In this document: positions 1 to 64,000 of the stretch, piece after piece
How positions within the stretch are numbered: the first letter of the stretch is position 1
Layout of the letters: each line of letters begins with the position of its first letter
The notes under the pieces: generated by a model
Databases searched by the model: none
What the model was told of the DNA's origin: nothing
The model's input: only the letters and a program-made list of their open reading frames with translations
Position numbers and translations under genes: made by a program
Assembly: GCA_963784355.1 (NCBI GenBank)
Contig: CAWAQU010000003.1
Location: 115,548 to 179,547, forward strand
Length of the DNA: 64,000 nt
Reading direction: 5' to 3'
From: an uncultured bacterium
Lineage (GTDB): Bacteria; Patescibacteriota; JACMRA01

Positions 1-85
1 TACCACTACCTTTTTTTAAAGCTCTACTTAAATAAGCCAGGGTTTTAGCAAAATATGAAAGTAGTATGGTTTTTAATCTCAGCAT
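1..85 (-). CDS. N-terminus of probable MurT-like Mur ligase (runs off window edge)
   Basis: ATG at 83-85; reads MLRLKTILLSYFAKTLAYLSRALKKGSG, similar to the N-terminus of MurT/DUF1727 ligases before their GxGT-LPG motif; only 28 codons visible. Confidence 0.45.
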   Translation of the reverse strand, partial: MLRLKTILLSYFAKTLAYLSRALKKGSG

Positions 86-88
86 ATT

Positions 89-730
89 TTAATTTTGTGG
101 AACAATTTGCTTGGGGCTAGGTATTTTTTCTACGATTGTTTCAAGTAATTTATCAACTCCCAATCCTGTCTTAGCGCTTACATGCAATATTTCATCTCTT
201 GGATAACCTAAAATTCTTTCAATTTCCTCACTTCTAGTTGCAATATCCGCATTTGGTAAGTCAATTTTATTTAAAACGGGGATAATAGCCAAATCCTGTT
301 CCATTGCTGAGTATAAATTTGCTAGAGTTTGAGCTTGAATACCTTGGGTAGCGTCTACTACAAGCACCGCGCCTTCACAAGCGGCCAAACTACGGGAAAC
401 TTCATAAGAAAAATCCACATGTCCGGGTGTATCTATTAAGTTTAAAACGAAGTTTTTGCTTTTCCAAGACTCGTATTTTTGGATATCTTCAGTACTCAGA
501 TCAATCATTTCATCATTTTCAGCAGTAAACTGATAATTATAATTCATTCTAACAGGCTGTAACTTTATTGTGATGCCTCTTTCTCTTTCCAAATCCATTT
601 TATCTAGGGCCTGCTCTTTCATATCACGCATAGTAACAGTGCCAGTAAGCTCCATTAATCTGTCGGCTAAAGTACTCTTCCCGTGATCAATATGGGCAAT
701 AATACAAAAATTTCTAATAAACTCAAGCAT
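89..730 (-). CDS. lepA: Elongation factor 4 (LepA), G domain only, C-terminally truncated
   Basis: [41 protein letters not shown] motifs; TAA after 213 aa where LepA is normally about 600 aa. Confidence 0.9.
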
Positions 731-783
731 GTTTGATAAATGGCTTGTAATTTAGCCCTTGTCAACTTGTCCAACTAAAGAAA

Positions 784-1716
784 TTAGCTACTCATTTTTA
801 TAACCTCTTTAATTGCCAAAAAGCCCGCATCATGATCTCCCAATTTAGGGTTTTTGTCAGGCATAATAATATAGCAATCTATTGGGGCAACATGCTTCTG
901 GATATCATCTGTTGCAAAAATCTGACCTGACTTTACTTTGGTACCGGTTTTTACGTCATCTACAATAAATTTAAAATTAATTCCCGGCTTTATAGGGGCG
1001 ATAAATTTGTAAACTTCAATTACATCTTGGTTATCTGTTTCCACAACTTCTATAATAGGCAATTTTTCCTGATCCATTAAATTAAAGTGGTTGATCGCCA
1101 TAACAACATGCTCCAAAGCTACATTTACAGTTGAACTAGCAGTATTATTACCACACTCTATTGCCAGGCTTGGTATATTTAGCTGATTTGCCACACTTAC
1201 TATTAATCCTGGAGTATGAGTTTCTTCAGTAGAGAAATGCAGTTTTATATTGGTAATTTTAGTGCTTAAATCTTTACTTTTTTCATCGGAAGCATAAATT
1301 ACAGCCTGAAAATTACCCACGCTTACGGAGTGCATATCCAGTAAAAAACTAATATCCTTGTTTTCTTTTAAGAATTTCATCACCTCTATAGCCCTTCTTT
1401 CTTCAACTGAATTGGGCAAAATATTATCAGTAAATACTCTATTCATATTGATATCAATAAATCTTAGATTCTGGGCATATGCTTCAGGATTACCTATAAT
1501 AAAAGTAATTTTACCATGTTTAAGTGCATGGTTATTTTTAGTAAAATATTTGTGAAAATCAATCATAGCCTCTACACTAGCTGGTTCACTACCGTGTAAA
1601 GCACCCACAAAAACTAGATGTGGCCCCGGCAGTCCTGAATCAATTTGAAAACTATGAGACAAGCTTGTGTTGGCATGCTGTTGGAAATATTTAATATTAC
1701 TTTCTGTGTTTGACAT
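784..1716 (-). CDS. Succinylglutamate desuccinylase/aspartoacylase family (M14) zinc amidohydrolase
   Basis: GALHGSE, NMNRVF, LDMHS, IECG motifs; ATG start taken at 1716. Confidence 0.85.
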   Translation of the reverse strand: MSNTESNIKYFQQHANTSLSHSFQIDSGLPGPHLVFVGALHGSEPASVEAMIDFHKYFTKNNHALKHGKITFIIGNPEAYAQNLRFIDINMNRVFTDNILPNSVEERRAIEVMKFLKENKDISFLLDMHSVSVGNFQAVIYASDEKSKDLSTKITNIKLHFSTEETHTPGLIVSVANQLNIPSLAIECGNNTASSTVNVALEHVVMAINHFNLMDQEKLPIIEVVETDNQDVIEVYKFIAPIKPGINFKFIVDDVKTGTKVKSGQIFATDDIQKHVAPIDCYIIMPDKNPKLGDHDAGFLAIKEVIKMSS

Positions 1717-1729
1717 AGGCTTATATAAC

Positions 1730-1753
1730 AAAAAATCCCCTTTAGGTGGGGAA
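1730..1753 (-). terminator. Intrinsic terminator (attenuator 3:4 hairpin) 5' of the M14 gene
   Basis: Minus strand TCCCC-acctaaa-GGGGA-TTTTTT, 13 nt before the ATG. Confidence 0.75.
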
Positions 1754-1787
1754 TTAAATTTAATTTTAATAATGATAATAAACTAAA

Positions 1788-1844
1788 CTATTTCCCCTTG
1801 TGTGGAGTGACCATAATAATACAAAGGAGACCAGAGTTTAACAT
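1788..1844 (-). CDS. Putative leader peptide MLNSGLLCIIMVTPHKGK
   Basis: 57-nt ORF between a consensus promoter and a terminator; contains the anti-terminator segment AAGGGGAA. Confidence 0.7.
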   Translation of the reverse strand: MLNSGLLCIIMVTPHKGK

Positions 1845-1857
1845 ACTATATACTTTA

Positions 1858-1886
1858 ATTATATTGAAAAATGCAAATTGTGTCAA
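1858..1886 (-). promoter_or_regulatory. Sigma70 promoter for leader peptide and M14 gene
   Basis: Perfect TTGACA-17 nt-TATAAT on minus strand. Confidence 0.85.
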
Positions 1887-2638
1887 GAAACCCAACTCAA
1901 CCAAGTTTGGATAATTTTTATTTGGTCTTCATCTTTTAGGTCCAATTCAGGGTGCCATTGCATCCCCAAAATTTTTTTGTTTTTTATAGAGACTGCTTCA
2001 ATTAAACCATCCGGAGCCACTGCTTCTACTTGTAAACCCTCGCCCAATTTGTCTACTCCTTGATGATGTATACTTGTCACCATGATTGTATTTTTATTTA
2101 AAACATCATATAGGATTCCATCTTTTTTTAAATCTACTGGGTGCACTTTTCCGGTTTCTACACTTTCATTATCAAAATCTCCATCTTCCTGCTTTTCTGC
2201 AGTATATTTAATGTGCTGCACTGGAGCATTTTCATCAAGGTGCTGAATTAAAGTACCGTTTTGGACTACGTTCAACATCTGGAAGCCACGACAAACAGCT
2301 AGTACAGGCAAATTCCTTTCCATTGCAGCTCTAATTAAATAGTAGTCATACCAATCTTGAAAATTTTCGCTAGTTTTATTTTCCGGTCCAGTAGTGTACA
2401 TACCTGGATCAATGTCTTTACCTCCAAGTACTATTAATCCGTCAGCCTCGCTGATATATCTGGAAATTTCATCTTTTATGGTTTCCATATCATTAATTTT
2501 TGTGTGGAAAAAAGGTACTTGTGGTAAAAAACTCTGTTCAAGTAAAAAATCGGACCATTTACTATGAATATAAATTATGGGCAAACCTTCTTTATAGGTC
2601 ATAAACCTTGGTGAAATTAGTATTTTTTTCATTTTCAT
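1883..2638 (-). CDS. Gamma-glutamyl-gamma-aminobutyrate hydrolase family (peptidase C26, class I glutamine amidotransferase fold)
   Basis: GGKDIDP, LAVCRGFQMLNV (catalytic Cys), SIHHQ, QWHPE. Confidence 0.88.
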   Translation of the reverse strand: MKMKKILISPRFMTYKEGLPIIYIHSKWSDFLLEQSFLPQVPFFHTKINDMETIKDEISRYISEADGLIVLGGKDIDPGMYTTGPENKTSENFQDWYDYYLIRAAMERNLPVLAVCRGFQMLNVVQNGTLIQHLDENAPVQHIKYTAEKQEDGDFDNESVETGKVHPVDLKKDGILYDVLNKNTIMVTSIHHQGVDKLGEGLQVEAVAPDGLIEAVSIKNKKILGMQWHPELDLKDEDQIKIIQTWLSWVS

Positions 2639-2651
2639 AAAATTTAATATT

Positions 2652-2673
2652 AAAAAATCTCCCTAAATGGGAG
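2652..2673 (-). terminator. Intrinsic terminator (attenuator 3:4 hairpin) 5' of the C26 gene
   Basis: Minus strand CTCCC-attta-GGGAG-ATTTTTT, 13 nt before the ATG. Confidence 0.75.
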
Positions 2674-2706
2674 TGATAAAAAATTGGTATAGATAATTTT
2701 GCTCCC

Positions 2707-2763
2707 TTAATTTGGATTGTCTATGTCACAAGTACAAGCTAAAAGTAACGCAAAATTTAACAT
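2707..2763 (-). CDS. Putative leader peptide MLNFALLLACTCDIDNPN
   Basis: 57-nt ORF starting 6 nt after a -10 box; anti-terminator GGGAG directly follows the TAA. Confidence 0.7.
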   Translation of the reverse strand: MLNFALLLACTCDIDNPN

Positions 2764-2769
2764 GCTTTA

Positions 2770-2798
2770 ATTATGGCAAATAATCTATTTCGTGTCAA
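2770..2798 (-). promoter_or_regulatory. Sigma70 promoter for leader peptide and C26 gene
   Basis: TTGACA-17 nt-CATAAT on minus strand. Confidence 0.8.
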
Positions 2799-2926
2799 AA
2801 TGGTATTCATTTTCTTGTGAAAAAGTTAGGAATTAGATTGAACTCACTTTATAATTGCATAAAGTAGTCCCATCCTTTGATTTAAAGCACAATTTCTAAT
2901 TTAGGTCAATAGATGCGTAGGAACAA

Positions 2927-3472
2927 TCAACTAAACTGATAGCCTTTCAATTGATTTTTATGGTTTTTAAAATCAAGATCAAACTTGCCGACCAGATCCC
3001 AAAAAGATTTAGAGTGGTTTTTTTCTTTTACATGAGCAAGTTCATGGATTGCCACATAGTCTAGTAGCTCAAGTGGCACCAAGGCCAGTCTCCAGTTTAG
3101 ACTAATCACATTTTTACCGCTACAAGAACCCCAGCGCGTATTAGCACTTGAAAGACGAAATTTAGTATAATTTAAGTCCATAACTTCTGACCAATGATCC
3201 AGTCTAGACTTAAGTAAAACTCTGGCTTTCTTTTTAACTTCAACCTCTTCGCTTTTAGCAACCCCAAGATTGGGGGCAGTATTTCGCTTTCTTTCTAAAA
3301 CTCTTTTGATAGTATTTTGTATCCAAATCTGTTTTTTTTGAATAAAATCGTGTATGAGATTTAAATTTGCTCTATTGGGTGCCCTTACTATCAATTCCGC
3401 ATCTTTGGTGATTTGCAGACTGAGAGTTTTGCGTTTTGAGTAAATGATGTTTTTGGGAGTAATAAGGCTCAT
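2927..3472 (-). CDS. YgjP/DUF45 (M48-like) metal-dependent hydrolase
   Basis: SKRKTLSL, RWGSCS, YVAIHELAH, NHSKSFW. Confidence 0.85.
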   Translation of the reverse strand: MSLITPKNIIYSKRKTLSLQITKDAELIVRAPNRANLNLIHDFIQKKQIWIQNTIKRVLERKRNTAPNLGVAKSEEVEVKKKARVLLKSRLDHWSEVMDLNYTKFRLSSANTRWGSCSGKNVISLNWRLALVPLELLDYVAIHELAHVKEKNHSKSFWDLVGKFDLDFKNHKNQLKGYQFS

Positions 3473-6400
3473 TATGATTCTTTTGATTCAAAAAACCTAG
3501 CTACATTCCAGATTTTATTTCCAAAATTGCGATATTTTTCACACATTTTGTCCGCAAGTTTTCCACCGAGTCTAAAATTACGATTTGGAATCATGTTGCT
3601 CATCATCGCCAATCTAAGACTATCTGAAGAAAATTTTTCAATCTGATCTTCCACATTTAACCCGTTACCTAGGGATTTGCTCATTTTTCGTCCATGCTCG
3701 TCTAGAACAGTTGGGTGAATAACTACATTTTGGTAAGGAGTGCTGCCTGTAAAGTATTTTGAGACCAACATCATGCGCACAATCCATTGGTAAAATATCT
3801 CTCTGGCACTAACTAAATCTTTGGTAGAGTAATATGTTTCAAAATCAGTATTTTTCTGCCCTTGCAGATGGTCTAAATATCCAAGTGTACTAAGCGGCCA
3901 CAAACAAGAACTAAACCATGTATCTAGTATTTTTGTTTCCTGCATCCAATTTCCTGGAATTTCAGGTTTTTCCGTACCGATTTGGATTTTTTCTTGGACT
4001 GCAGGATCATTTTGCCACTCATTAAAATTATAAAAAATGCGATTTGGATTTTTTTCTAAATTGTACCACACAGGGAATCGATGACCCCAAACCAGGTCTC
4101 TTGAAATACACCAGTCTTTTACACTTTCCAGATAGCTTATTGCTCTGTCTTTAAACTCTACCGGGTAAAAATTAGTTTCCTCAGCAGCTTGTAAACCGAT
4201 TTGCTGTAAATTATTGGGTTTCTCAAGCCAAATTACTACAAGACCGTTGCTTTGAATTTTGTTGTAGTATTGCTCACCAAAAAGATTTTTATAGGTTTCT
4301 TTTATATCATTTATGGTATAATTTTCTTGAATTTCGGGTACAATTTGTGTGAAATCAAGTTTTACACTTGCAGCTGAATCTAGATTCTGATATGTCTCAA
4401 CTTTTTTAATGTTAAATTTGTAAATTTTGTTGTTTACTTTATCATTTAATTCTATAATATCTCCTGATTTCATATCACCAAAGTATTTGTCTGGTTCTTC
4501 AGGATTTAAAGCCCTAGTTTCAACAGATTTTTCTCCTGATAGGATTTTATTTAAAATATCTAACTGTAGATCATTTCTAAAATTTAAAGACCAGGTTTTA
4601 GTATTGCTATCTTCACCAGTACTTTTTACTACAGGATTAGTGTAGCTCAAGAAGAACTCTTCTGAAATTAGGGGTTCAATAACCGTTTTTGATCTCTCGC
4701 AAATTACCACATTATGCTCATAATCCCAATTTATATCCAGTTCTTCACCAATTAAATCACGTAGAAATTTTATTCCTTCTTTGTATGAGTAGTTTGCTGG
4801 ATCAAAAGCTTCACTTTTTAGACTTTTGGCTACTTTTTCCCTAATTTTTGCTTCCTGTTCAATAAATTCGGTTTTTACTGGTACAAATTCTGTTTCTATA
4901 AGTTTTTTAATAACTGCTAACCTACCCTGCTCTACCGTCAACCCTTCAAACTCACCACAAGCTTCAGTAAGTTTTCCATCTCGATTTATAGGATGCTTAA
5001 ATCCAAAGCTATACCAACTTTTATTTAAAAATTCTTGATATAATTCATAATCAAATTGATCACTGGCCGGAGTGATTTTTAATATACCTGTACCAAAATC
5101 CGGATCGACTTTTTCAGAAATCAGAAGCCTAATCTTTTTTATATCCAAACTGGGTAGCTCAAAAGATATACCTAAAAGACCCGTTTTAATTGCTTCAATG
5201 GTTTCCAATGCAATTTTTTCATCAAATCCCCCATGGTCTCTTTCAAAAAGATCTAAGTTAAAGTATTCATAAAATTTACTTGGGTGCATGGCGATTCCAA
5301 TATCCCCAAAAATTGTCTCCGGCCTAACAGTTGATACTTTTACTCTGGGTAATTCAAGAGCGGATTTAATATATTTAGAAGCAAACTCATACAAAAAGGC
5401 TTTGTCCGGATTTTTATTTTGATCAAACTCCACCCCACTAAATTTATACTCAAAAGTAATAAACGGATCCACTCTATTTTCGTACTCAATTTCCCCGGCC
5501 ACATCACTCACCGCAGTTTGCAGGCCAACGGACCAATTCACCAAATAGCTCCCTTTGTAAATCAACCCATCTTCCCAGTACTTTTGAAAAGCATAATTTA
5601 TCATTTTATTAGCTCGCTCGTCTAAAGTAAACAAACTTCTTTGATAGTCCGGAGTGTCTCCCAAAATAGAACTTTGCATTTTTTGATGATCTCGCCACTC
5701 ATCCACCTTGGACCAAGCTAAATCAACCCAAAGTTCTCGGTTATTTTGTTTTAACCACTTTGGCCAAGTATTTTTTTCAATATCTTTCAATTCAGGTGCT
5801 GTTTCTAAGATTTTTTCATCAAAATCACCTTTTTTAATCAATTTATCAATCACCCCTTCCAACTGTATTCCGGCATGATCTACTCCCGGATACCATAAGG
5901 TTTTTTGAGCTTTTTGTCTGTGAATTCTGGTTAAAGTGTCCATTAAATAGTGTTGAAAAGCATGTCCTGTATGTAAGGCTCCAGTAAGATTTGGCGGGGG
6001 CATTAAAATGCTATAATTCTCGTTAGCACCTACCTCCTTATGTAAAAATTCAATTATTTTAGGACTGATTGGGTACATTTTAGTCGCATAAAAGTCATAT
6101 TTTTCCTGCTCAGATGTAAATTCATTAGTGGTGTGTCCAATTTCATCTGGTATAAAGAAAGTAGAATAAGAATTTTCAATTCCAAATATAGGCTTTTCTG
6201 TAGCAGTACCCTGTGTGATATGTTCTTCAGTTAATATTTCTCCATTTGGCAAGGCAATAGCCAGAGCCTGCACCACATACATTTTTCTGTCTTTTCCTTC
6301 AAGTTTTTCTAAGGCCTCATGAATTTTTTGCTCGGCAAATCTATCCCTATCTTCTTTAGACAATGAGTTGAAATATTCATCACTATCTCCAAACATTACT

Positions 6401-6798
6401 TTTTTACTATCCGTTCCAGGCCAATCTAAAGCTGAAAAGACAAAGCCCCTGTCTTGTGAAATTGTGGGTAAATTACTAATTTTAGCATATTCTTTAGCTT
6501 TAGTCAGGGCATCCTGTGTAAAACTCTCTCCGGTTTCTTCAACTTCAGGAAAATCAATATGTGGTAAATCATTCAAAGTCAGCAGTTCAAAATGCTTATC
6601 TAGAGCAAGTTTTTGCCAAGCTAATTTAAAAATTTTAATTTTGTGTTTGTTGGTAGTTGCAAACAGGACTTTTTTTAATGAAGTCTCTAAATTTTGATTT
6701 TTTATTTGAATTTCAGGTGAACCCACTCCATTATTTTGCCAGGTATTATAGATACTTTCTTCAAATTCTTTCGGATTATAGCTGCTAGGCAAAGACAT
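3472..6798 (-). CDS. valS: Valyl-tRNA synthetase catalytic part with inserted HAM1 and ASCH domains; anticodon-binding domain missing
   Basis: PPPNLTGALHTGH, PGVDHAGI, TVRPET, WCISRDLVWGH, DTWFSS, KMSKS; ends at RNFGNKIWNVARFFESKES. Confidence 0.92.
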   Translation of the reverse strand: MSLPSSYNPKEFEESIYNTWQNNGVGSPEIQIKNQNLETSLKKVLFATTNKHKIKIFKLAWQKLALDKHFELLTLNDLPHIDFPEVEETGESFTQDALTKAKEYAKISNLPTISQDRGFVFSALDWPGTDSKKVMFGDSDEYFNSLSKEDRDRFAEQKIHEALEKLEGKDRKMYVVQALAIALPNGEILTEEHITQGTATEKPIFGIENSYSTFFIPDEIGHTTNEFTSEQEKYDFYATKMYPISPKIIEFLHKEVGANENYSILMPPPNLTGALHTGHAFQHYLMDTLTRIHRQKAQKTLWYPGVDHAGIQLEGVIDKLIKKGDFDEKILETAPELKDIEKNTWPKWLKQNNRELWVDLAWSKVDEWRDHQKMQSSILGDTPDYQRSLFTLDERANKMINYAFQKYWEDGLIYKGSYLVNWSVGLQTAVSDVAGEIEYENRVDPFITFEYKFSGVEFDQNKNPDKAFLYEFASKYIKSALELPRVKVSTVRPETIFGDIGIAMHPSKFYEYFNLDLFERDHGGFDEKIALETIEAIKTGLLGISFELPSLDIKKIRLLISEKVDPDFGTGILKITPASDQFDYELYQEFLNKSWYSFGFKHPINRDGKLTEACGEFEGLTVEQGRLAVIKKLIETEFVPVKTEFIEQEAKIREKVAKSLKSEAFDPANYSYKEGIKFLRDLIGEELDINWDYEHNVVICERSKTVIEPLISEEFFLSYTNPVVKSTGEDSNTKTWSLNFRNDLQLDILNKILSGEKSVETRALNPEEPDKYFGDMKSGDIIELNDKVNNKIYKFNIKKVETYQNLDSAASVKLDFTQIVPEIQENYTINDIKETYKNLFGEQYYNKIQSNGLVVIWLEKPNNLQQIGLQAAEETNFYPVEFKDRAISYLESVKDWCISRDLVWGHRFPVWYNLEKNPNRIFYNFNEWQNDPAVQEKIQIGTEKPEIPGNWMQETKILDTWFSSCLWPLSTLGYLDHLQGQKNTDFETYYSTKDLVSAREIFYQWIVRMMLVSKYFTGSTPYQNVVIHPTVLDEHGRKMSKSLGNGLNVEDQIEKFSSDSLRLAMMSNMIPNRNFRLGGKLADKMCEKYRNFGNKIWNVARFFESKES

Positions 6799-6848
6799 GG
6801 ATTTATCTTTTCTAAAAAAGAAATTTTAGGCAAGTCGAGACATCATTT

Positions 6849-7277
6849 CTAACTTTGATACTCGCCATCAAGCAAACTCTGGAAATTTGAAAATAGAAAA
6901 TTTTGTGGTAATTCCTTATAATCTAGCCACCTGGCAATACAACTATCCGCTTCAAAAGCGGCAAAATCCGAATCAATTTCCATATAGTAGTTATAGCTTG
7001 TTTGTTTAAGATTATAATTATCCGGTTTAAAGACCCAGCCGTAGATACTTTTTCCCAAATAAACTTTTTTAGTGATTCTTTCTCTAGAAATCCCAGTTTC
7101 TTCCTCAAACTCGCGTATTAAAGCTTGGTCCGGACTTTCGCCCTCATCAATCCCACCGCCTATAGCTGAATACTTAAAATTTACATAAGGATTATGCAGC
7201 TCCTCAAACACCAGATATTTTTTGGTTTCAGGATTGAAAATTATCGCTTTTGAACTTTCCCTGTACTTTGTTTCCAA
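6849..7277 (-). CDS. NUDIX hydrolase (true N-terminus probably extends to about 7316)
   Basis: GGGIDEGESPDQALIREFEEETG Nudix box. Confidence 0.85.
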   Translation of the reverse strand: METKYRESSKAIIFNPETKKYLVFEELHNPYVNFKYSAIGGGIDEGESPDQALIREFEEETGISRERITKKVYLGKSIYGWVFKPDNYNLKQTSYNYYMEIDSDFAAFEADSCIARWLDYKELPQNFLFSNFQSLLDGEYQS

Positions 7278-7712
7278 ACCATCTTGAAAATGATATTCTT
7301 CTTTTAAGTAATTACTTTACATCAAAGATTTATAGTTCTTCAGTAACCAATTTCCCCATGAGCCCATTTCTGCCAAAATTTCTTGAATGCTCAACCACCG
7401 GCTAACACATTGGTCTGCTTCAAAACCTTCGATTGTACTTGAAGTTTCCAAATAGTATATTTCATGAAAATACTTGTAGTTAATCATTTTTGGTTTCATC
7501 ACAAAACCTTGTATAACTGAGCCAAGATAGTTGATTTTAGTAATTTCAGATTTTTTAATGCCGGACTCCTCTTCAAATTCCCTAAGTAGAGTTGTTTCCG
7601 CATTTTCTCCCAGGTCGGATTTGCCTCCAATAAAACTATATTTGTCCCAGGCGTAAGGATTGCCAACTTCCTCAAACACCAGATATTTTTTGGTTTCAGG
7701 ATTGAAAATTAT
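7201..7712. repeat. 44-bp identical direct repeat (7201-7244 and 7669-7712) shared by the two NUDIX genes
   Basis: tcctcaaacaccagatattttttggtttcaggattgaaaattat occurs twice. Confidence 0.9.
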
Positions 7713-7787
7713 AGCATGAGCTCCGATAACTTCCTTATACTCAGTTAAACTTGGATCAAAACTATATTCTTCATAAAGTATAGGCAT
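7317..7787 (-). CDS. NUDIX hydrolase
   Basis: GGKSDLGENAETTLLREFEEESG Nudix box. Confidence 0.87.
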   Translation of the reverse strand: MPILYEEYSFDPSLTEYKEVIGAHAIIFNPETKKYLVFEEVGNPYAWDKYSFIGGKSDLGENAETTLLREFEEESGIKKSEITKINYLGSVIQGFVMKPKMINYKYFHEIYYLETSSTIEGFEADQCVSRWLSIQEILAEMGSWGNWLLKNYKSLM

Positions 7788-7803
7788 AAAAAATAATCAT
7801 ATT

Positions 7804-8412
7804 CTACTTTTCATTTCTAAAATCATATACATACATGTGTTTTTGCAGGAAACCTTTAATGGCAATTTTTTCGGTCGGTTCAACCCCTTCAATACTAAAA
7901 GTCAGTGTGATTATAAGGCTTCCCTTAAATTTGCCCATGTTATACATTTTAGTGATCATGTTATTTAATAAGTAGCAATATATAACACTATTTTTAGGAT
8001 AATCATATTTGTATATATCCCGGCACACAAAATTTATTTTGGTTTTTCTAAACAGTTGCTTAACTCTACTGAGCAAATGTACTGATAATTCACCTTCAAT
8101 CGCAATAGCTTCTTTCCATTCAAATTTACTAGCTAAAAAGTTAGTTACATTAGCCATACCAGCGCCCGGTTCAACTAAAGAATAACTCTTGGTTTCTCCA
8201 CCTACATACCTATTTACAATGTCAATAAGAGCATCCGCCACAGGACCAATAAAAGTCGGTACATATCCCACATTGTCTTTCAAATTTGAATAAATCATGT
8301 ACTTGAGTAAAAAAGCTGTGAAAATAAGCAAAAGTACGGATATGAGTAAAATGAAAAGGCTATAAAGCAAATTTAAATTTAATACAGGTAGATGCAGTAT
8401 TGATGTAAACAT
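7804..8412 (-). CDS. Membrane-anchored class I SAM-dependent methyltransferase
   Basis: N-terminal TM helix, VGYVPT, LVEPGAG motif I, IYCYL. Confidence 0.7.
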   Translation of the reverse strand: MFTSILHLPVLNLNLLYSLFILLISVLLLIFTAFLLKYMIYSNLKDNVGYVPTFIGPVADALIDIVNRYVGGETKSYSLVEPGAGMANVTNFLASKFEWKEAIAIEGELSVHLLSRVKQLFRKTKINFVCRDIYKYDYPKNSVIYCYLLNNMITKMYNMGKFKGSLIITLTFSIEGVEPTEKIAIKGFLQKHMYVYDFRNEK

Positions 8413-8476
8413 AAGCGGTCTATTGACAAAAGTATATAAGTGCTAATTCTATTGATATTAGTTTTTTGTCAAAATT

Positions 8477-10975
8477 ATGCTTTATTTACGTTCCTGGCTG
8501 CAAGATTATATCAATCTAAATGATTACTCAAATACTGAGTTAAAAGATATTATCACCATGAAATCCGGTGAGGTGGATGAAGTCAAAGAAATTCATGATT
8601 ATTTTGATGGAAAAGTCTTGATCGGTAAAATTGAAAACACTAGGAAACACCCAGATGCTGATAGGTTGAAGATTTTTGATGTAAATTTAGGTGATTCTCT
8701 TGAAAAAATTCAAATCGTGTCTGCTGCCCCAAACGTAGCTGACGGTTTAATAGTACCTGTAGCCACCATTAATACAAAATTGTCTATGGGCACTATTCTA
8801 GAGAGAAAAATGCGCGGTGAAATATCTCAAGGAATGTGTCTAGGGATGAGTGAATTAATGTTGGAAACTCAATTTAGCAGTGGTTTATGGGAATTAAATA
8901 GCAAATTGGCAGAAAAAAATATCAACCCTGAAGAAGTACTAGGACAATCAATCTGTAAAATTTTACCTGAGTATTTTCCACAAGATACCATATATGATAT
9001 AAAATATTTGGCTGACAAACAGGCTGCTTGTGGCAATCACTTAGGTCTAGCTTTAGAAATTGCAAAGTGTCTGGAACAACCAAATTTATTAACTCAAAAA
9101 GCACTGCAATTAATCGATCCGGCCTATATTGCCGAAAACTTGCTAACTCAAGTACAAACCGCTGAAAATAGCGACTTAAAAATTACTGTGGAAGATAAAG
9201 CTGAGTTTAGCCGTAGTTTTTTTCTATTCGATCTAAAAGTTACTGAAGAATACTCATTACCTCATGAGCTTCAAAAAAGAATGTTTTTAATAGAGAAGAA
9301 TTTAATCGGTGGCCTAGCTGATCTCTCAAATTATCTCTTATATGATATAGGTCAACCGAGCCATTTTTATAGTAAAAATAAGGTATTAAGCCGAAATAGC
9401 GATTCTACTGAGATTCACTGGACCATAGAAAAATTGGATGCAGGTACCCCCTTTAAAGGACTTGGGCAACTTAAAAATACTACCATACCAGAAAACATAG
9501 CGGTTTTAACTCAAAATACACAAACACTAACTATACTTGGAGTTTCCGGTGGTGAAAGTACAAAAGTTGATAGTGAAGAAAAAGAAGTTTTGATTGAAGT
9601 GGCAAATTTTCCTGCTAGCGAAGTTGCTAAATCAAGTTTTGCATTAAATTACCGATCCGATGGAGCAAGAATTTGGGCTAGCGAAGTAAACCCGAGTTTA
9701 CAATTTTTATTTGTGGCCAGGCTTATTGAGGTATTAAATTTTGAAAATTCTGAGTACAAAATTACCAATTTACTGAGCTATATAAATCCTAAATACATCA
9801 ATCAATTCAAAATCACTCAAACTGAAAATTTACTCCAAAAGTCCAGTAAAATCATGGATTACTATTTAAACAGATCATTAGCTGTAGATTTTACATACCT
9901 AGCTCAGAGAATTGATGATCAAGGACTACATAACTGGAAAGATAATTTAGAAAATAAGCTAAATTTAATAGGTAATTACAGGGATAGACAATTTTTTAGT
10001 AACATTTTCTATGGCCGGATTGAGACTCAAGAAGATTTATTGGATCAGCTCGCTCCTTTAGTTGGCTTTGATAAACTAGAACCTGATTTTCTACATTTTT
10101 CCGCAGATATTAAACTAGATAAAAAATATGATAGGATCGGCAGACTGAAGGCTATTTTACTGGATTACGGCTTTTATGAAACAATTACGAGACCTTTCGT
10201 AAAACAAAGTGATATTTTAGACAGCGGTGGTTCAGCTTTAAAACTATTAAATCCTTCAAATTCTAATGAGCCTTTTATTAGAGATAGTTTGTTTTCTAGT
10301 TTGATTGGTGCCGCCAAAGAAAATATTTTACTTGGAGAAAAAGAAATTAAACTTTTTGAACATACTAAGACCTATAAAGAAAACTCTCCAGAATTGGAAG
10401 AAAACATACTACTTGAAGGTATTTTTGTAGGAAAAGATCCTTACGCACTTACCTCAATGTTTAATGAAATCAGCAAAAAAACTAACACAGCCTACTTAGT
10501 TTCGGATTTAATAGAACCATATTTAAATTTGGGACAAGGGTTTACATACACCTTAAAAAATCTCATAAAAATCAGTTTAGTTCAGATCAATAATAAAGTT
10601 AAAAGAAATTACGAATTACCTTTGAGTAAAAATATATGGTACTTTTCTATAGATTTAACCCAATGGCAGTCAGAAATTTCTCAGTATAAAATTTATAAAA
10701 ACGAAAGTGAGTTTCCATTCATTCAGAGGAGTTATTCAGCAGTGGCAAGTAAAGATCTTAAATGGCAGGAGGTTCTTAGCTCTTCGGAGCAACTGATTAT
10801 ACCAGATGTGGAAATTGAATTTAAACCGATTGAGAGAATTACTCAAGACAATAATGATGTGTTAAATTTTGATGTAAAATTCGTGAGCTACACTAGAAAC
10901 TTGGAGATTGCTGAAATTGAAGCCTGGCAAGATAGTTTCTTCAAAATATTTGGAGATAAATTACAGTTGAAATAA
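8477..10975 (+). CDS. pheT: Phenylalanyl-tRNA synthetase beta subunit
   Basis: KHPDADRL, QIVSAAPNV, RKMRGEISQGM OB-fold; B3/4 region; LLNPSN..RDSL; 832 aa. Confidence 0.9.
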   Translation: MLYLRSWLQDYINLNDYSNTELKDIITMKSGEVDEVKEIHDYFDGKVLIGKIENTRKHPDADRLKIFDVNLGDSLEKIQIVSAAPNVADGLIVPVATINTKLSMGTILERKMRGEISQGMCLGMSELMLETQFSSGLWELNSKLAEKNINPEEVLGQSICKILPEYFPQDTIYDIKYLADKQAACGNHLGLALEIAKCLEQPNLLTQKALQLIDPAYIAENLLTQVQTAENSDLKITVEDKAEFSRSFFLFDLKVTEEYSLPHELQKRMFLIEKNLIGGLADLSNYLLYDIGQPSHFYSKNKVLSRNSDSTEIHWTIEKLDAGTPFKGLGQLKNTTIPENIAVLTQNTQTLTILGVSGGESTKVDSEEKEVLIEVANFPASEVAKSSFALNYRSDGARIWASEVNPSLQFLFVARLIEVLNFENSEYKITNLLSYINPKYINQFKITQTENLLQKSSKIMDYYLNRSLAVDFTYLAQRIDDQGLHNWKDNLENKLNLIGNYRDRQFFSNIFYGRIETQEDLLDQLAPLVGFDKLEPDFLHFSADIKLDKKYDRIGRLKAILLDYGFYETITRPFVKQSDILDSGGSALKLLNPSNSNEPFIRDSLFSSLIGAAKENILLGEKEIKLFEHTKTYKENSPELEENILLEGIFVGKDPYALTSMFNEISKKTNTAYLVSDLIEPYLNLGQGFTYTLKNLIKISLVQINNKVKRNYELPLSKNIWYFSIDLTQWQSEISQYKIYKNESEFPFIQRSYSAVASKDLKWQEVLSSSEQLIIPDVEIEFKPIERITQDNNDVLNFDVKFVSYTRNLEIAEIEAWQDSFFKIFGDKLQLK

Positions 10976-11098
10976 CTACTCATTTTATATAGCATTCAAA
11001 ACAAGCCCTCAATAAAACCCTGTAGTTTTAGGCTCTATTCGAATATTACTACTAAACAATTTTGACATTAGCTGCTTTCTGTGGCATAGAAATTGTAT

Positions 11099-11749
11099 AT
11101 GACCAAATTCAGACTCGAAGCAGTATCAGATGCTATTTTTGCTATAGTAATGACCTTACTGGTTATTGAAATCAAAGTACCGGAACTCCATTCGGCTTTT
11201 ACTGAAGACAAACTTTTAGAGGAGTTACAACATCTTACGCCACTCTTTCTCTCTTTTTTCCTTAGCTTTGCCGTACTTACCACTTATTGGATTTTCCACG
11301 GATTCTTGATTAGCTTACTAGCTAAAAATACGGATAGAAACTTGGCCTATCTAAATTTGCTATTTTTCTCTTTTATCAGTCTGATTCCGTTTTCTTCACA
11401 CTTACTTGGTACCTACCCTGCCAGTAAAATATCTGTAGCTTTTTACAGTATAAACATACTTATAATTTCTATTTTGATGTTTGTAATGCGGGAATATATT
11501 AAAACGTCTCGCACAATTGAAAATCCTGAGCTTTCATCACTTAACCTTACTAAAAAAGACAATTTGTATGGCAACGCCAGATTGCTGATTTCGATATTTT
11601 CTTCAATTTTCGCAGTCATTTTTAGTTTATTTAATATCAATATAGCTTACTTTTTCATTATAGCACCAATCGTTATCGGTTTAATACCTAATCTCTTGGC
11701 ACTTATTATGAGAGTTACTAGACTTGATAAGTTGGCCGAAGAAGTCTAA
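11099..11749 (+). CDS. TMEM175-family potassium channel (DUF1211)
   Basis: RLEAVSDAIFAIVMTLLV signature; about 6 TM helices. Confidence 0.88.
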   Translation: MTKFRLEAVSDAIFAIVMTLLVIEIKVPELHSAFTEDKLLEELQHLTPLFLSFFLSFAVLTTYWIFHGFLISLLAKNTDRNLAYLNLLFFSFISLIPFSSHLLGTYPASKISVAFYSINILIISILMFVMREYIKTSRTIENPELSSLNLTKKDNLYGNARLLISIFSSIFAVIFSLFNINIAYFFIIAPIVIGLIPNLLALIMRVTRLDKLAEEV

Positions 11750-11750
11750 C

Positions 11751-11799
11751 TTGACATAAATTGCTCTACTATATACAGTTACTTTACTTTTAAAAGTAA
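11751..11799 (+). promoter_or_regulatory. Promoter with palindromic operator upstream of LUD gene
   Basis: TTGACA-17-TACAGT followed by perfect 16-bp palindrome TTACTTTTAAAAGTAA (11784-11799). Confidence 0.6.
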
Positions 11800-11811
11800 T
11801 AAGTATTTACT

Positions 11812-12423
11812 ATGTCTTTTGATCAACTCGCATCTCAGGAAAGTCTTTAAAAAACAATTGAAGCATTAAAATCACACAACATTCAGGCTCAATTTGTAGA
11901 AACCAGAGAAGAAGCAAAACAGCTACTTTTAAATCTAATTCCTAAAGGTAGCGAAGTTATGGATATGACATCAGTTACGCTTGATGAAATTGGAGCTACT
12001 AATGAAATTCAAAATTCTGGAGAATATACTGCCCTAAAACCAAAATTGATGCAAATGAATAGGGAGATTGATTCTAAAAGAATGCAAGAAATGGGTGCAG
12101 CCCCTGATTATGTAATTGGTAGTGTCCATGCTGTTACTGAACAAGGTGAAGTTATAATAGCTTCTATGACCGGAAGCCAATTACCGGCATATGCTTTTGG
12201 AGCTAACAAAGTAATTTGGGTCATAGGTACTCAAAAGATTGTTTCCAATATGGAGCAAGGGATGAAAAGATTGTACGAATACACCTTACCGCTCGAGTCT
12301 GAAAGAGCAAAAATTGCATACGGCGTGCCAGGTAGTAGCGTAAATAAGATCTTAATCATAAATCAGGAAATTAATCCCGAAAGAATCAAGGTTATTTTTG
12401 TAAATGAGGCTCTAGGTTACTAA
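11812..12423 (+). pseudogene. LUD-domain (LutC/YkgG-like) protein with in-frame TAA at codon 13
   Basis: MSFDQLASQESL*KTIEALKSHNI...IPKGSEVMDMTS is continuous in one frame; GSVHAVTEQG, TGSQL, GTQKIV motifs. Confidence 0.75.
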
Positions 12424-12433
12424 GCTCCAGGTA

Positions 12434-12685
12434 TTAAATACTTTCTTCGAGCTCAATCAACAAATCACTCATTTTTACTTTTAATGCTTGAGAGATTTGA
12501 TATATCTTCAATAGAGTTAGGTTTCTTTCACCCCTTTCCACAGCACCAATATATGTCCTATGAAGGCCGGTTAATCCGGCTAGTTCTTCTTGAGAGAAAT
12601 TATTCATTAGTCTGTGTTTTTTAATTGCAAGGCCAAATTGGACGAGTATGTCAGATTTATTATTCATATTATATATTAATTTCAT
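12434..12685 (-). CDS. XRE-family HTH regulator (controller-protein-like)
   Basis: SQEELAGLTGLHRTYIGAVERGERN. Confidence 0.88.
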   Translation of the reverse strand: MKLIYNMNNKSDILVQFGLAIKKHRLMNNFSQEELAGLTGLHRTYIGAVERGERNLTLLKIYQISQALKVKMSDLLIELEESI

Positions 12686-12805
12686 AGAAGAAAATTTTCT
12701 AAAGGTCTACAGTTAATATATCGCCAGACTAAGTGTAGCATGTAACTCTGCTCTTGACTAAAACCGTAGCTTTGTGTCAAATTCATAAACAACCCTTACC
12801 AAATT

Positions 12806-14566
12806 ATGTTTAGACGTTTATTGTTGGTATTTACCGACCCGGAACTAAGATCTAAGTTGATCAAAATTGTATTATTATTGATTGCCGTCAGATTTTTAGC
12901 ACATATCCCTATTCCTGTATTACAAACTCAAGACATCAGTCCTTTAATTGATTCTGATGCAGCTTTAGGCTTGTTGAATACAATTTCAGGTGGATCATAC
13001 GGCCAGCTATCTTTTGTCATGCTTGGAGTTGGACCATATATTACCGCTTCTATTGTTATCCAACTTTTGGGTGTAATTGTACCTAAAATCAAAGAAATCC
13101 AAAAAGAAGAAGGAGAGCTTGGACAACAAAAAATCAACAGATGGACTAGAATTTTAACCGTACCATTAGCAGCTCTTCAAGCTTGGGGTATCTTGCAGTT
13201 TTTATCTAGCTCAAATGTAAATGGTGGAGCACAAATCCAATTACCTGCCGTACTAACCAAATCAGAAATAACTTGGGAAACTTTTGGATATTGGTTTGCT
13301 ATAATTATGGCTATGGCAGCCGGTAGTATGATTATGATGTGGATTGGTGAAATCATCACTGAATACAAAATGGGTAATGGTATCTCACTCATGATTTTAT
13401 CAGGTATCGTCGTAAGATTACCAAATCAATTAGTGAAATATTGGAATGCGGTTTATCCTAATTTCCAAGAACTTTTTAGCAAATTCAGTTTTCAAAAAGC
13501 TGCTAATCTAGAAGTTTGGAAAGCACTTTTATGGGGAAATCCTGCTTGGAACGCTGTAAGAAGTTTCTTACTTTTATTTTTGGTATTTTTTGCAGTACTG
13601 TTATTAGTTGTATTTGTTAATGACGCTGTTAGAAAATTAGTAGTAATTTATTCTCGACGTGGACATACAGAAGGAAAATCCAGGACATTATCAAGCGTAA
13701 AAGCCGATTTACCGATTAAAGTAAATATTGCTGGTGTATTACCAATTATCTTTGCGGTATCTTTTATCATGTTCCCTCAGATCATCGGCCGTTTCCTATT
13801 CACCTCCAATGTATCGCAAGTTCGTACGGTAGCTCAACAAGTAGATAATTACCTTAGTGTAAATAATAAAGAAAACACAGTTGCTCCGGAAAATTTACCA
13901 AAAGAAAACCTCGGATTTTATAACTCTAAAGATCCTGTCGCCCTTAAAGCTGCAGAAAACTACGACACAACAGTAGGACAAGAATTGTTCGGTTTCACAT
14001 TAAGTACTCTTAAAGTAGATTATAATTATAAATTACCGGAAAATCCTACTGAGGATGACAAGAAAAGAGAAGAGGCTAAAAAGCTTAAGAATGTGTTTTT
14101 TGATGGTACTTTCTTAAGATTTGAGCTACCAAGTAATAATCTAGGATTTTTACCTGAATTTGGAGTAAGATGGAATGGAGTTCTAGCATATTCACTCTTT
14201 TACTTCTTGTTGATTATCTTCTTTACTTATTTCTACACTTCTACTATTGCCTTTAAAACCGATGACGTGGCTGAAAATCTCCAAAGAAGTGGAGCTTATG
14301 TTCCAGGATTCAAACCCGGTGAGGAAACTCAAAATTACTTGAGCTATGTAGCAAACAGATTAAATGTTGCAGGAAGTATTTTCTTGGCGCTGATTGCTAT
14401 AATTCCTTTCTTCTTCAATAAGAGTTTGAATTTCGGTGACGGTACATTAAATGGAATTGTAGGTGGTACTACTCTATTAATCTTAGTATCTGTAACTATA
14501 GAAGTATTAAGAGCTATTGAGGCTCAAGCTACCTCTATTGATTATAATAGATTTACTAAGTACTAG
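12806..14566 (+). CDS. secY: Preprotein translocase subunit SecY with a long loop insertion
   Basis: LGVGPYITASIVIQLL, GNGISL, PIKVNIAGVLPIIFA, VPGFKPG, GGTTLLI. Confidence 0.95.
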   Translation: MFRRLLLVFTDPELRSKLIKIVLLLIAVRFLAHIPIPVLQTQDISPLIDSDAALGLLNTISGGSYGQLSFVMLGVGPYITASIVIQLLGVIVPKIKEIQKEEGELGQQKINRWTRILTVPLAALQAWGILQFLSSSNVNGGAQIQLPAVLTKSEITWETFGYWFAIIMAMAAGSMIMMWIGEIITEYKMGNGISLMILSGIVVRLPNQLVKYWNAVYPNFQELFSKFSFQKAANLEVWKALLWGNPAWNAVRSFLLLFLVFFAVLLLVVFVNDAVRKLVVIYSRRGHTEGKSRTLSSVKADLPIKVNIAGVLPIIFAVSFIMFPQIIGRFLFTSNVSQVRTVAQQVDNYLSVNNKENTVAPENLPKENLGFYNSKDPVALKAAENYDTTVGQELFGFTLSTLKVDYNYKLPENPTEDDKKREEAKKLKNVFFDGTFLRFELPSNNLGFLPEFGVRWNGVLAYSLFYFLLIIFFTYFYTSTIAFKTDDVAENLQRSGAYVPGFKPGEETQNYLSYVANRLNVAGSIFLALIAIIPFFFNKSLNFGDGTLNGIVGGTTLLILVSVTIEVLRAIEAQATSIDYNRFTKY

Positions 14567-14598
14567 ACTTTTATTAGTAATTACAATCAAAGCTAAAT

Positions 14599-14626
14599 TT
14601 CCCCTGTTTTCAGGGGTTGTTTTTTC
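14599..14626 (+). terminator. Terminator after secY
   Basis: CCCCTG-tttt-CAGGGG followed by T-rich tract. Confidence 0.75.
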
Positions 14627-14707
14627 GCTATTTAAGTGAAATTATAAGAGATATTAAACGTGAGATGCTCAAACTCTACAAAATAAAAATCATATCTGTT
14701 TTGACAA

Positions 14708-16051
14708 TTATTTTATTTTCAATATCCTACTTAAATTAAGATTATTCATTACTAAATAGCTACTAATTAGTAGTATATAATAAATCATAATCTCAATAAC
14801 ACTAAATTTTGTTAGAGCTATATTTGGTAAGATTTTCCCGAGGTCATTGATCATGCTTAAAATAAATCCCTGCAAAATTCCACTAACCAGTAAAAATATT
14901 TCTCCTAAAAATGGTATCAAGCCAATCAAATTAAATAAAGTAATCAGTGGAATAACAGGCAAAATTAATATATTTATAAAAATTGAAAAGGGATTGAAGA
15001 AACCATTCAAATTTACAATTATCGGAAGAGTGAATAGAAAAGTAGATATAGTCGCCAGCAATGTGCTAAACAATTCTTTAAACCATTTAAATTCCACATC
15101 AAAGCTATCTTTACTACTCATAATCAAACCCAAAGTTGCCAAAAATGACAGTTGAAATGAAAGTGAACTCAAATATAACGGATTTACTAAGAGTAATATC
15201 ATAGCACTGTATGCTAGCAACCTAAAACCGGAAATTTTCCTTCCTAAAAATGTTGTGACCAAAATTGAAAGCCCAATTCCGATTCCAGAGCGTAGTACCG
15301 GTGGCTCGGGACCCACCAACAACACAAGCAAAACTATACTAAATATAGCGCCTAACACCCTAGCAGATCTACTTAGCCTTAATTTAAGAAAAATATTTTC
15401 TACAAAACTCGCCAACAAAACTACTTGAAAACCTGAAACAGCCACCAAGTGAGTCAGGCCTAAATTTCTAAAATTTTGTTTAGTTTGATTAGTAAAATCT
15501 CCACTACCACCTAAAACTAACCCCTTAGATAAAGCATAAATATCTCTACAATTGTCTGAATAAATAAAACTCAGCACCTCTATAAAATCCGTACAAAAAC
15601 TTTTCAGGTATAGGCTCGAAACAAATCTATTTATATTTTCCAGCGACTTCAAACTGATACAAATCAAATCACAATTTAAATTAATTTCTTTAAACTCTTT
15701 TAGCTTTAATTTTCCAATAATACCTAAACTCAGATCATAATTTACTTTATCATCCAAAAATACATATTCTTGGGCTTCAGTTCTTATTTTATACTCCCTA
15801 CCTATTTCCATAACTTTTGGGGTCTCAACTATCCAAACACTGCCATCTTTCCAAACAGTATAGTTTAATTGTCCAAAGTTGTTCTTTTTCTGGCTTAGTA
15901 CCCTAACTGTATTCGTTTCGTTACTTTTCAAATTGTTTTTATTCCTAAATTCTTGATAACTCAAGTGACAATTCCATAAAATCAGGGCTATCAACAAACA
16001 TAAAAAATAATTAGCCGGATTTAAAAATTTTCTAAAAACCCTGCCACCCAT
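14708..16051 (-). CDS. comEC: ComEC/Rec2 competence channel protein
   Basis: GLTHLVAVSGFQV, PPVLRS, SFQLSFLAT. Confidence 0.88.
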   Translation of the reverse strand: MGGRVFRKFLNPANYFLCLLIALILWNCHLSYQEFRNKNNLKSNETNTVRVLSQKKNNFGQLNYTVWKDGSVWIVETPKVMEIGREYKIRTEAQEYVFLDDKVNYDLSLGIIGKLKLKEFKEINLNCDLICISLKSLENINRFVSSLYLKSFCTDFIEVLSFIYSDNCRDIYALSKGLVLGGSGDFTNQTKQNFRNLGLTHLVAVSGFQVVLLASFVENIFLKLRLSRSARVLGAIFSIVLLVLLVGPEPPVLRSGIGIGLSILVTTFLGRKISGFRLLAYSAMILLLVNPLYLSSLSFQLSFLATLGLIMSSKDSFDVEFKWFKELFSTLLATISTFLFTLPIIVNLNGFFNPFSIFINILILPVIPLITLFNLIGLIPFLGEIFLLVSGILQGFILSMINDLGKILPNIALTKFSVIEIMIYYILLISSYLVMNNLNLSRILKIK

Positions 16052-16052
16052 A

Positions 16053-17162
16053 TCAATTAAATTTATAGCCTTTGAAATCTACTTGCTTACCATTTACCAA
16101 AGTTATTTTACAGATCTCTAGATATGTATTCATAGAGCATTTTAAATAAGTTTTTAGTCCTTTGCCTGCTTTTATTTGCATCCAGCTATCTTTTTCAAAA
16201 TAAACCTCAGCGCTGTCAGGCAATTTTTCAAAAACCGACCCACAATCCACAATTTTTATCTCTTGATCAAAATATTTGTCGTGAAATGTAGTGCCAGGGA
16301 AAGCTATGTAAGCTTTAAAATGATTATAAATTTCACTAGCTGATTGTCTATCTGGATCGACGATTTTATCTTCTTTTGTAAGTATTTTTGAGAAAGTAGC
16401 TTTATTAATATCTTGTTTTAACGACAATACTTTGAGTTCTAGATTATCGCCATCTCTTTCCAAAATTTGCAAAGCAGTCACAATTGCCCAAGTTTGGCTT
16501 CCCAATTCGCCCATTTTTTCCGCAATACCTATAAAATCATCGGTATTCTCCAAATCCACACCAGCTTGAAGCAATACATTTCCCGCATCCATTGTTCTGG
16601 TCATTTGTATCCAACTTAGGGCAATTTTGGCTTCACCTAACGCAATTGCAGTTTGTATAGGAGTAGGTCCACGATATAGAGGTAATTTAGAAGGGTGCCA
16701 GTTTATAAAGCCGTACTTAGCTTGATTAAGAATTTTTTCAGAGATGATTTGTCCAAAAGAAGCTACAATTGCTAAACCTAAATCATCTTCAACTAAATCT
16801 ACAAATTCATCAAAAGCCTTATTTATTTTTTCGGGCAAAAACACCTGCAGACTATTTTTTCTGCTAAACTCCACAACAGGATTGGATACAACTTTATTCC
16901 TATTTTGGCGATCAGGCTGGCTAACTACACATTTTAAATTAATCTCTTTTTCTAATATATTTTGATTACTCAACAAAATTTCCTCCAATTCATCAATATT
17001 TTTAGGCCATGATAAATCATCAATATCTAATTGGGTTTTTAGTTTTTCTAGCTGCCCAAGTGTGATTTCCAACAGAGTTTTAGATTGATTTTGATGAACA
17101 TTCTCAAGTATAGGTATAACAAAACTGGAAGATCCAAAAAAAGCAATATTTAACTTAGTCAT
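16053..17162 (-). CDS. fmt: Methionyl-tRNA formyltransferase
   Basis: IAFFGSSSF, VVSQPD, VASFGQII, INWHPSKLPLYRGPTPI, MDAG. Confidence 0.92.
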   Translation of the reverse strand: MTKLNIAFFGSSSFVIPILENVHQNQSKTLLEITLGQLEKLKTQLDIDDLSWPKNIDELEEILLSNQNILEKEINLKCVVSQPDRQNRNKVVSNPVVEFSRKNSLQVFLPEKINKAFDEFVDLVEDDLGLAIVASFGQIISEKILNQAKYGFINWHPSKLPLYRGPTPIQTAIALGEAKIALSWIQMTRTMDAGNVLLQAGVDLENTDDFIGIAEKMGELGSQTWAIVTALQILERDGDNLELKVLSLKQDINKATFSKILTKEDKIVDPDRQSASEIYNHFKAYIAFPGTTFHDKYFDQEIKIVDCGSVFEKLPDSAEVYFEKDSWMQIKAGKGLKTYLKCSMNTYLEICKITLVNGKQVDFKGYKFN

Positions 17163-17608
17163 TTTTTTAATTTTACATTTTTTACACGTTTTGTCCAAAA
17201 TTTATAAGCTAAATAAACAATACCTATACCAACGACTAAATATATTAATCTAAGTAACCACCACTGATTTTCCGGAAAATTTTCTCTGAAGACTACTCCA
17301 TAAGGATACCAATATGGTCTATTCAGGTAATGTCTGGCAATCCAATTTTGAGGAATTTGAATGAAACAACCACCTAAAATGCCTTGAGATATAGCAATTG
17401 ATGTGAAAAAAATAATTAAACTAAGCTTGAAATGCGTATAATATCTATCAAATCTGGATTCAAAATGGTCCCTTCTAGGTAAGAAGCTTTCAAGAAGAAA
17501 AAAACTTGCCACAATAGCACCAAAAGTCCAGTAATAGGGATCATGGTATTTATCAATAGTTCGATTTATTGATTCCGCCTGCTCGTAAGTTAGATTTAAC
17601 CATGACAT
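17159..17608 (-). CDS. Hypothetical membrane protein
   Basis: 149 aa with 3 hydrophobic segments; overlaps fmt start. Confidence 0.65.
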   Translation of the reverse strand: MSWLNLTYEQAESINRTIDKYHDPYYWTFGAIVASFFLLESFLPRRDHFESRFDRYYTHFKLSLIIFFTSIAISQGILGGCFIQIPQNWIARHYLNRPYWYPYGVVFRENFPENQWWLLRLIYLVVGIGIVYLAYKFWTKRVKNVKLKK

Positions 17609-17910
17609 ACAATAAAATCCGGTTTGATTATAGTAATATATTTCAAATTAAAACAAATATTGGCTTTTCATTTTATATAATCTCACCAACTTCAACAAAA
17701 TTAAACTTCGCAATTTAGCTAACCTTATTCGATCAAAAATAGATAATAATGGTTTTGCTTTAGTTACCTATTAGTATTTTTATGGGAATAACTAAATGCT
17801 CTAAGAAGGATTTTTATACATCCAAAAAAGTTCTTTATTTTCATCAGCTTGTCAATCTTTAGCTAAAAACACTTGACAATATCCTAAATTTACTGCTATT
17901 TTATACAAAT

Positions 17911-18348
17911 ATGGCAGACGCAAAAGGCGGCAAAAAAATAAAAGCCCAGATCAAACTAGTGATTAAAGCCGGAGCAGCAAATCCTGCACCTCCAGTAGGT
18001 TCTACCTTGGGACCACAAGGTATCAATTTAATGCAATTTTGTAAGGAATTCAATGAGAAAACCTCTACAATGACAGGTAGTGTACCTTGTATTGTAACTA
18101 TTTATGATGATAGAAGTTTTGAATTTATTTTAAAGACTCCTGCAGTATCTGAATTGATTAAACAAGCACTTGGTATTACTTCAGGTTCAAACGACCCTCT
18201 CAAAAAGAAGGTAGGGTCTATCACAAAGACTCAAATTAGATCTATTGCCGAAAAGAAAATGGAGGATTTAAACTGTCATACTGTTGAATCAGCTGAAAAG
18301 CAAGTAGAAGGAACATGTAGAAGTATGGGCGTTAAAATTGCAGCATAA
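17911..18348 (+). CDS. rplK: 50S ribosomal protein L11
   Basis: ANPAPPVGSTLGPQGINLMQFCKEFN, GTCRSMG. Confidence 0.97.
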   Translation: MADAKGGKKIKAQIKLVIKAGAANPAPPVGSTLGPQGINLMQFCKEFNEKTSTMTGSVPCIVTIYDDRSFEFILKTPAVSELIKQALGITSGSNDPLKKKVGSITKTQIRSIAEKKMEDLNCHTVESAEKQVEGTCRSMGVKIAA

Positions 18349-18364
18349 TTGCTTAATTATATTT

Positions 18365-19039
18365 ATGTCAGACAAATCTTTTTCAATCTCTGAAGCTATT
18401 AATCAGGGATGGCAAACATTTAGCAAAAATCTTAGTACTTATGCAATTGCTTTAGCAGTTTCTATAGTATTATACACTATTTCCGCAGTTTTCAGTGATG
18501 GCAAAAATGATACTCAAACAGCTTTAGAATCAATAGGTGCACTTATTTCATTTGCATTATCAACTATTGTGACTTTGGGATACATCAAAGTACTTTTAAA
18601 ATTGCTTGAGGATAAAAAACCTGAAATTAGTGATTTCTTTTACTTTAAGTCTGGAATATTTAGTTACATTGTAGCTTCAATTTTACTAACTCCTTTAATT
18701 TTTATCGGATATATACTATTGATTATCCCGGGAATAATTTTAAGTATAAGATTTAGTCTTGTTTCATACTTTATTGCAGACAAAAACATGGGCCCTATTG
18801 ATGCTATCGGAGCCAGTTGGAATGCTACAAAAGGTCAAACATTACAATTATTTCTATTTGGTCTAGCTAATTTAGGGTTAAATATATTAGGTCTATTAGC
18901 TTTGGGAATCGGGTTATTTATTACGGTTCCAGTATCTCAAACTGCAATGGCTTATGTTTACAAAAAATTGCTAGCTGAAGTTGAAAGTAACTCTGAAATC
19001 AAGGATGCTTCTGAAGTTGAAGTCATTCCAGCTGCTTAA
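18365..19039 (+). CDS. Integral membrane protein (DUF975-like)
   Basis: GYILLIIPGII, AIGASWNATKG, LGIGLFITVP. Confidence 0.75.
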   Translation: MSDKSFSISEAINQGWQTFSKNLSTYAIALAVSIVLYTISAVFSDGKNDTQTALESIGALISFALSTIVTLGYIKVLLKLLEDKKPEISDFFYFKSGIFSYIVASILLTPLIFIGYILLIIPGIILSIRFSLVSYFIADKNMGPIDAIGASWNATKGQTLQLFLFGLANLGLNILGLLALGIGLFITVPVSQTAMAYVYKKLLAEVESNSEIKDASEVEVIPAA

Positions 19040-19062
19040 AATCAACATTTAATTAAAACTTA

Positions 19063-19091
19063 TTGGAAGAAATTTATTTCGCTAACACCAA
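19063..19091 (+). promoter_or_regulatory. Probable L1 autoregulatory binding site in rplA leader
   Basis: TTGGAAG-AAAT-tt-ATTTC-GCTAACACCAA resembles the GGGAG...GYUAA-ACCAC L1-binding stem. Confidence 0.45.
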
Positions 19092-19100
19092 ATTATATAT

Positions 19101-19844
19101 ATGTCTAACAAGAATCAACCAAACCAAACAATCGTAAAAGGGCCAAAAAGATCAAAAAAATATAGATCTAACGCAGAAAAAATTAATCAAGCCTTAGCAG
19201 GACAAACTTCTCTGAGTTTAGAAAAAGCTGTAGAGCTCTTATTTAGCCTTGATCAACCAACTTTCAAGGAAGGTCCAATGGTAGAACTACATGTAAAATT
19301 GAATATTAACCCTACCAAAAGTGATCAATTAGTAAGAGGTAATATAGTATTACCAAACGGACTTGGAAAGAAAATCAGAATTGCAGCTTTTGTAAATCCT
19401 GAAAATGTAGATAAAGCTAAAAGCCTTGGTGCAGATGTGGCAGGTTCTGATGAATTAATTGAACAAATCAAAAATACAAGTGTTACTGATTTTGACATTG
19501 CTATTGCTGAACCGGAGATGATGAAAAAATTACCTTCAATTGCTAGAATTCTGGGTACAAGAGGTTTAATGCCTAACCCTAAATCCGGTACTGTTGGAGA
19601 TAATTTAGAAGAGATTATTAACTTAATTAAAGCAGGTAAGGTTGATTACAAAAATGATAAAGGAGGAAATGTACATATTCCTTGTGGTAAAATCAACAGT
19701 AGTTTCAGTGTAGAAAAAATTACTGAAAATGTAAAAGCTGCTTTGGAATCCGTAGAGAAAGTTAAACCTGATGTAATCAAGAAAAAATATATTGTATCAG
19801 CTCACCTTACAAGTACCTTGAGTCCTAGTATTAAGATTGTATAA
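19101..19844 (+). CDS. rplA: 50S ribosomal protein L1
   Basis: DQLVRGNIVLPNGLGK, ILGTRGLMPNPKSGTV. Confidence 0.97.
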   Translation: MSNKNQPNQTIVKGPKRSKKYRSNAEKINQALAGQTSLSLEKAVELLFSLDQPTFKEGPMVELHVKLNINPTKSDQLVRGNIVLPNGLGKKIRIAAFVNPENVDKAKSLGADVAGSDELIEQIKNTSVTDFDIAIAEPEMMKKLPSIARILGTRGLMPNPKSGTVGDNLEEIINLIKAGKVDYKNDKGGNVHIPCGKINSSFSVEKITENVKAALESVEKVKPDVIKKKYIVSAHLTSTLSPSIKIV

Positions 19845-19879
19845 TCTTACTTAACTTTAAAAATTTAATTATAAAACAG

Positions 19880-19896
19880 AGGGGCTTATGCCCCTT
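19880..19896 (+). terminator. Terminator-like hairpin after rplA
   Basis: AGGGGC-ttat-GCCCCT; U tract is weak. Confidence 0.6.
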
Positions 19897-19956
19897 ATAA
19901 TTTTGACCTGTTGACTATAAAGATGAGTTATATAATTTTTTACTAAACGCTGTGCT

Positions 19957-21003
19957 ATGCAAATTATTATTAATGCCGGGGGTACCGGAACTAGACTGTG
20001 GCCCTACTCTACTAATGAGACACCAAAACAATTTGTACCTTTAATTGATGAATACAGTTTTCTTAGAAAAACCTACAATCGCCTAATATCAGCTTTTAAG
20101 CCTGAACAGATTTGGGTTAATACTAATATTAAATTTAAAAATTTAGTTGAAGAGTCTTTGCCTACTCATTTTGAAGCAAGTCATATTTTAACAGAACCGG
20201 TGAAAAGAGATAACTTTGCAGCAATCATCTCACATGCTGCCGTTGTAGCTCACCACGTCGGTGTAGACGAGCCTTTGGTGTTTGTCCATGCAGATCATCT
20301 TATTTTAGAAAAAGATTGGCCAAAATTTAACCAGGCACTTAAAATAGCTGCCAACACTTTATTGAATAAGGAATTCGAGATTGTTACTGCGGCCGTCAAA
20401 CCAAAGTTTCCAAATACTCAACTAGGCTATATTGAAATTGATCCTAAAAACACTAAAGAGTGTTACGAGCAGGCTGTGAAAGTAATGAGATTTAAAGAAA
20501 AACCTGATGTGGAAATGGCTGAAGAGTTTATCGCTTCAGGAAATTTTTTATGGAATCTCGGTTATTTTTCATTTACCTACAATACATTACTTGAAAATTT
20601 AAGAAAGTTTGATCCAAAAACTGTTGAAATTGTAGAAAAAATCAAACAGACCGGGCAGATAGATACAAATGACTACCTTCAATTACCAAAAATCGCTTTT
20701 GACTATGCAGTGGCTGAAAAAACTCCAAGCTTGGGCGTAATTGGTATTGATATTGACTGGGAAGATATTGGTAACTGGGAAATTGCTGCAAAATTTTTAC
20801 CTAAATTAGTTGAAAACAAAAATCAGATTGAAATTTCAGGTACAAATAATAAAGTTAAATTGACTAATCAAAAAAGGAAAGTAGCTTTCATAGGAGTTTC
20901 AAATTTAGTTTTAGTTGAATCTGCAGAAGGAATTTTGGTTATTGACCCTAAATGTGCCGGTGATGTAAAAAAAGCTGCTGAATATTTCGAAAATTTAGAG
21001 TAG
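19957..21003 (+). CDS. manC: Mannose-1-phosphate guanylyltransferase
   Basis: AGGTGTRLWPYS..PKQF, HADHLI, GYIE, FKEKP, WEDIGNW. Confidence 0.9.
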   Translation: MQIIINAGGTGTRLWPYSTNETPKQFVPLIDEYSFLRKTYNRLISAFKPEQIWVNTNIKFKNLVEESLPTHFEASHILTEPVKRDNFAAIISHAAVVAHHVGVDEPLVFVHADHLILEKDWPKFNQALKIAANTLLNKEFEIVTAAVKPKFPNTQLGYIEIDPKNTKECYEQAVKVMRFKEKPDVEMAEEFIASGNFLWNLGYFSFTYNTLLENLRKFDPKTVEIVEKIKQTGQIDTNDYLQLPKIAFDYAVAEKTPSLGVIGIDIDWEDIGNWEIAAKFLPKLVENKNQIEISGTNNKVKLTNQKRKVAFIGVSNLVLVESAEGILVIDPKCAGDVKKAAEYFENLE

Positions 21004-21388
21004 AGTCAATTTACTTAGGGAGCATTAACAAAATAACATATACGGCTTGTTTTATCAGTAGTTAAAGCAACTATTGTTTGTAACGAGGTAAAAAAGTAAG
21101 TTTTTGTGAAAAGAAACCGCTCTGGTACCCTGGTTAAGCTCATTTTTGAACTAGATATTCTAAAAACGGAATCATATTTTCTTTGGATACATAAAAATTA
21201 ATTCTATTAATTTACACCATCTCACACAGTGAGAAGAAATTTGTTGTGTACGTATTCTTTTGTGTATTTTTATTGAATAGCTCCGAAATTAAATTTACAA
21301 AGCTAAAGCTCGAAAAACTACTTTTGACATAGTGCAAAAAATTGCTGATAATTGTTAGAATTTGCAATTTTAATGCAATTTACAGCGC

Positions 21389-23149
21389 ATGTTAAAAAAG
21401 AGTCCTCTGCTTTATTTCGGTATTTTAATAGTTTGGACCGTGTTTTTAATCACCTTTTACCCTGATCTAAGCCAAGTAGTAAGAGATTCCTGGGATTTTA
21501 AAACTGATAAATTATCGCTAACTTTACTGAGAGCTAGCAGTATTTTAGCAGTAAGTCTAATAAGTTATTTTTGGCTGAATGGCTTAAAAGATATATTTTA
21601 TACATTTGTTTACTGGTTTAGTGATAAAACAAAACTTAATTATAAGCCGTCTGCTTTAGGTTCAGTTTATCAAGATTTACCTCGAGTAGACCTAATTTAT
21701 ACTGTTTGTGACGATTTTGATGAATTTAGTTTATGGCAATCCATGCAACAAGAGTATCCAAGTCAGTTACTTACCTACTATATTTTGGATGACTCTAAAA
21801 CTAAAAAATCAAGGGAAATAATTGATGAATTTGCACTCAAGCATAGTTTAAGAGTTATCAGAAGATTTTCAAGCAAAGGCTTTAAGGCCGGAAATATAAA
21901 CTTTTGGCTAAAAAATAATCATAATCTAGCTCCTTTTTTTGTAATTCTAGATAGCGACGAGATTATTCCGCCTTCATTTATAAAAGGAATTTTACCTTAT
22001 TTTGAGGATTCCCACATAGCAATTGCCCAAGCTAATCATATTGCTACTAGATCTGATACAATTTTTGCTAAACTATTTGCCGCCGGAGTTGATAGTCACT
22101 GGCCTACCTACCAATCAATTAAAAATCGTTACGGTTTTATGTCTTTGCTGGGGCATGGAGCGATGCTTAGGACTGCTGCAGTACAAAATGTAGGTGGTTT
22201 TCCGGAGATTGTAGCTGAAGATCTTGGTTTGGCTATTAATTTAGCAAAAATAGGGCAGAGAGTGGTTTTTGTGCCTGAAGTAGTTTGTCAGGAAACTTAT
22301 CCGATTGATTACTTTGCTTTTAAAAAACGCCATACAAAGTGGACTATGGGTAATATGGAATTTATTAAAAAATTTAGCTCTTTATTTTTATTGAAAAAGT
22401 TAACTTGGTTTGAAAAACTGGATATACTGCTATTTACCTACAATTTACCACTAACAGTACTATTTATTACTTTCCTGCTGATTCATTTAATTATTTTCCC
22501 GATTTTAGGTTTTATCCCAAGATACGTAGATATTCTATTATTACCAACTGTATTGACTTTACTTGCCCCGCTACTTAATGATTTAATTTATTTTTTTAGA
22601 AAAATTGATCCTCTTGGCTACTTACGGTATTTTTTAGGAAGTATAGCTCTTTATGGAAGTTTGTATTTTATTTCTTTTTGGGCAGCTCTAAAAGCTTTAT
22701 TTGGGCAGGCAGTATTTTTAGTAACTCCAAAAGTGGCGAGTGAAATTGGAATAGCTCAATCTTTTTGGAAAAATCGGTCAGAAATTATTTTTGCTACAGT
22801 TTTATTTAGTATTTCTTACATGATAGATCAGCCTTGGTCGGTAATTTTAATTGTCATACCTTCGTATTTATCTTTATTCTTAGGGCTTCTTAGTAATTTA
22901 TACATCAAACCCAATAGATATAAGTATTTTACGGGAGCACTTGGCTTAACAATGATTATAGTAGGAATTTTACTAAGTTTCTCTATACCAAGTATCAGCA
23001 AAACTACAGGTCAGGTAGCGGGAGTGAGTGAAAAGAGGGATACAAATACAGACTTTAAACAATTACAAACTACTATCTCTAAGCCCGAAAATATCGATAA
23101 GGGAGTTAAGTGTTTACAAAATGCGGAGTTAGTAAAATGCTTTAGGTAA
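21389..23149 (+). CDS. Membrane-bound processive GT2 glycosyltransferase (cellulose-synthase-like)
   Basis: ILDDS, GFKAGNIN, LDSD, VAEDL, KRHTKW; multiple TM helices. Confidence 0.85.
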   Translation: MLKKSPLLYFGILIVWTVFLITFYPDLSQVVRDSWDFKTDKLSLTLLRASSILAVSLISYFWLNGLKDIFYTFVYWFSDKTKLNYKPSALGSVYQDLPRVDLIYTVCDDFDEFSLWQSMQQEYPSQLLTYYILDDSKTKKSREIIDEFALKHSLRVIRRFSSKGFKAGNINFWLKNNHNLAPFFVILDSDEIIPPSFIKGILPYFEDSHIAIAQANHIATRSDTIFAKLFAAGVDSHWPTYQSIKNRYGFMSLLGHGAMLRTAAVQNVGGFPEIVAEDLGLAINLAKIGQRVVFVPEVVCQETYPIDYFAFKKRHTKWTMGNMEFIKKFSSLFLLKKLTWFEKLDILLFTYNLPLTVLFITFLLIHLIIFPILGFIPRYVDILLLPTVLTLLAPLLNDLIYFFRKIDPLGYLRYFLGSIALYGSLYFISFWAALKALFGQAVFLVTPKVASEIGIAQSFWKNRSEIIFATVLFSISYMIDQPWSVILIVIPSYLSLFLGLLSNLYIKPNRYKYFTGALGLTMIIVGILLSFSIPSISKTTGQVAGVSEKRDTNTDFKQLQTTISKPENIDKGVKCLQNAELVKCFR

Positions 23150-23239
23150 AGCAGCTAAACATTTAGCGCATTAAATACTAATCATTTTACAAAATGAAAT
23201 ATTGACAACAATACTAATATATTGGCTTCCTTATCTTAT

Positions 23240-24160
23240 ATGCATGCTCTAAAGATTGAAAATTTATCCAAAAAATATTCCAATGGAGTACAAGCTTTAA
23301 AAAATGTCAATTTAGAAATCAACCAAGGAGATTTTTTTGCTCTTTTGGGTGCAAATGGAGCGGGCAAAACCACTATTATAGGTATCACAACTGGCTTAGT
23401 AAACAAAACACAAGGTAAAGTGGAAGTTTTTAATACAGACATTGATACATATGCTACTGAAGCAAAAAAGTTGGTTGGTGTGGTTCCCCAAGAATTTAAT
23501 TTTAGCATCTTTGAGAAAGTTATTGATATTGTTGTTTGGCAAGCAGGCTACTATGGTATCCCCAGAGCAGAAGCCATTCCTAGAGCAGAAGCACTTTTAG
23601 ACCAATTAGGATTGGGCAACAAAAAATATGTTACGGCAAATACTTTATCTGGGGGGATGAAAAGAAGACTCATGATTGCTAGAGGCTTAATTCACAAGCC
23701 AAAATTATTAATTTTAGATGAACCTACAGCAGGTGTAGATGTAGAACTTAGAATTGGAATGTGGGAATTTTTGAAAAAGCTAAATCAAGAAGAGGGTGTC
23801 ACTATACTTTTAACGACACATTACTTGGAAGAAGTGGAACAACTCTGTAGTAATGCAGCAATCATTAAAGACGGCGAAATTGTAAGAAAAGATACAGTAA
23901 AAAATCTACTAAACTCTTTAAATGAAGAACGCTATTTGATAGATGTGGAGGGAGATTTGAGTAAAATAAAGTCTGAGAAGTTTAAATTTGAGATTACAGA
24001 CAATAATGCAGTTGAATTAATTGTAGTTAAGGGTCAGGATATAAATGATTTTACCACTGAATTGAGCCTAGCTAAAGTAAAAATGGTCGGAATTAGACCT
24101 AAAGGTAACAGACTAGAGGAATTATTTTTAAATATTTTGAAAGACACAGAAAACAAATAA
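23240..24160 (+). CDS. ABC transporter ATP-binding protein (YadG-like)
   Basis: GANGAGKT, LSGGMKRR, ILDEPT. Confidence 0.92.
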   Translation: MHALKIENLSKKYSNGVQALKNVNLEINQGDFFALLGANGAGKTTIIGITTGLVNKTQGKVEVFNTDIDTYATEAKKLVGVVPQEFNFSIFEKVIDIVVWQAGYYGIPRAEAIPRAEALLDQLGLGNKKYVTANTLSGGMKRRLMIARGLIHKPKLLILDEPTAGVDVELRIGMWEFLKKLNQEEGVTILLTTHYLEEVEQLCSNAAIIKDGEIVRKDTVKNLLNSLNEERYLIDVEGDLSKIKSEKFKFEITDNNAVELIVVKGQDINDFTTELSLAKVKMVGIRPKGNRLEELFLNILKDTENK

Positions 24161-24161
24161 T

Positions 24162-24935
24162 ATGTTTGCGAATTTATATTTAATGGCCCTAATAACAATT
24201 TTTAGAAAAGAAGTAGTCAGAATTTTGCGTATTTGGACACAAACGTTACTCCCTTCAGTAATTACTACAGTTTTGTATTTTCTAATTTTCGGTAAATTTA
24301 TAGGGTCCCGTGTGGGTGAAATGAATGGCGTAAGCTATGTAGCTTTCATAGTCCCTGGACTTGTAATGATGGCAATTATCACAAATTCGTTTACTAACGT
24401 AGCTGGATCATTTTTTGGCGCAAAATTTCAAAAGAGTATTGAAGAAATACTTGTAGCGCCTGTTCCCAATTGGGTTATTGTAGCTGGGTATGTGCTTAGT
24501 GGTATGTTTAGAGGGTTTATTGTTGGTTTGATTGTATTAGTAATATCTCTGTTTTTTACAAATCTGAAAGTACACAATTTAGGCCTAGTAATTATATTTA
24601 CTATTCTTACTTCTGCAGTATTTTCACTTGCCGGACTTACAAATGGAATGTTTGCGAAAAAATTTGATCACGTAATGATTGTACCAACCTTTGTGATTAC
24701 TCCACTTACCTACCTAGGAGGAGTTTTTTATTCTATTTCAAGCTTACCTCCATTTTGGCAGAATGTCTCCAAATTGAACCCTGTACTGTATATGGTAGAC
24801 GGCTTTAGATATGGTTTTTTTGGTGTAGAAGATATAAATATTTGGATAAGTCTAACTATACTTATTGTTTTAACTGTTGGCTTAACAATCATTAATCTAA
24901 ATTTCCTAAACAAAGGAACTGGCCTGAAAGCATAA
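24162..24935 (+). CDS. ABC-2 transporter permease (YadH-like)
   Basis: RIWTQTLLP, FIVPGL, TPLTYLGGVFYS, NPVLYMVDGFRYG. Confidence 0.92.
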   Translation: MFANLYLMALITIFRKEVVRILRIWTQTLLPSVITTVLYFLIFGKFIGSRVGEMNGVSYVAFIVPGLVMMAIITNSFTNVAGSFFGAKFQKSIEEILVAPVPNWVIVAGYVLSGMFRGFIVGLIVLVISLFFTNLKVHNLGLVIIFTILTSAVFSLAGLTNGMFAKKFDHVMIVPTFVITPLTYLGGVFYSISSLPPFWQNVSKLNPVLYMVDGFRYGFFGVEDINIWISLTILIVLTVGLTIINLNFLNKGTGLKA

Positions 24936-24975
24936 TCTACACAATTTGTAACTACAAAAATATTTTTTCTAAATC

Positions 24976-24998
24976 AAAAACCGCCCTTAGAGGCGGCC
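24976..24998 (-). terminator. Terminator between convergent genes
   Basis: Plus strand aaaaa-CCGCC-cttaga-GGCGG. Confidence 0.6.
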
Positions 24999-25030
24999 TG
25001 ATATTGTTGCAACTATATAATTTTCTCTAA

Positions 25031-25330
25031 TTACTTCGATTTCCCCCCTTTATGTCCAATTGCTGAATATGACGGTGCTTCACCCCTTTCTGCAGCTCTT
25101 TTTCTGGCCTCACCACCTTTTTTGGCAATTTCATATCTTTTTTGGGGACTCATGGAAGCAAATCCCTTACGTTTATTACCATTTGTTTCTTCATCATCTT
25201 CCTCTTCACCATTCATATTTGCACTTTTTTGGCCCTGTTTTGCTTTGCCATTAACCGCTTTAGAAGAGAATAATATATGTCGCTTTGTGTATGTTGAAAA
25301 TTCTATTGCGTTAAAAATACTCATACGCAA
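25031..25330 (-). CDS. KGG-repeat general stress protein (start uncertain)
   Basis: KGFASMSPQKRYEIAKKGG and IGHKGG repeats. Confidence 0.75.
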   Translation of the reverse strand: MRMSIFNAIEFSTYTKRHILFSSKAVNGKAKQGQKSANMNGEEEDDEETNGNKRKGFASMSPQKRYEIAKKGGEARKRAAERGEAPSYSAIGHKGGKSK

Positions 25331-25445
25331 GTCTGTTAAATTTGAAATACTTCTTGCGAGAAGTGTACTAATTGTAAAGGTACACCATAGAGTTTGTCAA
25401 CGTTTTTTTAGTTAAGGCCTACTTAAGGTAGAATTTTATAGCTGC

Positions 25446-26066
25446 CTAATTACTTAGGTTATCCAGCACCTCTCTAACCTGATTAACCCCTGAAACACAG
25501 TATGTAGTACCGCCTAGATTTGAGAAAGCATTGCATGTTCTAGAAGAATCATCTATTAATATACAGTCTTTGATGTCTACACCCAATTCTGAACATTTTT
25601 CTAAAAAATACTTACCATTTTCGGTTGTTTTAAGCATTTTTATGTCATAAGAATTGTTTATCTCATCAAATACCTCTGTTAAAAGTGGATTATTTGGTAA
25701 GGTAAATCGGTTAAATGAATCCATATTTCCTGTAGCCAATATGCAATAAAACTTACTTTTCAGCTCCTTAATTATCTTAAGTAGTTCTACAGAAATATCC
25801 AAATCCTCACATTCTTGTTGAAAAGTTTCAAAAGCTTCAGTAAAAGGAATACCGGTTTCTTTGCTTATTAATTCATGTATTTCTTCAGAAGTATATTTAC
25901 CAATCATCCAATCATCAAATATTTCCCTGTTCTCAACAAACAAAAAATTGGTTATTTTACTATGAAAAGGGTTTAATTTGTGTTCGGGATCGCTAAAGGT
26001 AGACCAAAACTTATTATAGGACAACACACCATTAAAGTCACAAAATAGAATTGGTTTGGAATACAT
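25446..26066 (-). CDS. HAD-superfamily hydrolase
   Basis: CDFNGVL, LATGN, ILIDDS. Confidence 0.75.
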   Translation of the reverse strand: MYSKPILFCDFNGVLSYNKFWSTFSDPEHKLNPFHSKITNFLFVENREIFDDWMIGKYTSEEIHELISKETGIPFTEAFETFQQECEDLDISVELLKIIKELKSKFYCILATGNMDSFNRFTLPNNPLLTEVFDEINNSYDIKMLKTTENGKYFLEKCSELGVDIKDCILIDDSSRTCNAFSNLGGTTYCVSGVNQVREVLDNLSN

Positions 26067-26213
26067 AATGTTTTTATTATAAAGCAATAAACTGGATTTT
26101 GACAAATCAACTGATTTCGCTTGCCCATTACCAATTAGCAGCTTCCTACAGGGAATCTCTTGTCAATGTGCAGAATCATTGGTATAATTAAATATAATAC
26201 AAACAAAAAAAAT

Positions 26214-26559
26214 ATGTCAGCATCAGAAACAAACACAGCAACAGCCAAAACAACCACTAGTGCTAAATCTCTACTTAAAAAACTAGTATTACCGCTATTT
26301 ATTTTATCACTTCTTGGTAATAATTGTTTTAGGCAGTATCATAAGCTTAGTATTATTTACAAATATTCTTGACTATACAGCTCTAAATTTAACATTACCT
26401 AGATTCTGCGAGCAATTGGAAAATAATAAAGATATTAAAGCTGGATTTCCGAAGCTTAATATTTGTACTATCAATACTTATTGTGAAACTGTACAAAAGG
26501 ATACATCCGAGGCAGCTAAAGAATTATATAATGAAAACTGTGTAGCTAACGAGAAATAA
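26214..26559 (+). pseudogene. Small single-TM protein split by a frameshift near 26313
   Basis: TM helix begins in one frame (LVLPLFILSLL) and continues in the +1 frame (VIIVLGSIISLVLF); upstream TTGTCA-17-TATAAT promoter. Confidence 0.6.
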
Positions 26560-26625
26560 CAATAATGCAAAAAAGAGGACAACATCAACAATTCCTTAAT
26601 AACTTATATATCAATTTCCCCAAAC

Positions 26626-26647
26626 AAAAAACCGGCTTTATGCCGGC
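26626..26647 (-). terminator. Terminator of the ribosomal protein operon
   Basis: Plus strand aaaaaa-CCGGC-tttat-GCCGG. Confidence 0.7.
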
Positions 26648-26672
26648 TAAATTATAGGTTGTGTAACTAAAA

Positions 26673-27077
26673 TTAATTGATTACAAAATCAGACAAATCT
26701 TCGTCTATAGTTGGAATTTCAGCTTTACTAGTTGATTCGGTAGAGCTAGGAGCTGATGGCATTGTATCTGTATCATCGTTATCATCCCTTAGCTTTTTAT
26801 CTGCACTATAGCGTATAGTACCGTCAGGCTCCAAGAAATTTAATCTTAAATTCATTTTATTAGCCTTACCAACAGCACGCATAAGAGTCCTAATAGCTGT
26901 TGACATGCTACCACTTCTACCAATTATAATTCCCATATCTTTGCTATTTACCATTACGGACAAAAGCACTCCTTGTTCATCTAGCTCTCTCTCTATTTTA
27001 ATATCATCGGGTTCGGTAACTAAGTTAACCAAAATATTATGCAAAATTTGTACGTCAATACTATCAGACATGGTCAT
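26673..27077 (-). CDS. khpA: KH-domain RNA-binding protein
   Basis: DMGIIIGRSG; directly follows rpsP. Confidence 0.85.
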   Translation of the reverse strand: MTMSDSIDVQILHNILVNLVTEPDDIKIERELDEQGVLLSVMVNSKDMGIIIGRSGSMSTAIRTLMRAVGKANKMNLRLNFLEPDGTIRYSADKKLRDDNDDTDTMPSAPSSTESTSKAEIPTIDEDLSDFVIN

Positions 27078-27099
27078 AATAACTAAAAAATATTATAAA

Positions 27100-27333
27100 T
27101 TATATTAAATTTTGCTTTTTAAATAAGCTTTTTACTGAATCAGATATTTCTATATTTAAAGTAACATAATACTTTACTCTCTCTGCATTTAATATAGCTT
27201 CCTTAGTATATGGATTGTACCAACCTAAGCTTTCATGAAATTTCTTTGTTGGGTGGGATTTTTTATCTGCAACCACAACACGGTATGATTTACGGTGTTT
27301 TCTACCTAAAGGTTTAAATCTAATTACTAACAT
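27100..27333 (-). CDS. rpsP: 30S ribosomal protein S16
   Basis: MLVIRF..GRKHRKSYRVVVAD, LGWYNP. Confidence 0.95.
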   Translation of the reverse strand: MLVIRFKPLGRKHRKSYRVVVADKKSHPTKKFHESLGWYNPYTKEAILNAERVKYYVTLNIEISDSVKSLFKKQNLI

Positions 27334-27356
27334 AATATAACAAACTATTCTATTTT

Positions 27357-27989
27357 TTAAGCTACTCTTCTTGAATAATACTCAACAACTGCACCGATCT
27401 TGAAATCTGTAGGTAAATCTGTCTCTAGAGGTAGATTCAATACTTTAATCTCAAGTTTTTTAGAGTTATCAAGCCAAGACGGAACATCATTAGGAATTAA
27501 CAATTGGAAGTTAGTCCAGAAAGGACTTTTCATTTTATTGGCTTTAATAGTGATAACTTCACCTACAGAAACAGTATATGAAGGAATGTCTACTCTTTTA
27601 CCATTGATTGCAAAATGGCCGTGAGCAACTAATTGTCTAGCTTGAGAGCGTGAATTAGCAAGTCCTCCTCTATAAATTACATTATCCAACCTACGTTCTA
27701 GTAAAGCTAAGGCGATTTTACCTGTATCACCTGTTTGCTTGAAAGATTTTTTAAACAAATTAATCAATGGTTTTTCCATCAATCCATAAGTAAATCTGAC
27801 TGCTTGTTTTTCTAAAAGTTGCTTACCGTACTCAGAAACTTTACCTGGTCTATTTCTTCCATGTTCCCCTGCTTTATAAGGTTTTTTTGTAAAATCATCT
27901 TTTGCAGAATAACTGCGAGGACCTTTTAGATACAAATTTTTACCTACTCTCTTGGATAATTTAGTTTTACTGCCTGTATATCTTGCCAT
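27357..27989 (-). CDS. rpsD: 30S ribosomal protein S4
   Basis: [32 protein letters not shown]. Confidence 0.97.
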
Positions 27990-28015
27990 ATTCTAATAAA
28001 ATATTATTTCAATTA

Positions 28016-28417
28016 TTACACTCTTCTTCTCTTTTTAGCTCTGGTACCTCCAAATGGAAATCCTGTTACATCTTTGATAGATTCAATTTGTAAGTCAGTT
28101 GATTGAATAGTTCTCAAAAATGAATCTCTACCCATACCTGCACCACGTATAACTAAGTGAACTGTACTTGCTTCTACTTGTCTTACTCTATCCAATACTT
28201 CTTCAGTAGCTCTTTGTGCTGCAAAAGGAGTCGATTTCTTTGAACCTTTAAATCCTACTTTACCACTACTTGTCCAAGCCAGTACTTTACCTTGTAAATC
28301 TGTTAAGGTAATAATACTGTTGTTAAATTCAGCTCGGAGAAAAATTCTTACAATAGGATACTTTTGCTTGATTTTTACTTTCTTATTGGTCTTTAATTTA
28401 GTTGTATTCTTTGCCAT
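28016..28417 (-). CDS. rpsK: 30S ribosomal protein S11
   Basis: GFKGSKKSTPFAAQ, GAGMGRD, KRRRV. Confidence 0.96.
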   Translation of the reverse strand: MAKNTTKLKTNKKVKIKQKYPIVRIFLRAEFNNSIITLTDLQGKVLAWTSSGKVGFKGSKKSTPFAAQRATEEVLDRVRQVEASTVHLVIRGAGMGRDSFLRTIQSTDLQIESIKDVTGFPFGGTRAKKRRRV

Positions 28418-28438
28418 AATATTTTAATAGATAATATA

Positions 28439-28828
28439 CTAGGTTTTAGCAGCAGATTTAGCTCTTCCGCTACCTCCTGTCTTTCTTGCATTTCCTCTTC
28501 TAGTTCTTGAGTTAGTTCTAGTAGTCTGACCTCTTACAGGTAAGTTTAACTTATGTTTTAAGCCTCTCCAAGTGCTTAGATCGACCAATCTCTTGATATC
28601 AGACATTGTCTTTCTTCTTAGATCAGCTTCAATAAGGTAGCCAGTTTCAATGTGATTTCTCAAGTCAATAATTTGCTGTTCATCAAGATCACCTAAAGAA
28701 CTTGTAGGATCAATGTTAAAATGCTTTAAAACAACTTTCACATTTGTCTTACCAATACCTTTAATAGGAGTAAGAGCAAATTTGATCTGCTTTTTAGGAT
28801 TTAAAGTTACACCTGCAATACGTATCAT
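28439..28828 (-). CDS. rpsM: 30S ribosomal protein S13
   Basis: RIAGV, LPVRGQTTRTNSRTR. Confidence 0.96.
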   Translation of the reverse strand: MIRIAGVTLNPKKQIKFALTPIKGIGKTNVKVVLKHFNIDPTSSLGDLDEQQIIDLRNHIETGYLIEADLRRKTMSDIKRLVDLSTWRGLKHKLNLPVRGQTTRTNSRTRRGNARKTGGSGRAKSAAKT

Positions 28829-28837
28829 AAACAATTA

Positions 28838-29026
28838 TTAATATTTCATTTTCTTTTTTTTCTTGAGAGGGATTGGTTGTCTTGCATTTATTTTGTTACC
28901 TAGAGTAGCATCATCAAAAGCGTAAAATCTCAATATACCTTTTCTTCTAGTAAAATAACCTTGAGCCATTCTACCTCTTCTGGACAACTTATTACCTCTA
29001 CCTTTTAAAGATACTAGTACTTTCAT
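28838..29026 (-). CDS. rpmJ: Highly divergent 50S ribosomal protein L36
   Basis: Lies between infA and rpsM; MKV..SLK, RRKG.L, ARQ remnants; no Cys or His. Confidence 0.65.
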   Translation of the reverse strand: MKVLVSLKGRGNKLSRRGRMAQGYFTRRKGILRFYAFDDATLGNKINARQPIPLKKKKKMKY

Positions 29027-29035
29027 AATATTATA

Positions 29036-29419
29036 TTAAATCTTTTTCTCTACAGCTAAATTAGCATTAACTGGGGGCTGATTACTATCTTTAGGATTCA
29101 AGAGATTATTTTGATTATTGTCAACAGCAGTTTTTTCTATATTTAGTCTCTGAATTATAACCCCTCTTGTAATTCCTTTTTCAGCGTCAATGTCGGTTTC
29201 GGGATCAACTTCAATAGTAACAAAATCTCCTTTGATAATCTTGATGTTTCTTACTTTAAACATTGTTTTAATTTGTGAGTCAATAACTAAGGGCTCTAGG
29301 CCTTTATTTCTATCAACCCTTACTTTAAACCTAGTACCGGGTAAAGTTTCAATTACCTTGCCATCAAAATATATTTTATCTTCTTTGCGCTTGCTGATAT
29401 TATTTCGTCTTTTTTTCAT
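29036..29419 (-). CDS. infA: Translation initiation factor IF-1, extended
   Basis: DGKVIETLPGTRFKV, IKIIKGDFVTIE; synteny. Confidence 0.85.
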   Translation of the reverse strand: MKKRRNNISKRKEDKIYFDGKVIETLPGTRFKVRVDRNKGLEPLVIDSQIKTMFKVRNIKIIKGDFVTIEVDPETDIDAEKGITRGVIIQRLNIEKTAVDNNQNNLLNPKDSNQPPVNANLAVEKKI

Positions 29420-29651
29420 TGGAGTTAGGGTTGAATAAGAATGTATAGCTCACATGGATATATTGAGCTAGAATAGCATAAATTTAAAACTAACTATTCG
29501 CTTTTGTCAAGATAAACAATATAGACATTTTTTGGATTTTTTTTGAAAAACAAGGGTAAGACTTAATTTAGTTCTTCAATAAATTTGCTCAGTAATAATG
29601 GTATTTCTTCAATATTATTATATCTGTGAAATCTAAAGTTGGGATAGTTAA

Positions 29652-31331
29652 CTAACCTCGGTCAATAAACTCAGCTCTACTAGACGGATCAGGTTTTTCG
29701 CTTTCATTTAAAGTTAGATTTTTCAAAAATGGATCACTTTGTCCTGCTTCATAAGCCATTTGATAGGCTAACATTCTGTAATTTATGTGGCCACCGGGAC
29801 GTACTCTAAGCTTGGTGAGATAACTAATTTCTTTGGGTGAACCATGAAACCACATTTTCATTACATGAGCAAAGGGCAATAATTGCAAAAATAGATATTT
29901 AGGAAACCACTCAGTTTTTTCGATTGATTCCATGAATTCCTTTAATCTTTGATAGTAGTTTATCAAATCAGCTTCAAAACTTTCCCTTACATCGCTTAAT
30001 AAAGGATTTTCAGTTAGGTAGGCTGGAAGTGTATACCCCAAATTATAGTTGTCCAAGTAATCCGTTTCCGCAGCAATTATAGGTATAAATCTACCCCAAG
30101 CTCGATGTCTATTTAGATCCCTACCCTCTCCGACTGAACAATACAAAACAAAACTATGAGTATTTATCCTAAATTGTCCGCCCATTTGTTGATGATGATT
30201 GTAATTTTTCAAAACTACACTGCTTAGTTCTTCTTTTCTACTATCTGACAATGCGTTTAGCCAGGTAATTAGCCATTCTTCGTCAAGTGTAGGGTAAATT
30301 GTCAAAATATTTTGAGCTATTACCTTAAGCCCGGCCGAAATATCCTGATTTATTAATTTAGTCTTTAGCTCTTTATATCCGAAATCGCGATCAAATCTAG
30401 CTATGCTCAAAAAATCATTATCAAGCAAGTAAGTTTGCAAACCAACTATATTTGAGCTGGTTGTCTCATCAGCGCTTGTGTAGCGAATTAAGTCGGGAGC
30501 CTCAGGTGTATAGCCAATACTTGTAGCAAATTCAGAGTCCGGGGCAAATAACAATTCTAACTGCTCAGCTAAATGATTTAATTCCTTAGCTTTTGAAGCC
30601 TTAAACTGAGAAATAATTCTGGCCCATTCTCTGGCAGCCGTTATCCAACAAATTGAGGTGCGATTACTAGTTCCACTTAGTAGAAAATATCTTGCTGAAT
30701 CAAATACTCTTGCAGTAAGTGCCCCAGTCTGTTTTTTATCGTTTGAATCAATTTCGTAAACCTCGGTATATTTTTCGCTTAGAATATCAACATATTTTCT
30801 GTAATTTGAGAAAGATAGCTCCTGCAATTCAGTAAATTTTTGACTTATTTTTGTATATTCAGGTGAATTTTTTAAGCTTGCTAGCTCTTCAGTAGTAAAA
30901 TAGTTGTCTAAATTGTCAAGGGTATTTTCACTAAAATCTTGATACCTGGTGGATCTTTCTTGGCCACCCCCTACAGAAGTTTCATTGTAAAATTTGCAAG
31001 CATGAATTTGAGGTATGTTTTCGATATAAGCAAAGAGCTGGGCCATATCAGCTACAGAGGCATGGCCATAATTTCTAAAAATCGCAGCCAATTTTTCATT
31101 TGCAGTTTTTTTCGCTTCTTTTATTTCTTTAAATAAATCTTGAGCAGATAAATCTGATCTGGAATATCTCGCCCCGGCAAATGCCATGATTGAGGCAGTT
31201 TGCTTGCCTGAATTTGGTAAAGCTGTTCTAACAGTATAGTTAGTTCTAGAATCGTGCAGAGAAACCAAAACTAAATCAGTCTTGTCTGGGTCAGAAACTG
31301 TGAAGGTGAAATAATCGTTGTATTTATACAT
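29652..31331 (-). CDS. thyX: Flavin-dependent thymidylate synthase, tandem-domain type
   Basis: ARYSRS, YGHASVA, ERSTRY, RDLNRHR, LRVRPGGHINYR; near dcd. Confidence 0.82.
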   Translation of the reverse strand: MYKYNDYFTFTVSDPDKTDLVLVSLHDSRTNYTVRTALPNSGKQTASIMAFAGARYSRSDLSAQDLFKEIKEAKKTANEKLAAIFRNYGHASVADMAQLFAYIENIPQIHACKFYNETSVGGGQERSTRYQDFSENTLDNLDNYFTTEELASLKNSPEYTKISQKFTELQELSFSNYRKYVDILSEKYTEVYEIDSNDKKQTGALTARVFDSARYFLLSGTSNRTSICWITAAREWARIISQFKASKAKELNHLAEQLELLFAPDSEFATSIGYTPEAPDLIRYTSADETTSSNIVGLQTYLLDNDFLSIARFDRDFGYKELKTKLINQDISAGLKVIAQNILTIYPTLDEEWLITWLNALSDSRKEELSSVVLKNYNHHQQMGGQFRINTHSFVLYCSVGEGRDLNRHRAWGRFIPIIAAETDYLDNYNLGYTLPAYLTENPLLSDVRESFEADLINYYQRLKEFMESIEKTEWFPKYLFLQLLPFAHVMKMWFHGSPKEISYLTKLRVRPGGHINYRMLAYQMAYEAGQSDPFLKNLTLNESEKPDPSSRAEFIDRG

Positions 31332-31383
31332 AAAATAGCTGTTAGCCAAAAATTACAAATAATTTCCAGGTTGTCCAATTGTC

Positions 31384-31803
31384 TTATGAATTATAATCCT
31401 CTACCACTCCAAATGCTTTTATTGGAGGCTAACTTTCTCCTCCCCTACCCTTGATTTTTCCTCCAAAAATTTTAACTTGTTTATTTAAATTTAATCTTGC
31501 AACTAGTTCAGGTAATGTTTTAAAAAACTGTTTTTCTGTATCCAAACTCGAATCAAAATTATAGCCTGTATAAAAATGCAGTTCGTTATTTAAAAAGTAA
31601 CCACGGCAATTCTCAACAATTATCTTATCAGCATCCAATTCACTAAAACCCATATTTAGAAGCCACTCCAGATGTGACCACTCCACATTTAACGGAGCAA
31701 TTAACAACATATCAGAAATGCACAAAAAAGCTCTTCTAGTTTGATGAAAATTTTTAACTTCCTCTGTATCTTGTAACTGCTGCTTTTTAAAATCCTCATC
31801 CAT
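31384..31803 (-). pseudogene. Hypothetical protein with probable premature TAG at 31429-31431
   Basis: Frame continues after GGES* as PPIKAFGVVEDYNS*. Confidence 0.5.
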
Positions 31804-31804
31804 A

Positions 31805-32374
31805 TTACTTGGAAAAATTTTGCCACATTTCACTTGCCTGCACAGTTCCAGCTCCATAATATTTACTGTTCAAATCTTTATGGCCGTAGGGTTTTTGTGC
31901 AGGAGTTTTTAATTCGTAAAAGGCAATTTGGCCAATTTTCATTCCAGGATACAATTTAATCGCCACGTTATTTACATTGGCAAGTTCCAGAGTGGCATTT
32001 AAAACGTTGCCTGGATCAATAAAACCTGCTGTAGTATGTACAATTAAACCGAGCCGAGCAAGACTACTTTTACCCATCAACTGGCAAGCGTACTTTGGAC
32101 CTGCACCAAATCTATCAAGAGTAGCTGCAAGAACAAATTCATTCGGATGAATGGTGAAAAAGTCTTCATCAGATTTTAATTTGATTTTGTACATATGTTC
32201 ACTCATTGGTTCACGTGGATCAATACAACCAAGTTTGTGACTTTTAAATACTAAAAAATCGTAACCTAAAAGCACGTCATAACTAGCGGGTTGCAATCTT
32301 TTTTCATCAAAATCATCAATCAAAATATCTCCGGCATTTAGGGCATTTTTTATATCAATATCGGATAGCTGCAT
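31805..32374 (-). CDS. dcd: dCTP deaminase
   Basis: LQPASYD, GKSSLARLGL, TAGFIDPG, TLELAN, IGQI. Confidence 0.95.
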   Translation of the reverse strand: MQLSDIDIKNALNAGDILIDDFDEKRLQPASYDVLLGYDFLVFKSHKLGCIDPREPMSEHMYKIKLKSDEDFFTIHPNEFVLAATLDRFGAGPKYACQLMGKSSLARLGLIVHTTAGFIDPGNVLNATLELANVNNVAIKLYPGMKIGQIAFYELKTPAQKPYGHKDLNSKYYGAGTVQASEMWQNFSK

Positions 32375-32445
32375 AAAATATTATTTTTTTATACTAGTGA
32401 TTATTTTAGGACTTTGTCAATTTAGATATAACTCAAGATTTTTGA

Positions 32446-32985
32446 TTATTTATTTAAGAAATTTTTAACTTTTTGGACTCTTTCTTCAACTGTGCCTGTA
32501 GCTATCAAATAATTTTCCGGTACGAGCCATTTATCAATATAACTTTTCATGATTTTATCTACTTGTGCTCTTGTACTGACATTTGCTCTTAAGTGTTCAT
32601 TTTCCGCTTCAAATTCAATGGGTGTATAAACAAAATGAGTATAGGATTTTAACCGTTCTTTTACTAATTGTTCAAAAATCTTTAATTGGGACTCACTCAT
32701 ACTCGCACTTAAAACAGTATAACCTAGTATATCAATCACGGTCCTATCAGCTACAAAGCCATCTTTTCCTTCAATGTCCTCCCTTTCAATCTGCTTCAGT
32801 AGCATATAATTTTGAAACACACTTCTAGCGTCTGAAGGCATTTTTTCAAAATCAGTTACTCCAAAATTCTGCCAGGTACTTCTTATAGTCCCGCTAATAG
32901 AAAGTAAATTTAATTCAGGAGCTAAAATTTCAACCAGGGTAGTTTTCCCGGTGCCATGAGCTCCACAAAATCCGATTTTGTACAT
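32446..32985 (-). CDS. AAA_28 (NadR/Ttd14-like) P-loop nucleotide kinase
   Basis: GAHGTGKTT, VADRTVID; clustered with dcd and thyX. Confidence 0.75.
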   Translation of the reverse strand: MYKIGFCGAHGTGKTTLVEILAPELNLLSISGTIRSTWQNFGVTDFEKMPSDARSVFQNYMLLKQIEREDIEGKDGFVADRTVIDILGYTVLSASMSESQLKIFEQLVKERLKSYTHFVYTPIEFEAENEHLRANVSTRAQVDKIMKSYIDKWLVPENYLIATGTVEERVQKVKNFLNK

Positions 32986-33140
32986 ACTTTGTAAATATTT
33001 TAGAAACACTGTCATGTCAATTGGACGATTATCAATTAAAAAGTATTTGAGTAATGCAATATTTGTAACAAAAAATTTCTTGACTTAGACCTCAATACTT
33101 CTTATACTCATTTTACGTTTTTTAAAATACAAACACAAAT

Positions 33141-34319
33141 ATGAATTCAGAATCAAAGCGACTTTTTTCGTCTTTTTTTATGGCCGGGTTTGAATGTACC
33201 TATGCTTTAAATGAAGAGCGAAAACGCATGGACTTACTAGCAGATACACTACACGATCAAAACATTATAGAAGATTATAAATTAATAAAAGACCTGGGGA
33301 TTACCACAGCTAGAGAAGGGCTTAGCTGGAGTCAAATAGATAAAAACAACGGAAATTACGATTTTTCCCGATTTGAACCCATGATGCAGGCCGCCAAAGA
33401 AGCCGGTATTCAACAAATTTGGGACCTCAATCATTTTGACTATCCTGAATATTTAGATCCTTTTAGTCAGGATTTTATTGAGCAATTTGCCGTTTATGGC
33501 AAGGAATGTGTAAAAATAATTCGTAAATACCAAACGGACACTATTTTTATTGTTCCTTTTAATGAAATTTCTTTTTTTGCTTGGATAGCCGGCAGGATGG
33601 GTTATTGGGCTCCTTATAAAGCTGATAAAGAAAGTGAATTGAAGTTAAAAATCCAGCTGGTAAAAGCTAATATTGCAGTGCAAGAAGCTATTTGGTCTGT
33701 AGATAAAAATGTTAGATTTATTCAAGTGGACCCTTTTATAGAAAGACAGTTCAGGCGTAATAGCAGTAAATCGCAAAGAGCTGCAGTGCAAGAGTATAAT
33801 AGCCAGATAAAGTTTAGAGCTTGGGATATGTTGGCTGGTAAATCGGATCCTGAAATAGGCGGAGACCCTAAGTATCTTGATATTATTGGAATAAATTATT
33901 ACTACGATAATCAGGAACGGGTAACTCCAGAAATAACAAAGCAGGGTTCTTATTTATACAAAACCATCGCTTGGAATAGTAAGCATAGAAAAAGGATTTG
34001 TGACATGTTAGAGCCTGTATATAAAAAATATAATAGGCCTTTGGTAATTACTGAAACGGGAGCTTACGGAAATAAACGAAAGGAGTGGTGGGCCAGAATT
34101 CTTAAAGAAATTGATGAGGCTAAAAATAGAAATGTTCCGATTTTGGGTGTATGTGCCTACCCTGTACTTGACCGTCCTGAGAAGTCTGGTTTTTTGGCAG
34201 CAAACTCGGGATTATGGGATTTTAAAGAAAATGACCCTACTTGTAAACGTATTCCTCATGAAGAAACTTTGGGAGTTATTAAAAATTATATTGACAAAGC
34301 TGGATCTAAAGATTTATAA
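33141..34319 (+). CDS. Clan GH-A (GH1-like) glycoside hydrolase
   Basis: FMAGFEC, PFNEISF (acid/base), IGINYY, ITETG (nucleophile). Confidence 0.82.
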   Translation: MNSESKRLFSSFFMAGFECTYALNEERKRMDLLADTLHDQNIIEDYKLIKDLGITTAREGLSWSQIDKNNGNYDFSRFEPMMQAAKEAGIQQIWDLNHFDYPEYLDPFSQDFIEQFAVYGKECVKIIRKYQTDTIFIVPFNEISFFAWIAGRMGYWAPYKADKESELKLKIQLVKANIAVQEAIWSVDKNVRFIQVDPFIERQFRRNSSKSQRAAVQEYNSQIKFRAWDMLAGKSDPEIGGDPKYLDIIGINYYYDNQERVTPEITKQGSYLYKTIAWNSKHRKRICDMLEPVYKKYNRPLVITETGAYGNKRKEWWARILKEIDEAKNRNVPILGVCAYPVLDRPEKSGFLAANSGLWDFKENDPTCKRIPHEETLGVIKNYIDKAGSKDL

Positions 34320-34364
34320 AAGGTTAAAACTAAATATTATTTAATCACGTTAATAATAATCTAT

Positions 34365-35318
34365 ATGAAAGTAAAATTTTCAGAAGCCCCATTATTTGAA
34401 ACACAACAATTCCATGACGTCAAAGATCCTTGCCCCGTTTGGGACGGCAACACCTGGCATATTTACGGCTCTGGAGGCTCAAGCCAAAATGAAGTCTGGA
34501 AAATTTTGCACATTACTGCACCAACCCTAGACGGCCCCTGGACTGAGCAACAGCCTGCTATCCTGGAAGGTGTAAAAGGTGACCACGTAGCAGCCCCAGG
34601 TATAATTTACAATCCTGACACAAAGCTATTCAATATGTTTATCCAAACGGATTTCATGTCGCTTGGTGGCACCATAGAACGTCTTGTTTCAGCTGATGGG
34701 CAGTTTTTTGAACATACAGACACAGTGCTTAAACCGCTAGAGAACGAAAAGGAGGCCGGAATTTATGATCCACACCCTGCAGTAATCAAAGGAGAAAAGT
34801 ATTTAACCTACTCGGGTACTGCACAAATAGGCCGCCCTGACATATACATTGCAAAAAGTACAAACAATACTTGGAAAGGGCCTTGGGAAAGAATGGGAAC
34901 CATTTTAAAGCATGAAGAAGTTGAACATCACAATCAATTAAATCACGAAGATTATGAGTGGGGCTTGGAAGGCTCACAGCTTATTGAATTGCCTAATGGA
35001 AAAGTTTTATTAAATGCAGTCTGTTTCTTGCCGGAGGGAGCCAGAGGTACAAGACAAAGAATCTTTTTTGCAGTTGCAGATAATGTTTACGGACCGTATA
35101 AAACTTTAGGCCCTATTTTGACTCCAACTACAGAAGGTTGGGCCTCAGGAGAAAATGGGCATGCATCAGCTATAATACTGGATGACACTTTACATTTATT
35201 TTATCAAGCCAGACCGGCACATATGAACAAAATAAATAATTGGCGTTATGGACATGCAAAATTTGATGTAAAGGATATTATGGATTTGGTAGACCAAAGT
35301 ATCGCTGCTGCTCACTAG
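34365..35318 (+). CDS. Five-bladed beta-propeller glycoside hydrolase (GH43/GH32-like)
   Basis: VKDPCP, VAAPG, YDPHP, LEGSQL, NGHA. Confidence 0.72.
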   Translation: MKVKFSEAPLFETQQFHDVKDPCPVWDGNTWHIYGSGGSSQNEVWKILHITAPTLDGPWTEQQPAILEGVKGDHVAAPGIIYNPDTKLFNMFIQTDFMSLGGTIERLVSADGQFFEHTDTVLKPLENEKEAGIYDPHPAVIKGEKYLTYSGTAQIGRPDIYIAKSTNNTWKGPWERMGTILKHEEVEHHNQLNHEDYEWGLEGSQLIELPNGKVLLNAVCFLPEGARGTRQRIFFAVADNVYGPYKTLGPILTPTTEGWASGENGHASAIILDDTLHLFYQARPAHMNKINNWRYGHAKFDVKDIMDLVDQSIAAAH

Positions 35319-35352
35319 TTCAAAACTTTAGTTCACTCAACCCTGAGCTCTT

Positions 35353-35976
35353 TTAATCTTTTTTCTCTAATCTTTTAGCTATATTATTTAGCCCTTCACC
35401 ATAAACAGACAACATCGTCTTATAAAATTTTACATCTAGTGCTGAATAGATTTTACTATATTCCTGCACTTCCATGTTATATCTTTCCCAAAATTGTGCT
35501 TCACTCATTCTTGGCAGGAAAAAGAACATTCTATTAAAAACATTACCTTTGTAGCTCTTTTGCAGGATTGAAATTTTTTCTTCAAACTCCTTTTTCAGTT
35601 CTTCTTTTCTAGTTTCAAAATTATCTAGTACCTTTTTGACTTCCGATTTTATACCATTTAACTCACTAGCCTGATTATTTAAATTTATCTCAAAATCATC
35701 TAACTTTACCTGTAATTCTCTGGTATCATGATAGTATTTATCCAAAATTTCTTCTTTACTTAACTCTTTTAAATCGGTTCCAGTACTTAATATTTTAGCT
35801 AGCTCATTTTCCAGAAAATTGTGAGCCTCTTTTAAAGAAACAAAATCTTTATCATTACCACCTTGGTCAGGGTGTTTTTCTTTAGCCAGCTTCTTAAAAA
35901 GATCCTTAAGGCCCTTAATACTAAGATTATCTAAACTTTCCAGTTCAAATACCTCTAAAGCTCTTTTCAAATTCAT
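35353..35976 (-). CDS. J-domain protein with C-terminal coiled coil
   Basis: LAKEKHPDQGG. Confidence 0.8.
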   Translation of the reverse strand: MNLKRALEVFELESLDNLSIKGLKDLFKKLAKEKHPDQGGNDKDFVSLKEAHNFLENELAKILSTGTDLKELSKEEILDKYYHDTRELQVKLDDFEINLNNQASELNGIKSEVKKVLDNFETRKEELKKEFEEKISILQKSYKGNVFNRMFFFLPRMSEAQFWERYNMEVQEYSKIYSALDVKFYKTMLSVYGEGLNNIAKRLEKKD

Positions 35977-36028
35977 ATTTTGTTTACTTTTGACCTCAAA
36001 ACAGCCTTTTGTCAAGACTTTTAAAGTA

Positions 36029-36409
36029 TTAAAACTTTTTTATAAAGCCGGCCTTATCTCTAGCAAATTCTTCAGAGGCAAAACAAATATCAGGTTTTAT
36101 TCTATCAAAACGCGGGTTATCTTTAGTATAATAACTACCCGAATTGTCGGAAAAAGTACCTTTAATGCTGTAATTCTCAGGGCAAACAGGTTGTTGACCG
36201 GCTTTTATCCAATAGGCCCCTTCAACATCTAGTGCCTTTACTTCTATACTTGATTGTTTAATTGCAGGATTATTGCTGATAGTAACTTCCTCTTTCTCTT
36301 TAATACTTGCTTTAGCATTTTTGTAGCCAAACCAAAAACCGGTTACGAATATAACCAGTACTAAAAACCCTATCCCTAAAATATTTAGCAATTTGGCACT
36401 TTTTTGCAT
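36029..36409 (-). CDS. Membrane-anchored protein with C-terminal IKG..YY..CF.SE..A..AGF domain
   Basis: N-terminal TM; CPENYSIKG...DICFASEEFARDKAGF. Confidence 0.65.
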   Translation of the reverse strand: MQKSAKLLNILGIGFLVLVIFVTGFWFGYKNAKASIKEKEEVTISNNPAIKQSSIEVKALDVEGAYWIKAGQQPVCPENYSIKGTFSDNSGSYYTKDNPRFDRIKPDICFASEEFARDKAGFIKKF

Positions 36410-36430
36410 CGGTATTAATATTAAACAATA

Positions 36431-36622
36431 CTAAGCTACCCCTTGTAGATTCATTTTCTTTTTCAAGGTTCTCAAAGCTCGTGTTGAAATTTTAATTCGT
36501 TTGTTCCCGATTTTAATTCTCTGAAGATTAGCCCTAACTCTGGTAATAGTAGATTGCATTGACTTTGTTCTCTTATGTACCTTTTTATAACTAACTCCGG
36601 TAATAGCGCAACTTGCAGGCAT
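36431..36622 (-). CDS. rpmB: 50S ribosomal protein L28
   Basis: CAITG, ANLQ, IKISTRALRTLKK. Confidence 0.88.
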   Translation of the reverse strand: MPASCAITGVSYKKVHKRTKSMQSTITRVRANLQRIKIGNKRIKISTRALRTLKKKMNLQGVA

Positions 36623-36674
36623 ATATATCTCTAAACTTCTCTAGTAATTTAATTTTGTCAAGGAGCTCTCTAAA

Positions 36675-37163
36675 TTAAGATCTAGGATTAGCCCTATTAG
36701 ATTGGGTTTCGTTGGATTTTAGATAAATATTATCTATCTCATCTTTAATGTCGGATTTTTTATCACTATTGGTCTTGGTAGCCTCTTCAAGCTTTTGTTG
36801 CTGAGTTACCAGCTCTTCTTCTGACTTTTTAAGTTTTTCTTCACTTATTTCGGGTAAAAGCTGCGGTACTGTATTTACAAACCTAATACTCTTTTTTATT
36901 TCAGCTACATAGTCAGCAATCCTATCATTCAATTCAAGCTGAGTAGTTACCAATTTATCATTTTCTGCTGCCTGTGTCTCCCAAAGATCTCTGATTTTGT
37001 TTTTATCTTCTCTCTGAGCTTTAACCTGAGCTTGAAGTTGTTCTGTGTCCGTTTTGTATTTTATCTGTAATTCAGTGAGCTGAAACTGACTATATATATT
37101 TAATCCCAGTGAGCCCACTAGAAGCAAAAATAGTAAAATCGAAAAAAACACGTAGGGTTTCAT
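36675..37163 (-). CDS. Membrane-anchored coiled-coil protein
   Basis: N-terminal TM followed by heptad-rich sequence. Confidence 0.7.
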   Translation of the reverse strand: MKPYVFFSILLFLLLVGSLGLNIYSQFQLTELQIKYKTDTEQLQAQVKAQREDKNKIRDLWETQAAENDKLVTTQLELNDRIADYVAEIKKSIRFVNTVPQLLPEISEEKLKKSEEELVTQQQKLEEATKTNSDKKSDIKDEIDNIYLKSNETQSNRANPRS

Positions 37164-37170
37164 AGAAAAA

Positions 37171-37629
37171 TTAATCAGGTATCACACTAATTTCTAGGCT
37201 CTGGTCTTTTTGAATATCACCGCCAAGATCAGTAAATGTTTTCTTGTCTAAGATTAAAAGTACATCGTTGGGCAAGACTCGAACATCTCCTACAACTAAA
37301 GATAATTTCTCATTTTTACTACTAATTGCAAGACCTTTACCTAAACCAAATTTGTCTGTAGATACAGGTGTTTGAGCCTTACTATCCCAAATAGCTCTAC
37401 CTTGATAAATTTTACCTTTAGGATTTGTGTTTTCTACAGTTTTAAAGTCTATTGCACCACTTCCAATTTCGCCTATCTGCTTAACTGAGCTTGTATTTGT
37501 TAAGGTATCTTGAATTGACCTTTTTTCTTGTGCTCCGAGCACATTACCAGCTGTCCTAGGACCGATAAAAACCGGTACCATTAAGAGGCAAAGTAGAAAA
37601 AGTGTAATCAATTTGGTTTTTAATGACAT
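37171..37629 (-). CDS. Secreted or membrane-anchored hypothetical protein
   Basis: Signal/TM segment followed by GNVLGA motif. Confidence 0.65.
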   Translation of the reverse strand: MSLKTKLITLFLLCLLMVPVFIGPRTAGNVLGAQEKRSIQDTLTNTSSVKQIGEIGSGAIDFKTVENTNPKGKIYQGRAIWDSKAQTPVSTDKFGLGKGLAISSKNEKLSLVVGDVRVLPNDVLLILDKKTFTDLGGDIQKDQSLEISVIPD

Positions 37630-37766
37630 AAGTTAATGTGTTTTTATTTTTGTCTTTTCACCAATTTATATCTTAAGTATAACCTCTTTTTAAGTCTCTG
37701 TCAAAACTGATCTGCTGATTGAAAATAAATCCCGGAAATTTTACGCTATCGGAATTAATTTATAAC

Positions 37767-39146
37767 TTATACTCCAAGCCAAGATTTGATAAAATATCTA
37801 AATTCTTTATAAGCCAAAGCTTTCTGCATATTCCTAATTGCGTAGCTCTCCAATTTGCTATAAAAATCTCCGGCTAAAGACATCCCAATAATTTGATCGG
37901 AGTTTTGTCTGATTACTAATTTGGCAAATCCTTCAAAAATAGAGGAATCAATAATTTCAATTTTAATATCCGAACCGTATTGCGAAACTGCTTCAGTTTC
38001 CGTTAACCCAACAGTCATTACAGGATTTTCGGTTTCAATTTTTACGTATTGAGTTTGAAGTGGGTAAATTTCAGCATTGTATATTCCAGGAAAAAAACCA
38101 TTTGTAACCTTACCTATATGATTATTAGAGTTGGAAAGATTGTGAGCGTATTTCATTTTTTCTAGAAATGTGTAGGTTACGGCAAATTTATTTAGGTGAT
38201 TGATATTACCATTACATTCTCCAAGAGCATAAACATATTTTTGTTGGGTATTGTATTTATGACCTACAAGCACACCTCTTGGTAAATAGTTAATTCCTAT
38301 CTTTTGTAAATGCAGAGCGTCGTCTTGGAATATTTCTTTAATTGATACAAATAGGTGAGATGATTTAAACTTTTTTTTATTTTGATTTTCAAGTATGACT
38401 TGTCCTGTTTCTTGACTTACTTTAGATATTTTTTGCTTAAAATTAAACTCCACTTGTTTGGCTAGTAGTTTTTTGATTAAGTAATTATAAGTACTTTTAT
38501 CTAAGTATTTGATGCCTGAAATTGATTCTTTTTGTTCGAAAAAACTTACTTTTACACCTAAATTTGCATAAATGTCAGCTACTTCCAAATTTTCAGCAGT
38601 AATACCGATGATAGATAAGGTACTTGGAATATCCTGTAAAGTAAAGGCGTTGTGCTTATGTAAAAAGTTTATATCTATCAGACCATTAATATTGGGCGGT
38701 ACAATAGTATTTTTTCCAACAGCCAAAACTACTTCTTTAAAACTTATTAAATGTCTTTCCGTATCTGAATTTACCTCTACTAAAGTCTTTGAAGTAAACT
38801 CCGCTACACCTCTAACTAGATGTAAGTTTTTACTTAGGCTTAGGGATTTATTGATTTTTTCCCTGTAGTTACTAATTTGAGCAGAAATTTTTTGATTGAT
38901 TTTTTGACGGTACTTTCTTAGCACCATAAAAGTATCAGGATGATCTTTAAAAATCTTCAAGCTGTCGGAAAACTCCCTAGCATAGTTAGTTAAAAGCTTT
39001 TTAGGTATCTCATATGAATATAGGTACGCTCCTCCCGGTTCTCCCTGTTCCACTAAAATCACCTCTTTGCCTGTTTCAGCAAGAGTAAGGGCGGTAATTA
39101 GACCAGTTTGGCCGGCCCCAATGATTAAGTAGTCACAGTTGAGCAT
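37767..39146 (-). CDS. Dihydrolipoamide dehydrogenase/mercuric reductase-fold flavoprotein, catalytically degenerate
   Basis: IIGAGQTG retained; GGAYLYSYEIPKK replaces GGxCxxxGCIPSK; YALGE. Confidence 0.75.
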   Translation of the reverse strand: MLNCDYLIIGAGQTGLITALTLAETGKEVILVEQGEPGGAYLYSYEIPKKLLTNYAREFSDSLKIFKDHPDTFMVLRKYRQKINQKISAQISNYREKINKSLSLSKNLHLVRGVAEFTSKTLVEVNSDTERHLISFKEVVLAVGKNTIVPPNINGLIDINFLHKHNAFTLQDIPSTLSIIGITAENLEVADIYANLGVKVSFFEQKESISGIKYLDKSTYNYLIKKLLAKQVEFNFKQKISKVSQETGQVILENQNKKKFKSSHLFVSIKEIFQDDALHLQKIGINYLPRGVLVGHKYNTQQKYVYALGECNGNINHLNKFAVTYTFLEKMKYAHNLSNSNNHIGKVTNGFFPGIYNAEIYPLQTQYVKIETENPVMTVGLTETEAVSQYGSDIKIEIIDSSIFEGFAKLVIRQNSDQIIGMSLAGDFYSKLESYAIRNMQKALAYKEFRYFIKSWLGV

Positions 39147-39229
39147 ATATAAATAGGTGCCTCTGAATATGAAGATTGTCAAGAATATCTAATTTGACTT
39201 TTAATTAGTACTTAGCTAGTTTTGATTTT

Positions 39230-40066
39230 ATGCAAAAAATATCTTATTTGGGTATTCCAGGGTCTTTTTTTTATGAAGCGGCCAATAAATATTTTGGACA
39301 AGAAGAGCAATATGTGGAAGCGACTAATTTTAGAGAAATTTTTGAACAATTAAATACATATAAAACAAATTCCGCTATTTTAGCAATAGAAAATAGTTTG
39401 GCCGGCTCAATAGCTCAAAATTACGATTTCTTATATCAATATTCGGTAGAAATAATTGGAGAAATATATTTACCAATAAATCAGTGTTTACTTGGGCTGA
39501 CAGATGATGTTAAGCAGTTGAAAAAGGTACTTTCACACCCTATGGCCTTAGCTCAATGTGAAAAGTTTTTTAAAATGCATCCTGAACTTGAAAGAGCTGA
39601 GTTTTTAAGTACTGCCGATGCTGCTAGATTTGTACAACAAAATCAGGATACTTCTATAGCTGCTATTGCCGGTTCTCAATGCGCAGAATTATATAACTTG
39701 GAGATTATTCAAACCAATATTCAAGACGATCCTAATAATTGGACGAGATTTGTAGCAATCAAATTAAATGAAAGTGATACAATTTTAAGTCTGGACAGTA
39801 ACAAAGCATCTCTAGCTTTTACACTAGACCATGTTCCGGGCAGTTTACATAGCTTTCTTGATCTTTTTGCCGGGCAAGGTATAAACCTCACCAAAATTGA
39901 ATCTAGACCTATTCAGCACAAACCTTTTGAGTATATTTTTTACGTTGACTTTGAATTTGAACAGGCTGACTTAAGCAAAACTTTAGAATTAGTTCATAAA
40001 GCTTTTAAATTTACAAAAAACCATAAGATCTTAGGGATTTATAAAAGCAGTAGACCTGTAAATTAA
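39230..40066 (+). CDS. pheA: Prephenate dehydratase with ACT domain
   Basis: IENSLAG, SHPMALAQC, NWTRF, INLTKIESRP. Confidence 0.92.
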   Translation: MQKISYLGIPGSFFYEAANKYFGQEEQYVEATNFREIFEQLNTYKTNSAILAIENSLAGSIAQNYDFLYQYSVEIIGEIYLPINQCLLGLTDDVKQLKKVLSHPMALAQCEKFFKMHPELERAEFLSTADAARFVQQNQDTSIAAIAGSQCAELYNLEIIQTNIQDDPNNWTRFVAIKLNESDTILSLDSNKASLAFTLDHVPGSLHSFLDLFAGQGINLTKIESRPIQHKPFEYIFYVDFEFEQADLSKTLELVHKAFKFTKNHKILGIYKSSRPVN

Positions 40067-40131
40067 TAATTAGCAAACAAAATGAGCTTGTATCAGAACA
40101 CCAAAGCAAGCTTTAGAAACAAAAACTAATA

Positions 40132-40147
40132 ACCCCCAAAAGGGGGC
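40132..40147. terminator. Hairpin between convergent pheA and rpoC
   Basis: CCCCC-aaaa-GGGGG. Confidence 0.55.
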
Positions 40148-40192
40148 TAAATTATGAACTAATTTCTTGCTTATGTTGATAGAAAGCTTATT

Positions 40193-43100
40193 TTATTCCT
40201 CTCCAACCATTTCAAGCTCGTCAAATTCTTCTTGAACTTCAGCTTCCATGGCTTTTTTAGGATCAAATCCTGTACCGGCAGGAATCAACTGACCTAAAAT
40301 TACATTTTCTTTTAATCCAAGTAAATTATCTTTTCTACCGCTAATTACAGCTTCTACTAGTACTCTGGCAGTTTCCTGGAAAGATGCCGCAGATAAGAAT
40401 GATTCTGTAGATAAAGAAGCTCTAGAGATACCTGTAATAACACGTTTAAAGGTAATAATCTTTTTATGGTTACCAGCTAAGCTCTTATTTTGAGCTAAAA
40501 TTACAGAGAAACTCACAAGATCACCTGTAATAAAATCGCTTTCTCCAGGATCAATTACTTGCACCCTACTACACATTTGTTTTACAATTACCTCAATGTG
40601 CTTTTCATTAACTGTGATACCATTAGCTACATAAATGTCGGTTAATTCAGTTACAATATACTCTTGTAAAGCGTCTAGACCTACCAAATCCAAAATCCCT
40701 TGCAAGTCCAAAGCTCCTTCCGCTAAAGCCTGCCCTCTTTTTACTTTGTTACCTTCTTTTACTGTTACTGATATACCAGGTAATGTTTTGTAACTGATTA
40801 CTTCAGGAGATGTCTGTCTGATTATCAATTGACCTCCATGGCTCTCTAGTCTACCTTTGGCACCTGCTGGAATAGCTTCACCAGTTGATTGAATAATTAA
40901 TGTATCTTTATCGCTTACTTCCACACCCTCAGCTAGTAATAAAGTGTCTTTACTTGCATTGTAGTCTAAATTGTATATTGAGTCTTTGCTTGAAATTGTA
41001 ACTTCATAGCCTTCATCAATATTTCCCTCAACTTTTTCCACCATACCATCTATAGTAACCATTGGAGCGATGTATTTTGGAGTTCTAGCCTCAAAGATTT
41101 CTTCTACTCTAGGTAAACCTGTAGTGATATCTGATTTAGTTACAACACCGTAACTATGTTTAGAACTAATAGTAAGCTGTGTACTTGGTTCTCCAAGACT
41201 CTGAGCAGCAATAATACCCACTGTTACACCCAATTTTACAGGTTGGTGAGTACTAAAGTCTACACCATAACATCTCTGACAGATACCCCTAGATAGCTGA
41301 CATTTTGAAGAAGTTCTAGTCCAAATACTATGAATAGACTCATTTTTTTCCAACTGAGCAATGAAATCTCTAGATAATAAATCTCCCTTAGCTGCTACTA
41401 CTTTACCTTCAACTACAATGTCTTTTGATAAATATCTACCATATACTCTTTCCCACAATGTCTTATTAACAGCCTTACTATCTTCCACAGTATACATAAC
41501 TCCTTCATCGGTTCCACAGTCCTCGGCCATGATAATCATGTTCTGAGCAATGTCTACAAGTCTCCTAGTTAGATAACCCGCATCAGCAGTTTTCAATACC
41601 AAATCGGCCTGTCCTTTTCTTTGCCCTTTCATACTGATGAAAAACTCCAAACCTGTAAGTCCTTCAAGGTATCCATGTTGAGCAGGCAACTCAATAATTC
41701 TACCGGCAGCATCTACAGACAAACCTCGAATACCTACCATCAAATTCAACTGAGATACATTTCCTCTAGCCCCAGATCTAATCATCATCGCGATATTACC
41801 TGAATAATCAAGCTTTTTCTCAGTCATTTTAGCAATATCATCAGATACACCTCTCCACACATTAACAATCTGCTTATGTCTATCCTTTTCTGTTAACATT
41901 CCCATGTTTTCGAATTTGTTCTGGATTTGGAGTACTTTTTCTCTAGCTTCACTAACTAATTCATGCTTGCCAACAGGCTGTTCAAGGTCAAAACATGACA
42001 TAGAAATACCTGAAATTGTAGCATATTTGAATCCAACATTTTTCAAAGTATCCAAAATTTTCGACATTCTGTCTTGTCCTAATTGGAAGAAGAAAGAGTT
42101 GATAAGCTTACCGTAAGTTTTCTTACTTAAAGTCTCATTTACAAAAGCTACTTCTTCAGGGAAACAACGATTAAATACGATTCTGCCAGCTGTAGTAACC
42201 AAGATCTTAGATCTTTCAAAACCTTTACTGATTTTTACTTTAATTGGCTGATTGATAGCAATTCTTTCATTATCAAAAGCTGAGACTGCATCATTTTCAC
42301 TTGCAAAAACTTTTAATTTTCTATCATCTTCAAATTCTTCGCTTCGAGTTAAGTAATAAATTCCCAACATGATATCTCTATCATCTCCAATCATAATAAT
42401 CTCACCACTAGCAGGCTTCAGTAGATTTTTGGTTGAAACCATTAAGTTTTTAGCTTCTTCCTGTCCTTTTACCGTAATTGGTAAGTGAACAGCCATCTGG
42501 TCACCGTCAAAGTCAGCATTGAACGCTCTACAAACAAGCGGGTGGATTCTGATTGCTTTACCTTCAACCAATACAGGCTTAAAGGCCATAAATGATAGTC
42601 TGTGCAAAGTAGGAGCACGATTTAAAAGCACATATTTATCCTGAATTACTTCATCCAAAATATCATATACCGTGGAATTTTTTGATTCAATCAATCTTCT
42701 TGCGGAGTGTACGTTGAAAGCTTGGAATTCTTCAGGTAATAGGCCCTGTTCTGATTTAGTGATAATTCTACCCATCAAAAACGGTTTGAAAAGCTCAAGT
42801 GCCATTTCTTTTGGAAGTCCACACTGATCAAGCTGTAGATTTGGTCCGATAATAACTACAGAACGACCTGAATAATCTACACGTTTTCCTAATAGATTCT
42901 GTCTAAACCTACCCTGTTTTCCTTTCAATACGTCAGTCAAAGATTTCAAAGGTCTTTTAGCTCCGGTTGAAGCCATAACTTGTTTTCCACCTCTAGCTGA
43001 GTTGTCGATAAGAGCCTCTACCGCCTCTTGAAGCATTCTCTTTTCATTTCTCAAAATTACTTCAGGAGCTCCAATTTGGATCAATTTTCTCAAACGGTTA

Positions 43101-44161
43101 TTACGATTAATCAGACGTCTGTAAAGCTCATTAAGGTCAGACGCAGCAAATCTACCACCATCCAACTGCAACATAGGTCTCAAGTCAGGAGGTAAAATCA
43201 TTACCCTTCTCAAGATCATCCACTCAGGTCTGGTATCGTTATTAATAAAGTTTTTAATAAGTTTAAATCTCTTTGAATATTTCTTTTTAGCCTGCCCCTT
43301 ACTACTATTCATTTTATCCTTTAGATCACTAAACTCTTGCTCCAAATTGATATTCCTAAGTAAAGATTCTACAGCCTCAGCACCAATTTCAGCCTTGAAT
43401 ACAGGGCCGAATTTTTGAGCTAACTCCTGATACATTACCTCAGTAATAACATCTTTGTAAGTTAAAGCACTCAATTCTTTTTTAGCTACTTCAGCGATTG
43501 TTTCGATTCTGGCAACTGTTTCAGATTGTTGTGATTTTAAAATTTCTTTATCAGCTTCGTACTTGTTTTTCAAAGCCTCAGGCTCATAATTGCCACTTGA
43601 TTTATCTATTTGATATTGTCTTGAAAGTTCGTCAAATTTCTTATCGTAATCAGCTCTAGTAGTTTTAATTCTTGTTTGCCCTTCTTTTTCAATTTTAGCT
43701 AAATATTCTTCGCGAATTGTCTCGTTGACTTCAGTGATTATATAAGCTGAGAAATAAGTTACCCTACTAATATCAGTAGTTTTCATGTCCAAAAGTAAAG
43801 CTACTCTGGAAGGGATAACCCTCAAAAACCAAGGGTGTACACAAGGTGCTGCAAGAGTAATATGCCCCATTCTTTCTCTACGTACAGATGAGTGAGTTAC
43901 TTCCACACCGCATTTATCGCAGATAACACCGGAATATCTGAATCTCTTGTATTTTCCACAAGCACATTCCCAATCTTTAATAGGACCAAAAATAGCCTGA
44001 CAGAAAAGCCCGTTCATTTGGGGAGTACCTGTACGATAATTAATTGTTTCGGCAGTTAATACTTCTCCATAGCTCATGTTTAACATCTCCTCAGGAGACA
44101 TCAATTCTAAGCTTACAGAATCTACATTTTTTAAGTTACTTGGAATGGCTACGTAGGGCAT
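40193..44161 (-). CDS. rpoC: RNA polymerase beta' subunit
   Basis: Zn finger CACGKYK..CDKC, GKRVDYSGRSV, NADFDGDQMAVH, GLKENVILG. Confidence 0.99.
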   Translation of the reverse strand: MPYVAIPSNLKNVDSVSLELMSPEEMLNMSYGEVLTAETINYRTGTPQMNGLFCQAIFGPIKDWECACGKYKRFRYSGVICDKCGVEVTHSSVRRERMGHITLAAPCVHPWFLRVIPSRVALLLDMKTTDISRVTYFSAYIITEVNETIREEYLAKIEKEGQTRIKTTRADYDKKFDELSRQYQIDKSSGNYEPEALKNKYEADKEILKSQQSETVARIETIAEVAKKELSALTYKDVITEVMYQELAQKFGPVFKAEIGAEAVESLLRNINLEQEFSDLKDKMNSSKGQAKKKYSKRFKLIKNFINNDTRPEWMILRRVMILPPDLRPMLQLDGGRFAASDLNELYRRLINRNNRLRKLIQIGAPEVILRNEKRMLQEAVEALIDNSARGGKQVMASTGAKRPLKSLTDVLKGKQGRFRQNLLGKRVDYSGRSVVIIGPNLQLDQCGLPKEMALELFKPFLMGRIITKSEQGLLPEEFQAFNVHSARRLIESKNSTVYDILDEVIQDKYVLLNRAPTLHRLSFMAFKPVLVEGKAIRIHPLVCRAFNADFDGDQMAVHLPITVKGQEEAKNLMVSTKNLLKPASGEIIMIGDDRDIMLGIYYLTRSEEFEDDRKLKVFASENDAVSAFDNERIAINQPIKVKISKGFERSKILVTTAGRIVFNRCFPEEVAFVNETLSKKTYGKLINSFFFQLGQDRMSKILDTLKNVGFKYATISGISMSCFDLEQPVGKHELVSEAREKVLQIQNKFENMGMLTEKDRHKQIVNVWRGVSDDIAKMTEKKLDYSGNIAMMIRSGARGNVSQLNLMVGIRGLSVDAAGRIIELPAQHGYLEGLTGLEFFISMKGQRKGQADLVLKTADAGYLTRRLVDIAQNMIIMAEDCGTDEGVMYTVEDSKAVNKTLWERVYGRYLSKDIVVEGKVVAAKGDLLSRDFIAQLEKNESIHSIWTRTSSKCQLSRGICQRCYGVDFSTHQPVKLGVTVGIIAAQSLGEPSTQLTISSKHSYGVVTKSDITTGLPRVEEIFEARTPKYIAPMVTIDGMVEKVEGNIDEGYEVTISSKDSIYNLDYNASKDTLLLAEGVEVSDKDTLIIQSTGEAIPAGAKGRLESHGGQLIIRQTSPEVISYKTLPGISVTVKEGNKVKRGQALAEGALDLQGILDLVGLDALQEYIVTELTDIYVANGITVNEKHIEVIVKQMCSRVQVIDPGESDFITGDLVSFSVILAQNKSLAGNHKKIITFKRVITGISRASLSTESFLSAASFQETARVLVEAVISGRKDNLLGLKENVILGQLIPAGTGFDPKKAMEAEVQEEFDELEMVGEE

Positions 44162-44349
44162 AAACAGAAATTGATAAAGAGTTAGTTTTTTTGTTTGGTT
44201 TTGTTAGCGTGTTAAAATACCTTGCAACTTACTTTGATATCTGATACAATCTCATTCTGTAGAGTTTGTTTGTAAACGCAAAAATTTCCTTGAAACAAGG
44301 ATAGTCATTATTTACAGAACTTCTGTGTAAAATATCAGCACTATAAATA

Positions 44350-44377
44350 AGTATAAGAAATTATTCGATTTTGTCAA
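44350..44377 (-). promoter_or_regulatory. Promoter for stand-alone rpoC
   Basis: TTGACA-16-TATACT about 190 nt upstream of ATG. Confidence 0.6.
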
Positions 44378-44524
44378 GGACTCAAAAACTTATTTAGTTT
44401 GAAAAAGTTTGGATTGGTTTTAGATCAAATGTAGTTATGTACAGCTGAGAATGTTGTCGGATTTTTATATTGAGAATTGATAAGTAACTTAATAACGACT
44501 TCCTAACAATCATAATCCAAACTT

Positions 44525-45265
44525 TTACCAAGGTAATTCTTCGCCCTTATTATTCAAAAACTTACCTGAATCTTGTAACTGCAAATTTTCAATTACTTTT
44601 AGCATAGACTCTACGGCCTTTTCAGGAGTTTCATCGGCATCTTTTCGACCTAACCTAGTTTGAACAAAACCCGGATGTAGTGCTACAGTCACTATACCAA
44701 ACGGCAATAAATCTGCTGCTGATATTTTAGTAAATATATTAAGTAAAGTTTTGCTCATGGTGTAAGCGTAGGCCCCTCCACTAGTAGTTAGGCTAATTGA
44801 ACCGGAAATTGAGGACATTTCAATCACCTTCGAGTTTATTCCTTTTTGCAATAATTTTAGAGAGTGTTTTAGCACAATCATCGCCGATATTGAGTTGACT
44901 TGGATGAGTTGCAAAATTCTTGCGCCGTCAAATTCTTCAATTTTATTAAACTTAGGTAATTCACTAACATCTTCCACCAAAAATTTAGGTAGCGTGGCAG
45001 CATTATTGATAAGTAAATCAAGTTTTCCAAATTCCTGTTCAATTTCTTGAGCTACTTGTGCTATATCTTTTTCTTCAGTTACATCTAGTTGTTTAAATAC
45101 AACTTTTAAACCCTGAGACTCAAGTATTTTAGTTGATTCCAAGCCTTTTTCTTTATTCCTAGCAGTTAAAATAACTGTGTAGCCTTTAGCTAACTGCTTA
45201 CATAGTTCAAATCCTATTCCGGTATTTGCTCCAGTAACTAAAGCTATTTTTTGAGTGGATTCCAT
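44525..45265 (-). CDS. Short-chain dehydrogenase/reductase (CsgA-like)
   Basis: VTGANTGIG, LINNA, YTMSK, LHPGFVQT. Confidence 0.9.
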   Translation of the reverse strand: MESTQKIALVTGANTGIGFELCKQLAKGYTVILTARNKEKGLESTKILESQGLKVVFKQLDVTEEKDIAQVAQEIEQEFGKLDLLINNAATLPKFLVEDVSELPKFNKIEEFDGARILQLIQVNSISAMIVLKHSLKLLQKGINSKVIEMSSISGSISLTTSGGAYAYTMSKTLLNIFTKISAADLLPFGIVTVALHPGFVQTRLGRKDADETPEKAVESMLKVIENLQLQDSGKFLNNKGEELPW

Positions 45266-45404
45266 AGGTTTAAGTAAATTATGCATTAGGTATATTAAAA
45301 AATGTGTTCTACTGAAAAAGAGTTATAAAAGTGAATTTAGTCAATTCTCTAGCTTTGAAGAGAAAATGGAGTATATAATAGTAACAAATCTATGATAAGC
45401 TAAC

Positions 45405-45665
45405 TTATTCATAATGAAATCTGCATTTTGCAATAACTACACTATCTTTGTCTATATAGTAAACTAATCTATGTTCATTAGTTATTCGTCTGCTCCAAAA
45501 ACCTTTAAAATCATGCTTGAGAGCTTCGGGTTTACCGATACCTTCAAATGGGGTTTTACTTATGGATTCGAATAGTTGAGCAATTTTAGCTAAAGTTTTG
45601 GGCTCATTTTTAGCAAAATATACCATGTCTTCAATAGCCTGCTTACTTAGCGATATTTTGTACAT
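45405..45665 (-). CDS. yoeB: Txe/YoeB family toxin
   Basis: PFEGIGKPEALK, WSRRITNEHRLVY, CRFHY. Confidence 0.93.
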   Translation of the reverse strand: MYKISLSKQAIEDMVYFAKNEPKTLAKIAQLFESISKTPFEGIGKPEALKHDFKGFWSRRITNEHRLVYYIDKDSVVIAKCRFHYE

Positions 45666-45918
45666 AGCTAATTACCTCATCTACATTTTTGAAGGTTAAA
45701 GGTTTTTCATTATTTTTTGCTTCTTCTAGCATTTTGTACATACTTTTCTTGTTGGCCTCTGTACTAAGTAGATATTCAGTTGCATCTAAGTCATCGATTA
45801 ATCTTTTCTTTACATAATTAGACAACGGCCTATGTTCTTCCTGTGCTTTTTTCTTTATTAAATTATATAAAGGTGTAGGAATTCTAATAGCGATTAGCTT
45901 TGAATTGGTTTGAGACAT
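45643..45918 (-). CDS. Antitoxin with RHH-like N-terminus and YefM-like C-terminus
   Basis: IAIRIP..LY..IKKKA..EHRPLSNYV; ATEYLLSTEAN; overlaps toxin gene. Confidence 0.8.
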   Translation of the reverse strand: MSQTNSKLIAIRIPTPLYNLIKKKAQEEHRPLSNYVKKRLIDDLDATEYLLSTEANKKSMYKMLEEAKNNEKPLTFKNVDEVISYVQNIAK

Positions 45919-45932
45919 AATTTATGTATGTA

Positions 45933-45961
45933 ATTGTATAACAATATATAACAACTGTCAA
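45933..45961 (-). promoter_or_regulatory. TA operon promoter
   Basis: TTGACA-17-TACAAT, with repeated TATAACAA motifs overlapping it. Confidence 0.65.
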
Positions 45962-46065
45962 TATGTGGTTGATTTCATTAAGAGATAGGGCCCCCCTCAA
46001 TTGACAACAAAAGTAATAAAACCAATCTTAAACTACTAATTTACTAGTCTAAAGATTTTATTTAT

Positions 46066-46659
46066 ATGAACAAAGAGTGCCGGGTTTTATGCTATGGGGA
46101 CTCAAATACTTGGGGGCAGTTACCATTTGAATATAAAAGATATCTGGAAAGCATTCGCTGGACCAAAGTTGTTGAAACTATTTCTAATGGTAGTTTTGAG
46201 ATGATAGAAGAAGGTTTATGCGGTAGATGTGCCGGTGATATAGACAGAATAAAGACTTATCAAAACGGATTTGGCATGTTTTTTCCGACATTACTTTCAC
46301 AATTTCCCTTTGATTTTGTTTTGATTTTTCTGGGGACAAATGATTTAAAAGCAGAGTATAAGCAAAGTCCGGAAGATGTGGTAGTAAATTTATTAAAATA
46401 CGAAGAGGTGCTTCACAAAACCTTTCCTGATATACCTTTAATATATATAATTCCTCCAACATTTACTATTGCTGATACTAATTTTGATGGAATCAATAAA
46501 AAATTTACTGAAATTTCAGATATACTCACAAAACACAAGAAAAATATAATAAATTTGAAGCAAATTGTAGTTGATAGCGAAGACGGTCTACATTTTACAC
46601 CTGAAAATCATAGAGATGTTGCGGAGGTGGTTAATTTAAATACAAGACGGTTTATTTAG
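46066..46659 (+). CDS. SGNH/GDSL hydrolase
   Basis: CYGDSNTWG, EEGLCGR, LGTND, DGLH. Confidence 0.9.
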   Translation: MNKECRVLCYGDSNTWGQLPFEYKRYLESIRWTKVVETISNGSFEMIEEGLCGRCAGDIDRIKTYQNGFGMFFPTLLSQFPFDFVLIFLGTNDLKAEYKQSPEDVVVNLLKYEEVLHKTFPDIPLIYIIPPTFTIADTNFDGINKKFTEISDILTKHKKNIINLKQIVVDSEDGLHFTPENHRDVAEVVNLNTRRFI

Positions 46660-46849
46660 GTAAAATATTTTTTTAACACCTGGTTTCATATCTTATTTAC
46701 TCCAACTACTCAATAATTAAATTTAACTCTAAATTAAAAACTCCCAATAATTTTCACGAATGATAACAGAAATAGCACTTTAATTGTTAGTGAAATAACA
46801 AAAATATACCAAATATTGCTATTGTAGTTATTTTTAAATAGCTTGCAAT

Positions 46850-47920
46850 CTATTGCCTATTTGGGTCAATCAACTCATACTTACTGGCCCTTCCCCTACC
46901 TGCTCGCTCAATCTTTTTAAGCTGTAATAAAGTAGCTATAATATTCTCTACTGTTTTAATGGAGATACCAGTTTTATCTGCTATTTCTTTTCGGCTCAGT
47001 GTTTTTTCTACCTGAAATAGTTCCCAAACCTGATTTTGCTTATCACTCAAAAGATGCCTGATACTTCCTGATTTAATTAAATTAATAGCCTGGTCTGCCT
47101 GATTTTTTAAGATTTCCAGCATGTAAAAAAGCCAAAAAGTCAAATCTTCTTTTTCAGTTTTCCAGGTATTAGTTGATTTTCTAAGAGATAGATAGTAATC
47201 AACTTTAGTTTCCTCAATTAATTTTTCCAAAGAAACATACTTAGTTAAAGTATAACCTGATTTTAATAATAGCAAGTTTGTTAGTACCCTACTAGCTCTT
47301 CCATTACCGTCTTTAAATGGGTGAATACAGAGAAATTCAAATACAAAATTATTAATTACTAGAAGTGGGTGAAATATTTTGTTATTAAAAGCTTCCTGGG
47401 TCCATTTTACTAATTCTTTAATTTCATCTGGAGTTTCTTCAGCTGTACTTGGATCAAAAATAATACCTATTACCTGACCTAATTCATTTATTGCTACTAC
47501 TTGGTTTGACGTAATTTTATAGCCGCCTTTATGCTTATCATCCTTTTCACTATACTTTAATAGCACTGAGTGAATTTGTTTGATAGTCAGCACATTAAAT
47601 TCAATATTTTGAAAATCCTTAAACACATATTTAGTCATCTCCAAATATCCGGCTACCTCTTGCTGATCTCTAGTTTCTAATTTCCTAATCTTTGTTTGTT
47701 TTAAAAATAGTTCTACTTCATCATCATTCATTTTTGAACCCTCAATACGAGTTGAAGCTCCGGTGCTAGATACAATGGTGTTAGTTTCTAAAGTTTTTAA
47801 AAATCGTGGAGATAAACTACTAGAAATTGACCACTCCCTGTTTTGACTATCAATATAGGTTAAGAAATTTTGTACCTTAATGTTACTAGTTAAGTCAAAA
47901 TTAAGTCGAGTACTTATGAT
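46850..47920 (-). CDS. Fic-domain protein with C-terminal winged HTH; start non-canonical or mutated
   Basis: HPFKDGNGRASR; frame open upstream of ATG 47731 through STGASTRIEG to about 47938 with no ATG/GTG/TTG. Confidence 0.8.
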   Translation of the reverse strand: MISTRLNFDLTSNIKVQNFLTYIDSQNREWSISSSLSPRFLKTLETNTIVSSTGASTRIEGSKMNDDEVELFLKQTKIRKLETRDQQEVAGYLEMTKYVFKDFQNIEFNVLTIKQIHSVLLKYSEKDDKHKGGYKITSNQVVAINELGQVIGIIFDPSTAEETPDEIKELVKWTQEAFNNKIFHPLLVINNFVFEFLCIHPFKDGNGRASRVLTNLLLLKSGYTLTKYVSLEKLIEETKVDYYLSLRKSTNTWKTEKEDLTFWLFYMLEILKNQADQAINLIKSGSIRHLLSDKQNQVWELFQVEKTLSRKEIADKTGISIKTVENIIATLLQLKKIERAGRGRASKYELIDPNRQ

Positions 47921-47929
47921 ATAAAAATT

Positions 47930-47981
47930 TCTCCTACGTCATATAAGGAGATTAGAGGAGATATGAGGAGATATGATGAAA
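47930..47981. repeat. Operator-like array: one inverted and three direct AGGAGA at 10-bp period
   Basis: TCTCCT 47930-47935; AGGAGA at 47946, 47956, 47966. Confidence 0.75.
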
Positions 47982-48054
47982 TTCATCTAGTTAATATACC
48001 TTTTTAAATTAATTTTGTTCAACGATCAAATGATTCTATTTGTTATGCATAATT

Positions 48055-48099
48055 TAATCGCAGTGACTATGCGATTATTTTGCGAATAAATTGCGATTA
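48055..48099. repeat. Operator-like array: one inverted and three direct TGCGA(T/A)TA at 11-bp period
   Basis: TAATCGCA 48055-48062; TGCGATTA 48070, TGCGAATA 48081, TGCGATTA 48092. Confidence 0.75.
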
Positions 48100-48114
48100 A
48101 GCTAACTGGTGGTG

Positions 48115-48720
48115 TCAAACAAATTCACTGTATACGATATCAGCATTTTTATCAGGTTCATTGTCAGTAATATATTGCTCTTGAATATTTATCCAAGTTT
48201 CCCAGTTTTTATCAACTGATTCCTCACTCCAGCCTTTCTCATTAATATCCCTATTTTTGGCTCTTGCTAGTGCAGTTTGCAGGTCCATTTCTATCCAAAT
48301 AGATAAAGTATAGTATTTCAATAAATCTTTATTCAAAGCAATCAGCCCCTCAATCAAAATCGGTTTATTTGGGTAGATATTAATATTTTCTTTTTTGCCT
48401 GTATAGCTGTTATCCGTCCACAAATTCTTTTTGTATGTTCCGGTTCTATTTTCGGTAATAGGCTGAAGTAATTCATCAACAAAACTTTCGCTATTCCAAA
48501 AGTACTCTGCCGGTGATAAATTTATAAAATCAAAATAATCGTCCGTGTTGATTAATTGGAAATCAAATTTTTCTTGCAACTTTTTAGCTAGTGTACTTTT
48601 GCCACTTCCACCCCTACCATCAATTGCAATAATTAAAGGTTTATGCGTTTGGCTAGCTTGGCTCAAAACTTGTTCTATTTCTTCAAATAATTGAGCTTGG
48701 TTATCAATGTTTTTGGGCAT
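48115..48720 (-). CDS. Uridine-kinase-like P-loop kinase
   Basis: IAIDGRGGSGKSTLA, TDDY, ILIEG. Confidence 0.8.
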   Translation of the reverse strand: MPKNIDNQAQLFEEIEQVLSQASQTHKPLIIAIDGRGGSGKSTLAKKLQEKFDFQLINTDDYFDFINLSPAEYFWNSESFVDELLQPITENRTGTYKKNLWTDNSYTGKKENINIYPNKPILIEGLIALNKDLLKYYTLSIWIEMDLQTALARAKNRDINEKGWSEESVDKNWETWINIQEQYITDNEPDKNADIVYSEFV

Positions 48721-48777
48721 AAATGGGTTGTAAGTGACATTAAAATCATTAGCAGAATTCACTTATCCACACAAGAG

Positions 48778-49435
48778 TTAGTCTTCTCTTTCAGTTATCA
48801 CCTTTACAACTTCTGCTTTTAAATCTTCCAAAGATTTTCCTGATCGCAAGTAAATTGATAAACTGCTTTTACAGCAATCCCGAAGTAATTTTTCGTAATA
48901 ATTTAATGAATTTTGTACTTCGGAAAGGGAAATTTGCATTTCGTAGTCGTAGTTGTTTGGCGAAGGAATTGATGGGTCTCTATCAGGATTAAGTGTTTTT
49001 TGAAGAATGTGAAACTTGAATTTATTAGCTAAAAGCCTAGCCATATCATCCGAAATCACAGAAGCATGTATATTATTCTGACTGTATTCTAAGCCTATTT
49101 TAAATAGTGAAACTAAATAGAAAGCAGTAACCAAAGACCCAAGCTGCTAATTTAAATCGATTTATTTGTTTGATTTCCGCACCATAAGGGTATATTTCGT
49201 CAACATTGATAGTTTTATTTTTATAAAAATAGCTTACAATGCGAGTATCGTCTCTACGAGTATGATCTGTAGCGTTACCCAGATAATATACATATTCATA
49301 ACCTATTAAAAATTTTACCTCTTCAAAGTGTGAGTACTTTTGTATTTCTTGAGATAGTTCTTTTAAAGCGTTTTCAAGTTCAGACTCTTTGATTTCTATT
49401 TTTATATTTCTTTCCCGTACGTGATTTTCAGACAT
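48778..49435 (-). pseudogene. Hypothetical protein, probably one gene frameshifted near 49135
   Basis: Two same-strand ORFs overlapping 35 nt within a hydrophobic segment; second ORF has only a TTG start. Confidence 0.45.
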
Positions 49436-49589
49436 ATTATGACTTAATTATACCACCTTTTTTAGGTTTGGGCAATTTTACCTCATCTTTATAATTAAGC
49501 TAAATTATAACTAATTGACAGTCGGTTCAAAAAGTGATTGGTTTATGTCATAAAATTTTAGATATTTTCCTAATAACATCAATTTAATT

Positions 49590-50063
49590 ATGGCGGATTC
49601 AAATCAAGAACAAAACGAAAACTTAGTTAAAGTCTGGGCTGAGGTTACAGGTTTTTGGGCTGAAGTCTGCAGTGGTGAATCTATGTGGGCTGAGGATTTG
49701 GGTAATGATTTATACAGGCTCCGCAATTCCCCATTTTATTTGTATGGCTATAGTTTTAATGATATAGTTTATGCAAAATTTGATCCTAGCATCGAAAAAA
49801 GGGTTATTCAAAATACGCACGAACTTGGTGGCCACTCTACTTATAGAATTATGATAACTGAGAACACGCAAACAACTAGATTTGAAGAGCTGCTTGAATT
49901 ACTTGATCAAGAGCATGCTTACTTTGAAGGAGTAGACGATAAATATTTCGCAATTGATGTCGAGCCCCAAGCAAATATTCAGAAGGTACTAAAATTATTA
50001 AATTTAGGAGTCACAGAAAAGATTTGGGAATTTGAAGAAGCAAATTTAGAGCATGATTTGTAA
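49590..50063 (+). CDS. DUF4265-like protein (putative immunity protein)
   Basis: ESMWA...NSPFYLYGYSFNDIV...GGHSTYRI. Confidence 0.75.
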   Translation: MADSNQEQNENLVKVWAEVTGFWAEVCSGESMWAEDLGNDLYRLRNSPFYLYGYSFNDIVYAKFDPSIEKRVIQNTHELGGHSTYRIMITENTQTTRFEELLELLDQEHAYFEGVDDKYFAIDVEPQANIQKVLKLLNLGVTEKIWEFEEANLEHDL

Positions 50064-50200
50064 TTAAGTGATATGTTTTAGTAGCATCCATATTAAACAC
50101 AAAAGTACCACATGATCTTTTTCATTTCATTATGATTTATTCGAACATGTTTGATCATTATAACTAATAATAACTGTGGTGAGTTATCTAGTCTAGAGCC

Positions 50201-50449
50201 TTAGGATTTATTAGAAAATGGATAGTTTTTCAGAAAGCTTATTACATCAAATACTTTAGTTTCTAAAACTGCCGATATTTGTAGCATTTTCAAAAAAGAA
50301 ATATTCCTTTCACCTCGTTCGATAGAGCCTATATAACTTCTATGTAAACCAGCTTTTTTAGCAAACTCTGCTTGAGTAAGTTTTTGTTTTTTGCGGTATT
50401 CTTTAATTGACCTTCCTAAAAGGATTAGATATTTGTTAAATTCGGACAT
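50201..50449 (-). CDS. XRE-family HTH regulator (controller-protein-like)
   Basis: TQAEFAKKAGLHRSYIGSIERGERN. Confidence 0.88.
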   Translation of the reverse strand: MSEFNKYLILLGRSIKEYRKKQKLTQAEFAKKAGLHRSYIGSIERGERNISFLKMLQISAVLETKVFDVISFLKNYPFSNKS

Positions 50450-50832
50450 TGACGGAAAACGTATTTTAAGGTTTGAAGAAATGGAGTTGTGCTACTGATA
50501 GTTAACTTTTAATAATTTTGGAAAATTGTAACTGTAACTTTTTAATTTGTTGCAAATTTAGTTTTGGAGATAAATTATATATTAATTCAAACTCCCTCAG
50601 TAATCCTGATAAAAACTCAAAAGTTGTAGAACTTTTATCTACTTTTTTAGGCACAACAATACTAGACCCTTTGTTCATAAAGGTAATTTAAATCTTTAAA
50701 AAATCCTGTTTAAAAAATTTGCATCAAAAAAACAGGCAATATCATTTGGAATATTTTTGAAAGGTTGTCAAGTAGAAAGTTTAAACTCGTTTATACTTGA
50801 TAAAACCTAATAAATCTAATAAACTTAACTGA

Positions 50833-52041
50833 ATGTCAGTCTTTAAAAATTCACAAGTAGCAAAATTATTCAATGTTTCACATACTACAGTTACAAACTG
50901 GATTGAAGCAGCGGAAAAAAATCAGAATAGTTTGCAGCTAACAACTCTTGGAAAAAGGAAGGTGATTATTGATAATCTTTATAATAGAGATGTTATAAAA
51001 AAATTAATTGAGAGAGGTAAAAAACATTCATGGAGTACGAAAAAGATTAATACAAGTGTAGATACTGAGCTTTATAGAATTTTTAACGTTAAACAGTTAT
51101 CTGAAATTGTTTCAAGTTTGACTTCAATTCGGGAAATACCCTACAAATATACATATATGAATGGTGGTGCAGATTTGTGGAAAAAGCACTACCTAGTATC
51201 ACTTGAAGACAAAGAGAGAGTTGTGGTTAAAGAAAAAACTTTATTGGATGAAAACGTTGAATATATTTTATTTAGATTTAAAAGATTTAAAAAAGTTAAT
51301 ATTTTTGATATTGGTTGTGGCAATGGTTTGCCTGTAGTTCCTATTATTACACATCTTAACAAAATGGGTAAGGAGGTTAAATATACAGCCTTAGATATTA
51401 GTCAAAGAATGATTGACATTGATAAAGAGGAACTTTTAAAAAATTTTCCAGATTTAAAATATACAAGTAACTTAATTGATTTCGATACTTCAAATATTAG
51501 TGATCTATTAATTGAAAGTAAAGCAGACCCAGAATGTGCAAACTTATTATTGTTTCTAGGTGGTACTTTAGGAAACCAAGCTGATACAGGTCGTGTTTAT
51601 TCAAATCTTAGAGATTCAATGGGTTCAAATGATTATTTACTAATCGGCCTAGGCTTGGAAACAAATGAAGCTAAAATAACTGCTGTTCAACCTCACAATC
51701 AATACCACTATCAACGAACTACTTGGATATTAGATGCATTAGGACTTAAAGATTGTTATCCTGATAATACCTTGGATATATACAATAATGTAAAAAGAGA
51801 ATTCATAAGAACTGTACAAATTCAAAAAGATGTATCTACTACAATTGAGATAAATGGCAACAAAGTTGTGTTAGATTTTAATCAGGGTGAGGAGATTTGT
51901 GTTTCCAGGTTTCGTAGATTTAAAGAAGAAGAGCTAGTACATCAGATATTAGCCCATGATTTTGGAATGGATCATTTTATTAGTAGTGAAGATAGTAGCT
52001 ACGCTTTAATACTTGTTAGACACAAAAAGCCTTTGGGGTAA
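50833..52041 (+). CDS. N-terminal HTH fused to EgtD-like (Methyltransf_33) SAM methyltransferase
   Basis: VAKLFNVSHTTVTNWI HTH; EIPYKYTY..GADLW, DIGCGNG, LDIS, LFLGGTLGN. Confidence 0.78.
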   Translation: MSVFKNSQVAKLFNVSHTTVTNWIEAAEKNQNSLQLTTLGKRKVIIDNLYNRDVIKKLIERGKKHSWSTKKINTSVDTELYRIFNVKQLSEIVSSLTSIREIPYKYTYMNGGADLWKKHYLVSLEDKERVVVKEKTLLDENVEYILFRFKRFKKVNIFDIGCGNGLPVVPIITHLNKMGKEVKYTALDISQRMIDIDKEELLKNFPDLKYTSNLIDFDTSNISDLLIESKADPECANLLLFLGGTLGNQADTGRVYSNLRDSMGSNDYLLIGLGLETNEAKITAVQPHNQYHYQRTTWILDALGLKDCYPDNTLDIYNNVKREFIRTVQIQKDVSTTIEINGNKVVLDFNQGEEICVSRFRRFKEEELVHQILAHDFGMDHFISSEDSSYALILVRHKKPLG

Positions 52042-52146
52042 TAATAAAATTGGTGAGAAATTTTTAAGAGGTAGATTTATTTAAACGCCCGTTTTGGATA
52101 AACCAAGATTCCATTAAATTGTTGAAGATTTGACATTTAAAATAGA

Positions 52147-53337
52147 ATGTCTCAGTTTTTCAAAAAACTTAATATTACTATGGACTCGCAAAATGATTTA
52201 GAAGGTTTAATTGATACTCAAAAGTTTGAGTTCAGAACAGAAAAGCAAGCGTATTCATTCGGTGAACTTTCAAACATGTATAAAGAGAAAGAGTTAATAA
52301 TCAAACCTGAGTATCAAAGGTTTTTTAGGTGGGACAATGAAAAAAAATCTAAGTTTATTGAATCAATTATAGTTGGAATTCCATATCCTAATGCATTTGT
52401 TAATTTAAGAGAAGATGGAGTTTATGAGCTTATTGATGGTTTACAGCGCGTGTCCACTGTACTTAGTTTTATGGGCATGCTTGATATTGATTTAAATAAT
52501 AGTGTAAAAAAAGAGGGTGCTGATATTTTTGATGCCGAAGTGCTAGACGAAGATAATGAGATTAATATTAAAAAAGATTGGAAACTTGAAGGTTGCACTA
52601 TTATTAAAGAATTAAATGGAAAGTCATATTCAGACTTACCCCAATCTTTGCAAATTAAAATTAAAAGGTCTTCAATTTGGTTTGAAGTATTAAGTGCTAA
52701 AAATCTAGATTTAAAATATAAGCTTTTTGATAGGCTAAATACCGGTGGTTCTCCAGCAACTCCACAGGAAGTCAGAAACGCAATTTATAGAGGTGAGAAA
52801 GGTTCCGTAAAGTTTTTTTCTGTACTTGAAGAATGTTCAAACTATCCAAAATTTCTTACAATTCTTAATTTTGATGAAGATAAGATCAAAAAACTATTTC
52901 ATCATGAATTAGTATTACGCTTTTTTGCATTATATGAAAATAATCAACGATTACAAGGTAATTTAAAAGAGGTTTTAGATACATACATTAGTGAATGCGT
53001 AAAAACTGATAGAGATTTTGCAGAGCTTTCTATTTTATTTAAAGATATAATTGATCTTCTTTCAAATAAATCCTTAAACTTTAAGTGGCATAGAAACTAT
53101 AAAGAAAAACAACAAGAAATGTCCTTTTCATCTTCATACTTTGATGCTATAATGGTTGGTATTGCAACTAATATTGATTTTTATAAATCCAATGACATTT
53201 TAGTTCGTGACAAAGTAATGGCATTAAAAAAGGATGAAAACTTTAAAAAATCTGCTATGGGTTCATTTGCTTCAAATGAAGATAGAATCAAGAAGAGGAT
53301 TGAGCAAGCTATAGTTTTTTTTAGCAATCATGACTAG
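52147..53337 (+). CDS. DUF262 (GmrS/ParB-like) domain protein
   Basis: PEYQRFFRW, FIESI, LIDGLQR, FDRLNTGG..ATPQEVRNA. Confidence 0.9.
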   Translation: MSQFFKKLNITMDSQNDLEGLIDTQKFEFRTEKQAYSFGELSNMYKEKELIIKPEYQRFFRWDNEKKSKFIESIIVGIPYPNAFVNLREDGVYELIDGLQRVSTVLSFMGMLDIDLNNSVKKEGADIFDAEVLDEDNEINIKKDWKLEGCTIIKELNGKSYSDLPQSLQIKIKRSSIWFEVLSAKNLDLKYKLFDRLNTGGSPATPQEVRNAIYRGEKGSVKFFSVLEECSNYPKFLTILNFDEDKIKKLFHHELVLRFFALYENNQRLQGNLKEVLDTYISECVKTDRDFAELSILFKDIIDLLSNKSLNFKWHRNYKEKQQEMSFSSSYFDAIMVGIATNIDFYKSNDILVRDKVMALKKDENFKKSAMGSFASNEDRIKKRIEQAIVFFSNHD

Positions 53338-53809
53338 ACTTGAATTAACAAATGAGATTGAACTTTTTGTTACCCGTTCTAAGAAATTATCAGTTGAATA
53401 TAAATTAAGATACCACAATTTTGAAGATCCATATAATCAGATACTGGTAAAAGGGTTAATTCTTAACTCAATGTCCAGGTGGGAAAGACTAATTAGGGAA
53501 TTAGTTAAATTGGAAATAGAAAACACAACATTGATGAAGATAAACAAAAGCCATTACTCTTTAGCTTGGAGGTATATTGAGATTTTTGAATATTTAAAAA
53601 TTGACCAAGGAACTATGCCATTTAAAGCGCTATGTAGAATTGATGATTTCTTTGGTACTAAATATAGTTTAATAGTACAAGATATCGTTCTTATTAGTTT
53701 ATATAAATTGCGTAATCGGTTCTCACACGGTGATGATTTTATTCTTAGTAGAATAGAATATGAGAAGTTTTTACTTAAATTTGAAGAGCTGGTGTACAGC
53801 TTTCTCTAA
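53330..53809 (+). CDS. HEPN-domain protein
   Basis: RNRFSH (RxxxxH) motif; overlaps DUF262 gene. Confidence 0.7.
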   Translation: MTRLELTNEIELFVTRSKKLSVEYKLRYHNFEDPYNQILVKGLILNSMSRWERLIRELVKLEIENTTLMKINKSHYSLAWRYIEIFEYLKIDQGTMPFKALCRIDDFFGTKYSLIVQDIVLISLYKLRNRFSHGDDFILSRIEYEKFLLKFEELVYSFL

Positions 53810-53896
53810 CTTTTTTTTACTTTATTTCAATCAACATTATAATGTAGTACTTTACAGCTTGTCTGAATCATGTGATTTATTAATATACAAATTTGT

Positions 53897-54301
53897 CTAT
53901 TGTAACACTACACAACAAATATCCATATGGTTACCTTTTGTGTCAAAATTTGTTAGCTCAAAATCTTCCAGAGCTTCCTCCAAAGTGTCTACCCATATAC
54001 TTGGTATAATTAAATCTTTACCTATGCTAGCTAAATATTCTATAGATAGGTCATCAAAAAAATCATGTAGTTCTTCTGCATTTTCACCATAAGCACAAAA
54101 CTACTCAGCACCACTATTTAATAATTTGTTAAAAATTGTTCTGTATAAAGTATAGTCATTTAAATTAGAACTCTGTACAACAAAACCAAAAGGTCTTTTT
54201 ATATTAGAGATACTTTCAATATTAGTTTTACCAAGGTATACAATGTTTGGATTAGTATTCGTTACAGAATTTTTAGAATTATCCTTTTCATTTTTTGTCA
54301 T
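53897..54301 (-). pseudogene. Putative immunity protein with in-frame TAG at 54101-54103
   Basis: ...LLNSGAE*FCAYGENAEELHDFFDD...IPSIWVDTLEEALEDF continues in the same frame for 67 codons. Confidence 0.65.
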
Positions 54302-54325
54302 ACAAAATACTTTAATTAATCTCAA

Positions 54326-54693
54326 TCATTTATCAGTTTGGGAGGGCAAACATGCTTCAATGAACTCTGATATATCTTTTTCAGATATTTTACTATCCCA
54401 TTTTTCTACAGCTTTATTTCTACTATCTATAATTATATCTAAAGCATATTTTTCTATATAATCCAATATGGCCAAATCAATTAATAGCATATGGTGTTCT
54501 TCTGAAGACTTCCAAGCTTTTACATTTATCCCTTTTTTAAAAAATATCCGGGCATATGTATAAGTGCGTCTGATAAGTCTTCCAGTATAATTTTTTCAAG
54601 TTCATTTTCTGGAATTAAATTTAAATCCATCAGCTGATCATAATCTAGCTCTAAATTTAATGCTTTTTTGATTAATTCTTTTAAATTTTGCAT
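54326..54693 (-). pseudogene. Putative immunity protein interrupted by a -1 frameshift at about 54533
   Basis: HMPGYFLKK, then the -1 frame reads GINVKAWKSSEEHHMLLIDLAIL...QTDK*. Confidence 0.6.
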
Positions 54694-54706
54694 GATTGAT
54701 ATATTG

Positions 54707-55177
54707 TTACGTGAAAAACTTTTTAAACTTTGCAAAGAAGCTACCTGCTTTTTTAGTTGCCTTTTCTTTATAAGTAGCTGGCCTTATATTTAGGGATACG
54801 CCTCTTACTTTAATGACAAATTCAATTTCTCCTATATTAATTATTAACTCTAATTGATTGTTTTTTACATCTTCATTTAATACAAAAATTTCATCTAGAG
54901 TACCTAAATCAGTTAACCCTCCAGTTGTTGATAAGGAAATTAATTTAGCATCAAGAAATGTAAGCTCAAATTCAGTTCCTAACAAATATTCAGACCTTGG
55001 CCTATTTTCATACACAAGTTCAAACAAGATAATTAATTTGGAATCTCTAAACTCTACATTTTTTATTTCACATTGGTTATGTAAATCAACTAAACACTTA
55101 CCCTGATAAAACAACTCAATAATAGAAGTTTTGGGCGGAAGCGGATCTAAGTTTTTATATATAATATTAGTCACCAT
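54707..55177 (-). CDS. Hypothetical protein, putative immunity protein
   Basis: Low-GC ORF in array downstream of RHS gene; DLHN motif. Confidence 0.6.
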   Translation of the reverse strand: MVTNIIYKNLDPLPPKTSIIELFYQGKCLVDLHNQCEIKNVEFRDSKLIILFELVYENRPRSEYLLGTEFELTFLDAKLISLSTTGGLTDLGTLDEIFVLNEDVKNNQLELIINIGEIEFVIKVRGVSLNIRPATYKEKATKKAGSFFAKFKKFFT

Positions 55178-55184
55178 ATAATAA

Positions 55185-55493
55185 TCATTTTGTTTTTAAT
55201 TTATTTTTCCAATCTCTTAATTGATACAACTCTTTTGATATTGAGGTATAGTTAAAAATGGAACCTGCTGTTATAAAATCAAATTGACGTATAAATATAC
55301 GGTAGACCATAAATAAAATTGATAGGTGCGATTGATCTTTATTAAGATTACTTACAATTTCTTGGGCTTCAGTACAATATTCATTTTTAGGAGCACCTAT
55401 AGCCATTAAACCCATTGGATCGTATTTTTCAAGCAAAACTTCTACAATTGTTGTAATTTCTTTATGTGGTTTTGCCATGATTGCTGAGTTCAT
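55185..55493 (-). CDS. DUF1871-like small protein
   Basis: YDPMGL...APKNEY..EA..I. Confidence 0.65.
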   Translation of the reverse strand: MNSAIMAKPHKEITTIVEVLLEKYDPMGLMAIGAPKNEYCTEAQEIVSNLNKDQSHLSILFMVYRIFIRQFDFITAGSIFNYTSISKELYQLRDWKNKLKTK

Positions 55494-55521
55494 AAAATAT
55501 GATAATCAGAATCTATTGATA

Positions 55522-56001
55522 CTAGTTATATTTTGTAACTAAAAAGCTATTTTTGTCACCATCACTAATATCTTCAATTATAGTTGAAAAGTGTTCATCA
55601 ATAACATCCTTTTCTATGTAGTTAAATACAGATATTAAGTTGTTATGTAAAGGAATTTTACTATGAATAAACAAAAATTTACCCCCACCTCCAGCATAAT
55701 AGGTCCAGAAACGTAATATTAATTCTAAATCATCCATAGATTTTATTTCTATAATTAGATAGTTTTGCTCCAATAAAAAACTAATATTTGATTTATTTAA
55801 AATTTGAATAATTTCGTCTTTATCAGAATCTTCAACTTCATTAAATCCAATGAAAAATACATTAGAATTAGTTGCTATATTCAGTTGTTCAAATATAAGC
55901 TTAGCAAACTTTTGCAAATCTGTATTCAACGTATCTAAATTAGTTATATCAAAATCACCAGCAATTGATGTTTTTTTGCTATCAATTATGTTCATAATCA
56001 T
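55522..56001 (-). CDS. Probable cognate immunity protein of the RHS toxin
   Basis: Acidic low-GC ORF starting 3 nt after the RHS stop. Confidence 0.65.
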   Translation of the reverse strand: MIMNIIDSKKTSIAGDFDITNLDTLNTDLQKFAKLIFEQLNIATNSNVFFIGFNEVEDSDKDEIIQILNKSNISFLLEQNYLIIEIKSMDDLELILRFWTYYAGGGGKFLFIHSKIPLHNNLISVFNYIEKDVIDEHFSTIIEDISDGDKNSFLVTKYN

Positions 56002-56004
56002 ATT

Positions 56005-59000
56005 CTATCTTCTAGTTCTAATTCTTAATATAGTTTCCCAATTGACTCTTCCATTTGGTAATCTTTTACCTCTAAATATTTGATAATGAGGAAAGTTATG
56101 TGGCCCTCTACTATGCGGACTATGTTTAGCAACTTTGATTATACGACCAATTTCAAATTTCCATCTTGTATCGCCACCACCAGGGTTACGATATTTGGTT
56201 ATTTTGGCCAATCCTTTACCGATAATGGGTGAGGCAGCTCCACCCACAGCTCCAGCTCCTGCACCAATAGCAGTGTGCATTACTGCATCTCTAGTATTAA
56301 ATACTCTCTTTGTCTCTGCATCCCTTGTTGAAACTGCATATGTACCTAATGCCCATGCACCTCCAGCTACTGCTCCTACTGCAATTCCACATATTATCGA
56401 GGCGACACATGCAACTCCAGCTGCAACCGCCCCTACGACTGCTGCACCACCCCAACCAATCGCATTCCATGTATTTACGCTCCACATACCCGTCAAATCA
56501 AAATCATTCACCGGATCAGGAGGATATACATAGTTGTTTTCTACTCCACCTTCTACTGGATCTACTTGTAAGAATCTTCCAAGGCCCGGTAGATATACTC
56601 TTGCTCCCATTTGTACAGGCTTTAGAGTAAAGGTATCTTCTGTAGTTTTTTGATGTTGTCCTACCCAAGAATATGTACTTCCAAATAGGGTGTTTGTATT
56701 TACCGGTCCTTGAAAGCCTTGAGGTACTGATTGATTGTTTACTGAAGTAGTTGTAGTTGAGCTAAGTATTAGGTTACCAAAAGGATCATATCTGTAATCT
56801 CCTGTTTTGTTTCCAAAGCCATTTGCTGTAGCTACTATGTCTCCATGAGTATCAGGGATTGAATAGGTCTTTTGTTTGGCAGGGTCTGGAGTAAAGGTAG
56901 TTGTGCCTGTAGATGAGGTTGTTGTGGTTCCCTCTAGTGGCCGAATTGTCAAAAGCACTCCACCGGGAAGTGTGAGGTATTTTTCTACTACGTTTTTGTT
57001 TGAGTCAAGCAGGAGGTCTGGGGTATCTCCTGAAGAGGTAAATGAGTAGTAGGCTAGTTTGTTGGTAGTGGTTGTAGTGGTTTCAGCTAGATTACGTTTA
57101 ATGATACGGTTTTGTACATCTCTGTCGTAAGTGACTGTTTTGTTGCCTTCTTTAATGGATATGTTTCTGTCAGAGGAGTCGTAGGTCAAATAGGTGTATG
57201 GGTTTGTACCTATTCTGGTTGTGTTTCCGTGAGTGTCGTATTGGGGATCAGTTAGTTTTGTATCGGAGCTACTGAGAAGTCTGTCTGCATTGTCGTAGCA
57301 GTAGGTTGTGGTAGTGGTGACTCCGTTTACAACTTGAGTAAGTTTACTTCGATTTGAATTTTTATGACTGTTTTGATTTGTTGCTGCATTGGTGCAGTTT
57401 GTAGGAGCGTCAAAAGAATAACTATAACTTCTGTTTGGTAGATTAGCTTGAATTAATCGTCCTGCTTTGTCGTAGGAGTAGGTGGATTGTTCATTGTTGA
57501 GAGTTTTGCTTAAAATTTGACCTGATTGGCTACGTACCAGAGAGTCAGTGATTGCAGAATTGTCATTTAGATTCCAGGTAAGTCCTGTATTTCTACCAAC
57601 ATCATCTCTTTGAATAGAGCCTAGTTTAAAAGTACCGGCATTTGAGTAATTGACTGAAGAAATTCTGCCAAATTGGTCATAAATAGGTTTAGCTAGAGCT
57701 ACGCCGTCCAGTTTTTGTTCCGTTAGTTGACCGATAGGGTTATATACAAATTCTTCCAGTCCCAAAGGTCCGTTTCTGGAGATCAGTTTACCTAAATTAT
57801 CGTAGTTATTTGCAGTTACTTTGCTCAATGCGTCGGTGTATTTGATGGTTCTGCCTAAAAGGTCATTTTCTACTGTGATTGTACCTTTATCGTCAGTTGT
57901 AGATGTGATTAATGGATTACCGCCTACAGCATAATTGTTTGTGATTGTTCTTCCTGGTTGTGAGCCGATAGTAGGAATAGCTGTTTGGCTGACTCTACCT
58001 CTATCATCATAGTTGGTACAGGTCCAAGGATCAGTGTTATAACGAGTAGCTACTACTTTTCCTTCTTCGTCGTAAATTGATTCTGTAGTTCTGCCTACCA
58101 ATGGCCCTGCTCCATCCGGATCGGGTTCAGTTTTGGATTTTTGTCTACCAGCTTGGCGAAAGGCCTCCACTACTGTAGTAGTACAAGGATTGTCAGCTGT
58201 ATCTGTAGGACCCCAGTGAGCGTATTGGGTTGTATTTCCACCCGGCATTATCTTGGTCAATTGCCTTAAATAACCGGTCCCTGGAGCTTCATAAGTGGCC
58301 CCTGAGGTATAATTCAGTCCGGTTTGATCTAGGACATTATCTTTGACCAGGCCTGCCTCAGGATTGATGTAGCTAGTTTTAGCAGTGATGTTGCCTAGTT
58401 CGGCGTCATAAGCAGTGCTACTGGTAGCTAGACCATATCGAGGGGAAAGAATATTACCTAAGGTAGCAGTATTACTTCCACCCGGAGCTCCTTTATGCAT
58501 TTCCAATCGAGCATCTCCTCCTCCAGCATCATAATAATCTATACGGATACGATAAACACTATTTGGGGTGGGGTTATTAAATATTTTTTCAGGTCGCCAT
58601 CTTTGCCCTCCGTTATTCCAGTCATCAACCAGTAAAACATCATTTATATACAGTCTGACTCCATCGTCTGAAAACATATAAAATCTGTGGTCACCGACTT
58701 CAGCTAGTTTGATTTCACCGGTCAATCTAACTCCCCAGCCATTTGTACCGGGAGTGATTGGAGTAGCTGTATTCCAAGTTTTATACACTGCCCCTTCAGA
58801 TTCTCCGATACCGGTGGTATGAAGTTTCGGATTGCCGATCAATTTTTTGTCATCAAAATAGGTAGCAGCTAAACCTTTGATATTCTCGTCATATTTAGTC
58901 TCACTATGTGCTACTTTGTTGATATATGTTGCTTGCGGAGTACGGTCGGAATTGTACCAAGTTTGAGGAGCAGGGCCATAGCTATGAATCGGTCTGTCGT

Positions 59001-62000
59001 CTACATCGTACAAAATAGTGCTTTTTTGACCTGTAGCATCAGTGGTAGAATATACCAAGTCTTTTATCGGATGCCACTCGGTATTTAGACTCAAGTTTGC
59101 AATATCCGTGACTTTTGTCGTCCTGTAAATCGCATCATATTCAACTCTTTTACTAAAACCACTTGGTTCTGATTGATTTAATACTTTGCCTTCAGTAGCA
59201 TTTGGCAAATAGTTATAGGTGTAGGTTGGTCTAGCGGCATTGGCTACAGGAGCAGGCAAAATTGCACTTACGACTCTACCTAAAGCATCATAAGAAATTT
59301 GAGTGGTTACTGAATCATCTTGCGCTCTAATGCTGTTATTTACTACATCTGCAGCAATGGGATCACGGATCTGTACAATTCTACCTAAAGTATCATATCC
59401 CAAATCGGTTACCTCATTTCCGGGCTCTACCATTCTAGCCAGCCTTCCGTTTTTGTAGTATAAGTAGGTAATTCTACCCTCATAGGTCTTTACTCCACAA
59501 AGCATTCCAGCTGGAGCAAAAGCATCAAAGCCGCTTGGGGCAGTTCCACAAGTCGTATCTCCGCTATAATGTAAAGTAGCAAAACGATCCGAATTTACTC
59601 CGTCAATTATTTTCGTCAGTTTGGTAGGGGAGCTAGAATATTCGTATTTTAAAGCAGCCGGTTTGCGATCATCAAAAGGTGTAATAGAAGAGATTAGATT
59701 GCCGTTTTGCCCGAAAATGTAAGTTCTACCATCAGCATTGTGAAAAGTATATGTACCATCACTATTTTTAATCAGGTTGCCGTCTTCATTTACCGGAGGA
59801 GTATAAGCCGAACCGTTCCACTTGTATTCATAAGTACCACCCGCTGAATCAGTTAGAATAGCACTTGAACTACTGATATTGATTCTATCATAATCCAGGT
59901 CACCGTCGGCATCAATACCCAAATTCCATCCGTCAGGTAAAACCTTGGCTTTTGGAGTCAACCAATCCGCAGGTATGATCTGTTCGGCTACTGCTCCGCG
60001 TACTTTCAATTCTATGGCTGCACCACCTCCATTTTCATAAAAATCAACTGTAATTGGCACTATTTGTCCCTGAGTAAGATTGATACCGTTTCCAAACCCT
60101 ACTTCACCACCACTATCACGCCATTTTTCATAAACTACTGTATCCCCAATCTTGACTCTGGACCCGTCATCACTCATGGTACCGAAAGAATAACTACCTG
60201 TAGTAGGTGGAATGAAATATCCCAGCCATTTAACCATAAACTTATCTGCTGGTCCGTTTGGTACTGGTGTACCATTTCCCCAATTGAATGAGACCTGAGC
60301 ATCTTTTCTAACTATAAAAGCGGTGTTTGTATCACTTGGAAAGTTGTGATCACCGGGATCATCATAATATCTGCCAATTAAGCCTCTATCTTGGTCAGCA
60401 GGGCGTATACCGGTTTGCAGCCACTCAGGTTTTACGACTTGTTCAGGTACGGCACCTCTTACCACCAATTTTGCATATGCCAGTCCGCCATATTCATATA
60501 CTTCCATTTTTATCGGTACTACCTGGCCTTTAGATAAACTCACTCCGGTTCCGAAAGCATTTGTGACACAACAAGGACGATCTAAAACCAATTGATTATT
60601 TACCCATATTTTTACAGAATCATCCGCCGTGCCACCAAATTCATAGTTACCGGTTTCGGGAGCTACAAAATAGCCTGTCCACCTAGATAGAAAATAATCA
60701 TCCGTAATTGTACTACCTGAAGGAGAACCAAGGCCCCAATCAAAATCAATATTTGAATCTACTCTAGTTAATTGTGGATTTCCTGAAATTTGCTGGTTGC
60801 GAGCATAATCATTCCAATATTCCCCAACCAACCCTTGTCTAGATTTTGCAGGAGAATTGTAATCCATGCTGACTCCCAACGATCCACCTAGTGCTGAAGA
60901 AGAATGAGATCCAAGGCCGGTGGTCATGTTGCCGGTAGCCAAATCCACACTTATTGGACCAATGGTATCAAAATTTTGAGTGGTATCTTTACCCGTACGC
61001 ATGTCTACTTTAAATGACCTTACCCAATTTGGAGATGTAACCCCTGCCCCATTGTCTGCACCCAATGTGTATACTTTCCAGTAATAGGTCATTCCGTCTT
61101 GTAATACGTTATCGGGAACGGTCCACTGTGGTGAATATGTCCAACCCGAATTGACAATTGCTCCGGTATCTCCATCAGGTTGAGTAGTTACTCTAAAAAA
61201 ATATCTAACGCGGTCTCCGTCAGGATCACTTACCGAATTTACTTTAAAGCTTGGTTGAGTATTTACCAGAGTAGACTGATTTTCAGGAGAAATTGGAGTC
61301 GTCATTGGAGTCGGAGTATCGTAGGTAAAGCTAATTTTAGTACTGTAGGGATCAAATAATTTGTACGATCCATAATCCCAGCTTTCTTCTCCACGTACAT
61401 GTAGCCACCCACCAAAATCGCCCCTACTGACCAAAGATCTATATATTTCCGTGACATCAATATTTCCTTCCGAGCCAATTATGCTCGCAGTTTCTTGCCC
61501 TTCTCCACAATCATAACCAAAACATCTTGCCCATCTTGCTACCACAAAGCGATTATCGTAGGTACCCCAATATTTACCGGATTGAGGTGATGGCATCCTT
61601 AAATACAAACTAGCATTTTGTAGAGTTTTCCCGGCCAACTGATCATAAGGAGCCTTGTACATGAATCTCCAAAATTTATTACTAGCATTACCTGTACTGT
61701 TTCCACAACCTTGCCCGGCATTACATACAAAACCGTCAGATTTATAATTTATATAGTCATTTCCGATTCCATTTGTAAAACTTGGGTCAATTGTAATAGG
61801 AAATACATCTTTAGGTTGTTTTTTGAGCCATTCCCTGTCTAGAGTCACAGTTAGCTTGGCTGAAGATGAGCTTGTATTCGTTCCTGTTTGAGTGACAATA
61901 GGGTCACCTACAATCACCCCTTCTTTAAGTGTGGCTACAGTTGGAGCTGGAATTACAAAGGTATCCCCTAAAACTCCTTTGAGTTCAAACCAACCTTTTT

Positions 62001-62853
62001 TATCTTTGACTGGATTTATAGTAGCTCCATTGAGTTCAAAATTAAAACTAGAAGCAGCACTCGCATTTTTCAAAACAATGTTTTCTTTAATTTCTTTTCC
62101 ATGTACTTCATATTCCAAATTTACCCCCGGCCATACATCTGGATAAGTAACTAGCTGCTTGCCACCTTCTTCCGTAACTATAGGCTCAGGTTTGTTTAAA
62201 ACGTTAGGGACTAGCTTTGTTGTGTTTTTTCCATCAAAAATACTAATACCGGTTCTACCCAAACTATCAAACTGCACTTTCCAACTATTAGCCTTATTTT
62301 GCCAAATATTAGAATTAGATAGCTTCTCTAGAGTATTATCAACTTCTTTCCAGACATTTCCTTCTTGATAGTGAATTACGTCTGCAGTACTTTTTTCTAA
62401 AGTTTTAGAGCCGTCATCATTGATAAAAGTTTTTGTATCGGCCGTTCTTTTCTCTTCCAATTCTTTGAGTTTTTTGGGAGTTTTGTAAGTCGCTTTATCG
62501 TATTTTTTTGCAGCTTTTGAGTCACCTAAAGATTCGAGAGTAGTCTGAGCTGATTTATCTAGTAAATTGTCAGCTTTCTTTCCTATGGCCGATTTGCTGG
62601 TTTTTAAGGCTGTATCTGCTGACGGCTCGTATTTTAAAGCTGCATCCTGAGTCAACGGTTGCAATTCTGTTTTAGTAATTTGCTTGGCTGTTTCAGGATT
62701 TTCCGTCTGAGCCTGGGTAACTACGTTTACTTGGCCGACCAAACTTGTGGTAGTTATGGTGATACACAAAGCTAAAGTGAAAATTAGTTTTATGCTTAGA
62801 CTTGGTAGGTTTTTTCTAATACGTGAAATACTTTGAAGAGGTTGAAAGGTCAT
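56005..62853 (-). CDS. Secreted PA14-domain RHS-repeat polymorphic toxin
   Basis: Signal peptide, three PA14 domains (ADDSVK, SDDGSRV, SDDGVRL), YD repeats, RHS core [18 protein letters not shown]...[10 protein letters not shown], 160-aa C-terminal extension. Confidence 0.9.
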
Positions 62854-62985
62854 AATATTTGAGACTTATAGCAAATTGATAATTAAATTAATAAATTGTG
62901 TACCGTTTCAGAGATTAAAATCAACAGGTAGCAATAAAATTTACTCTTGTCAACCCAAAAACGCCGTATTTAAGCCACAAAATGC

Positions 62986-62998
62986 CTACTATAAGTAG
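62986..62998. promoter_or_regulatory. Palindromic operator upstream of RHS promoter
   Basis: CTACT-ata-AGTAG, about 32 bp upstream of minus-strand TTGACA at 62948-62953. Confidence 0.45.
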
Positions 62999-63085
62999 CA
63001 ATTATTTTATACAAAGAGAATTTAAGCCATTAGTTTAGCCGCTAATCTCGAGTTGGGAATTTTAAACAAAACTCAACTAAAAAAC

Positions 63086-63655
63086 CTAAAATATACTGTC
63101 CGGATGTGCCCCAAACTCAATTTTTTTACCTACAGGTTGAGTCAAAATAAATTCTTTAGTATCCAAAGCATCTTTAAACTTGATCTTTTCGCCTCTCATA
63201 ACCATTCTAAACAGTTCTTCAGTCAAACGCACGTCATTTAGACAATAATCAATTAATTCAGCCCATTTACCTTCTTTATGATAAGTACTAAAGTTTTCAA
63301 AGCTATCCGTTTTCTGATCGCCTAAATTGGATTTACAAAGATCATTAAGTCTGGATTTAAAACCGGCTTTTTTCTCAAATTCCAGCATTATATCGTAGTT
63401 GGTAAGCTCCAAAAGATTATAATTTGCATATTTCTGAAGTACAGGTAAATCAAACCAAATATGGTTGAAACCCACCACCAAATCAGCTTGTTTCAAACTT
63501 TCCAAAAAGTCTTTTACATCCTTCTCTAAAAAAGCAATATATTTATCAAGCCAGCTATAATAAGCTCCAATTACCGTGACTCTAAATTCATTTGTATCAA
63601 TTCTTCCGGAATTACTTGGACTGTAAGTTTCTATATCGAAGGTAATATAGTTCAT
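63086..63655 (-). CDS. RNase H-like DEDD 3'-5' exonuclease (YprB/RNase_H_2 family)
   Basis: FDIET, VGFNHIWFDLPVL, YCLNDV. Confidence 0.85.
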   Translation of the reverse strand: MNYITFDIETYSPSNSGRIDTNEFRVTVIGAYYSWLDKYIAFLEKDVKDFLESLKQADLVVGFNHIWFDLPVLQKYANYNLLELTNYDIMLEFEKKAGFKSRLNDLCKSNLGDQKTDSFENFSTYHKEGKWAELIDYCLNDVRLTEELFRMVMRGEKIKFKDALDTKEFILTQPVGKKIEFGAHPDSIF

Positions 63656-64000
63656 AAAATGATGAAAGCTGGCTTTTTTTCTAGATGTCAAGAATAAGAA
63701 TAGGTATAAAAGGATCGAGCTCCTGAACACTGAATTTACAAACGATAAAACAATTGTTTGAGTTATGTCTTACTTGGATTCAATATTATAATGTAAATTA
63801 CGAGTTTTGTTTTGAAGAGAGAAAATTTGCAGTGTTGAGTGATTCTAGTACAAGGACTGTGTGTTGACTAATTTCAAATCTCAAGGCAAAAATAAGGTGA
63901 TGCTAAAGTCCATTTTTAATTACAAAAATTATTTAGTTCTTTTTTGCTGTTTATTAATAGAAGCACAATAAAATAGTGAGTTAAGTAGACTACATAAAAC

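Follow-up and report, generated by a model that had tools for sequence, protein, structure and literature searches.

Candidate leader-peptide transcription attenuators upstream of two hydrolase genes in a patescibacterial genome

Results

The window, a 64,000-nucleotide stretch of contig CAWAQU010000003.1 from an uncultured bacterium of the Patescibacteriota, contains two adjacent hydrolase genes on the minus strand. The upstream gene (positions 2638 to 1883, 251 amino acids) encodes a peptidase C26, a class I glutamine amidotransferase-like gamma-glutamyl hydrolase (Pfam PF07722, 2.2e-49), which gave a weak NCBIfam match of the PuuD type and for which the closest solved structures were PuuD-like proteins and a "probable glutamine amidotransferase." The downstream gene (1716 to 784, 310 amino acids from the ATG at 1716) encodes an AstE/AspA-type (M14-like) deacylase (Pfam PF24827, 1.6e-13); the NCBIfam models for aspartoacylase and succinylglutamate desuccinylase matched weakly, both below the cutoff, and a comparison with solved structures returned no sequence relatives.

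Both genes are preceded by leaders on the minus strand, leader 1 upstream of the M14-like gene and leader 2 upstream of the C26 gene. A promoter, an 18-codon open reading frame (ORF), a terminator, and a gap of 13 nt to the enzyme ATG had been described for each leader in an earlier, sequence-only reading of this DNA, and all of these were confirmed at the same coordinates and on the same strand. The promoter of leader 1 (1886 to 1858; score, 12/12) consists of TTGACA (1886 to 1881), which overlaps the TGA stop codon of the C26 gene (1885 to 1883), a 17-nt spacer, and TATAAT (1863 to 1858). The ORF (1844 to 1788; MLNSGLLCIIMVTPHKGK) opens with an ATG at 1844, 13 nt after the −10 box, and closes with TAG (1790 to 1788), and the terminator (1752 to 1730) is made up of TCCCC (1752 to 1748), the loop ACCTAAA, GGGGA (1740 to 1736), and six T residues (1735 to 1730) that end 13 nt before the ATG of the M14-like gene. 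The promoter of leader 2 (2798 to 2770; score, 11/12) has TTGACA (2798 to 2793), a 17-nt spacer, and CATAAT (2775 to 2770), with TG preceding the −10 box. Its 18-codon ORF (2763 to 2707; MLNFALLLACTCDIDNPN), closed by TAA (2709 to 2707), has its ATG at 2763, only 6 nt after the −10 box, so that the mRNA would be leaderless. The terminator of leader 2 (2673 to 2652) consists of CTCCC (2673 to 2669), the loop ATTTA, GGGAG (2663 to 2659), an A, and six T residues (2657 to 2652), again 13 nt from the enzyme ATG (2638).

Both leaders therefore carry a terminator-type element, a 5-bp GC-rich stem followed by T6, between the short ORF and the enzyme gene. With energies of −8.1 (leader 1) and −6.9 (leader 2) kcal/mol, these 5-bp hairpins are weak. 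The two promoters ranked as the top two among 33 promoter-like sites in positions 1 to 8000 of the window, and only 110 sites genome-wide reached a score of 11/12. Aligned with each other, the two leaders scored 31.5, compared to 3.9 ± 4.6 for shuffled sequences, and none of 500 shuffles scored as high. The hairpins, located 127 and 253 nt from the ends of the preceding genes, were also considered as terminators of these upstream genes, an assignment that was rejected because promoters intervene between the upstream stop codon and the hairpin.

Segments capable of alternative pairing were identified in both leaders. In leader 1, segment 1 (1832 to 1821; GGTCTCCTTTGT, codons 5 to 8) is able to pair with segment 2 (ACAAGGGG), and segment 2 (1801 to 1792; ACAAGGGGAA, codons 15 to 18) is able to form an antiterminator with the terminator 5′ arm, TTCCCC. 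In the ribosome-free minimum-energy fold, the partner of segment 1 was the terminator 3′ arm and not segment 2. In leader 2, segment 1 (2757 to 2739; AATTTTGC...CTTTTAG, codons 3 to 9) paired with segment 2 (2710 to 2695; TTAAGGGAGCAAAATT, overlapping the stop codon) in the minimum-free-energy structure in the absence of a ribosome, and the GGGAG within segment 2 (2706 to 2702) can pair instead with the terminator 5′ arm as an antiterminator. The pairings proposed earlier exist in both leaders. The pairing logic itself, which had been described as shared, proved to be shared with respect to the mutually exclusive pairings but not with respect to the default state: without a ribosome, leader 1 formed the antiterminator, whereas leader 2 formed the 1:2 pairing and the terminator.

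The effect of ribosome position was assessed by folding the leaders with a mask representing the ribosome footprint, with the A site at different codons. Formation of the antiterminator depended on ribosome position in both leaders. In leader 1, an A site at any of codons 2 to 12 allowed the antiterminator to form; from codon 13 on it was lost, and only then did the terminator appear in the full-length fold. The leader 2 antiterminator was formed with the A site at codons 2 to 15 and was blocked at codons 16 to 18 and at the stop codon. Switch-like geometry, defined as an antiterminator that forms while the ribosome is early in the ORF and is missing once it has reached the stop codon, was found in 1.7% of the leader 1 shuffles and 2.7% of the leader 2 shuffles (300 per leader). 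It occurred in six of eight leaders of this genome but in none of 44 ordinary gene-end terminators matched for the distance from stop codon to hairpin. Whole-leader folding energies were ordinary relative to shuffles (z = −1.32 and −0.80). The leader 2 antiterminator comprises only 5 bp, closes a 28-nt loop, and never displaced the terminator in full-length minimum-energy folds; because the terminator is the stronger structure at equilibrium, the switch in this leader would need to be kinetic.

Shine-Dalgarno (SD) enrichment was not observed upstream of the 990 called ORFs of this genome at any spacing, and because of this lack of an SD signal the GGGAG and GGGGA motifs were rejected as SD sequences. 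Intergenic arrangements of a promoter plus an ATG located 4 to 16 nt after the −10 box numbered 113, and 58 of these opened ORFs of at least 80 amino acids; the leader ATGs thus sit where real genes start. The usual spacing for real genes here places the ATG 6 to 10 nt after the −10 box. The lack of an SD signal together with the many leaderless-type promoters in the genome makes translation of the short leader ORFs plausible.

The same design, that is, a promoter, a short ORF, a G-rich segment at its stop codon, an AT-rich spacer of 27 to 43 nt, and a CTCCC/GGGAG-type hairpin followed by a T-run, was found before four aminoacyl-tRNA synthetase genes of this genome, namely, thrS, lysS, proS, and serS. 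The leader peptides contain six consecutive Thr residues (thrS, MNSLQTTTTTTNPLKG), five Lys residues (lysS, MKLVVFSKKNSKKTSQ), Pro-Pro (proS, MKYSNLNSVNFPPR), and a single Ser (serS, MFQVHFITSIIL). With the 1125 intergenic short ORFs of 10 to 30 codons in this genome as background, the cognate residue was enriched in the leaders of thrS (Thr, 6/15; P = 4.7e-5) and lysS (Lys, 5/15; P = 6.9e-3), marginally in that of proS (Pro, 2/13; P = 0.07), and not in that of serS (Ser, 1/11; P = 0.6), with a combined P of 1.6e-5 (Fisher) for the four. Of the 1125 short ORFs, a single one had a run of at least four Thr residues. In the thrS and lysS leaders the cognate run ended exactly at the modeled switch boundary; the proS leader displayed no switch behavior in the folding model. 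Across the leader family, the G-rich segment and the hairpin were the only strongly recurrent sequence elements, and the antiterminator segment always abutted the ORF stop codon. Eleven other synthetase genes of this genome were examined, and none had such a leader.

Thr-run leaders with the same layout were also present before thrS in three further genomes of the family, and in 10 of 80 CPR-labeled thrS loci, where the run comprised four to nine Thr residues; 2 of these 10 peptides were identical to peptides from the family genomes. Five of the 10 belonged to Peribacteria-type loci (56 to 59% GC), in which the stop codon is directly followed by GAGGAAGG, a match to the hairpin 5′ arm, CCTTCCTC. 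This leader type occurs in at least two distantly related CPR groups. The occurrence of one architecture before thrS, lysS, proS, and serS, together with the Thr-run leaders in other CPR, supports the earlier assignment of the two focal leaders to the class of leader-peptide attenuators. Among the genomes of the family that were compared, lysS, proS, and serS leaders were found in this genome alone, and thrS of a same-genus genome had no leader.

Conservation of the leaders in front of orthologous hydrolase genes, which the earlier interpretation had called for, was poor among the homologues compared, none of which exceeded 40% identity, with a similar leader at a single C26 locus. At the 11 M14 homologue loci, the 260 nt preceding the gene contained no hairpin plus T-run. 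C26 homologues lacked a leader in the two nearest genomes (G013 and G002) and in the phylum sample (0/12), and among C26 homologues in metagenomes 1 of 77 loci (L215, the only one found) had such a leader. An alignment-based metagenome scan for C26 returned 80 loci, none with more than 40% identity, and single-protein scans of genome contigs and metagenome contigs yielded no close C26 relatives. In G002, a gene neighboring the C26 homologue is not an M14 homologue.

We assessed which residue might be sensed by the focal leaders. Neither peptide has a single-residue run like that of thrS, the two contain one and two nonadjacent Cys residues, and no residue was significantly enriched. Leu, which had been put forward as the probable signal, accounted for 7 of 34 residues in the pooled peptides (P = 0.16) and was rejected on the basis of composition. 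Short ORFs that start with MLN (11 of 1125) or measure 18 codons (63 of 1125) were not rare. L215, the best metagenomic C26 homologue (33% identity), is preceded by TTGACA, a 17-nt spacer, and TATACT, followed by a 19-codon ORF (MFFSNCVCCSTSKSVSRVQ) that ends in AGGGTGC and by a GCTCCCT/GGGGGT hairpin with a T-run located 16 nt before its ATG. The peptide of this leader contains three Cys residues and no Leu, which also weighs against Leu sensing. Counted on the sequences, its last Cys codon lies 23 to 26 nt before the G-rich segment, and in the C26 and L215 leaders pooled, Cys amounted to 5 of 35 residues (P = 0.003). Judged by sequence, Cys is therefore the best lead for the amino acid that the C26 leader would sense. 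For the M14 leader, the candidates come from the stretch Leu-Leu-Cys-Ile-Ile-Met-Val, which immediately precedes the switch boundary.

Discussion

We conclude that the two hydrolase genes are probably each under the control of a separate ribosome-mediated (leader-peptide) transcription attenuator. This is the best reading of the data because of the sister leaders of the synthetase genes, the mask-dependent switch, and the absence of switch-like geometry from ordinary terminators. We infer that the ORFs are translated, that transcription terminates at the hairpins, and that ribosome stalling provides the signal. Transcription of the leader would start at a strong sigma-70-type promoter, and the transcript would open at the AUG or a few bases before it, so that a 70S ribosome could translate the 18-codon leader at once. 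At the leader stop codon, or directly beside it, lies the G-rich segment (GGGAG or AAGGGGAA), which is complementary to the terminator 5′ arm. An unhindered ribosome that reaches the last codons or the stop codon would cover this segment, upon which the 5-bp hairpin plus U-run would form and transcription would stop 13 nt before the enzyme start codon. A ribosome stalled upstream for want of a charged tRNA would leave the G-rich segment free to pair with the emerging terminator 5′ arm, and RNA polymerase would read into the hydrolase gene.

Three other explanations were weighed against attenuation in response to one amino acid. Ribosome-operated attenuators of this kind might sense overall translation capacity, i.e., ribosome supply, general starvation, or translation inhibitors. 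The mixed and run-free composition of the focal peptides fits such a function, as do the modeled formation of the antiterminator upon a stall at any of codons 2 to 12 or 2 to 15 and the modeled read-through of leader 1 when ribosome-free; the sister leaders, however, are clearly residue specific (Thr6 and Lys5), and the L215 C26 leader has three Cys residues in a similar position, and we consider this explanation unlikely. A quite unlikely explanation is that the leaders act as structured RNA regulators that respond to a tRNA, to an RNA-binding protein, or, as riboswitches, to a small molecule, and that the 18-codon ORFs are incidental. Short ORFs are indeed common in AT-rich intergenic DNA, as the 1125 of 10 to 30 codons illustrate, the focal peptides lack a cognate-residue run, and the recurrent elements are limited to the G-rich segment and the hairpin. 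Nevertheless, no Rfam family matched: a scan of positions 1500 to 3100 of the window with Rfam 15 at E values up to 10 gave eight matches, all scoring far short of the gathering threshold and none of them credible (best E value, 0.66), with best scores of 22.6 bits versus a gathering score of 70 and, for Phe_leader, 19.2 versus 55. The leaders are also short (∼110 nt) with scant stable structure beyond the switch, the ORFs of the sister leaders encode the amino acid charged by the synthetase that follows, and a ligand- or protein-operated device would not require a stop codon abutting the antiterminator.

The units are, on paper, complete transcription units, with hairpins like the ordinary short terminators of this genome, and could be independent small genes for a micropeptide or small RNA, the hydrolases being expressed by leaky read-through or from unrecognized promoters without any switch. 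The peptides are not conserved, though, the 13 nt from the T-run to the enzyme ATG leave no room for a promoter, and the complementarity of an antiterminator at the stop codon is missing from the 44 ordinary terminators, all of which render independent small genes very improbable.

Leader-peptide attenuators of Proteobacteria control the trp, thr, his, leu, and ilv operons and, for a tRNA synthetase, pheST. The focal leaders have in common with these a short leader ORF, an intrinsic terminator before the structural gene, and an antiterminator that shares the terminator 5′ arm, with the position of the ribosome, here as modeled, as the deciding factor. They differ in that their ORFs lack an SD sequence and start at or near the 5′ end, in that the switch is very compact, with 5-bp arms and an antiterminator segment that abuts the stop codon, and in that the targets are amidohydrolases rather than biosynthetic operons, without a run of regulatory codons. 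Gene regulation in CPR is, to our knowledge, almost entirely uncharted; these bacteria cannot be grown alone and have few recognizable regulators. A ribosome-operated switch without a regulator protein would suit their reduced genomes.

Our literature search retrieved nothing joining Patescibacteria or CPR with leader-peptide attenuation and nothing on a Thr-codon leader of thrS; one paper that mentions Patescibacteria uses "leader peptide" in the sense of bacteriocin processing. The sequence-only reading had known of no description of such a system, which overstated its novelty, since candidate attenuators of trpS and leuS have been predicted in Streptomyces (Seliverstov et al. 2005, PMC1262725), a report that also names the pheST attenuator. 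Like the leaders of thrS, lysS, proS, and serS described here, those of Streptomyces combine a leader peptide, an antiterminator, and a terminator before synthetase genes; they belong to high-GC Actinobacteria and different synthetases, and no hydrolase targets are described for them. In Deinococcus deserti, 14 leaderless leader peptides have been predicted (de Groot et al. 2014, PMC4007540). These share with the focal leaders a 5′-terminal AUG, a short peptide, and a proposed role in transcription attenuation, and they are rich in a specific residue; they differ by phylum and by the SD sequences of the downstream genes. Leaderless polycysteine short ORFs have been reported in mycobacteria (Canestrari et al. 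2020, 10.1101/834739), where stalling at starved codons reportedly opens an RNA structure and several loci respond jointly to one amino acid (a "ribulon"), with Cys being a candidate here as well. The mycobacterial ORFs carry poly-Cys tracts and sequester a downstream ribosome-binding site, whereas the leaders described here have one to three scattered Cys residues and a hairpin plus U-run without SD usage, and neither a poly-Cys tract nor ribosome-binding-site sequestration was found in the focal pair. What we describe looks like a textbook switch, encountered in an uncommon lineage and ahead of genes that it does not usually control.

A broader proposal, offered as a speculation that we regard as rather doubtful, is that compact leaderless attenuators are a general means of amino acid sensing in CPR, that the cassette spread to lysS, proS, serS, and the two hydrolase genes, and that the hydrolases form a Cys starvation salvage ribulon. 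The C26 hydrolase, and perhaps the AstE/AspA-type deacylase, may then be switched on by cysteine starvation and may free Cys from gamma-glutamyl or N-acyl compounds (e.g., glutathione-like peptides) of the host or the environment. Such a ribulon, if true, would serve salvage and not synthesis. If the hydrolases answer to starvation for one amino acid, the class of their substrates would be named, and attenuation would act on salvage rather than biosynthetic enzymes. The thrS and lysS runs that end at the switch boundary serve as an internal calibration, which makes the hydrolase leaders directly testable. Other CPR genomes could be annotated with a simple search for this compact design, which has a 5′-terminal AUG, 12 to 22 codons, and an antiterminator abutting the stop codon.

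Layout of the two hydrolase leaders

All elements listed for the two leaders in the sequence-only reading were present on the minus strand when window positions 1-4200 were read. Leader 1, which precedes a gene for an AstE/AspA-type (M14-like) deacylase, has a −35 box TTGACA (1886-1881) overlapping the stop TGA of the Peptidase C26 gene and, after a 17-nucleotide (nt) spacer, a −10 box TATAAT (1863-1858). Its 18-codon ORF (MLNSGLLCIIMVTPHKGK) runs from the ATG at 1844 to the TAG at 1790-1788, followed by a TCCCC/GGGGA hairpin (1752-1736) and six T's (1735-1730), which end exactly 13 nt before the ATG (1716) of the M14-like gene. Leader 2, also on the minus strand and upstream of the C26 gene, has TTGACA (2798-2793), a 17-nt spacer, CATAAT (2775-2770), an ORF of 18 codons (MLNFALLLACTCDIDNPN; ATG at 2763, TAA at 2709-2707), and a CTCCC/GGGAG hairpin (2673-2659) with six T's (2657-2652) 13 nt before the C26 ATG (2638). 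The leader ATGs lie 13 nt (leader 1) and 6 nt (leader 2) after the −10 box. In a consensus scan of window positions 1-8000, the promoters of leaders 1 and 2 ranked first and second (12/12 and 11/12) among 33 promoter-like sites, and both hairpins were also picked up. The downstream enzymes matched Peptidase_C26 (2.2e-49) and AstE_AspA_cat (1.6e-13) in Pfam. Whole-leader fold energies were unremarkable (z = −1.32 for leader 1 and −0.80 for leader 2), and an Rfam scan of window positions 1500-3100 gave no credible family match for either leader. Among 1,125 intergenic short ORFs of the source genome (G000), neither an MLN start (11 ORFs) nor an 18-codon length (63 ORFs) was rare by itself; the pattern ML...LL was found in 4, two of which are the leader 1 and leader 2 peptides.

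Translation start in G000

The G000 assembly comprises 1.14 Mb in 13 contigs (~33% GC), and the window corresponds to C3:115548-179547. Using a crude ORF call (990 genes), we checked the 30 nt upstream of each ORF for Shine-Dalgarno sequences and found no enrichment at any spacing. Promoters scoring at least 11/12 numbered 110, of which 88 were outside genes, and many strong promoters are followed, 6 to 10 nt later, by the ATG that opens a long gene. An intergenic promoter with an ATG 4 to 16 nt past the −10 box was found 113 times, and 58 of these ATGs open ORFs of at least 80 amino acids (aa). Because a Shine-Dalgarno signal is lacking and promoters directly precede gene ATGs, leaderless or near-leaderless mRNAs appear to be routine in this organism. 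The leader ATGs are positioned exactly where real genes of G000 start, and the absence of a Shine-Dalgarno sequence, potentially an argument against translation of the leader ORFs, is the normal state in this genome.

Sister leaders at aminoacyl-tRNA synthetase genes

The promoter-plus-ATG scan of G000 also yielded leaders with the same downstream anatomy before the genes for threonine- (L008, MNSLQTTTTTTNPLKG), lysine- (L010, MKLVVFSKKNSKKTSQ), proline- (L007, MKYSNLNSVNFPPR), and serine-tRNA ligase (L009, MFQVHFITSIIL), all identified by Pfam and NCBIfam. All four share a G-rich segment (GGGAG, GGGG, or GGGGG) a few nucleotides from the stop codon, 27 to 43 nt of AT-rich sequence between stop and hairpin, and a hairpin of the (C)TCCC-loop-GGGAG type followed by a T-run. 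Measured against residue frequencies in the 1,125 intergenic short ORFs, the cognate residue was enriched over the four leaders (combined P = 1.6e-5), with 6 Thr in 15 residues for thrS (P = 4.7e-5), 5 Lys in 15 for lysS (P = 6.9e-3), 2 Pro in 13 for proS (P = 0.07), and 1 Ser in 11 for serS (P = 0.6). A run of at least four Thr occurred in just 1 of the 1,125 ORFs. To judge from their sequence, leaders 1 and 2 are members of a leader family within G000.

Two or three more candidates were found, two on contig C12 and one on C7. The attenuator-like leader MFFATFIFSLILPDNTGA (four Phe; G000:C12:107800-110250, minus strand) precedes a 145-aa uncharacterized protein and an ABC exporter. The leader MQFKSIFINLWLLMFSELGSVWI (two Trp; G000:C12:111000-113500, minus strand) precedes a 633-aa protein that matches nothing in Pfam or NCBIfam; a less clear one (G000:C7:37100-39800, plus strand) precedes a 422-aa uncharacterized protein. 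No such leader was present at the 11 other G000 synthetase genes examined (valS, which lies in the window, two more PF00133 genes, a metS-like gene, one more class IIb gene, an aspS-like gene, cysS, gltX, tyrS/trpS, alaS, and pheS), and argS had no match in the synthetase census. The synthetase genes with a leader all encode class II enzymes, and the six class I genes examined all lack one. The alaS matches are split over two contigs (G000:C9:41070-41996 and G000:C13:20102-20754), and the piece on C13 contains two in-frame stops, one TGA and one TAA. In lysS (G000:C6:36000-38250, minus strand), the frame changes at a run of five A's about 40 codons past the ATG, which reflects either a genuine frameshift or a mistake in the assembly; its open frame further encodes a DUF2000 domain at the C terminus.

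Folding with a ribosome on the leader

Leaders were folded with a ribosome footprint made unpairable (−15 to +13 nt around the A-site codon) or with everything upstream masked. The kinetic readout was whether the 5' arm of the terminator is paired upstream in a transcript ending just past that arm; the equilibrium readout was whether the terminator is in the full-length minimum-energy structure. In leader 1, the antiterminator (AAGGGGAA with TTCCCC) formed with the A site at codons 2 to 12 and was lost from codon 13; in the full-length fold the terminator appeared only from codon 13 on, and without a ribosome the antiterminator formed. The leader 2 antiterminator (GGGAG with CTCCC) formed at codons 2 to 15 and was blocked at codons 16 to 18 and the stop. 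When no ribosome was placed on leader 2, segment 1 (codons 3 to 9) paired with segment 2 and the terminator formed. Since this antiterminator has just 5 bp across a 28-nt loop, the terminator always wins at equilibrium, and the switch would therefore have to be kinetic.

The switch-like pattern, with the antiterminator present when the ribosome is early and absent when it is at the leader stop, was observed in 6 of 8 G000 leaders; proS showed no switch behavior in this model. In 300 shuffles per leader it arose in 1.3 to 9.7% (1.7% for leader 1, 2.7% for leader 2). Among 44 ordinary terminators at gene ends, matched in stop-to-hairpin spacing, none gave the pattern and one had any antiterminator-like pairing. 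For lysS and for thrS of G000 and the related genomes G022 and G014, the cognate run ended at most one codon from the last stall position that leaves the G-rich segment free; a cognate run ending at the switch boundary is, in the model, a consistent design rule for these leaders.

Threonine-codon leaders of thrS in relatives and across CPR

A thrS match was found in 23 of the 26 genomes of the family, and a Thr-run leader of the same layout was present in G016 (MPNNHVTTTTAIPIQTGVALVV), G022 (MQIFVTTTTTAQIRE), and G014 (seven consecutive Thr) as well as in G000. The same-genus genome G001 had no Thr-run thrS leader, and the lysS, proS, and serS leaders were seen in G000 only (25, 22, and 25 loci examined, respectively, G000's included). 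A broader search that used aligned ThrRS N termini as the query gave 80 thrS loci, mostly labeled CPR (Patescibacteria group, Saccharibacteria, Parcubacteria, SR1, Peregrinibacteria/Peribacteria, and Paceibacterota), of which 10 had a short upstream frame with a run of at least four Thr; two of these 10 peptides are identical to ones from family genomes and thus not independent. Five of the 10 are Peribacteria-type loci (56 to 59% GC) with MSQRTTTTTTTTSR-like peptides, in which GAGGAAGG directly follows the TGA stop; the downstream hairpin has a 5' arm, CCTTCCTC, that is complementary to it. By this match, the stop-abutting antiterminator recurs in a distant CPR group of very different base composition, which is the strongest evidence for the predicted mechanism class being real in these bacteria.

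Several CPR lineages carry a short ORF with 4 to 9 consecutive Thr codons upstream of thrS (L008 [G000:C3:62000-64800, minus strand], L018, L020, L030, L137, L138, L141, L146, L147, L169, L181, L186, L190, and L197), a leader family at least as interesting as the original hydrolase-leader finding. At two of these loci, L138 and L147, some 570 to 640 nt and an intervening ORF separate the leader from thrS. The G000 ThrRS (G000:C3:~61500-64466, minus strand) has an open frame of 993 aa in which an insertion of two GNAT acetyltransferase domains separates the N-terminal domain from the catalytic core; ThrRS frames in relatives range from 614 to 1141 aa, so the insertion varies.

Conservation of the hydrolase leaders and the sensed residue

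Homologues of the hydrolases were distant, with C26 in 14 of 401 genomes of a phylum sample and the M14-like protein in the same family only (10 of 23 genomes). A hairpin with a T-run was found upstream of 0 of 11 M14 loci and 0 of 12 further C26 loci in the phylum sample. An alignment-based metagenome scan for C26 gave 80 loci, 77 with enough upstream sequence, and in only one of these, the best match (L215; 33% identity, 34% GC), a terminator was close to the start. L215 has a TTGACA-17-TATACT promoter, followed 16 nt later by the ATG of a 19-codon ORF (MFFSNCVCCSTSKSVSRVQ) ending in AGGGTGC, and a GCTCCCT/GGGGGT hairpin with a T-run, and in the fold model it showed position-dependent pairing as in the G000 leaders.

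Leucine, earlier proposed as the sensed residue, found no support in composition (7 of 34 residues pooled over both G000 hydrolase peptides, P = 0.16); the same pool held 3 Cys (P = 0.07) and 4 Asn (P = 0.13). The L215 peptide has three Cys and no Leu, and pooling it with leader 2 gave 5 Cys in 35 (P = 0.003) and 4 Leu (P = 0.7). Counted by hand, the distance from the last Cys codon to the G-rich segment is 23 to 26 nt in leader 1, leader 2, and L215, inside the 13- to 32-nt range of the Thr and Lys runs. Because of this enrichment and codon spacing in leader 2 and L215, Cys is the best lead, on the basis of one extra locus, for the residue that the C26 leader would sense. The stretch Leu-Leu-Cys-Ile-Ile-Met-Val, which immediately precedes the switch boundary of leader 1, singles out no one candidate.

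Leaders 1 and 2 aligned with a score of 31.5 (shuffles, 3.9 ± 4.6; 0 of 500 reached 31.5), their cores from ATG to hairpin gave z = 3.1, and several other G000 leader pairs gave z = 2 to 4. This similarity and the lack of the lysS, proS, serS, and hydrolase leaders in relatives fit one cassette that spread within this lineage.

Leader-peptide attenuation is a textbook mechanism. Its ribosome-mediated form is the best-supported mechanism for both hydrolase leaders and probably the correct one; our confidence is limited because support at these two leaders comes largely from analogy to their sister leaders, the terminators are weak, and the M14 leader is unconserved. The mechanism itself is already known, and what sets this case apart is its CPR lineage, a compact leaderless layout, and hydrolases as targets. 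Our literature search turned up no paper dealing with leader-peptide attenuation in Patescibacteria/CPR or with a Thr-codon leader of thrS. One report presents candidate attenuators for the Streptomyces genes trpS and leuS and mentions pheST attenuation in gamma-proteobacteria (PMC1262725), and two others describe leaderless polycysteine short ORFs as Cys-responsive translational attenuators in mycobacteria (bioRxiv 10.1101/834739) and attenuators that are swapped between sensing systems and able to move between genes (PMC2965389).

At window positions 89-730 (minus strand), a lepA-like ORF of just 213 aa encodes the GTP-binding domain alone and ends at a TAA; the same frame continues with a different ORF of 433 aa.

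Follow-up and report, generated by a model that had tools for sequence, protein, structure and literature searches.

The valyl-tRNA synthetase (ValRS) of the Patescibacteria genome studied here is encoded by two separate genes. This two-gene ValRS is real and conserved, and it differs from the split synthetases already known. The catalytic piece, valS-N, lies in the window, by which is meant the whole 64,000-nt stretch of DNA that was analysed, and the piece carrying the anticodon module, valS-C, lies on another contig of the same genome. The two ORFs were shown to be complementary, with a conserved breakpoint, with both pieces under selection and with no other valS. The probability that the two products work as an assembled heterodimer was put at roughly 80%.

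The genome containing the window (G000) was binned from a metagenome; it consists of 13 contigs with a total of 1.14 Mb and is 81% complete based on markers. In the window, valS-N (3472..6798, minus strand) is an ORF of 1108 aa for the catalytic subunit of ValRS. It comprises the Rossmann fold, the CP1 editing domain, the KMSKS loop and the stem-contact region, and includes one helix, the first, of the anticodon bundle. The Pfam model tRNA-synt_1 (PF00133) matched residues 258-1067 with an E-value of 4.1e-83. A preliminary description, made from the DNA letters and their translations, had considered the HIGH-like, editing and KMSKS motifs to be intact, and each of these could be located on the minus strand. 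The HIGH signature is present as HTGH at residues 276-279 (5962..5973), and the KMSKS loop occupies residues 1038-1042 (3673..3687). The core of the CP1 editing domain (5059..5331) contains TVRPET at residue 490 and GTGILKITPASD at residue 569, which we take to be the ValRS editing motifs.

The C-terminus of valS-N was then inspected. Its terminal helix, NKIWNVARF (residues 1094-1102; 3493..3519, minus strand), corresponds to residues 581-589 of the Thermus thermophilus ValRS structure 1GAX, and valS-C is predicted to dock there. The ORF ends with ...RNFGNKIWNVARFFESKES, its stop codon being placed 6 residues past this helix. The region 3472-3560, to which the preliminary description had drawn attention, represents the final 29 codons of the ORF. 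The stop codon of valS-N (TAA, 3474..3472) and the start codon of the following gene (ATG, 3472..3470) share one base in a TAATG overlap (3470..3474, minus strand). The following gene (2927..3472, minus strand) sits where valS would continue and encodes a YgjP-like metallopeptidase of 181 aa (PF01863, E 8.8e-44), so that the proposed coupling of the truncated ORF to a YgjP-family gene was borne out. No match to Anticodon_1 was found by Pfam search in valS-N or anywhere on the window's contig (C3). On this basis valS-N has no downstream continuation in the window, as had also been proposed.

Two further domains were found inserted within valS-N. The first is a Ham1/ITPase-like domain at residues 44-232 (6103..6669, minus strand), inserted in frame after the N-terminal strand and ahead of the HIGH signature. 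It matched PF01725 with an E-value of 1.1e-19, or 2.7e-21 when the excised piece was searched, and was also matched by the RdgB/HAM1 models of NCBIfam. The same domain occurs as a free-standing ORF of ~225 aa in two relatives, G018 and G022. The second is an ASCH-like insert of ~150 aa (4192..4695, minus strand), for which the match was weak (PF04266, E 0.0015, 19.7 bits against a cut-off of 21.2). This insert is missing in most relatives, whose matches skip residues 723-860 of valS-N.

To account for the missing part, the preliminary description had offered a two-subunit ValRS with its C-terminal half encoded elsewhere, and a genome-wide search for stand-alone ORFs with Anticodon_1 or Val_tRNA-synt_C had been recommended. 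Exactly one such ORF was found. The search of all contigs of G000 with Anticodon_1 gave three matches, corresponding to IleRS (1223 aa; TIGR00392 623.5 bits, above the cut-off of 621.4), the C-terminal piece of LeuRS, and valS-C. The last of these is a stand-alone ORF of 271 aa located outside the window (G000:C9:137779-138591, minus strand), with Anticodon_1 (PF08264) at residues 16-152 (E 1.9e-17) and Val_tRNA-synt_C (PF10458) at residues 208-257 (E 2.3e-07). The anticodon bundle and coiled-coil arm of ValRS were found in G000 solely on this ORF, which supplies the missing part and supports the two-subunit reading.

Based on profile scores, both pieces matched best to valS models. For valS-N, the best NCBIfam model was valS NF004349 with 461.8 bits (ileS 166.2), the profile being covered only up to position 580 of 860. 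For valS-C, the same model gave 120.4 bits (ileS 26.4) and was covered from position 585 to 859. The two pieces therefore abut within five profile positions and together span the model from end to end. With TIGR00422, the scores were 424.6 bits for valS-N and 79.5 bits for valS-C, the cut-off being 612.1. The equivalog cut-off of NF004349 (704) was reached by neither piece, nor by the summed scores, and a search of five genomes with TIGR00422 gave no match above its equivalog cut-off. Such sub-threshold scores are to be expected for pieces of a protein that carry large inserts.

The position of the cut was refined by alignment to the T. thermophilus enzyme. The tail of valS-N aligned to 1GAX residues 379-589 (E 1.3e-36), ending at the helix NKLYNAARFV, and valS-C aligned to residues 625-845, with its residue 32 matching residue 625. 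As one alignment ends at 589 and the other starts at 625, the cut can be placed in the loop that follows the first bundle helix.

Searches of G000 with PF00133, PF08264 and TIGR00422 revealed no second ValRS in this 81% complete genome. Apart from this ValRS, the searches gave IleRS, LeuRS and a class I enzyme of 511 aa; IleRS and LeuRS are encoded by genes of their own. Genes for both tRNA-Val(TAC) and tRNA-Val(GAC) are present. The two contigs bearing the pieces, C3 and C9, have a GC content of 0.328 and 0.338, respectively, and a tetranucleotide correlation of 0.996. Upstream of valS-C, no promoter-like site was identified, the region having 6 sites compared to 4.0 expected in shuffled sequences, which is no more than chance. 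No terminator was found in the scanned valS-C region and no obvious Shine-Dalgarno sequence precedes the gene.

To determine whether the same breakpoint occurs in related genomes, a check that the preliminary description had suggested, the family was surveyed through 26 species-level genomes, representing 18 genera. In 16 of the genomes the frame containing the C-piece was short (265-329 aa), and in the other 10 it was long (533-1302 aa). Short frames were confined to nine genera and long frames to the other nine, with no mixed genera. In 11 of the 16 split genomes (G000, G001, G008, G010, G012, G013, G018, G021, G022, G023 and G024) the valS-N ORF was verified to stop 1-20 residues past the ...ARF helix, and the breakpoint therefore recurs. 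Of the remaining five, the N-piece runs off the contig end in G015 and G019, its end was not recovered in G004 and G011, and G041 was left out. All 11 genomes with a verified stop have kept the C-piece. In the fused relatives, the junction is crossed by plain linkers of ~15 to ~90 residues, a range of lengths that indicates a loop tolerant of length changes.

The two pieces are unlinked in most of the split genomes. They were found on the same contig and strand in four, at distances of 5.2 kb (G018), 1.7 kb (G022), 3.3 kb (G008) and 3.0 kb (G012). The genome of G018 is a single contig of 1.27 Mb, in which ygjP and three more ORFs separate the two pieces, and no second or full-length valS was present on it. 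A full-length valS elsewhere, which the preliminary description had named as evidence against a split enzyme, was thus found in neither G000 nor G018. Because G000 is 81% complete, the case for the pieces being the sole ValRS rests on G018.

In public protein collections, 102 clusters of C-pieces were found (90% identity, E up to 1e-10), most of them with a length of 259-302 aa. Some were located on contigs of up to 360 kb and one cluster was represented on 35 contigs. One of the names given to these proteins by their sources was ‘valyl-tRNA synthetase’.

A library of proteins clustered at 50% identity also contained many entries of 250-300 aa, with 24-32% identity, that start with Met at the junction. 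Two of these, P0176 and P0237, were tested as candidates for independent splits in other phyla and were rejected. Of 160 loci, 13 were examined, and 12 of these had full-length ValRS frames of 890-947 aa. The sole short frame (307 aa) belonged to P0237's own contig of 3,089 bp. The long frames at related loci indicate that the short entries of P0176 and P0237 are fragments, which provide no evidence for other split lineages. So far, the ValRS split is confined to this family of Patescibacteria.

Selection on the two pieces was estimated from G018 and G022, two species of the same genus (g18). Over 822 codons of the N-piece the dN/dS ratio was 0.155, over 267 codons of the C-piece it was 0.114, and the intervening ygjP gave 0.070; with dS values of 0.93-1.40, near saturation, these ratios are rough, yet they are far below 1. 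Both ValRS pieces are maintained by purifying selection.

The complex of the two pieces was modelled from the last 250 residues of valS-N (16-row alignment) and valS-C (42-row alignment). Three runs gave complex scores of 0.80, 0.80 and 0.81, and of three controls the best-scoring one gave 0.47. Among 80 solved complexes, 58 come up to the mark for this score, as do 2 of 110 mismatched pairs. The pLDDT of the partner was 88 and the contact agreement was at least 95%. The modelled interface involved residues 1057-1071 and 1092-1106 of valS-N, the latter comprising the terminal helix, and residues 34-96 of valS-C. In the model, the orphan helix of valS-N packs into the valS-C bundle in the manner to be expected of a helix that completes it. 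The high score may simply reflect the way in which the same parts pack within one-chain ValRS structures that have been solved. The model speaks for a preserved interface and not for binding as such; the pieces would probably assemble into an active enzyme.

The following mode of action is postulated. The only ValRS of this Patescibacteria-type organism of ~1.1 Mb would be made from two unlinked genes. The valS-N product would perform amino-acid activation, transfer and editing, and would end in the first helix of the anticodon bundle. The valS-C product would provide the remaining bundle, for reading the anticodon, together with the C-terminal coiled-coil arm for the tRNA. In work on 1GAX, the bundle and the coiled-coil arm are reported to recognise A35/C36 in the anticodon and to hold the elbow of the tRNA. 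The two products would form a non-covalent alpha-beta enzyme, the last helix of valS-N completing the valS-C bundle, and this enzyme would presumably charge tRNA-Val like a one-chain ValRS.

A different possibility, also raised in the preliminary description, is that valS-N alone acts as a ValRS that does without the anticodon and depends entirely on contacts with the acceptor stem, with valS-C as an optional trans-acting tRNA-binding factor or in some other role. Class I catalytic cores can weakly charge acceptor-stem helices, all catalytic and editing motifs are kept on valS-N, and the pieces are mostly unlinked, so that no operon enforces their strict co-expression. However, the C-piece is present in every genome with a verified truncated N-piece (11/11), is under selection as strong as that on the N-piece (0.114 compared to 0.155) and retains the ValRS-specific bundle and arm. 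Furthermore, exactly one bundle helix is left on valS-N, which is sensible only as a docking element. An anticodon-independent enzyme is therefore not needed to explain the data and is disfavoured, and we regard it as improbable.

It is less probable still that the two pieces are products of decay, one a truncated pseudogene and the other a remnant, with tRNA-Val being charged by an unassembled full-length valS or by a host cell. The 81% completeness of G000 would leave room for such a gene, the genome is small, and the ValRS of neighbouring lineages is broken in other ways, with one in-frame TAG in G014 and three ORFs in G025. Against this, both ORFs are intact in nine genera and have dN/dS ratios well below 1, the single contig of G018 bears no other valS, and two tRNA-Val genes have been retained.

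The pieces could also be rejoined to one chain by split-intein splicing, RNA trans-splicing or recoding. This was considered since split inteins rejoin other split genes, and no support for it was found. The valS-N ORF ends 6 residues past the helix and valS-C has only ~8 residues ahead of its first conserved block, leaving no room for intein halves. The pieces are on different contigs or, where linked, are separated by 1.7-5.2 kb that contain other genes, and the junction in fused relatives consists of plain linkers. Rejoining is thus very unlikely, and the heterodimer is the preferred reading.

The available DNA reads, from one weak run (share 0.20), yielded six unitigs with lengths of 36-151 bases, and position 3472 was bridged by none of them; the unitig at 3459-3494 extends less than 31 bases on each side of it. 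An artefact, either a chimeric join at 3472 or a C9 contig from another organism, could be suspected from a metagenome bin of 13 contigs whose junction is not bridged by public reads, but it has next to no likelihood, since the stop position is the same in 11 independent assemblies, one of them a single contig, the order of valS-N and ygjP is conserved in G001, G018 and G022, C3 and C9 are alike in composition, and the N- and C-pieces are equally diverged from those of G001 of the same genus (55-68% and 55%, respectively). The misassembly that the preliminary description had allowed for is excluded by this conservation across independent assemblies.

In G000, G001, G018 and G022 the gene immediately after valS-N is ygjP, and in G012 one further gene intervenes. 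From this recurring arrangement we infer how the cut may have originated. The cut lies in a linker at the protein surface whose length varies, and most likely foreign DNA with its own stop and start, of which ygjP is still there, entered this linker. Later rearrangements would have driven the valS pieces apart. The occurrence of ygjP after valS-N in several genomes makes a linker insertion with its own stop and start the simplest origin. A tree of the C-pieces (26 rows, 274 columns, without G041) was poorly resolved, with 4 of 23 inner branches starred. The best topology required four state changes, while only one is forced by the starred branches, and in the AU test one clade of 15 split rows was not rejected (p 0.177). 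The split may therefore have arisen once or more than once.

Other translation genes of the lineage are also broken. In G000, LeuRS and LepA are likewise split, and an ORF of 192 aa encoding an alpha/beta-hydrolase lies between the two LeuRS pieces. The same hydrolase was found as an in-frame domain of ValRS in G005, G008, G010, G013, G015, G021, G023 and G024, occurring twice in the last. In G025, which belongs to another family, ValRS is encoded in three ORFs over 8.5 kb, and one of the cuts coincides with the insertion site of the alpha/beta-hydrolase. The split ValRS, LeuRS and LepA suggest that gene fission is recurrent in the lineage. More tentatively, the split ValRS could be one outcome of a process acting throughout this family, in which gene-sized cassettes land in surface loops of translation genes, either as domains or as breaks, although we think this somewhat less likely than not. 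Most of the cassettes would encode small hydrolases, including house-cleaning enzymes for nucleotides; the set comprises Ham1, NUDIX, the alpha/beta-hydrolase of 190 aa, ASCH-like and YgjP. An in-frame insert would give an extra domain, and an insert with its own stop and start would break the host gene into subunits that may later move apart.

Nanoarchaeum equitans is an archaeon with a small genome in which AlaRS and other essential translation genes are in unlinked pieces. The genome described here is similar in being small and in having translation genes broken into unlinked pieces. It differs in that AlaRS of N. equitans is a class II enzyme of an archaeon, whereas here a bacterial lineage has split ValRS, LeuRS and LepA. 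If the lineage-wide process is true, the lineage would be a bacterial counterpart of the split-gene genome of Nanoarchaeum, with heteromeric ValRS, LeuRS and LepA and with the same cassette observed in both states.

Compared to the one-chain bacterial ValRS of T. thermophilus (1GAX), the two pieces have identical domains in identical order, and valS models are the best match for both. They differ from it in being two unlinked ORFs, cut after the first bundle helix, and in the Ham1 and ASCH-like inserts on valS-N. In bacterial PylSn/PylSc, the tRNA-binding and catalytic domains are encoded by separate, adjacent genes and act together in a class II enzyme. The two-gene ValRS resembles this system in having its tRNA-binding and catalytic parts as separate genes, and is unlike it in that the tRNA-binding part is the C-terminal piece, and not the N-terminal piece of a class II enzyme with adjacent genes. 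A further likeness is to the LeuRS of Aquifex aeolicus, a class Ia synthetase that is also naturally made of two polypeptides; this enzyme is described as a heterodimer split into two subunits within the leucine-specific domain (PMC3643597). The Aquifex cut lies inside the catalytic body, near KMSKS, whereas here the body is whole, the anticodon module is separate and the amino acid is Val, not Leu. A full-text search of the openly accessible literature, main texts only, found no natural split ValRS.

Neither piece exceeds the curated valS threshold, and automatic annotation as well as completeness and metabolic surveys will consequently score ValRS as lacking or truncated. The finding is thus a practical annotation trap as well as being of interest to synthetase and small-genome biologists. 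According to a proposal of long standing, the boundary between the catalytic part and the anticodon module divides class I synthetases into an older half and one that was added later. The cut in valS falls exactly at this boundary, between the catalytic-plus-editing body and the anticodon module. Split synthetases are rare natural experiments in the modular build-up of these enzymes, and the present split, persisting over nine genera with its pieces unlinked, represents a ready-made system for studying how far tRNA-Val recognition can be provided in trans.

Two inserts were located within the reading frame of the ValRS N-terminal piece. A Ham1/ITPase domain (window 6103..6669, minus strand) lies in-frame immediately ahead of the HIGH motif, and an insert with weak similarity to ASCH domains occupies 4192..4695 (minus strand). 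The relatives G018 and G022 encode Ham1 elsewhere in the genome, as an ORF of its own of ~225 aa. Directly upstream of the N-piece, two stand-alone NUDIX ORFs were found in tandem, at 6849..7277 (142 aa) and 7317..7787 (156 aa), both on the minus strand. Four inserts in LeuRS are members of this domain family too.

The LeuRS of the genome under study (G000) was itself found in two ORFs, at locus L068 (G000:C9:117000-127000; coordinates counted within this locus). The N-terminal piece (4751..7891, minus strand, 1046 aa) carries the four NUDIX domains in-frame together with the editing domain. The C-terminal piece (2251..3420, minus strand, 389 aa) begins at position 437 of the leuS model and contains KMSKS and the anticodon-binding domain. 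Between the two lies an alpha/beta-hydrolase ORF of 192 aa (3451..4029, minus strand). The LeuRS frames are also separate in G001, a member of the same genus, while in G018 LeuRS is one frame of 1053 aa. The G000 cut falls at a site other than that described for the Aquifex LeuRS (PMC3643597).

A Ser-hydrolase-like alpha/beta-hydrolase domain of ~190 aa was present in-frame within the ValRS of eight relatives (L059 of G013, L063 of G024, L055 of G008, L065 of G010, L061 of G023, L062 of G021, L056 of G005 and L064 of G015), and twice in the ValRS of G024. The insertion site follows the LWPLSTLGY block and precedes the TDFE block. These inserts share homology, at 23-40% identity, with the free hydrolase ORF lying between the two LeuRS pieces of G000.

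ValRS frames broken in other ways were seen in other lineages. For G025, which belongs to a different family, ValRS comprised three ORFs of 407, 219 and 437 aa across 8.5 kb (L051, G025:C25). The G014 gene (L058, G014:C49) contained a single in-frame TAG where the ASCH-like insert sits, with the C-terminal module fused. These breaks may be genuine, or they may stem from errors in assembly. In G010, two different ValRS N-piece ends were observed (L065, G010:C42; L067, G010:C12), both with the stop in the same loop; they may represent two strains within one bin.

Besides ValRS, the window holds a piece of another split gene, that of LepA/EF4. The ORF at 89..730 (minus strand, 213 aa) encodes the G domain only, matching TIGR01393 positions 2-189; the next gene is Mur-ligase-like. 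The remainder was found as a 413-aa frame at G000:C6:76583-77803 (plus strand), matching positions 187-594 with 579.5 bits, above the cut-off. LepA had this same two-piece form in all five relatives tested, genomes with a fused ValRS among them. In G018, assembled as a single contig, the pieces lie on opposite strands with 216 kb between them.
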